Shown: piece after piece, positions 1 through 64,000 of the stretch | How positions within the stretch are numbered: position 1 is the stretch's first letter | Layout of the letters: every line of letters begins with the position of its first letter | Assembly (NCBI GenBank): GCA_951406725.2 | Contig: OX597833.1 | Location: 51,770,001-51,834,000 of the forward strand | Direction of reading: 5' to 3' | DNA length: 64,000 nt | DNA from: Octopus vulgaris | Taxonomy: Eukaryota | Made by a program: the position numbers and the translations under genes | The notes under the pieces: generated by a model | Databases searched by the model: none | Seen by the model: the letters and a program-made list of their open reading frames with translations, nothing else | What the model was told of the DNA's origin: nothing

Positions 1-47
1 AAATATATACATACATATATATAAATATGTGTGTGTATGTGTGTATA

Positions 48-230
48 CAGGGGTTGGACAAAATAACTGAAAGAGTAGAAATTTAACTCCAATATTTCAA
101 TAAGCCACTATATTACGAATATCCATGCAAATTTCATTGTGACTGTTTGCTTCTTATTGTAGATAGTTATATTTATATAAATAAATGATTAGTTCTATCT
201 CTTATTCAGATCGTAGTATAAATCAAGCTA
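48..230 (+). mobile_element. Tc1-like transposon end (TIR plus adjacent sequence)
   Basis: TA + CAGGGGTTGGACAAAATAA at 46-66 closely matches the reverse complement of the Tc1 right end at 36816-36837. Inner boundary uncertain. Confidence 0.45.
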
Positions 231-235
231 AGATG

Positions 236-312
236 TGGAGTGGCTTGCTTACCAACTATATGATCCGGGGTTCAGTCCCACTGCGTGGCACCTTGGGCTG
301 ATGTCTTCTATA
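236..312 (+). mobile_element. SINE family A, tRNA-like head only
   Basis: GGAGTGGCT...GGGTTCAGTCCCACTGCGTGGCACCTTGGGC, as in the full copies (e.g. 22353). Confidence 0.8.
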
Positions 313-348
313 GTTAGTTTAGCTATGACTTAACCATCCTCTCACACC

Positions 349-400
349 GTCTCCGATGAAGGGACATGATTAATAAATATCCTGGAAACAGCTGTAAGAC
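349..400 (+). ncRNA. Minimal type I hammerhead-like motif (CCGATGA core variant) in a short Penelope-like remnant (~330-460)
   Basis: GTCT-CCGATGA-A-GGGA...TCCT-G-GAAA-C-AGCT-G-TA-AGAC. Stem I GTCT/AGAC; palindromic AGCT loop. Confidence 0.55.
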
Positions 401-608
401 CTTTTATCTATAAATGTTCTGATATCTACACAGCCTTAGTTTTTTTATTTCATTACGCAAAAAATTCTTATATACACACGCTGACATAGAACCAACGTTG
501 AACCCCTTATTCGCAAAATTACCGAACCTGGAACTTAATTTTGGTCTGTCTATAGCACTTATTCAGCATTAACTGACAGCTTTGGGTCTCAATGACGCCA
601 GTACCTCT

Positions 609-641
<33 letters not shown>

Positions 642-661
642 ACTCGCTAAGAATGTTTTGA

Positions 662-713
662 AACCACCTGAGGAATGTCTAAGATGTGCTGACACGAAAC
701 GATCGTAGTGGTT
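662..713 (+). ncRNA. Minimal type I hammerhead ribozyme motif (Penelope-type)
   Basis: AACCAC-CTGAGGA-A-TGTC(11 nt)GACA-C-GAAA-C-GATC-G-TA-GTGGTT. 6-bp stem I, full core, palindromic GATC loop, GUA site. The 10.1/11.1 pair is an A-C mismatch. Confidence 0.7.
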
Positions 714-808
714 ATTCATTGTTAAATTTTAATATATATAAATTATTTTATGTATTGGCTTAAGTCTTTCTTTGTTTGATTTGCATAATAGTGGTTTTGT
801 CTCTAATT

Positions 809-854
<46 letters not shown>

Positions 855-890
855 GTATATATATATACATACATACATACATACATACAT

Positions 891-1050
891 ACGACGGTCT
901 TCTTTCAGTTTTCCAAATCCACTTTCAACGCTTTGGCCGGCCTGAGGCTGTAGTAGAAGACACCTGCTCAAGGTACCATGCAGTGGGACTGAACCCGGAA
1001 CCATGTAGTTGGTAAGCAAGCTACTTACCACACAGCCACTCTTGCGCCTA
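891..1050 (-). mobile_element. SINE family A, 5' half
   Basis: Reverse complement of the family A head and body, ending at the internal microsatellite. Confidence 0.85.
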
Positions 1051-1282
1051 CGAGTCTGTTAAATATATGTCTTTTTAAGTTTTACTTCTTTCAGTCATTG
1101 AACTGCGCCCATGCTGGGTCACTGCCTCGGAGTTTCAGCCGAACAAATTGCGTTTATTCCCACGGTTTCTTTTACAACAGTCCTAAGTTATGGGGACATA
1201 AGGAAACTAACACCGGCTGTCAAGCTGAGGTCGGGGCGCGGGAAACAGAAAATCACACACACACACATATATGTATATCCAT

Positions 1283-1347
<65 letters not shown>

Positions 1348-1357
1348 GCATATGTAT

Positions 1358-1402
<45 letters not shown>

Positions 1403-1403
1403 C

Positions 1404-1487
<84 letters not shown>

Positions 1488-1829
1488 GGATAGGTTTCGT
1501 ATACTCTATACACCATACAACCATACGCATCCATACTAGATACACATACATACATTCATTCATTGCTATGAATATTCATTAACTGGTTCCTCTTTCCTTC
1601 ATACATCAAAACGTTCTGAAAACAAAATCAGGTGAGGTGGGTTCTATTTTGCAACATGGCTGATTGACGGCAAATCTGTGAAGTACATTATGTCTTCCCT
1701 CACGCCTAATTTTACCGCCACCGTCACCAATCAGCGGCCATATTTTTTCTTTATTTTATACTCTTTTCTACATTCTTCCTTTCTTCTGCTCTCCACCCTG
1801 CCATTGCCTGCTTTCAACGAACAAGCACA

Positions 1830-1883
<54 letters not shown>

Positions 1884-2229
1884 CGCATATACATTCACAC
1901 AAGAGAACATTCACAGATAAATCATTTCACTCTCTGTTTCTAATTACGGCTTTCTCACCCGCAGTCTCTCTCCCTTTCTCCTTCACACCCACCTCTCTCT
2001 CTCTCTTTCGAATGCACACCAGCTTTTCTTTCTTCAAATGTTTCTCTACCCATCTATCTCTCCATATGTGAGAACGTATGCGAATATGTAGGCATATTCT
2101 TTGAGCGTATTGGAATATGTACGCTTATGATGTATATATATATATATATATTTGTATATAGATAGACATGTGTGTTAATAAATACGCACACAAACGCACT
2201 AGCACACACGCTCAAACACACACACACAC

Positions 2230-2260
<31 letters not shown>

Positions 2261-2644
2261 TGTATGTATGTATGTATGTATGTATGTATTAGTTGTTTCA
2301 TTGCCCTGGGGCTTTGTTGAGTTTAGTCGAACATATCAGCCCAATAGCTATATTTTAAAACTCTGATGCTTAGTCTATGTTCGTTCTTGCCAAAACGCTC
2401 TCTTACATAGAGGTAAACACACCAACACCGGTTGATAGCGGGAATGATGGACAAACGCAATGCTAGACACACACACATCCGCATAGATGCACTGATACAT
2501 ACATAAAAACATAGATGCATACATACATATATACATACGTACGTACATGCATACATACATACATACATACATACATACATACATACATACATACATACAT
2601 ACATACATACATACACACATTCATACATACATACACACATTCAT

Positions 2645-2997
2645 ACATATAACACACTGCCTAAATACCAATCTGGAGAAATTAGGCTTCTCAAAACCAG
2701 AAAGGAGAGAGCTAATTCGAAGACTACTGATCCAACCCATCACTGGAACTGTAAAAATCTGGAAAACTTTCCAGAAGTTTATCATTTAAGTATATATGAA
2801 CTTGTATAGATATGTAAGTATATGCATGAGAAGACATACATAAAACGAAACATATAAATTTGCATGAATACATATATACGTGCATAGAAAATTACCCTCT
2901 TATTGTTGTTGAAATTCCAATGAAGGAGCCTTGGATTTAGTTTAGAAACTGAGTCTTTTTCTCTTGGCAAGAAATCTTGAAATAAACTGAATAATGA
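2645..2997 (+). mobile_element. 3' end of an RLE-type non-LTR retrotransposon (R4/Dong-like) embedded in (TACA)n
   Basis: Encodes HITHCLNTNLEKLGFSKPERRELIRRLLIQPITGTVKIWKTFQKFII*, resembling R2/R4-group C-termini. A 3'UTR runs into a (CATA)n tail. Homologous copies on the minus strand at ~41490-41612 and 42810-43482. Confidence 0.6.
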
Positions 2998-3181
2998 CAT
3001 ACATACATACAAACATACATACATACATGCTTGCATACATACATATATACATACAAATATACATGCATGCATACATACATACATACATACATACATACAT
3101 ACATACATACATACATACATACATACATGCATGCATACATACATACATACATACATACATACATACATACATACATACATG

Positions 3182-3213
<32 letters not shown>

Positions 3214-3293
3214 CATACATACATACATACATACATACATACATACATACATACATACATACATACATACATACATACATACATACATACATA
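2998..3293. repeat. (CATA)n tetranucleotide microsatellite
   Basis: Directly visible ~295-bp tract. Confidence 0.97.
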
Positions 3294-3339
3294 CGTATTG
3301 CATGGGCTGTCTTTCGTGAATAATGTGTCTACAGCAATT

Positions 3340-4370
3340 GGCAATCGTGTGTTAATCAGGAATGATCAAACACCTTTATTCTATTCGAATTGCAGCATGT
3401 GATAAGAAACAGAGTCTATAGCGAATGAAAATCTAATAGCAACGCCCAAACCAGATCTACATGCTAAGAAGATTTTACAGTACGTTTGGTGGAATACATC
3501 AGATATTGTTCACTTCGAATTCTTGGAACAAATGGAAAAGAATCATCACAGAACGTTATCGTCAACAATAGCTTTTCAATTAAGCTTTATTCAAAATAGA
3601 ACCTGCCCTAGTCAACAAAATGCGAGTCAACCTGCAACATAATACTTTCTACTAAAAGCAAAAGGCCTGAAATTTTGGGGGAGGGCACTAGCCGATCACA
3701 TTGACCTCAGTGTTTCACTGGTACTTAATTTATCGATTCGAAAGGATGAAAAGTAAAGTCGACCTCGCCGTAAGGACGGACGAAGTACCTATTTCTTTAC
3801 TACCCACAAGGGGCTAAACACAGAGGGGACAAACAAGGACATACAAACGGATTAAGTCGATTATATCGACACCAGTGCGTAACTGGTACTTAATTTATCA
3901 ACCCTGAAAGGTTGAAAGGCAAAGTCGACCTCGGCGGAATTTGAACTCATAACGTAGCGGGAGACGAAATACCGCAAAGCATTTTGTCCGGCGTGCTAAC
4001 GCTTCTGCCAGCTCGTCACTTTTATCCTCAAGAATAATAATGCAAGACCATATTCGACGCAAATAACACAAGCAATGGTAAATTCGTTAGCCCTGAATCT
4101 CCACCCCCTACACATCAACCTAGTATCATCGGGTTCTCACTCATTTAGGTCATTTGAACGCTTTACTAATGGGAAAAAAATTTAAGAAGTGGGGACGATG
4201 CTGAAACTTCATTATTTATTTATTTATTTATTGTTTTTGTCCGGGGAATCAGAGAAATGGTCTCCAGGTACGAAAATGTTTTGATTAACGACAACGATTA
4301 CGTTTTGAATGAATAAATATATTCACGTTTATGCTGATGTGAACCCCTCATATGAAAAGCGACATTACGT
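3340..4370 (+). pseudogene. Degraded mariner transposase, C-terminal half, interrupted by a SINE B dimer
   Basis: Fragments TPKPDLHAKKILQYVWWNTSDIVHFEFLE and PALVNKMRVNLQHN (to 3643), resuming NARPY at 4039. Many stops and frameshifts. Confidence 0.75.
3641..4020 (-). mobile_element. SINE family B dimer (full unit plus headless unit with an older-type tail)
   Basis: Reverse complement of GAGCTGGCAGAA...GAGTTCAAATTCCGCCGAGGTCGACTTTGCCTTTCA. Junction GAAATA|GGTACTTCGTC at ~3789. Confidence 0.85.
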
Positions 4371-4405
4371 CTCGCTCCACGTCGCGCGCGCGTGTATGTG
4401 TGTGT

Positions 4406-4438
<33 letters not shown>

Positions 4439-4491
4439 ACTGAACTAAACATGTTTTTATTCATTCTGTCTCTGTTTATTTCCTCTTATTC

Positions 4492-4527
4492 CTTTCTGCC
4501 GAAGAGCATAGGCTCGAAACGTAAAAG
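4492..4527 (+). ncRNA. Hammerhead-like motif (CTGCCGA variant) in a short Penelope-like repeat (~4440-4620)
   Basis: CTTT-CTGCCGA-A-GAGC-ATAG-GCTC-GAAA-C-GTA-AAAG with intact stems I and II. Same family as 26941 and 37855. Confidence 0.55.
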
Positions 4528-4844
4528 ACTTTTCCACTTTTCCTGAGCGTCAAACTAATTCACTTGGTTTGTTGTTCCTACACTCGTCATCGCCTTTGTT
4601 TTTCTATAAATTTGAACTATATACATAATATGAACTCCTATCGGAGCTTACATACCAGAGACAAGAAAACTTTTTACCCATTCTAAACAACACATTACCT
4701 AGACAGTGGAACAACAAGATTAACATCCAACATGTATCTTTATTTTTATTCTTACGTTTCCCTTTATACTTCCTATATCTCTCCCTTTCTAAAATAACTT
4801 CTTATATTGAAATTTACTATTTTCTTCTATTTAACTCTCTCATA

Positions 4845-4894
4845 TCATCTCTGATAATGCGATATCTTTTATATCCCTGAAACAGCTGTATGAC
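4845..4894 (+). ncRNA. Degenerate hammerhead-like motif, paralog of 349-400
   Basis: CTGATAA...GATAT/ATATC stem...GAAA-C-AGCT-GTA. Downstream flank resembles 400-450. Confidence 0.4.
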
Positions 4895-4963
4895 TACCCT
4901 TCTCTTTATAAACTGTCCTAGAAATTTCACACTGCCTTGGCTTTGTTGTCTAATTTTATTAAT

Positions 4964-5006
<43 letters not shown>

Positions 5007-5032
5007 AGAGAGTGAGAGAGAGAGAGCGACTG

Positions 5033-5304
5033 GTACTCCGTCGGTTAGGATGACCAGTGTTCCAGTTCATCCGATCGACTTGTGAAATTAAAATGCAAGT
5101 GGTTAAGCACTCCACAGACACGTATACCCTTAACGTAGTTCTCAAATAGCATGACATAGAATATGACAAGGCCAGTTCTTTGAATTACAGGTACAACTCA
5201 TTTTTTGCCAGCTTCTTGTTCAAGGACACAACGCGACGGTGGGTATCGAACTCACGACCTTACGATCGTGACCCGAACACCCTAACCACTAAACCAAGAG
5301 CACC
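5033..5304 (-). mobile_element. Diverged tRNA-derived SINE with a family D-like front and a family C-like 3' half
   Basis: Reverse complement: TGGTTTAGTGGTTAGGGTG...GTTCGATACCC...GCTGGCAAAAAATGAG (D-like), then TTGTACCTGTA...GAACTACGTTAAGGGTA...TAACCGACGGAGT (C-like). Confidence 0.7.
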
Positions 5305-5820
5305 AACTATATATGTACGTGTGTATATATGTACGTATGTATGTATGTATGTATGTATGTATGTATGTATGTATTTTATTTAATTTGCTTTGCGGGAAGG
5401 ATTGTTTCAACGAAGTCGCGTCTTGTCCTTGTCTTCGAAATGTGGAGTAGATGAAAAGGAGACAACTGAAGAAAGGGAATATTCTTTATGTTGTGCGTCC
5501 CGTTTCTCTGTTTGTTTGTTTTCGTTGTTTGAAAAAAGTTCGTTTCTATGTTTTTGTTTTTATGTTTTCGTTTCTCATTGTGTTCAACGTTTTTTTTTTG
5601 TTTTTGATGTCCTGTACCCATATATGCATGTATATATACCTACATATGTAGGTATGTATATGGTGGCTGAATCATTAGCATGCCAAGCGAAATGCTTAGC
5701 CGTATTTCGTCTGTCACCACGTTCTGAGTTCAAATTCCACCGAGGTAGACATTACCTTTCATCTTTTTAACGGTGGTGCATCGGCATGGCCGCAGCTCTG
5801 AGCTGAAGCTAGAGAGAAAA

Positions 5821-6328
5821 AAATTATGTATGTATGTATGTACGTATGCATGCATGCATGTATTCAAGCGAGTGGATACACACACAAACACACTCACACA
5901 TACATACACACATCTAGGTAATCCACATTTTAGCTTAAATATGGCCAATTTTAATGTATTTTTCTGCCTTGATACCACTAAATGCGCGTACGTGTCAATA
6001 AATACATAAATGGTCGTGTATGTTTGTATGTGTGTGTATATATATATGTGTGTGTGTTTATATGGAGATATGTATGTTTATATGTATTCCGTACTTATAT
6101 GTATATACGAAATTATGTATGTATGTATGTACGTATGAATGCATGTATACAAGCGAGTGCATACACACACAAACACACAGATACACATACACACATACGT
6201 ACACACATCTAGGTAATCCACTTTTTAGCCTAAATATGGCCAATTTTAAAGTATTTTTTCTGCTTTCATACCACTAAATGCGCGTACGTGTCAATGAATA
6301 CATAAATGCTCGTGTATGTTTGTATGTG

Positions 6329-6382
<54 letters not shown>

Positions 6383-6430
6383 GAGGTATGTATATTTACA
6401 TGTATTCTATACTTATATGTATATACGAAT
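5821..6430. repeat. Tandem duplication, two ~290-320 bp units
   Basis: CATCTAGGTAATCCAC...AAATATGGCCAATTTTAA...ATACCACTAAATGCGCGTACGTGTCAAT occurs at ~5911 and ~6206. Confidence 0.9.
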
Positions 6431-6857
6431 ACGTATACATACAAACATGCGGGGTAATCAACTGAATGATGGCAGAAAATCCCGCTGCGCCCTCCGGATG
6501 TATAGGGCTCTTATGAACTCATGTCACGGCTAGTGTTTAGGGGTTTATTACAATTTCATAGACTGCTGCATTTTTACGTTCAACTCCACACCAATGGTTC
6601 CCGGTAACCTCTGTAAGTCTAAGAATTTGAATTCCAAATGCAAAGACGGTAAACTGACGCTTCAGGCGTAGCATCGGACATCCAAACAATTTCGCCATTT
6701 AATACTGGCACTTTATTTTCATAGACACCCCCCCCACACACACACACACACATACATACATAATTTATGTATATATGTGTTTGTATGTGCATGTATAAAT
6801 ATATATATATATATGAATTCGAAAAAATTATAAATAAATTGGTGTTTTTTATCTTAT

Positions 6858-7246
6858 ACTAGCAGTATCGCCCGGCGTTGCTCAGGTTTGTAAGGGAAAT
6901 AACTATAAAGCATTTTTAGAGAGTTATAGCCAAAAAATAGCAAAAAAATGGAAAAAAAAATGATGGTAAATTTTTTTTTGAGAGTTAAAAAAGGTCGAGT
7001 TGCGTCCCCTAGACAGTCTGCGGTTTGTGTTTCTGATTGTCGACCCCATGTCGAATTTATCGATTTTTTTCAGAATTGGGGGAACTTTTCAAAATTTTCG
7101 CTGCGTTAGTTTTGAATTATGACATTGGGCTATGTGTGTGTCAAGTTTCATCAGAATCGGTTGAAAGCCGTGGTCAGGGTGATGGTACAACCAAACAGAC
7201 ACACAGAAACACACACAGACAAACTGCCGTTTATATATAGAGAGAT
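6858..7246 (+). mobile_element. Non-autonomous Helitron/Helentron-like element (HINE/DINE-1-like)
   Basis: Starts ACTAGCAGTATCGCCCGGCGTTGCTC. Contains CAAGTTTCATCAGAATCGG and an ACAGAC-rich tract. Ends TTTATATATAGAGAGAT. Near-identical inverted copy at 32591-32975. No TIR. Confidence 0.7.
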
Positions 7247-7336
7247 TTAATTTTTTCTATAGGATGTAATTTTTTTTTCTATATGGTATAATTTAACTTT
7301 TTCATTGTTGAATGGATAAAAGGTGATTATTTTCTA

Positions 7337-7383
<47 letters not shown>

Positions 7384-7432
7384 GTTGTTATTATTATTAT
7401 TATTATTATTATTAATATTATTATTATTATTA

Positions 7433-7477
<45 letters not shown>

Positions 7478-7637
7478 GTTCGCCTGTCGCTACTTTCTGA
7501 GATCAAATTTCGCCGAGGTCGACTTTGCATTTTACCCTTTCGGGGTCGATAAATTAAGTACCAATGAAACACCGTGGTCGATGTAATCGACTAGTCCCCT
7601 CCCCCAAATTTCAGGCCTTGTACCTATAGTAGAAAAG

Positions 7638-7640
<3 letters not shown>
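7478..7640 (+). mobile_element. SINE family B, headless copy with an older-type tail, between (ATT)n tracts
   Basis: TTCGCCTGTCGCTAC...GAGGTCGACTTTG...CCCCTCCCCCAAATTTCAGGCCTTG. Confidence 0.8.
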
Positions 7641-7723
<83 letters not shown>

Positions 7724-7741
7724 CATTATTATTATTATTAT

Positions 7742-8170
7742 TGAGTAAGAGAGCAGTGCATACCCTCAAGGCGACATTGGGGTACAAATATGCGAAGCCC
7801 AATATACCCATCGTGACTACCCGTCTGATAAGGGTACACCAGGCACATGCATCACAATCATATATGTGCAATATGGTGATATCATATCAAGATAGACAGC
7901 GCACGACCTAGCAGATAAGTCTAGTAGCCCATCTCGTTCAAAAGGTCGCTGAATAAGGGATATCTAAGGATGCTGAACGAAACAGCCATGTTTCCAAGGG
8001 TGAATTATTCAATCCTCAAAGATACTCTCCCACTACTATGGTGCTCGCCCACTACTTCTGCTTGTGATCAAAGATGCACATATCGTCAGCCACCAAGGAA
8101 TATACTCAACTGGTTATGGTCAAGCAACTGACAAGCAAATCTGTGGTAGTGAGCAGATAATTAGCTATCA
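7742..8170 (-). mobile_element. Probable LINE 3'UTR with a (TAA)n tail (possibly Dong/R4-like)
   Basis: Non-coding block abutting (ATT)n at 7639-7741, which reads as a (TAA)n tail on the minus strand. Resembles a repeat I recall from octopus; no ORF support. Confidence 0.4.
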
Positions 8171-8364
8171 CCTTTCGTAAGATACCTTCATCATTCCTTT
8201 ATAGATGCAAACTTGATCTTTCAACAAAATGTAAGCTTTATTCCAAATATTTCGGTCATTTAATTAATCTCAGATCTTCATTTTGAGCAGAAAACAAAAA
8301 AATTCTGGCAGTTTATTTCTTTATTTTTTCATCTATTTTTTTCCCGGAATATGGAGAATATTGT

Positions 8365-8757
8365 GAAGGCGCAATGGCCCAGTGGTTAGGGCAGCGGACT
8401 CGCGGTCATAGGATCGCGGTTTCGATTCCCAGACCGGGCGTTGTGAGTGTTTATTGAGCGAAAACACCTAAAACTCCACGAGGCTCCGGCAGGGGATGGT
8501 GGTGATCCCTGCTGTACTCTTTCACCACGACTTTCTCTCACTCTTACTTCCTGTTTCTGTTGTACCTGTATTTCAAGGAGCCGGCCTTGTCACTCTCTGT
8601 GTCACGCTGAATATCCCCGAGAACTGCGTTAGGGGTGCACGTGTCTGTGGAGTGCTCAGCCACTTACACGTTAATTTCACGAGCAGGCTGGCTGTTCCGT
8701 TGATTCGGATCAACCGGAACCCTCATCGTCGTAACCGACGGAGTGCTTCCATATTCC
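8365..8757 (+). mobile_element. SINE family C, full length
   Basis: A-box TGGCCCAGTGG, B-box GGTTTCGATTCCC, ends GTAACCGACGGAGTGCTTCCA. Imperfect TSD ATGGAGAATATTGTG/ATGAAGAATATTATG. Confidence 0.9.
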
Positions 8758-9432
8758 ATGAAGAATATTATGCGAATGAGTAGCCTGAACGGAACGGTCT
8801 TTATCAACAGGATTACTGTTGCTGCATATGAGAATCTTTTTTATCAGACATGAATCTGACAAAGTTCTTTGTTGTTGTTGTGGTTGTTGTTGTTTTTGAT
8901 ACTGTTGTTGCTTGATAATGCAACTAGATATGTTTTATGCAAAGCCTATGCATTACCCGAATATTACTAATAAAAAAAATACAAATAAAAAAACTACATT
9001 CTGTTTGAACTGGTATTCTCAGTGAAACCGTATCAAATCACACTACGCAATAACTGCATCTATGAAATTGCTGCAGCTAAAACTGCTTTAGTTTCATGCA
9101 GCTATTGGGTCGCAATGTATTCTATCTGCTGACGTCACTCCAATCAATACGGGTGAGGCAGTGCAATGGCGACCATGCTGTGAAAAAAGCATATCAACTA
9201 CACGTAAACATGAATCCTTCTAATAAACATACGAACATATCTAGGTTCAATGTATGCTCGTATGTCTACAATCAATTGTATCGAGTGAAGAACATAGGGC
9301 ATACATTGTGAAATTATATATATCAGATGTTGCTACACATCGCTGGTCACAATGCGCTTCGCATTGTTTTGGCCTTCAAATGACGCCACCCCGCTGAATA
9401 AGCGAGCAGGCCAACAGAAGAAAGAGTGAGAG

Positions 9433-9760
9433 AACATTTAGTTCGGTATTTGTGAGCATTCCCGTTCAATGGCTGTTGTCAAATCGTCGACTGTTACTGA
9501 CTTTGTACTGTAAACTTTATCTTGTAAGAATTGCCGGGCAAAATCTTACCAAAGTAAGCCCTTACATTACTATGGTAGTGTGGGAGTGCCCCATCTTGCT
9601 GAAAATATAATTCCACGTCTTCAAAGCCCTCTTAAATGCTTAACACGACATATTATCGCAGCATGCTGAAGTAAATGCAGTCATAGTATTGTCAAAAGAG
9701 AATGGTTCAGTTAATTTTTCTGGTGGTATTCCACACGATACTGTAACAGCTACTAAATTA
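9433..9760 (-). pseudogene. Tc1/mariner-superfamily (rosa/maT-like) transposase fragment
   Basis: Minus-strand peptides FQQDGALPHY and FLQDKVYSTKSVTVDDLTTAIERECSQIP. Confidence 0.7.
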
Positions 9761-9967
9761 AGATTTAACGTTACAGCGTTTTCTAAAGCCCGTCGGCCTT
9801 TTAGGGTCTAAAGAGATACTGTAAAGCTGAGCACTTTAGGAATATGAAATCCACGGTAACAACATAGATCAGCCATATCTACTGCTCTATAACTTAGATT
9901 GTGCTTTTCTTTTGGGTTTATGATTTACTGAATATATAATACACACACACACACACACACACACGCG

Positions 9968-10750
9968 TGTCTGAACGTGTCAAAGTGCTCTCATCTGCCT
10001 GTTGGCTCTTCTCCTGCAACTCAACTTGATTTCGAGCCGGGTCGTCTGCTGCTGGAGAGGACCGACCAGGTAAAGGACCTGGGTATCTTGATGGATTCTT
10101 CCTTTTCGCCTTCGGCCTAGTGCGTCCATGCTGCCAACAAAGCACGCGGAGTTCTGTTTTTGATTCGACGGTCATTCGGTATGCTCACAGCAGTCATATT
10201 CCTACCGCTCTATGTCACGCTGGTGAGACCCATATTGGATTACGGGATTCAAGCCTCTTCTCCTTATCTCCTCAAAGACATACATCATCTCGAAAGAGTC
10301 CAGAAGCTGGCTACCCGCATGGTTCTTGGTCTCAAGCATTTGTTTTAGGCTGAAGACGCTCGACCTTTGTTCTCTAGAAAAACGACGACGCCGTGGTGAT
10401 CTCATTCTTGCTCACAACATCATAAGTGGAAAGTGTAACCTCTCGAAAGAGCTGTTCTTCACTCCTGCTCCAGAGCGTCGGCTGCGGGGTCACTCCGAAA
10501 AGCTCTATCTGCGACGATTTCATCTCAATCGAAGGAGAGGGGCTTTCTCCGTCCGGGTTGCGGATCCGTGGAATAAGCTGCCGGACGAGATAGTGAAGAT
10601 GCCGACGACCGCTCGGTTCAAAGTCTCCCTTGACCAGAAATGGCCTGAACTCTTTGCATGAACACCACCCTGTACATAACTCTATGTCCCCCTACATGGC
10701 CTTGCTTTTTACTTTTTGAGCCAAGAAATTAACGTAACTAACTTAACTTA
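9968..10750 (+). mobile_element. CR1-clade LINE, 5'-truncated 3' end (frameshifted ORF2 C-terminus, UTR and AACT-type tail)
   Basis: VKDLGIL...LYVTLVRPILDYG...LERVQKLATRMV / LEKRRRRGDLI...RGHSEKL...FSVRVADPWNKLP. Stop at 10661. Tail AACTAACTTAACTTA. Confidence 0.9.
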
Positions 10751-11095
10751 CACGCACTTAGCTTTTTATATTATCGCTCAGAAATTAAGTAATTCTATTC
10801 CACTGAGCCTTTTGCTAAATTTTGCTCGAAGAAATGTTGTTGTATTTCTAAAATATTTTTCTATCGCTCGTAGTATATCTATATCTATAATATCACGTAT
10901 GCATATATATATATATATATACACATATAGACACATGATCGTAAATCTACACATCACTGTGTGCGCGTGTGAGTATACGTATGTGGTATTAATGAATAAT
11001 AAATACATTCTAAAACATAAACATGCCAGCATACACACACAAATAGGAATGTAAGTATACAAAGGTATACATACCTACCTACATTCCCATACACT

Positions 11096-11096
<1 letters not shown>

Positions 11097-11128
<32 letters not shown>

Positions 11129-11404
11129 CATATATACATATATAAACATATATACATATATATATATATACATATATACATATATATGTATACATATATA
11201 TATACATATATATACATATATATATATATGCATATATATATATACATGTATATACATATGTATATACATATATAAATATATACATATATATATATTTATA
11301 TATATACATATATATATACATACATACATATATATACATACATATACATATATATACATACATACATATATATACATACATACATACATACATACATACA
11401 TACA

Positions 11405-11456
<52 letters not shown>

Positions 11457-11476
11457 AATACATATATATATATATA
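11097..11476. repeat. Compound (TA)n/(TACA)n microsatellite
   Basis: Directly visible. Confidence 0.95.
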
Positions 11477-11959
11477 CTCTCATACACAATACTAATGGTA
11501 TGGATACATGCATGAGTAATGTCAATATTATGTGTACAGCAGGGTATCAACATCACAGCCAGGTGTTCAAACAGACTCAAGTGCAGTAGGAGACCCGTTA
11601 TCACCAGGTTTGCGTGTGCGCGTGTTTCTTTATGTGTTTCTATGTATCGATGTTCGTGTGTATGCGTGAATGTGTGCGTACGTATAGGCATCTTATATAA
11701 GCCTGTATATATATGCCTTCATGTACGTATTCGTGTTTGTTTAAGAATGGGAAGCGGGCTGTGTCAGATAAGGGATGTGTAAGTGTATGTAAGTGTGCAC
11801 ATCTGAACGTATGTGTATGTGTGTATGAGGGTTTGTTTCTGTATGTATACATATATGTAATTCTCTTAATGTTCGTGCGCGTGTATATGTGCGCCTTTTT
11901 GCGAGTATAAATCTCTGCATATATGCTTGTATATTACTCTATATGTTTGTGAGGATGAG

Positions 11960-11990
<31 letters not shown>

Positions 11991-12128
11991 AGGTGGGTAT
12001 TTTGGTTTATATTTATGAGCACATATCTGTGTGTATATGCCTTTGTATACTTATGAATTTCTAGTTGTGTGATCATTGATGTAAGAATATTTAAATGTTT
12101 TATAAGTGTGTGTTTGTGTATGTATATA

Positions 12129-13021
12129 CGAGGTGGTCTCAAAAGGTACCCGGACTAGTTATGTTTAATATACAATAAGCTTTTTTTTACCTAAGTTTTA
12201 ATATCATCTCCCTCGAAATAGTTACCCTGCGGGAGCTATACATCGGTCCTTGCGTTCCTGCCACTTTTGAAATTCCGCCTGGAAGTCGTTTTCCCCGAGT
12301 CGAGGGCCTTCAACTATTTGCTCAGGTTTTCGACGGCGACCTTTGAGCTGCATTTTCATCTTGGGAAAGAGATGGAAGTCCGCAAGTGCTAAATCTGGTG
12401 AAGCGAAACCATACTGTTTTTTGGTGAGAAACTCACGAGTGAGGAGACGTCGGTGAAGAATCCTATTTTGGTTCCACAGACCCGGTCCCTTTCGCCGAAT
12501 GTCATATTTCAAACACTTCAAAACGTCACAGCAGAACTCTCAATTGACGGTCTGGCCCTAGGTGTGTGTGTGTGTGGTGGTGGTGGTGGGGATGAATTCT
12601 CAATACACCATACCGCATTTCCGGGAGTGACGGGACTTTCAGATCGCTCATCGTCTTCAAGGAACGGTCTTCTAATTTCGAAGCATCCGCACCACTCTAA
12701 ACATTGCGTGCGACCCATTGCCTCGTCGCCGTAAGCTTGCCAACGCATGCTCAATGTCTCTGTAGCAGACTTCACAAGATTACCGCAATATTTCACGTTG
12801 GCTCTTTGTTCCAACTTCTTGTCCATGACAAAAATCGCAGACTACAACATACGTGTGATCACAAAAACACGAATTTCACAACATGCGAAGTAAACACAGC
12901 GAAGTCACTCGGCACACTGCCTCATGAAGGTCACTGCTAACTCTTACTGTGCACGCAACCGCATGCTGCCATCAGTTGGCACGCTATGGAGCTAGTCCGT
13001 GAACTTTTTGATACCACCTTG
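12129..13021 (-). mobile_element. Internally deleted mariner (irritans-like) with both TIRs
   Basis: TA-CGAGGTGGTCTCAAAAGGTACCCGGACTAG ... CTAGTCCGTGAACTTTTTGATACCACCTTG-TA. Peptides MDKKLEQRANVKYC...LEDDERS and SPDLALADFHLFPKMK. Confidence 0.9.
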
Positions 13022-13038
13022 TAAATTAATGTAATTGT

Positions 13039-13390
<352 letters not shown>

Positions 13391-14608
13391 CCGGAAGGCA
13401 TGAGATGTAACGGTAAAGGTGTGATGAGAAGAGTGGGTTAAGAAAATAGAAAATGAGGGGAAATTATAGAATATGACAAAAGAAAAGTATTCGACCAAAG
13501 GCCAAATGACAATCAGTCCTTTAGATATAATCTCCAATTAACTTTGAACTTCATGGTTACTCCTTAACTATGCTTCATAAAAGTGAGTATGCTACTTTAA
13601 TAGTGTGTAAATACCCTGTGAGTTAAAATAATCTAAGTTTTCGAAAGGAAGCAAGTATTGTTCTTTTAATGGGGGTCGAATAAAGGCGGCGAATTGGTTA
13701 ACTTGTCTCAATGTCGAAAATAATTACAACTATTCGTTGTAATTTTGATGTCTCTGATCTACGTTCAAATCCCCTCGAAGCAAAATTTACATTATATCTA
13801 CGAGATATAAAGTGTGTGTGTGTGTGTTGGAATAGATTAAGGGAAGTTATTTTAAAAACTTACGTTCACATAGTGGTCTCGGATACGATAAGTAAAAACA
13901 AGGAGTTAAAGTGTTTGTTGTGTTTAGCGCAGTGGACTAGCGAGCAACCAACACCAAGTGTTTACACGCGATAAAACACATTCTTCTAACGCAAAAATGC
14001 AGAGTCTTCTTCGGGATAGAAAAATTAATATTCGAAATGTTGGGAATAATTATCTGAGATGAAATACAAATAATAGTATGAGAGAGAAAAAAAATCTTGA
14101 TTAAAAACACATCTAGGATATTGACACTCAGGAAAATAGTCTCAATAGTGAATATTGGTATTATTATATTTTATAACTATATCATTACAAAAATAATCGC
14201 AACGGGTGTCTAGCACAATTGAATTCAGATCAGTGATTCTTCAAGATGAATAATGAAAGTCAACTGATCACATGGCAAAACATCATTCTAGTAAATATTT
14301 ACATAGGACCGGATTTAGGTGAAATCATTGTTTTAAAAGAAATACATGCATCTCTCATTTTTATTCTCTCTTGGCCTCTCTCCATGTAATGCTAAGTCTT
14401 TTATTGATTCAGACTAATTATTCTTCTGTGTTAGCATGTATCTATGCAATTATGTATGTATTTATGTATGTGTGTGTTTGTATGTATGTATATATATATG
14501 TATGTCCACACACACAATTATATATGTGTATATATACTTTGATACTTTGATACTTTGATAGGTTTCGGCCATTATTGGCCCAGGACATGTTTAACTTAAT
14601 AGCACCAC

Positions 14609-14689
<81 letters not shown>

Positions 14690-14762
14690 CATATATATGG
14701 ATATATATGTGTGTATATATCTATCTATGTGTATGTATATATATATGTGTGTGTGTGCATGT

Positions 14763-14800
<38 letters not shown>

Positions 14801-14852
14801 GCACATATAAACATACTCATACATACATTATATAAATGCATATACATATATA

Positions 14853-14884
<32 letters not shown>

Positions 14885-14936
14885 AGAGAGAGAGAGAGAG
14901 ATTGATAGATATATATAGATATACATGCATGCATAT

Positions 14937-15025
<89 letters not shown>

Positions 15026-15085
15026 TGTATAATAGCATGAGAAAAAATCTTGATTAAAAACCCCTCTAGGAAACACACACACACG

Positions 15086-15141
<56 letters not shown>

Positions 15142-15454
15142 ATATATATATATATATACACGCATACACCTAAATTGTGATTGTGAAAAGGAGGAACTGA
15201 TTGAGTGAAGGAAAAAGAGAAAGTGGTTTACGTATGTTTTACCAGTTTTTACAGTTTCCCTCCTTTAACATTCTACTAACGTTACTAATGGCAACCACAC
15301 CGAATTTCTGCAGATGTTTTTCAAGCAACTGCTTTTTGGATTTGTTGCAGCAATCGCTACGTGCTTGACGGAAACATATGTTCACCTAGATTTGATGGAG
15401 AGACAGAGTAGAAAGAATGATGGACTACGGTGAAGTGAATGAAAGAAATACTGT

Positions 15455-15830
15455 ACGAGAGGGAGGGAGAGAGAGAGACAGAGAGATAGAGAGAGGGAGA
15501 GAAAGAGAAAGAGAGAGAGAGAAAGAGAGAGAGAGAGAAAGAGAGAGAGACCGAGAAAGAGAGAGAGACAGAGAAAGAGAGAGACAGAGAAAGAGAGAGA
15601 GACAGAGAAAGAGAGAGAGACAGAGAAAGAGAGAGACAGAGAAAGAGAGAGACAGAGAAAGAGAGAGACAGAGAAAGAGAGAGAAAGTAAGAATGAAAGA
15701 AAGAAAGAAAAAAAGAAAGAAAGAAAGAAAGAAAGAAAGAGAGAAAGAGAGAAAGAAAGGATGAAAGAATGAGAGAGAGGGAGACAGGGTAGGAGAGGGA
15801 AAGAGAGAGAGTTATAGAGAGTGCGCGCGC
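15455..15830. repeat. Polypurine (GA/GAAA/GACA) low-complexity tract
   Basis: Directly visible. Confidence 0.9.
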
Positions 15831-16115
15831 GCGCGTGTGTGTGTGCATGTGTGATTGAGTAAGCGAGTAAACGGGTGAGAGAGGGAGGGAGGGGAGAGTA
15901 TGAATGATAGAGGGAGAGGAAGTGTGAATAGTGTACTGAGTGAATGAGTGAGTGTGACGGAGGGTGTGAGCGAAAGAGTGTGAAAGAGGGAAAGACAGAG
16001 AGAGAGAGATGGAATGACTGACAGATAGCCAGAGAAAATGGAAAGAAAGAGTGAAAAGAATTATAAGGAAGGAATGGTTAAGGTAAAGAAAAAGAGTAAT
16101 AAAGAAATGGAAGGT

Positions 16116-16147
<32 letters not shown>

Positions 16148-16196
16148 TCAGGAAGTGACAGTAAAACCAAGTGATATAATCGGGGCTTCTTAACTA

Positions 16197-16712
16197 TAGA
16201 CGAAGGAGTGGCTGTGTGGTAAGTAACTTGCTTACCAACCACATGGTTCTGGGTTCAATCCCACTGCGTGGCACCTTGGGCAAGTGTCTTCTACTATAGC
16301 CTCGGGCCGACCAAAGCTTTGTGAGTGGATTTCGTAGATGGAAACTGAAAGAAGCCCATCGTATATATATTTCTTTACTACCCACAAGGGGCTACACACA
16401 GAGGGGACAAATAAGGACAGACAAACGGATTACGTCGACCCCAGTGCGTAACTGGTACTTAATTTATCGACCCCGAAAGGATGAAAGGCAAAGTCGACCT
16501 CGGCGGAATTTGAACTCAGAACGTAACGGCAGGCGAAATACAGCTACGCATTTCGCCCAGCGTGCTAACGTTTCTGCCAGCTCGCCGCTTTATATATATA
16601 TGTGTGTATATATATATATATGTGTGTGTGTGTGTTTGTGTGTCTGTGTTTGTTCCCCCACCATCGTTTGACAACCGACGCTGGTGTATTTACGTCCCCG
16701 TAACTTAGCGGT
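16197..16712 (+). mobile_element. SINE family A interrupted in its internal (TA)n by an antisense SINE B
   Basis: A head and body at 16197-16369; A resumes after 16590. Confidence 0.9.
16370..16590 (-). mobile_element. SINE family B, full length
   Basis: Reverse complement of GCGGCGAGCTGGCAGAAACG...TTGTGGGTAGTAAAGAAATA. Confidence 0.9.
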
Positions 16713-17521
16713 ATGGCTTAATATAAGAAGTCAGTTCTAAATAAACCATAGACATATTATGATATGAACAGTTTTTTTAATAGCTTAGTCATAGGAGGAA
16801 GTACAGTACAACACCCGTAAATGCTTTCCAGAACTTTTGTCACCAGTGTGGGTGGAGTTAGCCTCATGTTGGGGTCTGCGCCCGAATGCTTGTATCAGAA
16901 ACACACCCATCAACATATGATGTATATATCGTAAAATGCCAACTAAATTAATTTATCGGAGAAAATCTAGCTCTATATTAACCAACGACGTATTAACTGG
17001 TGATTGCCGCTCGTAATGCGACAGTTGGCATACCGGCTGAATAACCATAAATAATACAGACAACGGCGTATTAACTCATCGTACAGAAGTCAATTAGAAC
17101 CGATAACTTATTTATCAAAATGATTGCCACAGGTTTATTTAAGGTATCGACTTAAGCTCACTATATTTTTTGCCATTAGACTCATTAAAACGGCCAAAAT
17201 ATATTCGCATCTTTTTTTCGTCTGCTTGCGGAGATCTATGTCGAATCATATAGATTGGGTTGGTAAGGCCCTACTAAATGATGAAAAATCATAGTGGATT
17301 CTTGGCTGAAAGAAAGTAAAGATGAATATGGTACTTAAGTTGAGGCACCAGAATTTAGTACGGTATTATCCACTAATGTGGCCATCTGTTCTAATTTAAT
17401 TAAATTCTCTGTCTTTTAAATTGATATAATGATTGCATTGTTCAATTAAATAGAGTTACATGAAACGATCGTACTGAATTACCTCTGGATATCCTGGTTG
17501 CTTATTTCGATTATATATAAA

Positions 17522-18391
17522 CGAGGTGTGATCAATAAGTATCCGGACTGCTGCCATAGCCACAAAACTAAAGCATGCAGAGTGAAGCCGCTTCGCAAAA
17601 ATTGACCTTGAACTCTGGTGTGCGTGCGAACTAAGTTTAAACGTTCTAGCTTACTTCAGCAGTTTACAGCAGTGCTGGGTAGGAAGGTGTGTTGCGTGTT
17701 ATCGTCACATTGACCATGATAGAAAAAGTTGACATTGCGCTACCTGCTCAGAATCTTACGCAAATTTGCAGAAAGTGTATGAGCCGTAGAGAAGTGTACG
17801 AGTGGTTCAGACATTTCCAAGGCTGCCGAAAAAATGTCGATAGTGACGAATATTCAGTGACACCCACAACTAGCAGAACTGATAAATACATCGCAGATGT
17901 GCGTGCAGCTGTGAGGCGAAATCGTTGAATCACCATCCGTGAGTTATCAGAGAATTTGCAAATTAGTTACGGTTCAGTTCTGTCCATTATCACTGAAGAT
18001 TCGGGTATAAGACCCTTGTCTACTAAGTTTGTGCCAGAACTGTTTTGAGTTGACCAGCGAGGCATTCGGGTTTCAGTTGCACAAGATCTCCTCGATTGTG
18101 TTGAGAACGATGAAAGCTTTTCGAAAACTTTGCATAGGCCTTTGAGCTGGTATCCCCAAGCTTTTGGCAAAATTTGATACAGATTCTCTGCTCAACTTTC
18201 TCTACCATTTTCAATGCGACGTACAAACCTTCCTTCCAAGCACCGCTGTAAACAACAGAAGTGAGCCAAAACATTAAAACTTGGTGCGAATGTACAAGAG
18301 TTCACTGTCAATCTGTGACAAGTGGCTTCACTCTGCGTGTTTTAGCTTCGTTACTATGACAATAGCCTGGATACTTATTGATCAGACCACG
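17522..18391. mobile_element. Fold-back mariner derivative made of two inverted 5' ends
   Basis: Termini CGAGGTGTGATCAATAAGTATCCGGACT and GCCTGGATACTTATTGATCAGACCACG-TA. Transposase N-terminus on + (MIEKV...VYEWFRHF...ITIRELS...KFVP) and on - (MVEKVEQRICIKFCQKLGDT). Confidence 0.85.
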
Positions 18392-18442
<51 letters not shown>

Positions 18443-18445
<3 letters not shown>

Positions 18446-19330
18446 GGGACAAGAACGCAAAACATCCGGACAACTAGGTGATATAAAAAGGGACAACGAA
18501 GCATCCAGATAGACGATGCAAAAAACAAGGACGGGTCATTCGAAGTCTTTTATCTTCAGCCAAGAACCGGATCATCCTCGCAATTTCGGCTGATTAATCT
18601 TGAGATTGCTCCAATCTGGCCAGCCCCAAGGAAAAACTAAGCTAAGAGCATTAGGTTCCTTGGGAAAATTCCTTCGAATATATACGAAAACAAGGAAAGG
18701 AAACAGACGATGTTACACGAACATAAATACAAATATACAATAAAAATAACAATAATGATATTAATAACAGAACATAACAACAGGCGTCTTTCGACTGGGG
18801 ACGACTTGAATTCAGCTGTCGTGTGTGGGAATGAAGCCTTACGGCAGAGGGAAGAATATCGATGTGGCAGTGACCATGGTCAGACGCAAAAGGGCTAGCC
18901 GTCGACCAATCGGTCACGTGTGAAGAGAAGAGAGAGAAAAAGAGGAACAAAGGAATTAAGGAGGGGGAGAAGAGAAAGAAAGATAGAGAGAGAGTGTGTG
19001 TGAGTAGAAGTAAATAGACGGAAGAATCAAGGAGTGGCGAGAAAAAAAAAAGAGAGACAGGGACATAGTGAAGTAAAAAGTGAGTAAGAAAGGCAAATAA
19101 TTGTGAGAGAGAGGGGGAGAAAGCAAGAACGAAGCGTGAAAAGGTTGAAAAAGTTGTACAAAATTTAGTGAAATGTCTACTTACATATAAGAGAACAAAA
19201 TGTACCTACGCCGCTATATAATACAACTACCCGTTTGTCGGGTAGTTGTAATCAAGAATTGAATCCATTTTTGATCACAACCGCCCGATGAACGGGAACG
19301 TGAAACTGAGTAGCAGATTTTTTTGTGATG
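18443..19330. mobile_element. Penelope-like or unclassified repeat between (TA)n tracts
   Basis: 18530-18595 is homologous to fragments at ~41430-41490 and ~43075-43140. Contains a 10-bp hairpin at ~19225-19249 and a hammerhead-like motif CCGC-CCGATGA-AC..GT-GAAAC-TGA-GTA-GCAG at 19281-19316. Confidence 0.45.
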
Positions 19331-19585
19331 TCGCTGCCGTTTTAATAAAAAAAAACTATATATATATATATATATATACATATGTATGTACAAATGTACC
19401 ATTTACTAGTGTGCATATAAGTATCTGTGCTTGTGTGTGAACACATGTTTACAATTTTTAGCTAATTAATGAAAAAAAAAGAGACTTGTCAGATACGACA
19501 GAATCTAAATATTATATATTTAGTAAGCCATAAAAATAATTCAGACTACGTATTTAACTAATTAGAGTCACAGGCACACACACAC

Positions 19586-19639
<54 letters not shown>

Positions 19640-19910
19640 CAGACCACTGTAATATAATCAGTACTAATGAGTGTTAATAAATTTTTTTTAGTCAACTGAA
19701 ATATTAATAAATTTTTTTTAGTCAACTGAAATATTTAGTTTATGGCTAATTTATAAATATTTATTAATTAGTTCTAATCAAATATTTTCAACACTTGACA
19801 GAAACTGTAATTGGAACTGGTTGAATTGAATAAATTAAAATAAATTAATATTTCAAATGGTCTTCGTACTTCCTTTTTTTGTTGTTCAACTGCATATGCA
19901 TTCGCACTTG

Positions 19911-20316
19911 TGTGGGGGCGCAATGGCCCAGTGGTTAGGGCAGCGGACTCGCGGTCATAGCATCGCGGTTTCGATTCCCAGACCGGGCGTTGTGAGTGTT
20001 TATTGAGCGAAAAACACCTAAAAGCTCCACGACGCTCCGGCAGGGGATGGTGGTGATCCCTGTTGTACTCTTTCACCACAACTTTCTCTCACTCTTCTTA
20101 CTTCCTGTTTCTGTTGTACCTGCATTTCAAGAAGCCGGCCTTGTCACTCTCTGTGTCACGCTGAATATCCCCGAGAACTACGTTAAGGGTGCACGTGTCT
20201 GTGGAGTGCTCAGCCACTTACACGTTAATTTCACGAGCAGGCTGTTACGTTGATTCGGATCAACCGGAACCCTCATCATCGTAACCGACGGAGTGCATCA
20301 AAAAAAAAATTTTTTA
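19911..20316 (+). mobile_element. SINE family C, full length
   Basis: Family C consensus. 11-bp TSD ATTCGCACTTG at 19900-19910 and 20317-20327. Confidence 0.92.
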
Positions 20317-20518
20317 ATTCGCACTTGCATGTCGTTTTCCTTGAAACGTTAAGCTAAAGAAATGATCTCCCAGCTTTAAAACCCTGCTAAGGGCTTGATC
20401 CCCGTGCCATCCGCCCTCTACAGAAATCATGAACGCGTCACAACGCAACACTAAGACTGAACTATTTCTTCTCAGCTAGCTCTGTTCTCTTTAACTTCAT
20501 GCCAAGACGTAAGAGATG

Positions 20519-20827
20519 AAGGAGCGGCGAGCTGGCAGAATCGTTAGCACGCCGGGGGGGGTGGGTGCTTAGAAGTTTCTCGTCTGTCGCTACATTCTGA
20601 GTTCAAATTCCGCCGAGGTCGACTTTGTCTTTCATCTTTTCGGGGTCGATTAAATAAGTACCAGCCTTTAGTCGAGCAAATTGATCCCAGGACTTATTCT
20701 TTGTAAGCCCAGTACTTACTCTATCGGTCTCTTTTGCCGAACCGGTAAGTTACGGGGACGTAAACACAGCAACATCGTTTCTCAAGCGATGTTGTGGGGA
20801 CAAACACAAACACACACACAAATATAC

Positions 20828-20867
<40 letters not shown>

Positions 20868-21050
20868 CTGTGTCTGTGTGTACACACGAGGGGCTTCGTT
20901 CAGCTTCCGTCTACCAAATCCACTCACAAGGCTTTGGTCAGCCCGAGGCTATAGTAGAAAACACTTGCTCAAGGTGCCACGCAGTGGGACTGAACCCGGA
21001 ATCATATGGTTGGTAAACCAGCTACTTACCACACAGCCACTCCTGCGCCT
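20519..21050. mobile_element. Tail-to-tail fusion of a truncated SINE B (+, 20519-20664) and a SINE A (-, 20665-21050)
   Basis: B ends at AATAAGTACCAG, joined directly to CCTTTAGTCGAGCAAA (family A reverse complement). Confidence 0.85.
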
Positions 21051-21700
21051 ATATATAGAATGTTCGATTGTGTGCCAGTGTTTGTGTGTGCATGTGTGTG
21101 TGTGTGTGTGCGTGTGTGTGTGGTGTATGTCAGCATGCGAGCGGTGGTCGACGTCTTGAGAAACGGCCGCGTGACATTTAATCCCCTGAACACCTGCACA
21201 GGTTCCCGCTGCTGACAAACCCGTTCTCCCAAGTCCGCGCTCGCAGACCAATATCGAGTTACCCTCGATCGAGAACTGATGGCTTTCCATTCTTGACTTG
21301 CCAATGCTTCCAGTTGCACGCATGATCCCATGCCTTCTATATAAAAACCAGGTGTTTTAACTAGAGCTCCATTGGACAGGGGCTGAAAACCTCTGAAAAC
21401 AAGGCGAAGAGGGAATGGCCCCTAGGGAGATATCCGGTTAGAGGGTCGGTGGCCTTAACTATCAGTTTCTCACTTCCTCTTTCTCTCTTTCTTCCTCTAT
21501 GTCTGGGTCTCTGTCTCATCTCTTTCATTCTCTCTCTTTCCTTCTCTTTCATCCCTCATCGCTACATTCTACTCCCTCTTTTTCTCACTCTTTCTGTCCT
21601 TTCCTCCCTCACTTTCTTATCTCATTTCCTCTCCGTCTTACTCTATCTGTCAGTCCGTCTCTGTCGCTCTGAATCTCTCTCATTCCGTTCGTCTGTCTGC

Positions 21701-21760
<60 letters not shown>

Positions 21761-21888
21761 CTCTATCTATCTATCTATCTCTTTCTCCCGCTTTCTTTCT
21801 CACACTATCTATTTCCTCACTCTTTTTCTTTCTCTCTCTCTCTCTCACACACACACACGCACGCGCGCACACACATATACACACTCTA

Positions 21889-21923
<35 letters not shown>

Positions 21924-22029
21924 CCACTTTTCTATCGTGACTTTTATTTCGTCCATGTGAGCGAGTGAAAGATGGCGCTCAGAGGAAGAAAAACGAGAAG
22001 CAATACGGAGAGAATACAGATGAAAACAA

Positions 22030-22040
22030 CACCGACAACA

Positions 22041-22090
<50 letters not shown>

Positions 22091-22102
22091 CACTATTACT
22101 GA

Positions 22103-22147
<45 letters not shown>

Positions 22148-22345
22148 CACTACTACTGATACTGCTGCTGCTACTACATACTACTACAACTGCTGCTACT
22201 ACCACTACTACTGATACTGCTGCTGCTACTACATACTACTACAACTGCTGCTGCTACTACTACTACTACTACTATAACTGCTGCTGTTGCTACTACTAGT
22301 ACTACTACTGCTACAATAACAACAGCAGCAACATCAGCAACAACA
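22030..22345. repeat. (CTA)n/(CTG)n trinucleotide tract with an internal ~57-bp duplication
   Basis: CTACTACTGATACTGCTGCTGCTACTACATACTACTACAACTGCTGCT occurs twice. Confidence 0.9.
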
Positions 22346-22352
22346 AGAATCA

Positions 22353-22708
22353 TAGGCGCAGGAGTGGCTGTGTGGTAAGTAGCTTGTTTACCAACCACAT
22401 GGTTCTGGGTTCGGTCCCACTGCTTGGCACCTTGGGCAAGTGTCTTCCACTATAGCCTCGGGCCGACCAAAGCCTTGTGAGTGGATTTGGTAGACGGAAA
22501 CTGAAAGAAACCCGTCGTATATATGTATATATATATATGCGTGTATGTGTTTGTGTGTCTGTGTTTGTCCCCCTAGCAACCGATGCTGGTGTATTTATGT
22601 CTCCGTTAATTAGCGGTTCGGCAAAAGAATAAGTCCCGGGATCGAGTTGCTCGACTACAGGCGGTGCTCCAGCATGGCCGCAGTCAAATGACTGAAACAA
22701 ATAAAAGA
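22353..22708 (+). mobile_element. SINE family A, near full length
   Basis: TAGGCGCAGGAGTGGCTGTGTGG ... GGCGGTGCTCCAGCATGGCCGCAGTCAAATGACTGAAAC. Confidence 0.92.
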
Positions 22709-22974
22709 AAAAAAAAAGAAATACTGAAAATAAGTATAAAACAATACTATGAGGAATGGCAGCACGAACGTGAACAAGAACAACAATAACGACATCTACA
22801 ACAGTGGTGAGAATTCGAAACGAAGTTGAAAATTGTCTCCGTGGATAATTCTCAAAGTCCAACTACTTAGAGGAAGAGACCATCAAAAGGCGTCAGCAGC
22901 CGCAACAACAATGACGATGATAATTGTAATCACATTTTTGTGTCCTTAAAGCAAAGACGGCGAAAAGATTGAAT

Positions 22975-23390
22975 GTCACAACACAACACTAAGACTGAAC
23001 TATTTCTTCTCGGCTAGCTCTGTTCTCTTTAACTTCATGCCAAGACGTAAGAGATGAAGGGGCGATGAGCTGGCAGAATCGTTAGCACGCCGGCGCCGGG
23101 GGAATGCTTAGCAGTTTCTCGTCTGTCGCTACATTCTGAGTTCAAATTCCGCCGAGGTCGACTTTGTCTTTCATCTTTTCGGGGTCGATTAAATAAGTAC
23201 CAGCAGCCTTTAGTTGAGCAAATTGATCCCAGGACTTAATTATTTGTAAGCCCAGTACTTACTCTATCGGTCTCTTTTGCCGAACCGGTAAGTTACGGGG
23301 ACGTAAACACAGCAACATCGGTTCTTAAGCGATGTTGTGGGGACAAACACAAACACACACACAAATATACATATATATATATATATATAT
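22975..23390 (+). repeat. Local duplication of 20437-20840 (unique flank plus the SINE B/A fusion)
   Basis: CAACACTAAGACTGAACTATTTCTTCTC...CATGCCAAGACGTAAGAGATGAAGG and the same B/A junction, about 2.54 kb apart. Confidence 0.9.
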
Positions 23391-23843
23391 GCGTGTGTGT
23401 GTCTGTTTGTATACATTGGTGAAACTCTTTGAGATATTTCGTTTTTGGATTTGGTTTTCAAGATTCTTTATATGAGTTCGTGTGTTGAAGCATATTATGT
23501 TGTGTCTGGGGAGAGTCATTTTCTTTTTGTGCCTTATAATGTAACACACTCATCGGTAAAATTACCACTTATTTCTTATTTTTATTTTCCTAAAATTTTC
23601 GTTGCGTCTTGCAACCTTTTCAATAGTCTTGACTCTTTGAGATATTTCTTTTGATTTTTAACAATTTGACTTCATATCTCTTCGATGTCGACTTTATTTT
23701 TTATGCCCTCCATCTGGAAGCAGGAAAAGTAGCGTATCCGACGTTGAGAGGGTATCGGCTAACAACAACAATCTCCACTGTCGAATTTGTCGACCGTCTT
23801 CCTAAATCAAAAAATACGTATAATTATTCTTATATTGATCGTA

Positions 23844-24134
23844 CACCTTCTCCTCGACTTACGACCAAGTGCTTTTGCGACTGACACTTCGTAAGTCGAG
23901 CTGGTCGTATGTCGGATTTGTATTTTCCAGCACTATTTTCGGCTTAAACGCGACTGAGAAACAGTGGTAGACAGTGGATGCCTGGGTCTGAGGGAGGCCT
24001 ACGTTGCCAGATGCTGCCATAGTTATCGTACGCACAGCGGTCCAACGTCTGAAAATGGATTATTTATTTATTTATTGTAGTCGTAAGTGCGTTTGGTGGT
24101 AAGTCGCATAGGTCGTAAGTCGAGGAGGTGTGGG
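23844..24134. mobile_element. Tigger/pogo-like MITE
   Basis: TA-flanked ends with inverted CTCCTCGACTTACGACC / GGTCGTAAGTCGAGGAG and internal copies of the CGTAAGTCG motif. Confidence 0.7.
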
Positions 24135-24229
24135 TATTTAAAAATAAAAATTGTTTCAAAATTAGGCGTAAGGCCAGCAAAGCTTTGAGAACAAAGGATA
24201 TTTTTCTGACATCGACCTCTGTAATAAAC

Positions 24230-24468
24230 CTCGTGGTATTCAACACGCTAGAAAGAACAGCTAGGTTCTATAACCACTGGTGTACCTGTTGACGAAGATT
24301 TCACCTAGCGAATATTATTTATTTGCTAAGCTAAAATCAGAAACCAATTTGTCCAGGAAATTAGATGGTAAAAGTTTTTACTTTTTCATTTCGTTCCTGT
24401 CGGATTTTATCCCTAATTTTATGGTTATAGAACCTAGCTGTTCTTTCTAGCGCGCTGAATCCCACGAG
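24230..24468. repeat. 47-bp inverted repeat (3 mismatches) with a 145-bp spacer
   Basis: CTCGTGGTATTCAACACGCTAGAAAGAACAGCTAGGTTCTATAACCA (24230-24276) versus 24422-24468. Confidence 0.85.
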
Positions 24469-24592
24469 TGGATTCCTTATGTGTTTAAATGTACATTTTA
24501 TGAGTAATACATAGTCTTTGGACAAAAGTTTTACACGCTAGGCCACTGGAAGTGAAAATTTCTATTAATTTCCATTTCCCTTCAAAATGATT

Positions 24593-24970
24593 GTAGCTTG
24601 CTAACCAACCACATGGTTCCGGGTTCAGTCCCACAGCGTGGCATCTTGGGCAAAGTGTCTTCTACTATAGCCCCGGGCCGACCAATGCCTTGTGAGTGGA
24701 TTTGGTAGACGGAAACTGAAAGAAGCCCGTCGAATATATGTATATATATATATGCGTATGTGTGTTTGTGTTTATCCCCCTAGGATTGCTTGACAACCGA
24801 TGCTGGTGTGTTTATGTCCCCGTTACTTAGCGGTTCGGCAAAAGAGACCGATAGAATAAGTACTGGGCTTACAAAAAGAATAAGTCCCGGGGTTGAGTTG
24901 CTCGATTAAAGGCGGTGCTCCAGCATGGCCGCAGTCAAATGACTGAAACAAGTAAAAGAATAAAAAGAGT
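24593..24970 (+). mobile_element. SINE family A, slightly 5'-truncated
   Basis: Family A consensus through the GAAACAAGTAAAAGAATAAAAAGAG tail. Confidence 0.92.
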
Positions 24971-25265
24971 ATATATATATATATATATATATATATACTC
25001 CTCCCTTCTCCTCCTCCTTCTTCTTCTTCCTTACCAAGTATTCACAACGACCTCGAACCCACAAGTGTAAACAAGAGAGACAGAGAAAGGCACAAACAAG
25101 GAAAATGCCACTTATATTTGAACACTATACAAATATTCTTTAAAAAAATCTTTTCTTTTAATTTTTCTAAATTTAATTATTTAATCGTTACAGTTGAAAA
25201 GGTCTCAAATGATCGAAACCGGTACTGAAATGTTCTTTATAAAATTATTTTAATTTTCTATCTTG

Positions 25266-25317
<52 letters not shown>

Positions 25318-25335
25318 TATCTTGACTTGTTTTTT

Positions 25336-25439
<104 letters not shown>

Positions 25440-25765
25440 CATGTATATATATGCATATGTATGTACATGCATTGGCACACAAACACATACTTATACATAT
25501 ATACGCACGTACATTTATACATACGTTTCTATAAGGCAATCCACAACACGTTTGCGATTGTTTTAGTATTCGAGTGCTGGAATCAGAATATAGACAGACA
25601 GTGGGAATATAAGATTCATAAATGAGGTGATTCGAAGTTGATCTCAGATAAGAACGAATCTGACACTAATAATGTGGTTTCAATGTGATATCCAGTCCGT
25701 GGGAAAACACTGGAATATGACAATGAGTACCTCCGCGGCAAAGCGTCCTGCGTTACATAATGATG

Positions 25766-25819
<54 letters not shown>

Positions 25820-26023
25820 CATTTATCCTTTTCTTTTTTTTCTTTTTATTTCTTTTTTTTTGTTCTTTTCTTCCCTTTTACGATCCCTCTTGATCGAAAA
25901 CCTACGCCACCCCCTATTTTTTTTTGTTTCTTTTGTTTTTTGTTTTTTTCATCCCCCAAAAGAAAAGCTCTACCTTGTAACTTGTCCCATCTGTGTGCAG
26001 CCCTGTGTGGCCAATAAAGAAAC

Positions 26024-26063
<40 letters not shown>

Positions 26064-26107
26064 ATATCTATCTATCTATCTCTGTATATATACATATATA
26101 TATATCT

Positions 26108-26339
26108 GTTTCTTTATTGCCCACAAGGGGCTAAACATAGAGGGGACAAACAAGGACAGACAAACGGATTAAGTCGATTACATCGACCCCAGTGCGTAAC
26201 TGGTACTTAATTTATCGACCCCGAAAGGATGAAAGGCAAAGTCGACCTCGGCGTGATTTGAACTCTGAACGTACCGGCAGACGAAATACGGCTACGCATT
26301 TCGCCCGGCGTGCTAACGTTTCTGCCAGCTCGCCGCCTT
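26108..26339 (-). mobile_element. SINE family B, full length
   Basis: Reverse complement of the family B consensus. Confidence 0.92.
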
Positions 26340-26394
26340 TAATATATATATATCTGTGACTCCCTCTCACTCTCTCTCACTCTCTTTTTCTCCC

Positions 26395-26548
26395 TGTGGC
26401 TGTGTGGTAAGAAGCTTTATTCTCAGCCACATGGTTCCGGTTCAGTCCGACTGCGTGGCACGTTGGGCAGGTATCTTCTACTATAGCCTCGGGCCGATTA
26501 AGGCATTGTGAATGGATTTGGTATACGGACACTGAAAAAAGCCAGTCG

Positions 26549-26594
<46 letters not shown>

Positions 26595-26815
26595 CATGTT
26601 TGTGTGACTTTGTGTCTGTTTGAACCCCACCATAGCTTGACAACCGATGTTGGTGTGTTTGCGTTCACGTAACTTAGTCTTTCGGCAAAAGAAATCGAAA
26701 GAATATGTATCAGGCTTACAAAAGAATAAATTCTGGGGTCGATTTGTTTTACTATAGGTTGTGCACCAGCATGGCCGCAGTCAAACGACTGAAACAAATA
26801 AAAAAATAAAAGAAG
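26395..26815 (+). mobile_element. SINE family A, diverged
   Basis: Head, internal (TG)n and 3' CAGCATGGCCGCAGTCAAA present. Confidence 0.85.
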
Positions 26816-26875
26816 ATAGATATATATACAGTCGTACCTCCGTTTACGAACGCCTCTGATCGCGAAATAATCGTG

Positions 26876-26940
<65 letters not shown>

Positions 26941-26943
<3 letters not shown>

Positions 26944-27072
26944 TGACGAAGAGCGTCCGCTCGAAACGTTTAAACGTCCTTCTTTCTTTCCTTTCCTGAG
27001 CGTCCAATAAAATTATACTTGTTTCACATCCTCGCCTTGTTGTTTTCTCTTTGTTCATGTTTTGGAGTAACT
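26941..27072 (+). mobile_element. Short Penelope-like repeat with a hammerhead-like motif, between (TA)n tracts
   Basis: CTGACGA-A-GAGC-GTCC-GCTC-GAAA-C-GTT at 26943-26970, followed by TTTCCTGAGCGTC as at 4540 and in the reverse complement at 37927. Confidence 0.6.
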
Positions 27073-27196
27073 ATATATATATATATATATATATACATAT
27101 GCATATATATACATATATATATATATATACATATATATATACATATATATATATATACATATATATATACATATATATATACATATATATATATAC

Positions 27197-27235
<39 letters not shown>

Positions 27236-27266
27236 CATATAAATATATATATATATATATATATAC

Positions 27267-27334
<68 letters not shown>

Positions 27335-27621
27335 GCTGAGTGGTAAGAAACTTGCTTCCCAACCACATGCTACCGGGTTCAGTCCCACTGTGTGTCACCT
27401 TCGTTATGTATCTTATACTATAGCGTTAATTAGTGGTTTGGAATTTAACTGTTCTTTCTAGCGTAAAGGATTCCTATGATGGAAACCTCTTAATGTGTTT
27501 AAATGTACACTGTATTATATATGAGTGATATATAGTCTATTGAATAATTTTTCTATACGCTAGGTCACTGTTAGTAAAAAATTCTAAAATCTTTCTTACC
27601 CAGATATTATTAATTAATGTT

Positions 27622-27837
27622 CGAGGGTTGCTGAAATGTTCATGTCTTTAAGGGTATGGCGAAATGCCCTGCTTGAGGCCCAACTTTCAAAGTTCTTTTT
27701 ACAAGGTTTAGAAAAACTGAAGGACCGTTGCAATAAGTGTGTTAATTTGAGAGGAAAATATGCTGAATAAAATCATTATTAACTGGTCCTCTTCCATTTT
27801 CTTTTACCCAAAGGCAGAAACTTTTCAGCACCCCTCC
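27622..27837 (+). mobile_element. ~215-bp mariner-derived MITE (copy 1 of 3)
   Basis: TIR-like CGAGGGTTGCTGAAATGTT / AACTTTTCAGCACCCCTC. Retains the transposase C-terminus FFLQGLEKLKDRCNKCVNLRGKYAE*. Confidence 0.8.
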
Positions 27838-28677
27838 TTTAGTACACATACATATATACATACACACAAAAATTCATATGCACATATATGTAGCTCACGC
27901 CAACATATATACACATACATATGCATTTATGTTTGTTCATGTGTGCAAGTAATTGTCTGCATTCGTATACGTGTTTATGCGTATATGTTACTTTAATGCA
28001 TATATGTTAGTTTAATAGTGTTTATTCATAAGCATACATACTTCTCGCTGAATGATTTATACAGCAAAGCTGACCGACCACCAGCACGGTGGCAAGGCTC
28101 AAAATTAAGATAACAAGGAAGAAGCAAATAATTATGTTAAATTAAAATAAACAAAAATAAGTAATTGCTCTGTGTACCGTCATGTCAGATTTATGAAAGC
28201 TCACTCAATCAATTTTGGGCTTTTGCATATAAAATATGTGAACTCTACCTACAGCTGTGTCATTCTACAAATTTTTTTATATTCAAACACTGCAGAATTC
28301 TCGAACCGGGTTAACCAACTTAAAGAAAGAGAACTAATAGATAAAATAAAGGATACTAAATAATAACAAAAACGTCTTTTGGAAGTGTTAATATGTGGCT
28401 GTGTGGTAAGAAGTTTTCTTCCCAACCACATGGTTCTGGGTTCAGACCTACTTCGTGACACCTTGGGCAAGTGTCCTCTACTACAGCCTCGGACCGACCA
28501 AAGCCTTGTGAGTGGATTTAGTAGACGGAAACTGAAAGACGCCCGACGAATATATATAAGTATATATGTATGTATATATACATATATATATAACTTGTGT
28601 TGTTAAAAAGAAATAATTAAAAACATCGAGAGAAACAAATGTTATACAGTTATACAGAAAGAACAGAACTTCAAAAG

Positions 28678-28722
<45 letters not shown>

Positions 28723-28982
28723 CACTCTGATAAAAATAATTTTCTGGTTAATTAAAAAAATATTGTAATGAAACCGAGGAATTTATCTGACATCGCAAAA
28801 TATATTAATGCTATGAATTTTTGTTGTTGTTTTGTTTTTTACTCTCCATTTCTTTTAGTTCTCTTTCTTTCTTAAGTATTTTAACCCGGTCGAGAATTTT
28901 GCAAGAGTTTAAATGTGGAAGATCCTTGAAGGAAACAGCAGCAGGGAAGTGTTAACATAGTTTCGTCTGCAAAACTACAATA

Positions 28983-29365
28983 TTCTTTTCTACTCTAGAC
29001 ACAAGGCCCGAAATTTTGGGGGAGGGGGCCAGTCGATTAAATCGATCCAGTACTTAATTTATTGACCCCGAAAGGATAAAAGGCAAAGTTGACCTCGGCG
29101 GAATTTGAACTCAGAACATAAAAGACAGACGAAATACCTATTTCTTTACTGCCCACAAGGGGATACACAGAGGGGACAAACAAGGACAGACAAACGGATT
29201 AAGTCGATTATATTGACCCCAGTGCGTAACTGGTACATATTTAATCGACCCCGAAAGGATGAAAGGCAAAGTTGAACTCGGCAGAATTTAAACTCAGAAC
29301 ACTAAGACAGACGGAATACTGCTAAGCATTTCGCCCGACGTGCTAACGTTTTAACCAGCTTGCCA
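28983..29365 (-). mobile_element. SINE family B dimer (full unit plus headless unit with an older-type tail)
   Basis: Junction GAAATA|GGTATTTCGTCTG on the minus strand at ~29138. Confidence 0.88.
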
Positions 29366-29973
29366 CGTCAATATAGTTAGAGCAAGCTTTCAAAAATCTA
29401 AGTTAGGTTTAAGGTAAGGGTGAAGTAGAAGATTCGGATTAAGCTTAGGGGGTCGATTTGCTCGAATAAAGGCGGTGCTCCAGAATGGCCGCAGTCAAAT
29501 GACTGAAACAAGTAGAAGAGTAAAAAACAGAGTATGTACTTATGTACAGAGTTAACTGTTAAACTTCCCTTTATGCTGTATCTTCGCATCTTCGCACTTA
29601 ACCGATAAGTGCTACTAGTAAACTTTTATACGTTTATTTTCAGTCTCTGAGAGTTTAAGACATTACACAGATGCCTAAGAAACCCTTACTAGATTCTCTT
29701 CAATGAATGGAGCAAGCTGGACACGAGACTTGAAGCTTTCTGAAACGCCAAGCTGGTTTATGTAACGTCTTCTAGGGTTCAATGACAGCTTGTTTCTAAA
29801 CTGATAAGCTTCTTCTTCTTCGACGCTAAAAGACAAAAATGAAGGATGTAATGAATGGTTGAATGATAGCACTTTACCTATTTTCCTGGTCGCTGATCCA
29901 CCGAACCATTTATCACCTAGGAGATGTATGGTGACTACGTCTACGGGGCAACACAAAACATATATTTTCTACA

Positions 29974-30063
<90 letters not shown>

Positions 30064-30290
30064 TATATATATATATATTTATATATATGCATATATATAT
30101 ATATATATATATATATGTGTATGTATATAATAGTCTCTGGTTTGTTGCAAGTATGCGCGTTGCTATGTGTGAGTATATCTAGCCGTAGGCATAGATAGTT
30201 TTATCTATATTGTATTTGTATGTAGATGTATGTGTATATGCGTGTATGTCTACATATATATATATGCATAAATATGCATGCATAAATATA

Positions 30291-30336
<46 letters not shown>

Positions 30337-30814
30337 CGGATAAGTTTATGGCCGTTATAGTAGATTTTACTTTTATCTTTGTTTTATTCTTTTTAAAATT
30401 ATTGATGCTCACACTTGCATACAGAAACATATCGATTAATTGATTAATTCAGTCTGTTTGAGGGTTTCAAAAGCTTCCAATATGTAACTTTTTCTCTTGA
30501 TTTACCCTGATGAGATTTTCACTCAAACGTTTACAAAATATGAATTCTTATAAATATTTATTCGTTTTGAGTTTGAATCGAAACAATTGCAGGGGTTACA
30601 AATATTATGTTAATAAATTAACATATGTCAGTTTGAACTTTCCAAGTTCCTTTTATTATTTTGTATATTGTATATATATATATATATACCCATTTGTATT
30701 GTAGAAATATTTTTCTACTATACTGGGCATTATACCTGTTAAACCAGTGAAGAAACTTGGATGTTTCCTTCCTTGTAAGAGGAACTTGTTTCCTTGTATT
30801 GGAACACACACACA

Positions 30815-30883
<69 letters not shown>

Positions 30884-31154
30884 ACACACATCTATATACA
30901 TATTATAAGGGCACAGACAAATAAACATATAACGAGAGAGCTAATTATAATTTTAGATGAAACCTAACTTTAATTACCGAACGCTTTTGGTATCTCAATT
31001 ACTGCTATTACTAGAAGACATTTGCGTTATTATGTATGTATCCCGTGACATGTTCTCTGGCATGGATTCACTACTTATATGGATTCGATATAGAAAATTC
31101 CTTACATGCAGCATAATATTATTGAATACACATTACATGCAAAAATATATTCAT

Positions 31155-31523
31155 TTACTTGTTTCAGTCATTTGACTGTGGCCATGCTGGAGCACCACCT
31201 TTAGTCGAGCAAATCTACCCCAGGACTTATTCTTTGTAAGCCTAGAACTTATTCTATCGGTCTCTTTTGCCGAACCGCTAAGTTACGTGGACGTAAACAC
31301 AACAGCATCGGTTGTCAAGCGATGTTGGGGGACAAACACAGACACACAAACACATACACACACATATATATAAATATATACGACGGGCTTCATTCAGTTT
31401 CCGTCTACCAAAGCCACTCACAAGGCTTTGGTCGGCCCGATGCCAAAGTGTCACGGAGTGGGACTGAACCCGGAACCATGTGGTTGGTAAGGAAGCTACT
31501 TACCACACAGCCACTACTACGTC
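31155..31523 (-). mobile_element. SINE family A
   Basis: Reverse complement of the family A consensus, with a small internal deletion. Confidence 0.9.
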
Positions 31524-31537
31524 TATATAATGTAAGA

Positions 31538-31771
31538 AAAGGCGGCGAGCTGGCAGAAACGTTAGCACACTGGGCGAAATGCGTAGCCGTATTTCATCTG
31601 TCCTTACGTTCCGAGTTCAAGTTCCGCCGAGGTCGACTTTGCCTTTCATCCTTTCGGGGTCGATATATTAAGTACCAGTTACGCACTGGGGTCGATGTAA
31701 TCGACTTAATCTCTTTGTCTGTCCTTGTTTGTCCCCTCTGTGTTTACCCCCTTGTGGGTAGTAAAGGAATA
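31538..31771 (+). mobile_element. SINE family B, full length
   Basis: 14-bp TSD TATATAATGTAAGA at 31524-31537 and 31772-31785. Confidence 0.92.
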
Positions 31772-32590
31772 TATATAATGTAAGATATATTTATATGTAT
31801 GTAACTTTGGATTACGTTATAAAGTCCATATGAGACATAGTATGTTCTTTCTCTCGGTTATTCACTTTTCAATGTCTTGGTTGTATGCTTTGTGTCTACA
31901 TCTACACTTGAATATTTACACAACAGGAATTAAATATGACGTGAGCTGTGAACAGACCCATCATGTCGTCACACATAATGGCAAACATATCAATCACGTC
32001 CCTCTGAAATCAATCACAAATAATCTTTAATCTTTTGTCTTTTGTCTTTTGTCATTTGTTTTTTATTTTCAGTGTCTTGGACAATGGCCAAGCTGGGGCA
32101 CCACCTTGAAGAGGGTTTTAGTCTCACTATGCGACCTCAGTACTTGTTTTCATTTAAATGTGGTACTTATTCTTTTGGTTCCTTTTGTCGAGCAGCTAGG
32201 CTACGGGGATGTAAACAAACCAACGCCGGTTGTAAAGTGGAGAGAGTTCGACAAGCACACACACGCACACACTGCATATATATATATATAGTTACATCTA
32301 CGATGGCCTTTGCACAGTTTCCACCTACCAAATTCATTCACACATCATGGGTCTCCTGGGGCTTTAGTAGAACACACGTACCAAAGGTGCTGTGCAATGG
32401 GACCGAACTCGAAACCAAACTCTTCCAAAGCAAGCTTCTTAACGACACAGCGAAGCCCGTGCCAATATGAACCATACGTGCGCCAAATGGTTTAATTTTG
32501 CTTTGGTTTTGCTTTTTGCTCTTGGCTTTTATATTCCATGCTTCTTAGAGATGGTTACAGCTGGAACCTCTTCGATAACATATTTGATAG

Positions 32591-32975
32591 ATCTCTCTCT
32601 ATATAAACGGCAGTTTGTCTGTGCGTGTTTCTGTGTGTCTGTTTGCTTGTACCCTCACCCTGACCACGGCTTTCAACCGATTCTGATGAAACTTGACACA
32701 CACATAGCCCAATGTCATAATTCAAAACTAACGCAGCGAAAATTTTGAAAAGTTCCCCCAGTTCTGAAAAAAATCGATAAATTCGACATGGGGTCGAGAA
32801 TCAGAAACACAAACCGCAAACTGTCTAGGGGACGCAACTCCACCTTTTTTTACTCTCAAAAAAAATTTATCATCATTTTTTTCCATTTTTTGCTATTTTT
32901 TGGCTATAACTCTCTAAAAATGATTTATAGTTATTTCCCTTACAAACCTGAGCAACGCCGGGCGATACTGCTAGT
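32591..32975 (-). mobile_element. Helitron/Helentron-like non-autonomous element, copy 2
   Basis: End-to-end reverse complement of 6858-7246. Confidence 0.75.
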
Positions 32976-33450
32976 TAAGGATAAAACCTAGAACTCAAGT
33001 GCAACCCCAACGTGAACACATTCTGCACTCACATTGTCTCTAATTTGTCTCTAACGCTAAATATAATTGGTCTTCTTGTACAGAAAATTTTGCGGTTAGA
33101 AAACAACGAACTCAACAAGGAAACCCGAGATGGGTGGAAAATTGGCTTTTGTTGAATTTCCTTTTGTAAATGAATGCAAAACGGAGTTGTAAATCTTTGC
33201 ACTTTCTTTTTGATTAATATCATAATTGTTGTTAGTGTTTTGTTAAGCCCCTGTTGTGTGTTTCTACTGGTTTCACTGTCAGGTCTTTTAGTGAACTTAT
33301 TGTCTTTGTTTATTTGGTAATTAATGACTTGGGGGTCACCAAAAGAATTTAAAGTGAAAGGTGTTTAAGGTGATCTCATTCTTATTATAATTACTGAGAT
33401 ATTAGCGATATCAATTTTTAACACAAAATTCGTACCATCATATATACCTG

Positions 33451-33515
<65 letters not shown>

Positions 33516-33691
33516 TTAGAGATAAAACCACTATTAGGCATATCAAAAAGTGAAAAACATAGTTAAAAATAAAAAATTATTTAAATAATTTAAACTTATA
33601 AATTTTATATATATATACAAATATACATATATATATATGTATGTATATTTTTATACTTATATATTATTTTATTTATTAATTAATTTATTTA

Positions 33692-33766
<75 letters not shown>

Positions 33767-33781
33767 TATTAAAAGTATTAA

Positions 33782-33823
<42 letters not shown>

Positions 33824-34236
33824 CTATCGCAATATTAAATAATTCTTGGGGGGGGATATTTGAATAGATTAGTTTAAAATATGTATTGCATGTTAGTATT
33901 TCTATAAAATATCTTTACTATTCAATGGTATGTGACAATGTGTTTAAAACAAAGAGGAAAATCGAACTCCATTCTGATGAGAAGAGTTTTAAATCGAATG
34001 CACCATTTTCATTGCGTTCATAGCTATAAAATCTGGGCTACCGGTTTAAAAAAATTATCAATATAAGCTAAAACAAAATGCCCTGGATTGGTGGAAATAT
34101 TACATCAAATTGCATTTCGGTTTATGGTTATATCTTGAGTTCAAATCCTACCAAGTTCGTTTAACCTATCATTTCTCTGGAGGTATACACAAGCAGTACC
34201 ACTTAACTACAAAAACTAATGTGATTGACGATACTC

Positions 34237-34660
34237 GGATCTTATCGGTTTGAACGGCAGTTTTTTCTAGCGGTGTCATATGAAATTGTCACCCATAATT
34301 ATGACCCTAGTATCGATCTATTGCATTTCAATCTATTTTACGGTTAGGGTTAGGTAGGGTTAGTTAGGGTTAGGGTTAGGGGTGGGGGGAAAGGTTATAT
34401 TTTTTTCTTCACAAATGTACATAAACCCAATCTGTTTCTTAAACGAGGGATATATTCATACGGCACAGAATGTTATTTATTGGTTGAAATTGCAGAAATT
34501 GAAGAAAAAAAAAACAAATATCTTACAAACTATAGAATTTTCTCAATAAAGTCAAGAGGAAAAGATGTTTTATAAACACATTCTACCAGTATACGAAGTT
34601 CAAAATTTTTTAGTTACCTTGAAATTATGTTAAAAACTGCCGTTCAAACCGAAAAGATCC
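34237..34660. mobile_element. MITE with 29-bp GG-initiated TIRs and an 8-bp TSD (Merlin-like), containing TTAGGG repeats
   Basis: GGATCTTATCGGTTTGAACGGCAGTTTTT / AAAAACTGCCGTTCAAACCGAAAAGATCC. TSD CGATACTC at 34229-34236 and 34661-34668. TTAGGG-like run at ~34343-34382. Confidence 0.85.
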
Positions 34661-34902
34661 CGATACTCTTCTCCCAAAGGTAAGACCGTATAACAATGTT
34701 TGACATTAATACAAAAAGCAAATATTTATATATAGCGTACACAACTATACACACACACATATATATATACATATTCATATAGCAGTCTTCAGCAAACTTA
34801 TTTTGTCGTGGAATTGCATGTACAATTTTCTGTAAATCACGTAACTCCTGCCTTTTTTACAAACCATGCCCGCCAGTTTAATTTTAATATGACGCTATGT
34901 GT

Positions 34903-35133
34903 GTTTCTTTATTACCCACAAGGGGCTAAACATAGAGGGGACAAACAAGGACAGACAAAGGGATTAAGTCGATTACATCGACCCCAGTGCGTAACTGATA
35001 CTAAATTTATCGACCCCGAAATGATGAAAGGCAAAGTCGACCCCGGCGGAATTTGAACTCAGAACGTAACGGCAGACGAAATACGGTTACGCATTTCGCC
35101 CGGCGTGCTAACGATTCTGCCAGCTCGCCGCCT
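34903..35133 (-). mobile_element. SINE family B, full length
   Basis: Family B consensus. Imperfect TSD ATATGACGCTATGTG/ATATGACGTTATATG. Confidence 0.9.
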
Positions 35134-35909
35134 TCATATGACGTTATATGGAACAAAGATTATGTTTGAGAAATTATTTCGTATTTACACACATAAACAC
35201 ACATATAATGACTTAATTTTTCTAAATTAAATTATTACATTTTAATGAGACAGCACATCTCTTGTTAACTCATAATTTTCTCGTAGCTTTCACTTTCAGA
35301 AACATTGACAGAAAGCATCGCGGTTTGTTGTCTACTGACAGACGGATTTTATAATAATTTGACCGAATTATTTTGGTGTCTTTTTTTCTTTTCTATTCGT
35401 CTCCTTTTACGCATGTATGTTCTTATTTAGTGCTTATATTTGTGGAACATTTCAAGCTCATTAAATAATCAACTCAATATAATGTTAAAATATCTGTTTC
35501 TCATTATCTCAATAAATAGAAGAAGGAGATACACTCTGGTAAAGCTTATCAAAGGAACAAATAACTAAACAAAATAACTAAAAAAAAATTAGGCTAACTA
35601 GCATGTTAGTATGTTGGTGCAAATTCAAATGTTTGACGGTGCAGGAGGAAATTTATACTTGTAACTAAATCCAAATATTAGCAACAAAACAGCTGAGGGT
35701 TCGATTTCCACCGTAGCTCTCAGTATAATCTATTTTACTCTTTTACTTGTTTCAGTCATTTTCACTGCGGCCATGCTGGAGCACCGCCTTTAGTCGAGTA
35801 AATCGACCCCAGGAGTTATTCTTTGTAACCCTGGTACTTATTCTATCGGTCTCTTTATATAGATGTATATAGATTTTAAATTCAGAACTCTTCTAACATT
35901 GATAATGTC

Positions 35910-36323
<414 letters not shown>

Positions 36324-36339
36324 GCATATCACGAAATAC

Positions 36340-36835
36340 ACTTGATCTTTTAGTTGTTCTATATAGTGGGTTTAACACAAAAGATTATCCGAGCATTTTG
36401 ACGGATCTTGACCATTCTATGGTACAAACATTGTTCTCTGAAGGTAGCCCTAAATTCCGGGACGATAATGCATCGATTCATACGGCTATTGTCATATCAA
36501 AGAGTAAGGACGTGAAGGAAGCGATTTTGATTTTCCTCCACAATCACTGGATCTGAATATAACCGAACGTTTATGGCGCACTTTTGGAGAAGAAACTGAA
36601 GATTCACAACGTCAATTCTTTGACGTATTAAAACTGTTATTGATGCCACGTCGCTGAAACAGCTAATGCTGATTTTACTTGAACTACGGCTCAAAATTCC
36701 TCCAACAACGATTCACAACGTCAATTTTTTGACGTATTAAAACTGTTATTGATGCCAAAGGTGGACCAACACCGGATTGAATAATCAAACCACCATTTAA
36801 CAAGGATTTTTAAAATTATTTTGTCCAATCCTTTG
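36340..36835 (+). pseudogene. Tc1-like (DD34E-type) transposase 3' fragment with right TIR
   Basis: FRDDNASIHTA...PPQSLDLNITERLW...VIDAKGGPT. End TTATTTTGTCCAATCCTTTG-TA. Internal ~48-bp duplication at 36601 and ~36711. Confidence 0.8.
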
Positions 36836-36847
36836 TATAGGTACATA

Positions 36848-37240
36848 TGTGGAGGCGCAATGGCCCAGTGGTTAGTGCAGCGGACTCGCGGTCGTAGGAT
36901 CGCGGTTTCGATTCCCAGACCGGGTGTTGTGAGTGTTTATTGAGCGAAAACACCTAAAGCTCCATGAGGCTCCGGCAGGGATGGTGGTGATCCCTGCTGT
37001 ACTCTTTCACCACAACCTTCTCTCACTCTTACTTCCTGTTCCTGTTTCTGTTGTACCTGTATTTCAAAGGGCCGGCCTTGTCACTCTCTGTGTCACGCTG
37101 AATACCCCCGAGAACAACGTTAAGGGTACACGTGTCTGTGGAATGCTCAGCCACTTACACGTTAATTTCACGAGCAGGCTGTTCCGTTGATCGGATCAAC
37201 CGGAACCCTCGTCGTCGTAACCGACGGAGTGCTTCCATCC
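36848..37240 (+). mobile_element. SINE family C, full length
   Basis: 11-bp TSD ATAGGTACATA at 36837-36847 and 37241-37251. Confidence 0.93.
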
Positions 37241-37955
37241 ATAGGTACATAGATTATTTAACAGGTTTCAGTCACTGACTTCAAGTGTTTTCAATCGATC
37301 ATATTGACTCGGTCATGTATTTCAGTCGGGTGTTTGTTTAATAGATCTCCGTTTAACGATTGACTGCATTTTCCTTTTGTAATGAAGGAACGTAACTCGA
37401 TGCCCCGATTTTCAGACACACGAACACTAAAACATATGTATGTGTGCGTGTATGTGTGAGTGAGTATGTTTGTGAGTGTGAGTATATGTGTGTATGTGTG
37501 TGTGTGTGCGCGCATGTGAGTGTGTGTGTGTGTGTGTGTGTATTTATGTGTCTGTGTGTGTGATGATAGTCTCTCGTATTCCGTGAGAGAGGGTTGTACA
37601 GTTTCTTTCTTAACAATCTGCACATCTGATTCGTTTTTAGTACGCATGTGCTGTACATTAGCTTGCTGTCTCCATCAAATCGACGTTGCCTGGACATATG
37701 CACGGTGTACCACGCGTTATGTGTCGAAGTGAGAACGCATCGTAACATCCGCTCCAGGAATTGAAACCTTAACCTCGCGATCTCGAGTGCAAAAACCCTA
37801 ACCATTAGGCCATGCTGCCTCACACACACATACACACACACATATGTATATATAGTTAATCCAAACATGAAAACACAAAGAGAAAACACAACAACGCATG
37901 GACGTGGAACAAATATAGTGTTATTGGACGCTCAGGAAAAAAGGAAAGAAGGAGG

Positions 37956-37990
37956 GTTTAACGTTTCGAGCGGAGCTCTTCGTCAGAAAC
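37956..37990 (-). ncRNA. Minimal hammerhead-like motif in a short Penelope-like repeat (~37855-38040)
   Basis: Reverse complement GTTT-CTGACGA-A-GAGC-TCC-GCTC-GAAA-C-GTT-AAAC. Perfect stems I and II; self-complementary AACGTT replaces stem III. Confidence 0.65.
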
Positions 37991-38406
37991 ATAGGAAAAG
38001 GAAAGATCCAAAGAAGGGAAAACGGAGGAAAACAATCGCTATATACCGTTTGTAAAAATGTTCTTTACATTGTTCTGCTTTTGACTTGGGAAACATGTGA
38101 GTAGTGCAAAATAGAATTTCTGATATCAAGAAATATTTATAATAACGTGTGTTAAACGAATCCAAGTATACAGATTATAGCTTCGCTCCTGTTCCCAAAC
38201 ATTATCAATGTGAGAAGAGTTCCGAATAAAAACTTTTTCTGGGAGACTCGTATATGGACAAGTAATATACGTGGGCAATTTCATCTTGATTCCATCTTCC
38301 TTTCTTTCTTTCTTTCTCTCTCTCTCGGTCATTCACGCTCCCAGTTACCTCCCCCTCTCTATCCTCCCCATCTCCTCTCGCATTCTCTTCCTCTTTCTCT
38401 TAAATA

Positions 38407-38469
<63 letters not shown>

Positions 38470-38480
38470 ATATAAATGAG

Positions 38481-38722
38481 CCCTTTTAAAGCCTAGCCAG
38501 GCTCATGTGTCCGGTTTCCCAGTTTCTACGGCGTATGTGTTCCCCAGCTGGACGGGGACGCCAGTCCATCGCAGCGTTACTCATTTTTGCCAGCTGAGTG
38601 GACTGGAGCAACGTGAAATGGAGTGTTTTGCTCAAGAACACAACACGTCGCCCGATCCAGGAATCGAAACCACAATCTTACGATCATGGTGCTGACACCC
38701 TAACCACTAAGCCACGCGCCTC

Positions 38723-38724
<2 letters not shown>
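38481..38724 (-). mobile_element. SINE family D (tRNA head plus V-domain-like segment)
   Basis: Reverse complement TGGCTTAGTGGTTAGGGTG...GGTTTCGATTCC...GCTGGCAAAAATGAG...GCGATGGACTGGCGTCCCCGTCCAG. The tail is also found at 54194-54262. Confidence 0.8.
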
Positions 38725-38796
<72 letters not shown>

Positions 38797-38799
38797 TAC

Positions 38800-38866
<67 letters not shown>

Positions 38867-39006
38867 GTATATATGTGTATGTATATATATATATGTATAT
38901 GTATGTAAAATATATACTGAAAATTACTATACATATATTTTATATGTATATACAATGTATTATAGATGCATACAAGAACACACACATATCTGTATGTGTG
39001 CATGTG

Positions 39007-39091
<85 letters not shown>

Positions 39092-39719
39092 TTCCATTTT
39101 GAAGTATCAATATCGGATATAGGAGTGCCGATATTTGAAACGAGGAAGCATCCTCTTTATATATATATATATATTTATATATATATTTATATATATATAT
39201 GAATGTATGTATGCATATATGTATAAAGTTTTGGTAGTAAACGGACGTTCTAAATTCTATATGAAACAGTTCTAAGATCTCATCAGAATGAGAGCAACCC
39301 TACTCCACATATAATACATACATACATACATACATACATACATACATACATACATACATACATACAAACATACAAACATGCATACATGCATAGATATATG
39401 TATGTATGCATATAATTAAAATGTAAGCATGACGTCACAAACTGGATGTCGGCTGAGAAGGTTGAAATACGAGATGCAGCGAAAATAAAATCTATAACAA
39501 CGGAAATGATACAGGTTTATGAAGAAAATATAGAAATATTCCCCTACACCCCTTACTAGACCTCAAAATGTGGACAAATTAGCAATAGTGACACGACAGC
39601 TGTGTGGTTACAACACGTGTAATTAACTGATATTTGCACATCTCGAATGTTATTTTGTTTCTGCTAATTCTATATACAAAGCGAAAAGTCTTGTTATCGT
39701 GTCACTCCATTACACCGTT

Positions 39720-40119
39720 AGTGGAGGCGCAATGGCCCAGTGGTTAGGGCAAGCGGACTCGCGGTCGTAGGATCGCGGTTTTTCGATTCCCAGACCGGGT
39801 GTTGGTAGTGTTTATTGAGCGAGAAACACCTAAAGGCTCAACGAGGCTCCGGCAGGCAGGGGATGGTGGTGATCCCTGCTGTACTCTTTCACCACAACTT
39901 TCTCTCACTCTTACTTCCTGTTTCTGTTGTACCTGTATTTCAAAGGGCCGGCCTTTTCACTCTCTGTGTCACGCTGCATATCCCCGAGAACTACGTTAAG
40001 GGTACACGTGTCAGTGGAGTGCTCAGCCCCCTGCACGTTAATTTCACGTGCAGGCTGTTCCGTTGATTCGGATCAACCGGAACCCTCGTCGTCGTAACCG
40101 ACGGAGTGCTTCCAAGAAA
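39720..40119 (+). mobile_element. SINE family C, full length
   Basis: 11-bp TSD ATTACACCGTT at 39709-39719 and 40120-40130. Confidence 0.92.
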
Positions 40120-40204
40120 ATTACACCGTTTAGGTTTTAGCGTAACCCGGTCAGTTATTTATGCCTTGTCCCTACCTCTGTTAATCTATATGTGCGTATT
40201 CTTA

Positions 40205-40495
40205 TCCCTATCTGGGGTTTCATCACCATCCCGAAGGAGGACGTGCTCCCGTGACTCATTCCACCGCTGTCTGTCTCTGTTCAGTCGTGGACACGTAGAC
40301 CCCCAGATAGCGGGTGCGACCATTTCGCCATCTTGTTTTTCGTCGGTCTCTTGATCTTGTCCATTATCTTGCTATCCATATTCCGTCACCCTGATTGTCC
40401 ATCTGTTGTCCTTCAGTCATGCGATGTGGCCAACCCATCTGTATTTGTTATCCTTGATGGGTCTCATGATGTTGACTCTCGATTTCTATCGAATC
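40205..40495 (-). mobile_element. RTE-clade LINE 3' fragment
   Basis: Minus-strand peptides KYRWVGHIA*LKDNRWTIRVTE and RSRDRRKTRW, matching the RTE pattern WAGHIAR...RxRGRxxxRW. Confidence 0.75.
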
Positions 40496-40499
40496 TCTC

Positions 40500-40907
40500 T
40501 TTTCTCTTTTTCTCTCTTTAACTTGTTTCAGTCATTTGACTGCGGCCATGCTGGAGCACCGCCTTTAATCGAGCAACTCGACCCCGGGACTTATTCTGTT
40601 ATAAGCCCAGTACTTATTCTATCGGTCTCTTTTGCTGAACCGCTTAGTGACGTGGACATAAACACACCAGCATCGGTTGTCAAGCAATGCTAGGGGGACA
40701 AACACAGACACACAAACATACATGCACACATATATATATCTTTATACATATATACGACGGGCTTCTTTCAGTTTCCGTCTACCAAATCCACTCACAAGGC
40801 TTTGGTCAGCCCGAGGCTATAGTAGAAGACACTTGCCCAAGGTGCCACTCAGTGGGACTGAACCCGGAACCATGTGGTTGGCAAGCAAGCTACTTACCAC
40901 ACAGCCA
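40500..40907 (-). mobile_element. SINE family A
   Basis: Reverse complement of the family A consensus. Confidence 0.92.
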
Positions 40908-41729
40908 CATCCAAGCTTCCTGCGCCTATCCAGGCATTGATTTTTTTTTTTTTATGTCGAGCTTGATTCGTTCCATTTCCCATTAGGCTACATCCAGGTA
41001 TAAGCTTGGTATATTTGTAGACAACTCAGTTGAAATGAATATGATAAAACAGTATCCTTCGCGCAGTATACTTTCCGTAAACGAGCCTCTAAGGTATGGG
41101 TCCAGCACGCTTCTCACAGAACAACGGAGCCAGTTCTATTAGAGAAAGTATGTATCTATGTATGAAAGAGAAAAAAAGATTCAACTTCAGCAGATATTTT
41201 GTTCATCGAAGCTTGGAAAAATTAAATATATAAGGTTGATCTCGGCGATATTGCATTTCAGAATATAGACAGCTGGATATCTCACTTGACATTTTCTGTT
41301 GCAGGCAGAATTAGTAGCTATCCCAGTAAGTATGTATACAAGAGTATGTATTGTGTTCAGCAGTGTTTCGATGAGTTGATTCCAACTTGCGCTGCGAAAG
41401 AAAACTTGCACAGGAAAAAACAAGGGTGTGTCATTCGGAGCTTTCTTTCCTCAGTCGAGTTACAGATTATCTTTGCAATTTCGGCTGGTTGTATGTATGT
41501 ATGTATGTATATGTACCGATTTGTATATTTTGTTTTATGTATGTATTCTCATGCATATAGTTGCATGTTTAGACATGCTCAATGTACTTAAATGATAAAC
41601 TTCTGGGAAGTTTATGAAACAGTAATTGTTGTCATGACACAAGGATTGGTTTGTTGTAAATGGAATTGTGAACTAAGCAATAAACACAATTTGCTAACTC
41701 CATTCATTGATATTCTTAGTATGCATATA

Positions 41730-42146
41730 CTCTTTACTCTTTACTCTTTTACTTGTTTCAGTCATTTGACTGCGGCCATGCTGGAGCACCGCCTTTAGTC
41801 GAGCAAATCGACCCCGGGACTTATTCTTTGTAAGCCCAGTACTTATTCTATCGGTCTCTTTTGCCGAACCGCTAAGTAACGGGGACCTAGACACACCAGC
41901 ATTGGTTGTCAAGCAATGCTAGGGGGACAAACACAGACACACAAACAAACACATATATATACATATATATATATATATACATACGACAGGCTTCTTTCAG
42001 TTTCCGTCTACCAAATCCACTCACAAGGCATTGGTCGGCCCGGGGCTATAGCAGAAGACACTTGCCCAAGATGCCACGCAGTGGAACTGAACCCGGAACC
42101 ATGTGGTTGGTTAGCAAGCTACTTACCACACAGCCACTCCTGCGCC
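41730..42146 (-). mobile_element. SINE family A, full length
   Basis: Reverse complement of the family A consensus with a (CTCTTTTA)n tail. Confidence 0.93.
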
Positions 42147-42372
42147 ATATACCTACAAATGTTTTGTAAATTTCAGGATTACAGGTGCAACAATCTTAAG
42201 AGACGTTTCCACCTGTCAGTTTCCAGATAGCCATCATAAGTAGAAGAGTTTCATAAAGTAAACGTCCTGAATATATATCCCATATATATATGTGTGTATG
42301 TGTGTGTATGTATGTATAATTTTATATCATATGTTCTGAGGGAAATTACGCAACCAAGCATTTATGTATATA

Positions 42373-42552
42373 TATTTCTTTACTACCCACAAGGGGCTAA
42401 ACACAGAGGGGACAAACAAGGACAGACAAACGGATTAAGTCGATTATATCGACCCCAGTACGTAACTGGTACTTAATTTATCGACCCCGAAAGGATGAAA
42501 GGCAAAGTCGACCTCGGCGGAATTTGAACTCAGAACGTAGCGGCAGACGAAA
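42373..42552 (-). mobile_element. SINE family B, headless copy with a ~26-bp TSD
   Basis: TACGCAACCAAGCATTTATGTATATA at 42347-42372 and 42553-42578. The 5' end falls at (GTA)TTTCGTCTGCCGCTAC. Confidence 0.9.
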
Positions 42553-42753
42553 TACGCAACCAAGCATTTATGTATATAAGTATGTGTAAGCGTGTATGTC
42601 TGTTGTAAGTGTGTGTGAGGGACTTGCTTGTATGTGTGATCGTGTGTGTTTGTCTATACTTGTGAGCATGCGTGCGCAAACAATTTTATATATTGAATCT
42701 TAATTTTTAACCCTCTCAAAAAAATACAACGTAGAATACGAGGTTCCGGGGAA

Positions 42754-42789
<36 letters not shown>

Positions 42790-42809
42790 TATGTGTGTGT
42801 GTGTGTGTA

Positions 42810-43482
42810 TGCCATTATTCAGTTTTAGTTCAAGATTTCTTGCCAATAGAGGGAGAGAGAGTTTCTAACCCAGATACAAGACTCCTTCATTGGAATTTCA
42901 ACATCAACAAAGTTTGTTGAATACAAAAAGACAAAGCAATACAAAAAATGTTGAAAACAAAGGAATACAAAAAATGGGACTAGAAGGCAAAACATCCAGT
43001 CAGTTAAATGATACAAAAAAGGCACAGCAAAACCTCCAGAAAGATGATACAAAAAAGGGACAGGAAAAATCAAGGACGATTTATTCGGAGTTTTCTTTCC
43101 TCAGTCGAGTTCAAGATTATCTTTGCAATTTCGGCTGGTTGTATGTATGTATGTATACATGCATGCATGTATGTATGTATGTATGTATGTATGTATGTAT
43201 GTATGTATGTATGTATGTATGTATGTATGTATGTATGTATGCATGTATGTATGTATGCATGTATGCATGTATGTATGTATGTATGTATATGTGCCGATTT
43301 GTATGTTTTGTTTTATGTATGTATTCTCATGCATATAGTTGCATGCCTCGACATGCTCATATATACTTAAATGATAAACTTCTGGAAAGTTTTACAGATC
43401 TTTACGGTTCCAGTGATGGCTTGGATTTGTAGTCTTCGAATCAGCTTTCTGCTTTCTGGTTTTGAGAAGCCTAATTTCTCTA
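42810..43482 (-). mobile_element. R4/Dong-like RLE LINE 3' end in (TACA)n, with a Penelope-like fragment (~42915-43140) inside its 3'UTR
   Basis: 43270-43482 and 42810-42910 are the reverse complements of ~2675-2880 and ~2903-2997. Confidence 0.7.
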
Positions 43483-43825
43483 TCTTTCTGTCTGTCTGCC
43501 TGTATGTATGTATGTACGTATGTATTTATAGGTGTGCGTGTCTGTGCGTATATGCGAGTGTATACAACAACCCATATATACTCGATCAACTACACATACA
43601 ACCAAATAGAAGTAAACCGTTACACGCAACCCCAGCCCTAATTCCTATAGACATATATTCACACGGTCAAGCACAAACAGCCCCTAAATATACACATACA
43701 CACACGCATACACATATATACACACACGGTGATACATACACAACCAACTACGCACATACACACACGCATACAAATATATACACATACAGTGATTCGTATA
43801 CAATCAACTACGCACATACACTTAT

Positions 43826-43873
<48 letters not shown>

Positions 43874-44204
43874 ACACTTACATAGTCAGTCGCTGGAGTT
43901 ACTAATGAACAAGGAAAACAAATGTGAAATATGAAAATAAGGAACCCCACCCTTTCTCCGTCCTTTACTTACTAGTTGACCTCGCTAGAAATTTTATCGA
44001 GTGACATTTATAGCTAATTGGCTCAGCAGGTAGTAAGTTCAAGCCTAGCTAGATGTAGTATCTCTCTGGGGGCGATTTTTTCTGATTTTGTTGTTTTTAC
44101 TTCCTCTCTTCAAAAAAAAAAAAAATTAAGGGTCCTCAGTTTCTTAGACATATCTTCTACTCCGTAACCCAGTCTTCCACTTACTCTCTATCCTTCTCTT
44201 TCAA

Positions 44205-44241
44205 TATACATACATATATATGTATGTATATTGTATGTATG

Positions 44242-44273
<32 letters not shown>

Positions 44274-44467
44274 TGTATGTATGTATGTATGTATGTATGT
44301 ATGTATATGTATGTATGTATGTATGTATATATATATGTATATATATATATATGTATATATATGTATGTATATATATATGTATGTATATATATATGTATGT
44401 ATATATATGTGTATGTATATATATGTGTATGTATATATATATGTATGTATGTATATATATATGTATG

Positions 44468-44532
<65 letters not shown>

Positions 44533-44589
44533 GTATATATATATGTATGTATATATATATATATGTATGTGTGTATATATATATGTATG

Positions 44590-44632
<43 letters not shown>

Positions 44633-44638
44633 ATATAC

Positions 44639-44693
<55 letters not shown>
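44205..44693. repeat. Compound (TATG)n/(TA)n microsatellite
   Basis: Directly visible ~490-bp tract. Confidence 0.95.
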
Positions 44694-44697
<4 letters not shown>

Positions 44698-44949
44698 TTC
44701 CCTTCACCATCCCCGCAGTGCTGACATCATTATAATCATCTTCATCGGTAACAATCATGACACACAACCACCACCTCCTCCTCCTCCCCTCCCCCTTTGT
44801 TTCATATTCTTTACCTTTTTCCTTTCTTTTTTTACTCGCTCTTCCCTTGTCTTACTTTCCTTTGTCTACTTCACCAGCATTCTCTTTGCTGTTGTCATTC
44901 TTATCATAATATGTAATTTTTTTCTTCTTCAAAATCGTAATAAACCCCC

Positions 44950-45590
44950 ATACCACGACCATCAACACCACCACCACCACCACTACCACCACCACATTTA
45001 CCACAAGCACCACCAACAACATTATCACCACCATCATCACCAGTAACATTACCACCACTGCCACTACCATCACCACCATCGTCACCACCACCACCACCAC
45101 CACACCTCCGCCATCATCACCGCCACCATCACCACCACCACCACTCTCCCTACCATCAGCTCCAGCAACAACATTACCACCACCACCACCACCGACACCA
45201 CCACCATCATCACCGCCACCATCACCACCACCATCATCACCACCACCACCACGACCACCACATTTACCACAAGCACCACCAACAACATTATCACCACCAT
45301 CATCACCAGTAACATTACCACCACTGCCACTACCATCACCGTCACCACCACCTCCACCACCACCTCCGCCATCATCACCACCACCATCACCACCACCACC
45401 ACCACCCTCCCTACCATCAGCTCCAGCAACAACATTACCACCACCACCATCATCACCGCCACCACCGTCACACCACCTTCACTACCACCGACACCACCAC
45501 CATCATCACCGCCACCACCGTCACACCACCTTCACTACCACCGACACCACCACCATCTGACTCCACCACCACCTGCCTCCACCACCATTA
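44950..45590. repeat. (CAC/CAT)n-derived repeat with higher-order units
   Basis: ACCACATTTACCACAAGCACCACCAACAACATTATC recurs ~265 bp apart. A ~54-bp unit is duplicated near 45443-45550. Confidence 0.9.
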
Positions 45591-46260
45591 CCATCCCAAC
45601 CCCTGCTAATATTTCAGGCGACGAATTATCAGAGCCGTTAAGAAAGTTGGATAAAATTCTTCGTGGAACTTTTTACAACACTGTGCGCCCCGAGTTCAAA
45701 TGGCACCGTTCGAGGTCAATAAAAGAAACAATGTAACTGTCAAGAGTGAGGAATTGGCGGAATTGTTAGGGCGTCGGGTGGGATGTTGGGCAGTACCTGT
45801 TCCAGATCTTTGTATTGTTCGAACGGGGTAAGCGACAGACCACACCCCCACTCACTAAATTACATCTTACCGTCTTAAAACAAAAAAGACATTTTAGATG
45901 CTATGATCCTGAGTGCACAGTACCTGGGAATGCGATGGAATGGCCATGAGTGGAACATCTTTGAGTATAGGTGTGTTTAAATAGAGCAGCCCAAATTTTT
46001 GGCACAAGACCAGCAGTTTCGGGGTAGGGGTTAAGTTGATTACATCAACCATCAGTTTTCAACTGGCACTTATTCTATCGATCTCAAAAGGATGAAAAGC
46101 AAAATCGACCTCAGCGGAATTTAAACTCAGAACGTGAAGTCGGACAAAATGCCACTAAACATTTTGTCCGGCATACTAACGATTATGCCAAACCCTTCCT
46201 GCGGTTACATATTAATAACATAAGTAGGACATTTTTTGTGCGTTTTCCAGGAATAGTATA

Positions 46261-46480
46261 TGAAGGGGAGCTGGAATGTTCCTGGCTTTTCGGATATCAT
46301 AAAAAGGCCTATTTGGGGGGCCCCACATTCCGATTTCTTTTACAGGGCTTTAAAAAAACTGAAGGACCACTGCAATGCATGTGTGAATCTGAGGGGGGAA
46401 TATGTTGGATAAAATCATAATTAACTAATCCTCCTGTATTTTCTTTTACCCAAACCCATGAACTTTCTAGCAACTCGTCG
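46261..46480 (+). mobile_element. ~215-bp mariner-derived MITE (copy 2)
   Basis: Homologous to 27622-27837 (AAAAACTGAAGGACC...ATAAAATCAT...TTTTCTTTTACCCAAA). Confidence 0.75.
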
Positions 46481-47398
46481 TAATCTTGTTAGGAGCCAAC
46501 ACCAATAGGAAGAGGAAAATATTTAAGCGGGAAAATTAGAATTGTGTTGTCGCTCCTTCTCAGAAGACATTGAATATAGATGAAATAGCTGTAGCTATAA
46601 AGTATATATTTACTCGGAATATTAAATAAATACGAATGGTGGAGGAGAAAAGAGTAATATTTTAATTGAGTCTGTCGTAATTTTCAATGAGAAATCCAGA
46701 AAAGCAACAACGGCGCTGCATGAATCTCTATAAACTATACGAAATGTGTAATGAAAATATAAAGCGTTCAAAAGTACCAAATAAGAAATTATGAAGATGA
46801 ATAACTTTCTTGATGTATCATTAAACGGAACACCTGATATATTTATATACACCACTGACACACTTCGCCTTCTCAATTAAAACAAAAACAAAAAAAAAAA
46901 TGAAAGCAAGAAACTTGGACAACTTCTTATAACTAATAAATAACTCTGACAACAGCGCAGTAATCCACAACAATAACACGACCATTCATGTTAAAGTCAT
47001 CAATGTGTGAAACATATATACTGCATGACGTCCTTTATGTAATATATACATTGAGGGGAAAACTTGCACGAATCTTAACAGATGTGCTTCTATGCACCTG
47101 TTGGGCGGAATATATTGTGTACAGTTCAACATGATGTAAAAGGTATGCAAGAAGGGCTAAAAAAATTTTTTAGACTATTTACAAAATCTGCGAGCATTTT
47201 CAATATTCCAGATATATTTATGTACCGACGAAGGATATGAATTTAAACGGGTGTCTCGGATTGACTCTTATATTTATATATCTGATTAAAAAGTATATAT
47301 ATTCATATACACAAATATTTATGGATATTAATGCAAATATATACTTATATAAATATACATCGATATATGTAAGAATTTACATAACAGTAATATATACA

Positions 47399-47466
<68 letters not shown>

Positions 47467-47744
47467 TGTAGGTGTTTGTGCGGATTGGCATGTATAAATA
47501 AGTATTTCAAGATTTCACGTTTTCATCATCACCTGCGCAAACATAACTTCGGGCAATCTAGATTACCATTAAGAAGAATAATAAAACTTTCTTTCAGAAG
47601 AAATTACTAACATATAGTGGCCACTTTGTTGGCAGGACTCCTACATCTGTCTGTCTATCTGTCTGTCTGTCTGTCTGTCTCTACCTATATATATATATAC
47701 ATAAATACACACATATCCACACATATTTACACATATACATATTC

Positions 47745-48088
47745 TTTTATTTGCTTCAGTCATTTGACTGCGGCCATCATGGAGCACCCACTTTAGTCGA
47801 GCAAATCGACCCCAGGACTTATTCTTTGTAAGCCTTGTACTTATTCTATCGAACAGCTAAGTGACGAGGATGTAAACACATCAGCATCGGTTGTCAAACA
47901 CAGACACACAAACATATATATATATATATATATATATATACGATGGGCTTCTTTCAGTTTCCATCTACCAAATCCACTCACAAGGCTTTGGGCGGCCCGA
48001 GGCTGTAGCAAAAGACACTTGCCCAAGGTGCCACGCAGTGGGACTGAAAACCGGATCCATGTTGTTGGTAAGTAGATTGCTGCGCCTA
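47745..48088 (-). mobile_element. SINE family A with deletions
   Basis: Reverse complement of the family A consensus. Confidence 0.88.
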
Positions 48089-48621
48089 CATATATGTTAA
48101 TCATAATAAAGGGTAACAATCATTAATGATTTTACCAATGGATCAGCGCGGAAATAAAAATCTTATAGGAGAATTTTACAAATATTATATTATATACATA
48201 ATTATAACAAGGGAATGGCTATAAGCCTCTCCACGCGCTAGAAAATAGACGCCAAAAGACGCTAATACCACCTTAAAAATTCCGAAAAATAAACTCGGGC
48301 TGTAGTCGAGCAAACGAAAGATAATGAATTAAACTTTTGGTTAACCGTGTACAAGATCCCGTTTCGAGCTTAAGGTAAAAAAAAATTATTCTTACTGCTA
48401 TCTTCAGCAACGTTATTCCGTAAAATAAATTCACGGATATCTACACATATGTATACGAGCAGCGACTTCGTACAGCAATATATACATTCACTCGTAAAAA
48501 TATACAACAAAGTAGAATTCCCATCTCCCTTTTCAGCCACGTGTAGTATATCAAAACAACTCTGCAGCAGTGAATGCAGCTTTGGTCAATACATACATAC
48601 ATACATACATACATACATACA

Positions 48622-48657
<36 letters not shown>

Positions 48658-49213
48658 TCGATAACACATGTATATATCGACACACATTGACAACCGGTGA
48701 TTGTCACACGCTGATGACAGGTCAGTACACAGAAACCCGGGTCTGTGTGTATCACGTCAGGTTGAAGATGGAAAGGATAACTTCCCTTTGCAAATACTGT
48801 AAGGGCATAGAAAGTGTGTCAATAACCAGCTGGTGGATATCTACCTGGGGCTACAAGCTACAGTAGCATCCACCCTTAAGTGTTAGCTACATTTAAGTGA
48901 CAAATATACTTCACGATATATATATATATATACATGCACACACATACCTTTGACGTGTAGGTATACATATGCTATATTTATTTTTACAGTGTGTGTATGT
49001 ATGAGTGTGTGTTTGTGTGTGTATTGACGTGATCCAGAATTCATGTGTTAAAATTATGGCTATTGTATATTTGTTCATTTATGAAATTTGTCCACTATGT
49101 CCATCGTTGTTCTTGTGGGACCTACTCATAACTAGATGAATAAACATATTATTCGTGTAGCAAACAAAGAAATTCTCGCATTCTCTCGATTTTCTTTGAT
49201 TCAGACCACCTCA

Positions 49214-49517
49214 TCATCCCAGCAGACAAAATGGAAACGGCATTGCCCCGGAGGATCGTGAGGGAGATGCGCTGGAACAGCCACTCTGATTCACTGGGCT
49301 AGTACTTGTGGATAGCCATCTCTGCCCCATTAGTATTGAGGATGGATATGGCCTGTGGGCCGAGAGCGCCGGAGGTCTCCACTTCCACAGGCTCAACCAT
49401 AGACCTATAAGCGAGCGACCGATACTTTCATAGTTTGCTTTTCTCAGCCTGACGAGCAGCGGAGCTAGGCTGGTAGCTGAACACATTAAGTTGCCACTGG
49501 AAATGGTGTCACAAACT
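49214..49517 (-). pseudogene. C-terminal restriction-like endonuclease region of a CRE-like non-LTR retrotransposon
   Basis: Frame absent from the ORF track: AARQAEKSKL*KYRSL...EPVEVETSGALGPQA...WLFQRISLTILRGNAVSIL, matching the AExxKxxKY / PxxxETxG / QRISxxIxRGNA signature. Confidence 0.8.
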
Positions 49518-49921
49518 TTATGGCTATGGTGTTGAGTTTGGAAACAGGAATCTTCACACTGGAAATCCAGCCGGAATATTTACACCAAATCGGACACCAC
49601 TAAAGGCACACAAAGTGGGAAACACCAAATCATTATGCCTCACCGTGGAAATGAACAATTGCGAAAGGAACTCCGTAACCAAAGGCTATAAATAGTATAG
49701 CCATAAGACTATACCATTCATAACTTTATTGTTATAAATAATATAACCTTATGACTATACTATTAATCAAAAATTCCTACGGTTATTGATTCATTCAGAG
49801 GCAATATGGGTAAGAGATAGAGAACCGGTGTGGCAAATCTAGACATTTATAAAATTTGATGCAAAAGAGTAATAGGCGAGGAAACATCTCTTTTAAATAG
49901 AAATAACAGAATATGCTGCTA

Positions 49922-50270
49922 GGATCTTTACCTTTTGATCGACAGATCTAAAAAATAATTTTTTGTTAGTAAACACTTTCAAATTTCGGACACTGGTAGA
50001 ATGTGTCATAAAAACATCTTTTACTCTTAGCGTTTTTGAGAAAAGCTTATATTTAGGAAGTTATTTCACGTTAAAGTTGTCGTATTTCGGTAATTTCAAC
50101 CAAATAATGACGTGTATTCAGTTGAATAAAATTACTGCCGTTGTTTCTCAACAACAACTATCGGCGGTGTATTTTTCGTTTGTCACTGTTCTTTGTCATC
50201 GTTCGTGCGTTTGTAGTGGTTTTAGCTTTAAGGTTTTAGGGTTATGGTTAGAGTTTTAGGGTTAGGGTTG
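49922..50270. mobile_element. Diverged one-ended relative of the 34237 MITE, with TTAGGG-like repeats
   Basis: Begins GGATCTTT. ACTGGTAGAATGTG...AAAACATCTTTT matches the reverse complement of ~34560-34590. TTAGGG-like run at ~50222-50270. Confidence 0.55.
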
Positions 50271-50387
50271 TCATAAATAACAGTGACATCATGTGTTACC
50301 GAATACAGAAATATGTGTAACATGCAAAAAAAAAGAGTACCATGTTCATGTTCCTTTTTACCAGTGTATATGTGTATGTGTATGTGT

Positions 50388-50418
<31 letters not shown>

Positions 50419-50600
50419 AATAGACACACAAACAGATAGAGAAGGATGAATAGACAGACAGATAGATAGATAGCTAAATACATACGTAGTTAGATATAGT
50501 GATGAATAAATAGACAGACAGACAGAACGAGAGAGATAAATAGACAGAAAGATAGACAAACCGATAGAGAGATAGACAAACAGTTAGAGAGAGATAAATA

Positions 50601-50639
<39 letters not shown>

Positions 50640-51115
50640 GATAGACAGACAGACAGACAGACAGACGGGTAAAGTCATCGAGAATGGTGATGAGAACGGA
50701 GAGAGAAATCTTCACACTGGAAATCTAGTCGGAATATTTACAAAAGACCGGACAGCGCTAAAGAAACTCAAAATTGGAAGACACCAACTCATTGCGCCTC
50801 GCCGTGGAACTGAACCTGGAACCACAAAATTGTGAAACGAACTCTTTAAACCAAACAACCATGCCTGAGCCTACCATGGATAGATTTTATTTTTACCGAA
50901 ATTAAAGTGTCCTTGTTGAACTCTAGGAACGAATCTAAACTGGATGTAAGTACTTTTGACTAGACTCTTCTACCAACGATTTCGCTGGAACCATCCCACA
51001 CACTTATTCTACATGAAATCCCCACAACCCCGTGATTAATAGTTCCACCCACCCACCATAACCACGGCTATATCGTCTGTCATCATCATCATCATCATCG
51101 TCATCCTCATCATCG

Positions 51116-51147
<32 letters not shown>

Positions 51148-51272
51148 GCTAATCCTGTCACCACAATTGACGGCGTCACGAGCATTATCTCTGAACCCAC
51201 GCTGCTGCATTTGGATAAATAGTTTCTGTGAAGCTATATCATTCCACCCTACTCATTCAACCTTTCTCTGTG

Positions 51273-51318
<46 letters not shown>

Positions 51319-51334
51319 GCACACGCAAGCACAC

Positions 51335-51524
51335 ACAAACACCCATATATGTATGTGCGTGTGCGTGCATGTATGTATATATATATATATTATGTACGTA
51401 CATATGCATGTATATGTATGTATATATGTATCTATATCTATACATATATATATGCATATGTATATATGTATGTGTGTATAAACACAACCACACTCAAACA
51501 CCCATATATGCATGTTTGTGTATG

Positions 51525-51556
<32 letters not shown>

Positions 51557-51830
51557 CATATGTATGTATATGTATGTATATATGTATCTATATCTATACA
51601 TATATATATATAAGCATATGTATATATGTATGTGTGTATAAACACAACCACACTCAAGCACCCATATATATGTGTGTGTATGTATGTATATATATATGTG
51701 TATGTATGTATGTATGTATATATATGTATCTATATCTATACATATATATATGCATATGTATATATATATGTGTGTATACACATAACCACACTCAAACACC
51801 CATATATATGTATATGTTTGTGTATGTATA
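51335..51830. repeat. Minisatellite of ~140-160 bp built from TA/TG microsatellite (3-4 units)
   Basis: Anchor AACCACACTCAA(A/G)CACCCATATAT at ~51487, ~51646 and ~51784. Confidence 0.85.
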
Positions 51831-51884
51831 TGTATGGCTATATATATATATTTATGTATGTATATTTATATATATATATATACT

Positions 51885-51923
<39 letters not shown>

Positions 51924-51924
51924 G

Positions 51925-51976
<52 letters not shown>

Positions 51977-52414
51977 TCCTCCTGTCCACACGTCCTGATT
52001 ATTTACTACGAACCTCTTTCTATCAACGGACCACCCTGATGTTCTCCCCCCCTCTCTCCCTCTCTCTTTCTCTCTCTCTCTGTCTTTCTCTTTGTCTCTC
52101 TTTGTCTCTCCTTAAGACTTAATCTTGTGGCTAGTCTTTACCCTACTTATATCTGTCCGAACGAAGCCAAGTTTGAGCTGTTATATATTATCAGATTTAT
52201 CGTCTTTCTTGAAAGTCATCGCTGACAACAACAACGACAACAACAACACCAATAAGAACAACAACATTAACCGCAGCAGAGACAGAAATATCCCCCAAGA
52301 CATTCAAGAGCAACATCATCAACCACAAATAGTAAACTTCGACAACAACCGAGACAACAACGACAACCCAACCACGACGTCGGCGGCGAATGTAACAACA
52401 GCAACAATTGCGGA

Positions 52415-53217
52415 TGGCCCAGTGGTTAGGGCAGCGGACATCACGGTCGTAAGAACTAAGGTGGCGAGCTGGCAGAAACGTTAGTACGCTGGGCGAAATG
52501 CGTGGCCGTATTTCGTCTGCCGCTACGTTCTGAGTTCAAATTCCGCCGAGGTCGACTTTGCCTTTCATCCTTTCGGGGTCGATAAATTAAGTACCGGTTA
52601 CGCACTGGGGTCAATGTAATCGACTTAATCCGTTTGTCTGTCTTTGTTTGTCCTCTCTGTGTTTAGCCCCTTGTGGGTAGTAAAGAAATAGGTCGTAAGA
52701 ACGCAGTTTCGATTCCCAGACCGGGCAATGTGAGTGTTTATTGAGGAAAAAGACACCTAAGCTCCATGCGGCTCCGGCGGGTGGGGGTAGACATCGCTGT
52801 ACTCTTTCACCACAACTTTCTCTCACTCTTTCTTCCTACTTCTGCCACGAAGCAGAGGAACCATGGTGTAACCCACAATGGTGTGGTAAACCTTCAGACC
52901 CTAGTTTAGATTACGAATCCTCACACACACGGCGGAGGCGGCAACAACAACTACCGTGGTGGCGTAATGGCCCAGTGGTTAGCGCAGCGGACTCACGGTC
53001 GTAAGAACGCGATTTCGATTTCAAGACCGGGCATTGTGAGTGTTTATTGAGGAAAAGACACCTAAGCTCCATGAGGCTCCGGCGGGTGGGGGTGGACTCT
53101 TTCACCACAACTTTCTCTCACTCTTTCTTCCTACTTCTGCCACAAAGCAGAGGAACCATGGTGTAACCCACTATGGTGTGGTAAACCTTCAGACCCTAGT
53201 CTAGATTGCGAATCCTC
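52415..53217 (+). repeat. Tandem duplication of a family C-variant SINE head plus downstream block; the first copy is interrupted by SINE B
   Basis: AGCAGAGGAACCATGGTGTAACCCAC...AAACCTTCAGACCCTAGT occurs at ~52851 and ~53146, each preceded by the same C-like head. Confidence 0.85.
52457..52690 (+). mobile_element. SINE family B inserted in a C-type SINE head
   Basis: 12-bp TSD GGTCGTAAGAAC at 52445-52456 and 52691-52702. Confidence 0.93.
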
Positions 53218-53635
53218 TGTACCCCAGGATGGTTCAGCTCTCCACCCGTTAAAAGCCACCGTATACAGAATGAGGATAATAACGTAGCTTTCGCGCTCGT
53301 GCAACCGTCAGTCTATTGCGTGTGGTGGGTGGATCTTCAAGTTGCCACACGCACTCTTAGTAGCTTAGAGTAGGCTCGAATTAGAGATTATACTTTGTGG
53401 CTAATGGCGTGAGTCCTGATTAGAAAAAGAAGAAAAATAAGAAGACAGCAACAGTCAAACTAAGGAACCTTGCTAGCATATTCAACATCACCAACAATAA
53501 CATTAATTTTAACATTTATATGAAGAACAATCACAAAAGCAAGATCTAAACACTAGCACATCTACATTATCACCTGCCCTGCAAAATGGTAGCTAAATCT
53601 CCCTTAACTCACATTTAATGTTTTAAGAAAGCATG

Positions 53636-53885
53636 GAGTCGTCCCGGGACGGATTAGGACCCATAGAGGCCCTAAGCACTTCAGAGGTTTCGGTGCACCT
53701 GTATATACGGGGTGTTCAAAAAGTCTCTCCGCAATAAGCATTTTATTGCAAAATAAATATGAGTCGTCCCGGGACAGATTAGGACCCATAGAGGCCCTAA
53801 GCACTTCAGAGGTTTCGGGGCACCTGTATATACAGGGTGTTCAAAAAGTCTCTCCGCAGTAAGTATTTTATTGCAAAATATATAT
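53636..53885. repeat. 125-bp tandem duplication spanning a transposon TIR
   Basis: GAGTCGTCCCGGGAC...GGGTGTTCAAAAAGTCTCTCCGCA...TTTTATTGCAAAATA at 53636 and 53761. Confidence 0.92.
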
Positions 53886-54077
53886 ATATAAGATGGTATA
53901 AGACTACAAAAGAATATATTAGACTTTAAGAGACTTTAAAAATCTTTTTAAGAGGTGTTGAAAGTGTCGTCCTTCATTTTCAATACATAAGTTGACTCTT
54001 CTACACATGTTTTGAAATACATCTTGGAGAGTCAGCATGAAAAAAATTCACTGTGGAGAGACTTTTTGAAAACCATT
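53833..54077 (-). mobile_element. Non-autonomous rosa/maT-like Tc1/mariner element
   Basis: TIRs CAGGGTGTTCAAAAAGTCTCTCCGCAGT / ACTGTGGAGAGACTTTTTGAAAACC. Minus-strand peptide DVFQNMCRRVNLCIENEGRHFQHLL. Confidence 0.8.
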
Positions 54078-54767
54078 TACATGTAATTCAAAATATTAAC
54101 AACAATAAACCATTAATTGATTTTTTTTTTTCAAAATGAAACACAACTAACAGTAGAATAGAAAATGATGTTCATTTTTGTATAATAAATGCGCCTTTTT
54201 AAAGCCTAGCCAGGCTCATGGGCCCGGTTTCCCGGTTTCAATGGCGTATGTGTAACCCAGCTGCCGCTACGTTCTGAGTTCAAATTCCGCCGAGGTCGAC
54301 TTTGCTTTTCATTCTTTCAGGGTCGAGAAATTAAGTACCAGTTATGCACTGGGGTCGATGTAATCGATTTAATCCCTTTGTTCTTATTTGTCCCCTGTAT
54401 ATTAAGAAAGAAAAGGTGGGACAAAATGATTAAGATGAAATAGGATGAATTTGTTTCCTCATTTCTCTATAATTACATTTGAACAAAAATTCCTACACAT
54501 ATGTATCCCTCTTTCGATATCGAAAAGATCATAAATGCAGCAAAAATCAAAAATATCTTGGTCAAATGAAAGAGGATCCTGAAAAAATAGCACATGATAT
54601 GAAATTAACGAAACTTGACTAAACCTAAGAACTCAATATAAAATATTCTCTATAGCGTCTTCACGTTCTGCTGGAGTGGCTATGTTCTTGATTTTTTATA
54701 AACCATGCAGTTAATGAGAAGAAATTACTGAAATAAGGCATTACTCATTTTGCCCCAACTCTGATAG

Positions 54768-54845
<78 letters not shown>

Positions 54846-55377
54846 TTTGAAGATTGAAAACTATCAAATTAGACATTAGTGTGGGGAAAATTGACTTGGA
54901 ATCCAAGCTAGAAAAGAACTGTTATTGATAAACACACAAGAAAAGATTATCCAAATGTTTCATTAGCAACCTTTATTAGAATCATGTCAAAGTTGAGGAA
55001 AAAATTCCCTGAAAAAAAGGACCAGTCACTTGCCAGTGTTTCAAACTCTCGAATGTTCAACAACAACCATGCTGATCAATTTTTCACTCCTAAAGACGAT
55101 GAAACCGTACAAAATGATGATGGATTACTTGCAATGTAATGGCTTCAAACACGTAGGGAGAAAATCATAAGAAATCAGAAATTACTCATTCCCCCGCCAT
55201 CTCCTCTTACAATGAAATTGCCGTCGGCGGTGGGAAATCCAGGAAAAAGTTGACAGGAATTAAATTAAAGAACGACAACAGAATTTGGCGAGAGTCATTT
55301 TCTTTTTGTGCCTTATATAACACACACACCGGTAAAATTTCCACTTTTTTCTTATTTTTACAGGCATGGTTAACTCG

Positions 55378-55970
55378 GCGGCGGCGAGCTGGCAGAACCG
55401 ATAGCACGCCAGGCGCAATGCTTAGCGGTATTTTGTCTGCGTTACGTTGTGAGTTCAAATTCCGCCGAGGTCGACTTTGCCTTTCATCCTTTCGGGGTCG
55501 ATAAATTAAGTACCAGTTACGCACTGGGGTCGATGTAATCGACTTAATACCTATGTCTGTCCTTGTTTGTCCGCTCTGTGTTTAGCCCCTTGTGGGTAAT
55601 AAAGAAATAGGTATTTTGTCTGCCGTTACGTTGTGAGTTCAAATTCCGCCGAAGTCGACTTTACCTTTCATCCTTTCGGGGTCGATAAATTAAGTACCAG
55701 TTACGCACTGGGGTCGATGTAATCGACTTAATACCTATGTCTTTCCTTGTTTGTCCCCTCTGTGTTTAGCCCCTTGTGGGTAATAAAGAAATAGGTATTT
55801 CGTCTGCCGTTACGTTGTGAGTTCAAATTCCGCCGAGGTCGACTTTACCTTTCATCCTTTCGAGGTCGATAAATTAAGTACCAGTTACGATGTAATCGAC
55901 TTAATACCTATGTCTGTCTTTGTTTGTCCCCTCTATGTTTAGCCCCTTGTGGGTAATAAAGAAATAGGTA
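55378..55970 (+). mobile_element. SINE family B head-to-tail trimer (one head plus three ~184-bp bodies)
   Basis: GGTATT starts at 55427, 55610, 55794 and 55967. Each junction reads GAAATA|GGTATT. Confidence 0.93.
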
Positions 55971-56469
55971 TTCTTGTTGGGTGTTTGTCATGAATGTGTC
56001 TCTTTCGTGTGGAGTAGTGGTGTTTTTCAGTTCATGCAGCAGGACTATCTTTCGTTTTTGGTATTGGTTGATTTCTGTGTATATTTTCTTTTTGATGTTT
56101 TAGTTTTCTTTCTTGATGTTCTGTGAGTCCTAACCGCTTGGCAGATGAATTGATAGATTTTGTGTATAGCTTGAAGGAGATGCATGTTTTAATGAAGTGG
56201 AGCTGTCGGGCAGCTATCTTGATTTTACATTTTCTTCAAATATAGTTGATGCTTATTATACTTTACACTGCTACCGTTCTTTTAAGTTTGTTCCTTGTCA
56301 ACTTTTCCCTGGTGAAAGACTATTCCCGAACCGCTGCAAATTCCACTCCTCACAGTAAATTCTCTACACCCTTTCTGCCAATTTTTCTAAATAAAATACA
56401 AACCTCGCCGACGCAGACCACCGCCAGTCTGTAATGAGTATTCCTTTCTCCTTTCACTAACAGATTTAG

Positions 56470-56610
56470 TATTTTTAATATTTTTCTTTTTTGCTCTGTA
56501 GTTAAAATTCGTGCAATGGATACTATACACATCTTAAGAAACTCGCCTTTGATGTATGGTTTCAGTGTCTTTACAATTAGATCGCTGACTTCATAACTTG
56601 CCTACGTTAC
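56470..56610 (-). pseudogene. hAT transposase fragment (SPIN/Charlie/GTF2IRD2-like)
   Basis: ASYEVSDLIVKTLKPYIKGEFLKMCIVSIARIL matches the ASxxVSxLIAKxxKPFxxGEFIKxC motif. Confidence 0.7.
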
Positions 56611-57080
56611 ACAAGAATTTTCATAAAAATACCTTTCAAAAATAACTTACTGTTTACGTAAAGATTCTTTTTAAAATACCAACATCTCTAAACACAGAAT
56701 CCCTTTTATTTTTTTTCGTTTTCTTTCTGCTTAGTCGAATAGTTGTATCAACCAAAGAAATTTTTATAAACTGCATCCGAACCGTTTCAAATACTAGAGA
56801 CATAGTTTCATTTGTTTCTATGACAACTATGTTTATTAGTCAGCGTTTTCAGACGAAGAAACAACTGAGTCGGCAACTAATTAATACTAATGAGAATTAA
56901 AAAGCGCAGTATAGATTTTAGAATATATTAAAATATTGGAAAATGAACGGCATAATACTAAATGCTAATTTAGCCTCTGTGACAAGTAAAAATTAATATT
57001 GAGCACCCTCAATAAAAATGGAATGAAATATCTTCCAGTATCTACCAACAATTACCTATACATACACACAAACATATATA

Positions 57081-58395
57081 TCAGGTCATCCCATAAGTTC
57101 TGTCCGATTTTACCTTTTTTTATAATTGAATGACATTTAATAGTATTTTAGAATGTCTAATGGAATTAAAAATTATTTTTATGTATTTGTGTACATTTAA
57201 ACTAATTAAATATTATTTTACAGAATAATAGAAATAAAATCACTGTCATTAAAACCCTTTCTAACATAGAAGTATCCAAAGAGCATTTAAGGCACATAAT
57301 ACTTTATAAGTACAAAAAAGGAAGCTCTTCAACCGAAGTGACTCGAAACATACACTCAGTTTATGGGAAAGAATGCTTGAATGAAAGAACTTGCAGAAGA
57401 TGGTTTGCAAAATTCAGAAGTGGAGATTTCAGCCTTGAAGATGAAGATCGAGCAGGACGTCCAGTTGAGTTTGATGATAAGCCCCTTGAGGCATTACTTG
57501 AAGAAAATCCTGCATTATCAGTTGAAGAATTGGCAATAAAGCTTAGTTTGAACCACACAATTGTTCATCGTCATCTTCAACAATTTGGAAAGGTTTCTAA
57601 ACTTGGAAAATGGGTACCTCATGAATTGTTCGAAAGCAACCGCAAATCCCGAGTTGACATCTGCTCTTCTCTCCATTATCGCGAACTCATTTCACCCTTT
57701 TTGGATAGACTTGTGACTGGTGACTAAAAATGGATCTTCTATCGAAATGTTAAACGTTGTAAACAGTGGCTTGGTAAAAGGGAAAAAGCTCAACCACAAC
57801 CGAGAAGGGAACTTCATGGGAAAAAGGTTCTTCTCTCTATCTTGTGGGATTGCAAAGGGGTAATTCACTTTGAATTGTTACCACCTAATGCAAAAACCAA
57901 TGCTCAAGTCTACTGTCAGCAATTAGAGCGTCTGCATCAAGCTCTGAAGAAAAAAAGACCTGCTTTAGTGAATCGAAAAGGAGTGATGCTTTATCAGGAC
58001 AATGCGCGACCCCACACTGTAAAGATCACATCATAGAAGATCGAAGAGCTTGGTTGGAAAAAAATTCCTCATCTACCAAATTCTCCTGACCTTGCTCCTT
58101 CAGACTACCATTTGTTTCGTAGTTTACAGAGTCATTTGGGAGACATAACTTTCGCAAGTCATTTGGGAGACATAACTTTCGCAAGCCAGGTGGAGGTCGA
58201 AACTGACATTTCAGAGTCATTGCTTTCAAACCAAAAGAGTTTTACATTGATGGGATTAAAAAGCTTGTAAATAGATGGAAGGAAGTCATAGATAATCAGG
58301 GAAAGTACATTGATGATTAAATTCCAGTTAGATATAACATTTGATCACTTGTTTTCTATATTCAAAATTCGAACAGAACTTATGAGATGACCTGA
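57081..58395 (+). mobile_element. Full-length (1315 bp) mariner element, inactive
   Basis: TA-flanked TIRs TCAGGTCATCCCATAAGTTCTGTCCGA / TCGAACAGAACTTATGAGATGACCTGA. Confidence 0.96.
57266..58320 (+). pseudogene. Mariner DD34D transposase pseudogene
   Basis: WFAKFRSGDFSLED, WVPHEL, TGD*KW, QDNARPH and SPDLAPSDYHLF with D34D spacing. Start codon reads ATA; stops at 57725 and 58034; 27-bp in-frame duplication at 58130-58183; late frameshift. Confidence 0.95.
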
Positions 58396-58402
58396 TATAT
58401 TC

Positions 58403-58451
<49 letters not shown>

Positions 58452-58452
<1 letters not shown>

Positions 58453-58667
58453 GAGAAAGCACCGAAAGGTTCTCGGCTTTAAGGGTGTCGCGAAAGGCCT
58501 GGCTGGAGGGCCAGTATTTAGAGTTCTTTTACAGACCTTAGAAAACTGAAGTACTGCTGGAATTACTGTGTGAATCTGAGAGAGGAATAATTTTAATAAA
58601 ATCACAATTAACTGATCCTCCTGTAGTTTTTTCTACCCAATGCCAGGAAGCTTTCAGCACCTCATCG
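58452..58667 (+). mobile_element. ~215-bp mariner-derived MITE (copy 3)
   Basis: Homologous to 27622-27837. Confidence 0.75.
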
Positions 58668-58683
58668 TGTGTGTGTTTGTGTA

Positions 58684-58777
<94 letters not shown>

Positions 58778-59299
58778 TGTTTTTAACTACCTACAGTGTA
58801 TTTTCTATTCCTCACAGGTCGACTTCGGCTTTCATCATTGTTGTCGGTATCGATAAAATAAATACCAGTTGTGTACTGAGGTCGAGGCAATCGATCGGTC
58901 CCGTTCCTCGACATTGCAGGCCATGTGCCAAAATTAGAAACCAAAAAGAACATACAGATCGAAGTCAGTAATGGTTAATAAAAGTCACTTAATGTAATAA
59001 ATAGAAAAAATACTTACCCTGTCTGGTCAAAGAAAAAAAAGTAAAAAGAATCATTAAACATACCTCCAGGTTGCTTCCACTTCCAAGTTTTTCCTGTTAA
59101 CCTTTGATTTGTATGGATTCTTAACCTGCTTGCAACTATATGTATATGTGTGTCTGTGTATGTGTGTGTATGTGAGTTTATACACATACATATATATATG
59201 GATGTATATGTGTGTGTATGTATATATGTATATATGGATGTATATGTGTGTGTATATATATGTATATATGGATGTATGCGTGTGTATATATATATAAAT

Positions 59300-59346
<47 letters not shown>

Positions 59347-59351
59347 TATAC

Positions 59352-59413
<62 letters not shown>

Positions 59414-59546
59414 TATATACATATATATACATATATATATAAACATATATAAACATATATATATATATACAAATATATATGTAGGTCCCGGGTTGATTCG
59501 GGGTTAACCACAGTAAATAAGGTACTCAATACATAGCAGAGTAAAG

Positions 59547-59607
59547 TTAATTTATTATATAGAAGGAGCTTCTACAGGACTGAAGCTCCTTCTATATAAT
59601 AAATTAA
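59547..59607. repeat. Perfect 26-bp inverted repeat with a 9-nt loop
   Basis: TTAATTTATTATATAGAAGGAGCTTC-TACAGGACT-GAAGCTCCTTCTATATAATAAATTAA. Confidence 0.95.
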
Positions 59608-59610
59608 TAT

Positions 59611-59661
<51 letters not shown>

Positions 59662-59918
59662 AGGTTATGCCAAAACATGTCTTTTAAATAATTCCTTTTC
59701 ATGTTTCGTAGCAGAATTCATTTTAGGTGACAACACCGTTCACTATGATGATGATGAAATTGTTGTTGTTGTTATTTTGTGGTGGTGGTGTCGTCGCGAA
59801 TGAAAAATCTAGAAAAAGCAGGGGTTGGTGGAGCTGGAGAAAGAAGAATAAATCGGTGAGGTCCAAGAATACAAGGGACATAGTGATATTTCCACAGTTA
59901 TCTCTGTATTTTTTCTTT

Positions 59919-59964
<46 letters not shown>

Positions 59965-60192
59965 CGTGCGCAAGCGCATCTGATTAAACTATTTCACTGT
60001 CTTCGATCTAATTGAATATGCCAAAAATAACAACGGCATTTATTATGACAAATGGCATCAGGGTGGACATCTTCAGCTTTATTATACCCGGAATAGCGTC
60101 ACTGTTTGGTACCGAGGTACACCGACGAACTTTTCACTTCTGTTGACATTAAAACAGATTCGACGTAAAAGTATAGACTTAATGTACACACG

Positions 60193-60234
<42 letters not shown>

Positions 60235-60368
60235 AGGCACGCACACACAATGTCGGAGTCATGTACGCACACATATATGCGCGTGTGCCCCCGTGTGTGT
60301 ATGTGTGCGCGCACCCATGTGTGTGTGTGTGAGTGTAGATGAGTCTGTGTGATAGGAAGTTTGCTTCC

Positions 60369-60930
60369 AAGGCGGCGAGCTGGCCGAAACGTTAGCATGC
60401 CGGGCGAAATGCTTAGTGGTATTTCGTCTGCCGCTACGTTCTGAGTTCAAATTCCGCCGAGCCCGACTTTGCCTTTCATCCTTTCGGGGTCGATAAATTA
60501 AGTACCAGTAAATTAAGTACCACTGGGGTCGATATAATCGATTTAATCCGTTTGTCTGTCCTTGTTTGTCCTCTCTGTGTTTAGCCCCTTGTGAGTAGTA
60601 AAGAAATAGGTACTTCGTCTGCCGCTACGTTCTGAGTTCAAATTCCGCCGAGCTCGATTTTGCCTTTCATCCTTTCGGGGTCGATTAAATAAGTACTAGT
60701 TACGCACTGAGGTCGATATAATTGACTTAATCCCTTTGTCTGTCCTTATTTGTCCTCTCTGTGTTTCGCCCCTTGTGTGTAGTAAAGAAATAGGTATTTC
60801 GTCTGCCGCTACGTTCATCCTTTCAGGATCGATAAATTAAGTACCCGTTGTGTACGGGGTTCGGTCTAATCGACTGGCCTTCTCCCCCAAAAAACATTTC
60901 GGGTCTTGTGGCTCGTGGAAAAAAGTATTA
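60369..60930 (+). mobile_element. SINE family B head-to-tail trimer; the last unit has an older-type tail
   Basis: Junctions GAAATA|GGTA(C/T)TTCGTCTGCCGCTAC at 60609 and 60793. Confidence 0.92.
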
Positions 60931-61806
60931 TAAGATTGTTTTTGACAACCACTAGTATATTGGTTATCTCTACGAAGATTTTTCGGAAGAAGTAAAAAAA
61001 ATACATTATTCGTCAGTTCATCATTATACTTGTACAGAACATATTTCTGTTTTCCAAAGAAATTACATAAAATGGAATGAAATAGAATAAAGAAAAAATG
61101 TAGAACATTTACGCTATCAGTTTTAAGTATTTTCTAGTCTTGTTCTTTAATGTATTTACGTAGGTATTCTGTTTGATTTGAATTTATTTAGTTTCACTGT
61201 ATTTCATTTCCTTTCCTTGGAAAGGAAAAGAAATTGAGGACTTCTTTTTAGCTGTTTATAAATAAAATAACGAACACCAATCCATGTGGTTCTGGGTTCA
61301 GTTCCACTGCATGGCTTTTTGGGCAAGTGTTTTCTACTATAGTCACAGACCGACCAAATCCTTGTGAGTAGATTTGGGAGACGGAAACTCAAAGCAGCTC
61401 TTTTTTCCGGCACATCGATAAAAGTAAAGCAACTACAGTATGGACGGATTTTCGAAGTCCAATGATACCCTACACACCTATTTGGTCATGAAGATTTACA
61501 AACATACTTTCTCAGTGAGTCTCGATATACCTATAATTATGGGTAATACCAAAAGTACCTTTCGGATTTTTCCTAATGTGATGTGAATCTTTGGTGTAGC
61601 AATTGCATGCGGCTGAAGAGAGCTTTAAACCATCCTTTATGTCGATTATACAATGATGTAAGAATAGGTCGTTTATAAAGCTTGAAACACGTGTACCGCG
61701 ACATCCTTTGTGTTCTGTTTTTGATTTCATTTGATGCATATACCCTCTCACCTCTGCTACTAGCTGGCGTATATAGGTGCTTACACTTATCAAGTATTCA
61801 CCCTAA

Positions 61807-61857
<51 letters not shown>

Positions 61858-62091
61858 GCCTTGTGGTATTTATTCAAACCCTCTGCACCCAGAGTTCAAA
61901 TCTCAATCGAATCTGAGAAACGCTGTTCTGTTGTGTCACGCTGAACAACTCGCTCAAATGATTTGTCTATTGGGATTTAAAGTTCGTGCTTCTCATAAGC
62001 TTAGTCACTCCATCGAATAGACATTACCTGTACAGCTGAACGGTGTACCACACCTTAGATGTTGAAGTGATGTTGAAGTGATTTCCCCCAA

Positions 62092-62137
62092 GACACCTGA
62101 TGAAGGCTGGAGGGTATATCAACCGAAATGTTGTGTT
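62092..62137 (+). ncRNA. Hammerhead-like motif in a short Penelope-like remnant
   Basis: GACAC-CTGATGA-A-GGCTG...CAACC-GAAA-T-GTT-GTGTT. Core intact, stems partly decayed. Confidence 0.55.
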
Positions 62138-62511
62138 AACAACAAACACGAAGAGGACAAATATCCAACTCCTCATCTCTTAAATATATAGTGATGTAAC
62201 ATATATATATATTACATCCTATTTTTCTATAGGCTATATTTCTATAGGCTATTTCTGACATTATATCATATAATGTTTTTTTCAAACAATATTAATAGCG
62301 TTCAGTAAATCACTATACACATCCATCATTTTCTATTAAAATGTCTTATTGACGAATTTCGTTTTTTCACTTCCGTAAAGAGAAGATTGCATTGTTTTAT
62401 ACCATTTATTCTTTTGAATAGTATCAGTGAAATCTTCGAAACATGTGTCGAAAGTAAAAGTATTTAATTTATACCTGCGTTAAACACCATTTATTTATTC
62501 ATATCTATACA

Positions 62512-62582
<71 letters not shown>

Positions 62583-62619
62583 TATATATATACATACACA
62601 CACAAACACACACACGCAT

Positions 62620-62650
<31 letters not shown>

Positions 62651-63101
62651 CATACACATACGCACACGCAGACACACACACACATATATATATACATATA
62701 TATGTACGATATCCTCATAAGTGAAACATATATACATACACACACTTGTATATATGTATTTATATATATGTGTATGTATGTATATGTATGTGTGTATACG
62801 TGTATGTTATGTATGTATGTATGCATGTACTCTGTGTGCATGCGCATGTGCGTGTGTGGCTGTATACGTGTGTGTATAAATTATGTGGTGTATAGATATG
62901 CGTATGGATGCATGAATGTATGTGTATAGATTTCTGTGTACGTGTATGTGTTTCTGTAAGCATACAATATCCCTTATATATGGACACGCACACAGATATC
63001 TTCTAGTGTGACTGTGTGCGTGTACGTGTTTATGAGTGTAAGTGTGCAAGTTTGTATATGTGTGTGCGTGTGGCAATGTGTATGTGCGCTTGCATGTGTG
63101 T

Positions 63102-63132
<31 letters not shown>

Positions 63133-63922
63133 CGGGATACATGATGGTGATGCTCCAGAAACAGGTGTTAAAGAGAATGGTCTAATCATGCAGAGGGCAA
63201 GATAAAGGGGGCAAGCAGCAATAGGAGGCTGGAAGGGGGTGAAGCAGGAAACGGGGGACAGAAAAGGGTGTAGGGATGACTGTAGGGGTGACTGCCCCCC
63301 CCCCTGTTTGCTTGATCGGTCAATACGAGATTTAATTAAGTTCTTGAATAGCTTAGGTTTGTACATGAATTATTTCACCTCTCCTACACATGGCTAGCAA
63401 GGGGAGGCAAGGAAGAGGAGGAGGAGGAGGGTCGGAGAGGAGGGGGAGAAGGACAGGGAATGTAAGGAGGAGGAGGAGGAGGGATTGCTGAGTTTGTATT
63501 GTAGGATAGGAAGGGGTAAGGGTACTGGACCCGTTGGTTGTTGTCCACTCGTTGCCTCTGGATCCACTGCCCCCACCACCATCACCACCGCCACCACCAC
63601 TTGTACCAACATTATCAATTCCACCAACACGTCTGAAACGGTTATTATTTACCCGGACCCTAAACACATTTTGGCCCCTCTTCTGTAGCGTCACCGTTTG
63701 GCCTTGCTAATAACAGCTACCAGGTTTGCATCAAATTACTGCCTGCGAATTTGAAAAAGGACGGATGTAACTGTGCGGTCAAGAAGCTCCTTTTTCCAAC
63801 TGCGTGTTCTCGGGTTCAGTCCCACTGCGTGACAATTTGGGGAGGTGCCTTTAACTATAGCCCAAGGCCAACTATTTCCTTGTGAGTGAATTTAGTTCAC
63901 GGAAACTATGTTGAATCGCGCC

Positions 63923-64000
<78 letters not shown>

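Follow-up and report, generated by a model that had tools for sequence, protein, structure and literature searches.

How does a SINE come to stand head to tail with copies of its own family, joined at a fixed internal position? The question is raised by the locus at 55378 within a 64,000-nucleotide stretch of Octopus vulgaris DNA (the window), where three units of an element termed SINE B follow one another. A preliminary description of the window offered two models: in the first, the SINE RNA is cut in a hairpin loop and its 3' piece is circularised and copied by rolling reverse transcription; in the second, the endonuclease of a partner LINE prefers this site in older copies of the element. 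Its account of the arrays themselves was borne out, as in all four AAAGAAATA is joined to GGTA(T/C)TT, the ~184-bp multimer unit is recovered as a TRF period of 184, and the last unit carries a different, older-type tail in three of the four.

The window holds 24 matches to the 233-bp SINE B or its relatives (Table 1). Junctions lie between 55609 and 55610, 55793 and 55794, 60608 and 60609, and 60792 and 60793 on the + strand, and between 3790 and 3789 and between 29139 and 29138 on the - strand. A general repeat search of the window returned predominantly microsatellites; a 125-bp tandem duplication with 95% matches (53636-53885) and a short (TTAGGG)n tract (34338-34381) are also present. The consensus of 233 bp was derived from 69 full copies and yielded 307 hits in an unselected 1.264-Mb sample, composed of the window itself and 120 fixed 10-kb stretches, of which 10 lie next to the window. 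The SINE B head contains box-like motifs that we take to be A and B boxes, while ARAGORN reported 0 genes and no tRNA family was matched in Rfam at E<=10. The core may resemble that of the MetaSINE superfamily or of the octopus elements OK, OR1 and OR2; two supplements of PMC4824008 contain no matching text.

Table 1. SINE B arrays, single copies and the candidate partner LINE, in window coordinates
Feature	Position	Strand	Remarks
Array 55378, unit 1: full SINE B	55378..55609	+	head (A box, hairpin, B box), shared core, LINE-like tail
Array 55378, unit 2: 184-bp body from consensus position 50 (GGTA)	55610..55793	+	
Array 55378, unit 3: 11-bp internal deletion	55794..55966	+	
Second array, unit 1: full B	60369..60608	+	
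Second array, unit 2: B body	60609..60792	+	
Second array, last unit with older A-type tail	60793..60925	+	
Full B joined at position 50 to older copy	3790..4020	-	
Last unit of 3641 array, older A-type tail	3645..3789	-	
Full B joined at position 50 to older copy	29139..29365	-	
Last unit of 28983 array, older A-type tail	28985..29138	-	
5'-truncated B monomer from position 51	42373..42555	-	26-bp duplication at 42553-42578 and 42347-42372
5'-truncated copy, older A-type tail, within (ATT)n repeat	7478..7630	+	not B
Full B monomer in non-SINE DNA	52458..52690	+	12-bp target duplication begins GGT
3' end of candidate partner LINE (L1 superfamily), SINE tail, then (TATC)n	25780..26024	+	

The three units at 55378, the first of which belongs to the GGGTAAT subfamily, are 2.4-3.2% apart, and their nearest dispersed copies differ from them by 0.6-2.6%. 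The variants GTTGTGAG and ATACCTATGTC, previously thought private to these units, recur across the fetched set, where the motif GTTGTGAGTTC occurs in 29 sequences and ATACCTATGTC in 26 (window counted in); they are subfamily markers. Directly 3' of unit 3 stands GGTATTC (55967-55973), for which no matching upstream duplication was found. With a single subfamily represented three times and the duplication not found, this array may have arisen by duplication in place or by the copying of a ready-made multimer.

Across the genome (2.8 Gb, microsatellite-rich), the junction of the tail to position 50 has 43,521 exact matches against 0 for a reversed control, which is far above chance, and the unselected sample has it at 29 of its 88 B tails. 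The junction was also present in contig loose ends of all four sequencing runs (four organism labels). When contigs of these runs were compared with a young-B/old-A dimer, paralogous copies swamped the search; none spans the locus, and the empty site was not recovered. A set of 101 arrays comprised 81 dimers, 16 trimers and 4 tetramers; nine overlapping loci had been removed for this comparison, the L024/L025 overlap remains in it, and later analyses were de-duplicated by flank. Under the circle model the units of one array should be clonal, but the median distance is 0.094 within arrays versus 0.103 between them, and most adjacent units have no rare variants in common. Pairs less than 3% apart make up 8% within arrays versus 0.2% between arrays, and these near-identical neighbours, a minority, are likely products of local duplication or co-transposition. 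A SINE-derived satellite was considered and rejected, as the arrays have just 2-4 units and are not homogenised. In annotation, such 184-bp stacks would be miscalled satellites or dimeric families.

Probable insertion into older copies

Evidence that new elements enter older ones comes from loci with two heads. A pattern of old core followed by new head gave 224 matches at position 50 versus 10 and 21 at two control positions, the former pattern having three degenerate bases in its target part and the control patterns none. Pattern-selected loci were the first 30 matches in contig order. Inspection of 29 two-headed loci showed a canonical structure in 21: the old head, a 14-16-bp stretch from GGTA, a complete new B, the same stretch again, and the old body. 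In 8 of the 21, both copies of the stretch carry the same non-consensus bases, indicating that they are true target duplications. Duplications of 9-20 bp also accompany 30 of the 37 headed copies inspected. Two-headed loci constitute ~0.5% of junctions, ~99% of the products being single-headed.

The order of units within arrays agrees in direction. The last unit, when not B, is more diverged than the adjoining B in 29 of 33 pairs (0.080 versus 0.044, p=1e-5), a measure that leans on consensus building for the heterogeneous older types; multimers always ending in an older, more diverged unit had been named beforehand as the outcome that would refute a circle. B-B pairs run in the same age direction by 33 to 20 of 57 (p=0.03). 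Younger GGGTA subfamilies stand 5' of the older GGGCAAT subfamily in 25 B-B pairs and in the reverse order in 1, and TA stands upstream of TG in 7 pairs versus 1, with private divergences of 0.056 for CA, 0.044 for TG and 0.028 for TA. Last units are heterogeneous (pairwise distance 0.177): in 30 unselected arrays the older type accounts for 12, B for 10 and truncated units for 8, proportions close to the 57:53:46 of solo copies.

The expectation that the old head is kept upon insertion failed, as the head of single-headed dimers derives mostly from the new element; at position 63 the old allele is found in 1 of 15 first units versus 11 of 15 last units. The head lacks the GG target in 11 of 81 first units. 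A B variant with CC for CG at positions 49-50 has lost its own GGTA target (for example at window 26106-26337); it occurs in 26 of 93 non-junction full copies and in 11 of 81 first units and is a possible escape allele. At one locus (L030:1500-1560), the insertion has its 3' end 29 bases inside the second unit, and a duplication of 22 bp flanks the entire structure; the template may have been a read-through transcript, or the target an older, truncated copy.

Our preferred reading, to which we assign a probability of roughly 0.6, is that the arrays grow as new copies insert one after another, by target priming, into older ones, and that pairing of the RNA 3' end likely selects the site. The unit at 60793 would then be the pre-existing target copy. 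The second of the early models thus retains its insertion into older copies, supported by two-headed loci with target duplications, while its endonuclease preference is doubtful for the reasons given below.

Landing sites and the candidate partner LINE

B subfamilies differ in one or two bases just 5' of AAAGAAATA, and these bases correlate with what follows the tail: GGGTA(G/A)T tails are followed by GGTA and GGGCAAT tails by AGAA. Genome-wide counts were 7,230 for CAAT+AGAA, 1,174 for CAAT+GGTA, 1,631 for TART+AGAA and 5,713 for TART+GGTA[not T], the last of which omits most position-50 junctions, and the odds ratio for the association of subfamily and motif is at least 21. A second junction, linked to GGGCAAT, joins the B tail to position 17 of the head (AGAA[A/T]CGTTAGC; 3,665 exact matches; for example L255-L284, L034, L053, L068 and L089), with some junctions 217-218 bp apart. 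Among unselected GGGTA monomers in unique DNA, 10 of 19 have an upstream duplicate that opens with GGT, and 3 of 6 CAAT monomers have one that opens with AGAA; the presence of the motif in the upstream copy shows that it stood in the target beforehand. The duplicates have no excess of mismatches in bases 1-4 (4 of 76 positions, a small number from a sample partly selected on the downstream motif) and so bear no direct trace of RNA-templated bases.

Not every GGTA is used alike. A B tail is carried by 30 of 115 GGTA sites at position 50, by 1 of 259 antisense sites in the same SINE, and by 19 of 6,162 sites elsewhere, so the four bases set a general preference to which longer homology or context adds ~85-fold at position 50. 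An antisense GGTA within the core of the SINE, with 496 exact matches, was considered as a third hotspot and dropped, being used at the background rate only. The GGGCAGT subfamily is mixed, with AGAA in 7, GGTA in 6 and TATA in 4 of 22, and a TATA-targeting subfamily, apparent in 4 of 5 cases of the unselected sample, was likewise set aside when the preference proved weaker in a larger, selected sample.

A candidate partner was identified through its tail, which is identical to that of SINE B at 39 of 47 aligned bases. This LINE encodes PF03372 (APE endonuclease), PF00078 (RT) and PF13966 (zf-RVT) domains, and long open ORF2 frames, of about 1,130-1,180 codons, are numerous; its best LINE hit in a PDB structure search was human L1 ORF2, and the ESM Atlas returned just 'reverse transcriptase'. 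Judged by sequence, the partner belongs to the L1 superfamily, and an ORF1 zinc knuckle (below the cut-off), the lack of a poly(A) tail and a microsatellite target would place it in the Tx1 clade. The available part of PMC8967140 lists L1-Tx1 as expanded in coleoids. The many near-identical long ORF2 frames in clusters suggest that the LINE was probably active recently. Such clusters, with members a few kb apart within (TATC)n, lie in genome G000 on C1 near 19-27 kb, 84.38 Mb and 195.45 Mb, and on C12 near 13.55 Mb. In the window, a single TATC/TA microsatellite contains both a LINE 3' end and a SINE B, with their tails facing each other (25780-26337).

SINE B and the tail-sharing LINE do not have a target in common. 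Genome-wide, the LINE tail precedes TAT 9,068 times, RGWA once and the SINE position-50 site 0 times. If one enzyme places its own RNA at TATC and SINE RNAs at GGTA or AGAA, its site is most simply set by the RNA end. An endonuclease preference as the cause of the site is doubtful because the tail-sharing LINE never joins the site and lands at TAT, and because the site follows the SINE subfamily.

Sequential insertion could also be accommodated by a succession of partners, in which the site is set by the endonucleases of one or more LINEs, cutting at GGTA and at AGAA, that had separate periods of activity and have since become scarce or extinct. This version is compatible with all of the evidence for sequential insertion, the agreement of duplicate copies in bases 1-4 suits it, the differing ages of the subfamilies fit a succession of LINE partners, and Tx1-clade targeting is described as mainly endonuclease-determined in the available part of PMC4494074. 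Only 23 of 377 tails in fetched DNA have no SINE core just upstream; 11 of these belong to the one LINE family, and no second tail-sharing family was found among the 377, although a divergent partner could have been missed by the protein search, which scored 142 of 29,734 candidates. Against a succession of endonucleases stand the TAT preference of the lone tail-sharing LINE seen, the use of different motifs by subfamilies that are one or two tail bases apart and overlap in age range, and the background use of the antisense GGTA of the same SINE. We consider it unlikely.

Less likely alternatives: joining at the RNA level and composite sources

The circle model fails the tests by which it was to be refuted. 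Headless copies beginning at the site do not form a distinct class: the tested range contains 27 truncated B copies, of which 3 begin at positions 48-54 (p=0.10), including the very example from which the idea arose, and among the 207 B copies preceded by unique DNA, 170 have their full length. That example, at 42373, is indeed headless with a 26-bp duplication, but no special break need be invoked, since its duplicated target is similar to the part of the SINE head that immediately precedes the break, and ordinary microhomology truncation suffices. The second supposed stand-alone B copy, at 7478, is in fact a fragment with an older tail. The hairpin at 60402-60429 on the + strand (11-12 bp, between the A and B boxes) does exist, and in the MFE fold its 3' arm opens with the junction site, but the fold is unexceptional (z -1.48; 13 of 200 shuffles equally good). 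No ribozyme family appeared among Rfam hits at E<=10. With no headless peak, unrelated units, last units of other or older type and a second junction outside the loop, loop cleavage followed by circularisation is unsupported.

In a broader form, the SINE RNA would be cut at the loop or the polymerase would jump between templates, and the 3' piece would be ligated, circularised or chained and then inserted whole. The position of the site at the edge of the hairpin loop, the new-type heads on first units and the minority of near-clonal arrays are all consistent with such joining, as are five loci in unique DNA (L153, L161, L162, L170 and L175) at which a head fragment reaching to ~62-65 precedes the full head. 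The true target duplications at the site, the heterogeneity and greater age of last units, whose types mirror genomic abundance, and the opening of duplications in unique DNA by the same motif argue against it, along with the absences and the second junction noted above, and we hold RNA-level joining to be improbable. At four of the five loci, the head fragment lies inside the target duplication and may represent a template jump after full-length cDNA synthesis. At four other junctions (L055, L107, L169 and L178), GAAATA is repeated ahead of GGTA, as if priming had been broken off and begun again.

Retrozymes and U6/L1 ligation chimeras also give rise to retro-copies that are multimeric or chimeric and have a constant joint. 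SINE B differs from both in that there is no ribozyme match among the Rfam hits, no rule of clonal units and no peak of ends at the joint, and identification as a retrozyme-like circular retroelement was rejected on the same grounds, with neither clonal multimers nor monomer ends at the cleavage site.

The proposal that a few composite sources (head-B-B or head-B-A), together with unequal exchange or slippage, made most of the junctions and that de novo insertion is rare would account for the match between first unit and head, for near-clonal arrays such as 55378 with its one subfamily, and for duplications that flank whole arrays (for example L010, L011, L025 and L028), but it too is improbable, as the last units are too diverse and too old for few sources, rare variants are not common to most adjacent units, and age runs from young to old in the 5' to 3' direction.

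A proposed mechanism and its relatives

The preferred reading, insertion into older copies guided by the RNA end, leads us to propose the following series of events. B transcripts would read past AAAGAAAUA into the flank, which would be the old target duplication. The partner LINE would nick the target just 5' of GGTA, the RNA would pair with the freed strand, and reverse transcriptase would start at a fixed point 3' of the tail, requiring about 4 paired bases. A second nick would follow about 15 bases further on. As the flank would be the duplicated target, the motif on which a copy landed, GGTA or AGAA, would pass to its daughters. From position 50, a source would produce RNA with a long extension matching every SINE copy, which would explain the heavier use of that site relative to other GGTA. 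Were the cDNA simply to anneal to the duplicated target, the old head would survive, and the new-type heads therefore call for an extra replacement step. Homologous joining of the cDNA to the old head would remove the duplicate head, so that each event would add 184 bp and recreate the target; either the cDNA would displace the old head or the two heads would collapse later, and this is the weakest step of the scheme.

Parts of this scheme have precedent in the available portions of the sources. Priming with 4 matching bases has been shown for human L1 (PMC3649969), target-like RNA ends anneal in SART1 and R1Bm (PMC7265360, which cites Anzai 2005), and upstream homology yields precise 5' joints in R1 and R2 (PMC2718515). 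A more far-reaching proposal, which we hold at slightly less than even odds, is that the target is inherited through RNA and not protein, the 3' flank programs the daughters, one LINE enzyme serves TATC, GGTA and AGAA, and the lineage that landed within its own family became self-homing and overwrites old promoter heads with fresh ones.

Among the closest parallels is SINEU-3 of crocodilians, with its proposed Tx1-type partner Tx1-Mar. As far as the available part of PMC4494074 describes it, this SINE likewise has a strong preference for another repeat, and its tandem copies sandwich a target duplication and are explained by sequential insertion. SINEU-3 and its LINE share a Mariner target, whereas SINE B targets its own family, changes target by subfamily and differs in target from the tail-sharing LINE. 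The flank pairing described for R1Bm, SART1 and R2 in the available parts of PMC7265360 and PMC2718515 is likewise similar, in that the RNA 3' end or flank pairs with nicked DNA, duplications of ~14 bp result, and precise 5' joints arise where the cDNA pairs with homologous target sequence upstream. Those elements are autonomous, with a fixed target and a specific endonuclease, while SINE B is non-autonomous and appears to carry a switchable target in its flank. In the snap-velcro priming of L1 (PMC3649969, in part), ~4 matches at the primer end likewise suffice and more help, but there poly(A) pairs with T-tracts, and in SINE B the paired bases would be of mixed sequence and specific to the subfamily. 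Tandem SINEs of bivalves and SINE-derived satellites of squamates, as presented in the available parts of PMC11481361 and PMC10702118, are also head to tail, some of them separated by duplications, and are explained mainly by unequal recombination; SINE B arrays differ in having 2-4 mostly unrelated, age-ordered units and an internal joint that recurs unchanged at more than 43,000 places.

The open literature searched yielded no description of a SINE with a fixed internal target in its own family that varies by subfamily; Repbase or subscription papers could already name the family or its dimers. The mechanism is built from known elements, but in this combination and on this scale it appears not to be known. 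The relative roles of endonuclease and RNA-DNA pairing in target choice have been studied mostly in L1 and a few site-specific elements, and SINE B offers a natural experiment of tens of thousands of events with near-identical RNAs, apparently one enzyme and three landing motifs. If the proposal is true, the partner would be an RNA-programmable integrase of the L1 superfamily, the SINE would hide in and refresh its own old copies, the nesting would give the order of SINE subfamilies, and the overwriting of heads, repeated at tens of thousands of loci, would amount to prime-editing-like change occurring in nature.

Two further kinds of sequence were seen. Pieces of SINE form tandem arrays with periods of 72, 118 and about 370 bp in G000 (C6:27514189-27514658, C27:10128353-10128617 and C11:15543193-15543959), which are small SINE-derived satellites. 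At L220:7447-8322, on the - strand, there is a 292-codon frame that by eye resembles a Tc1/mariner transposase.
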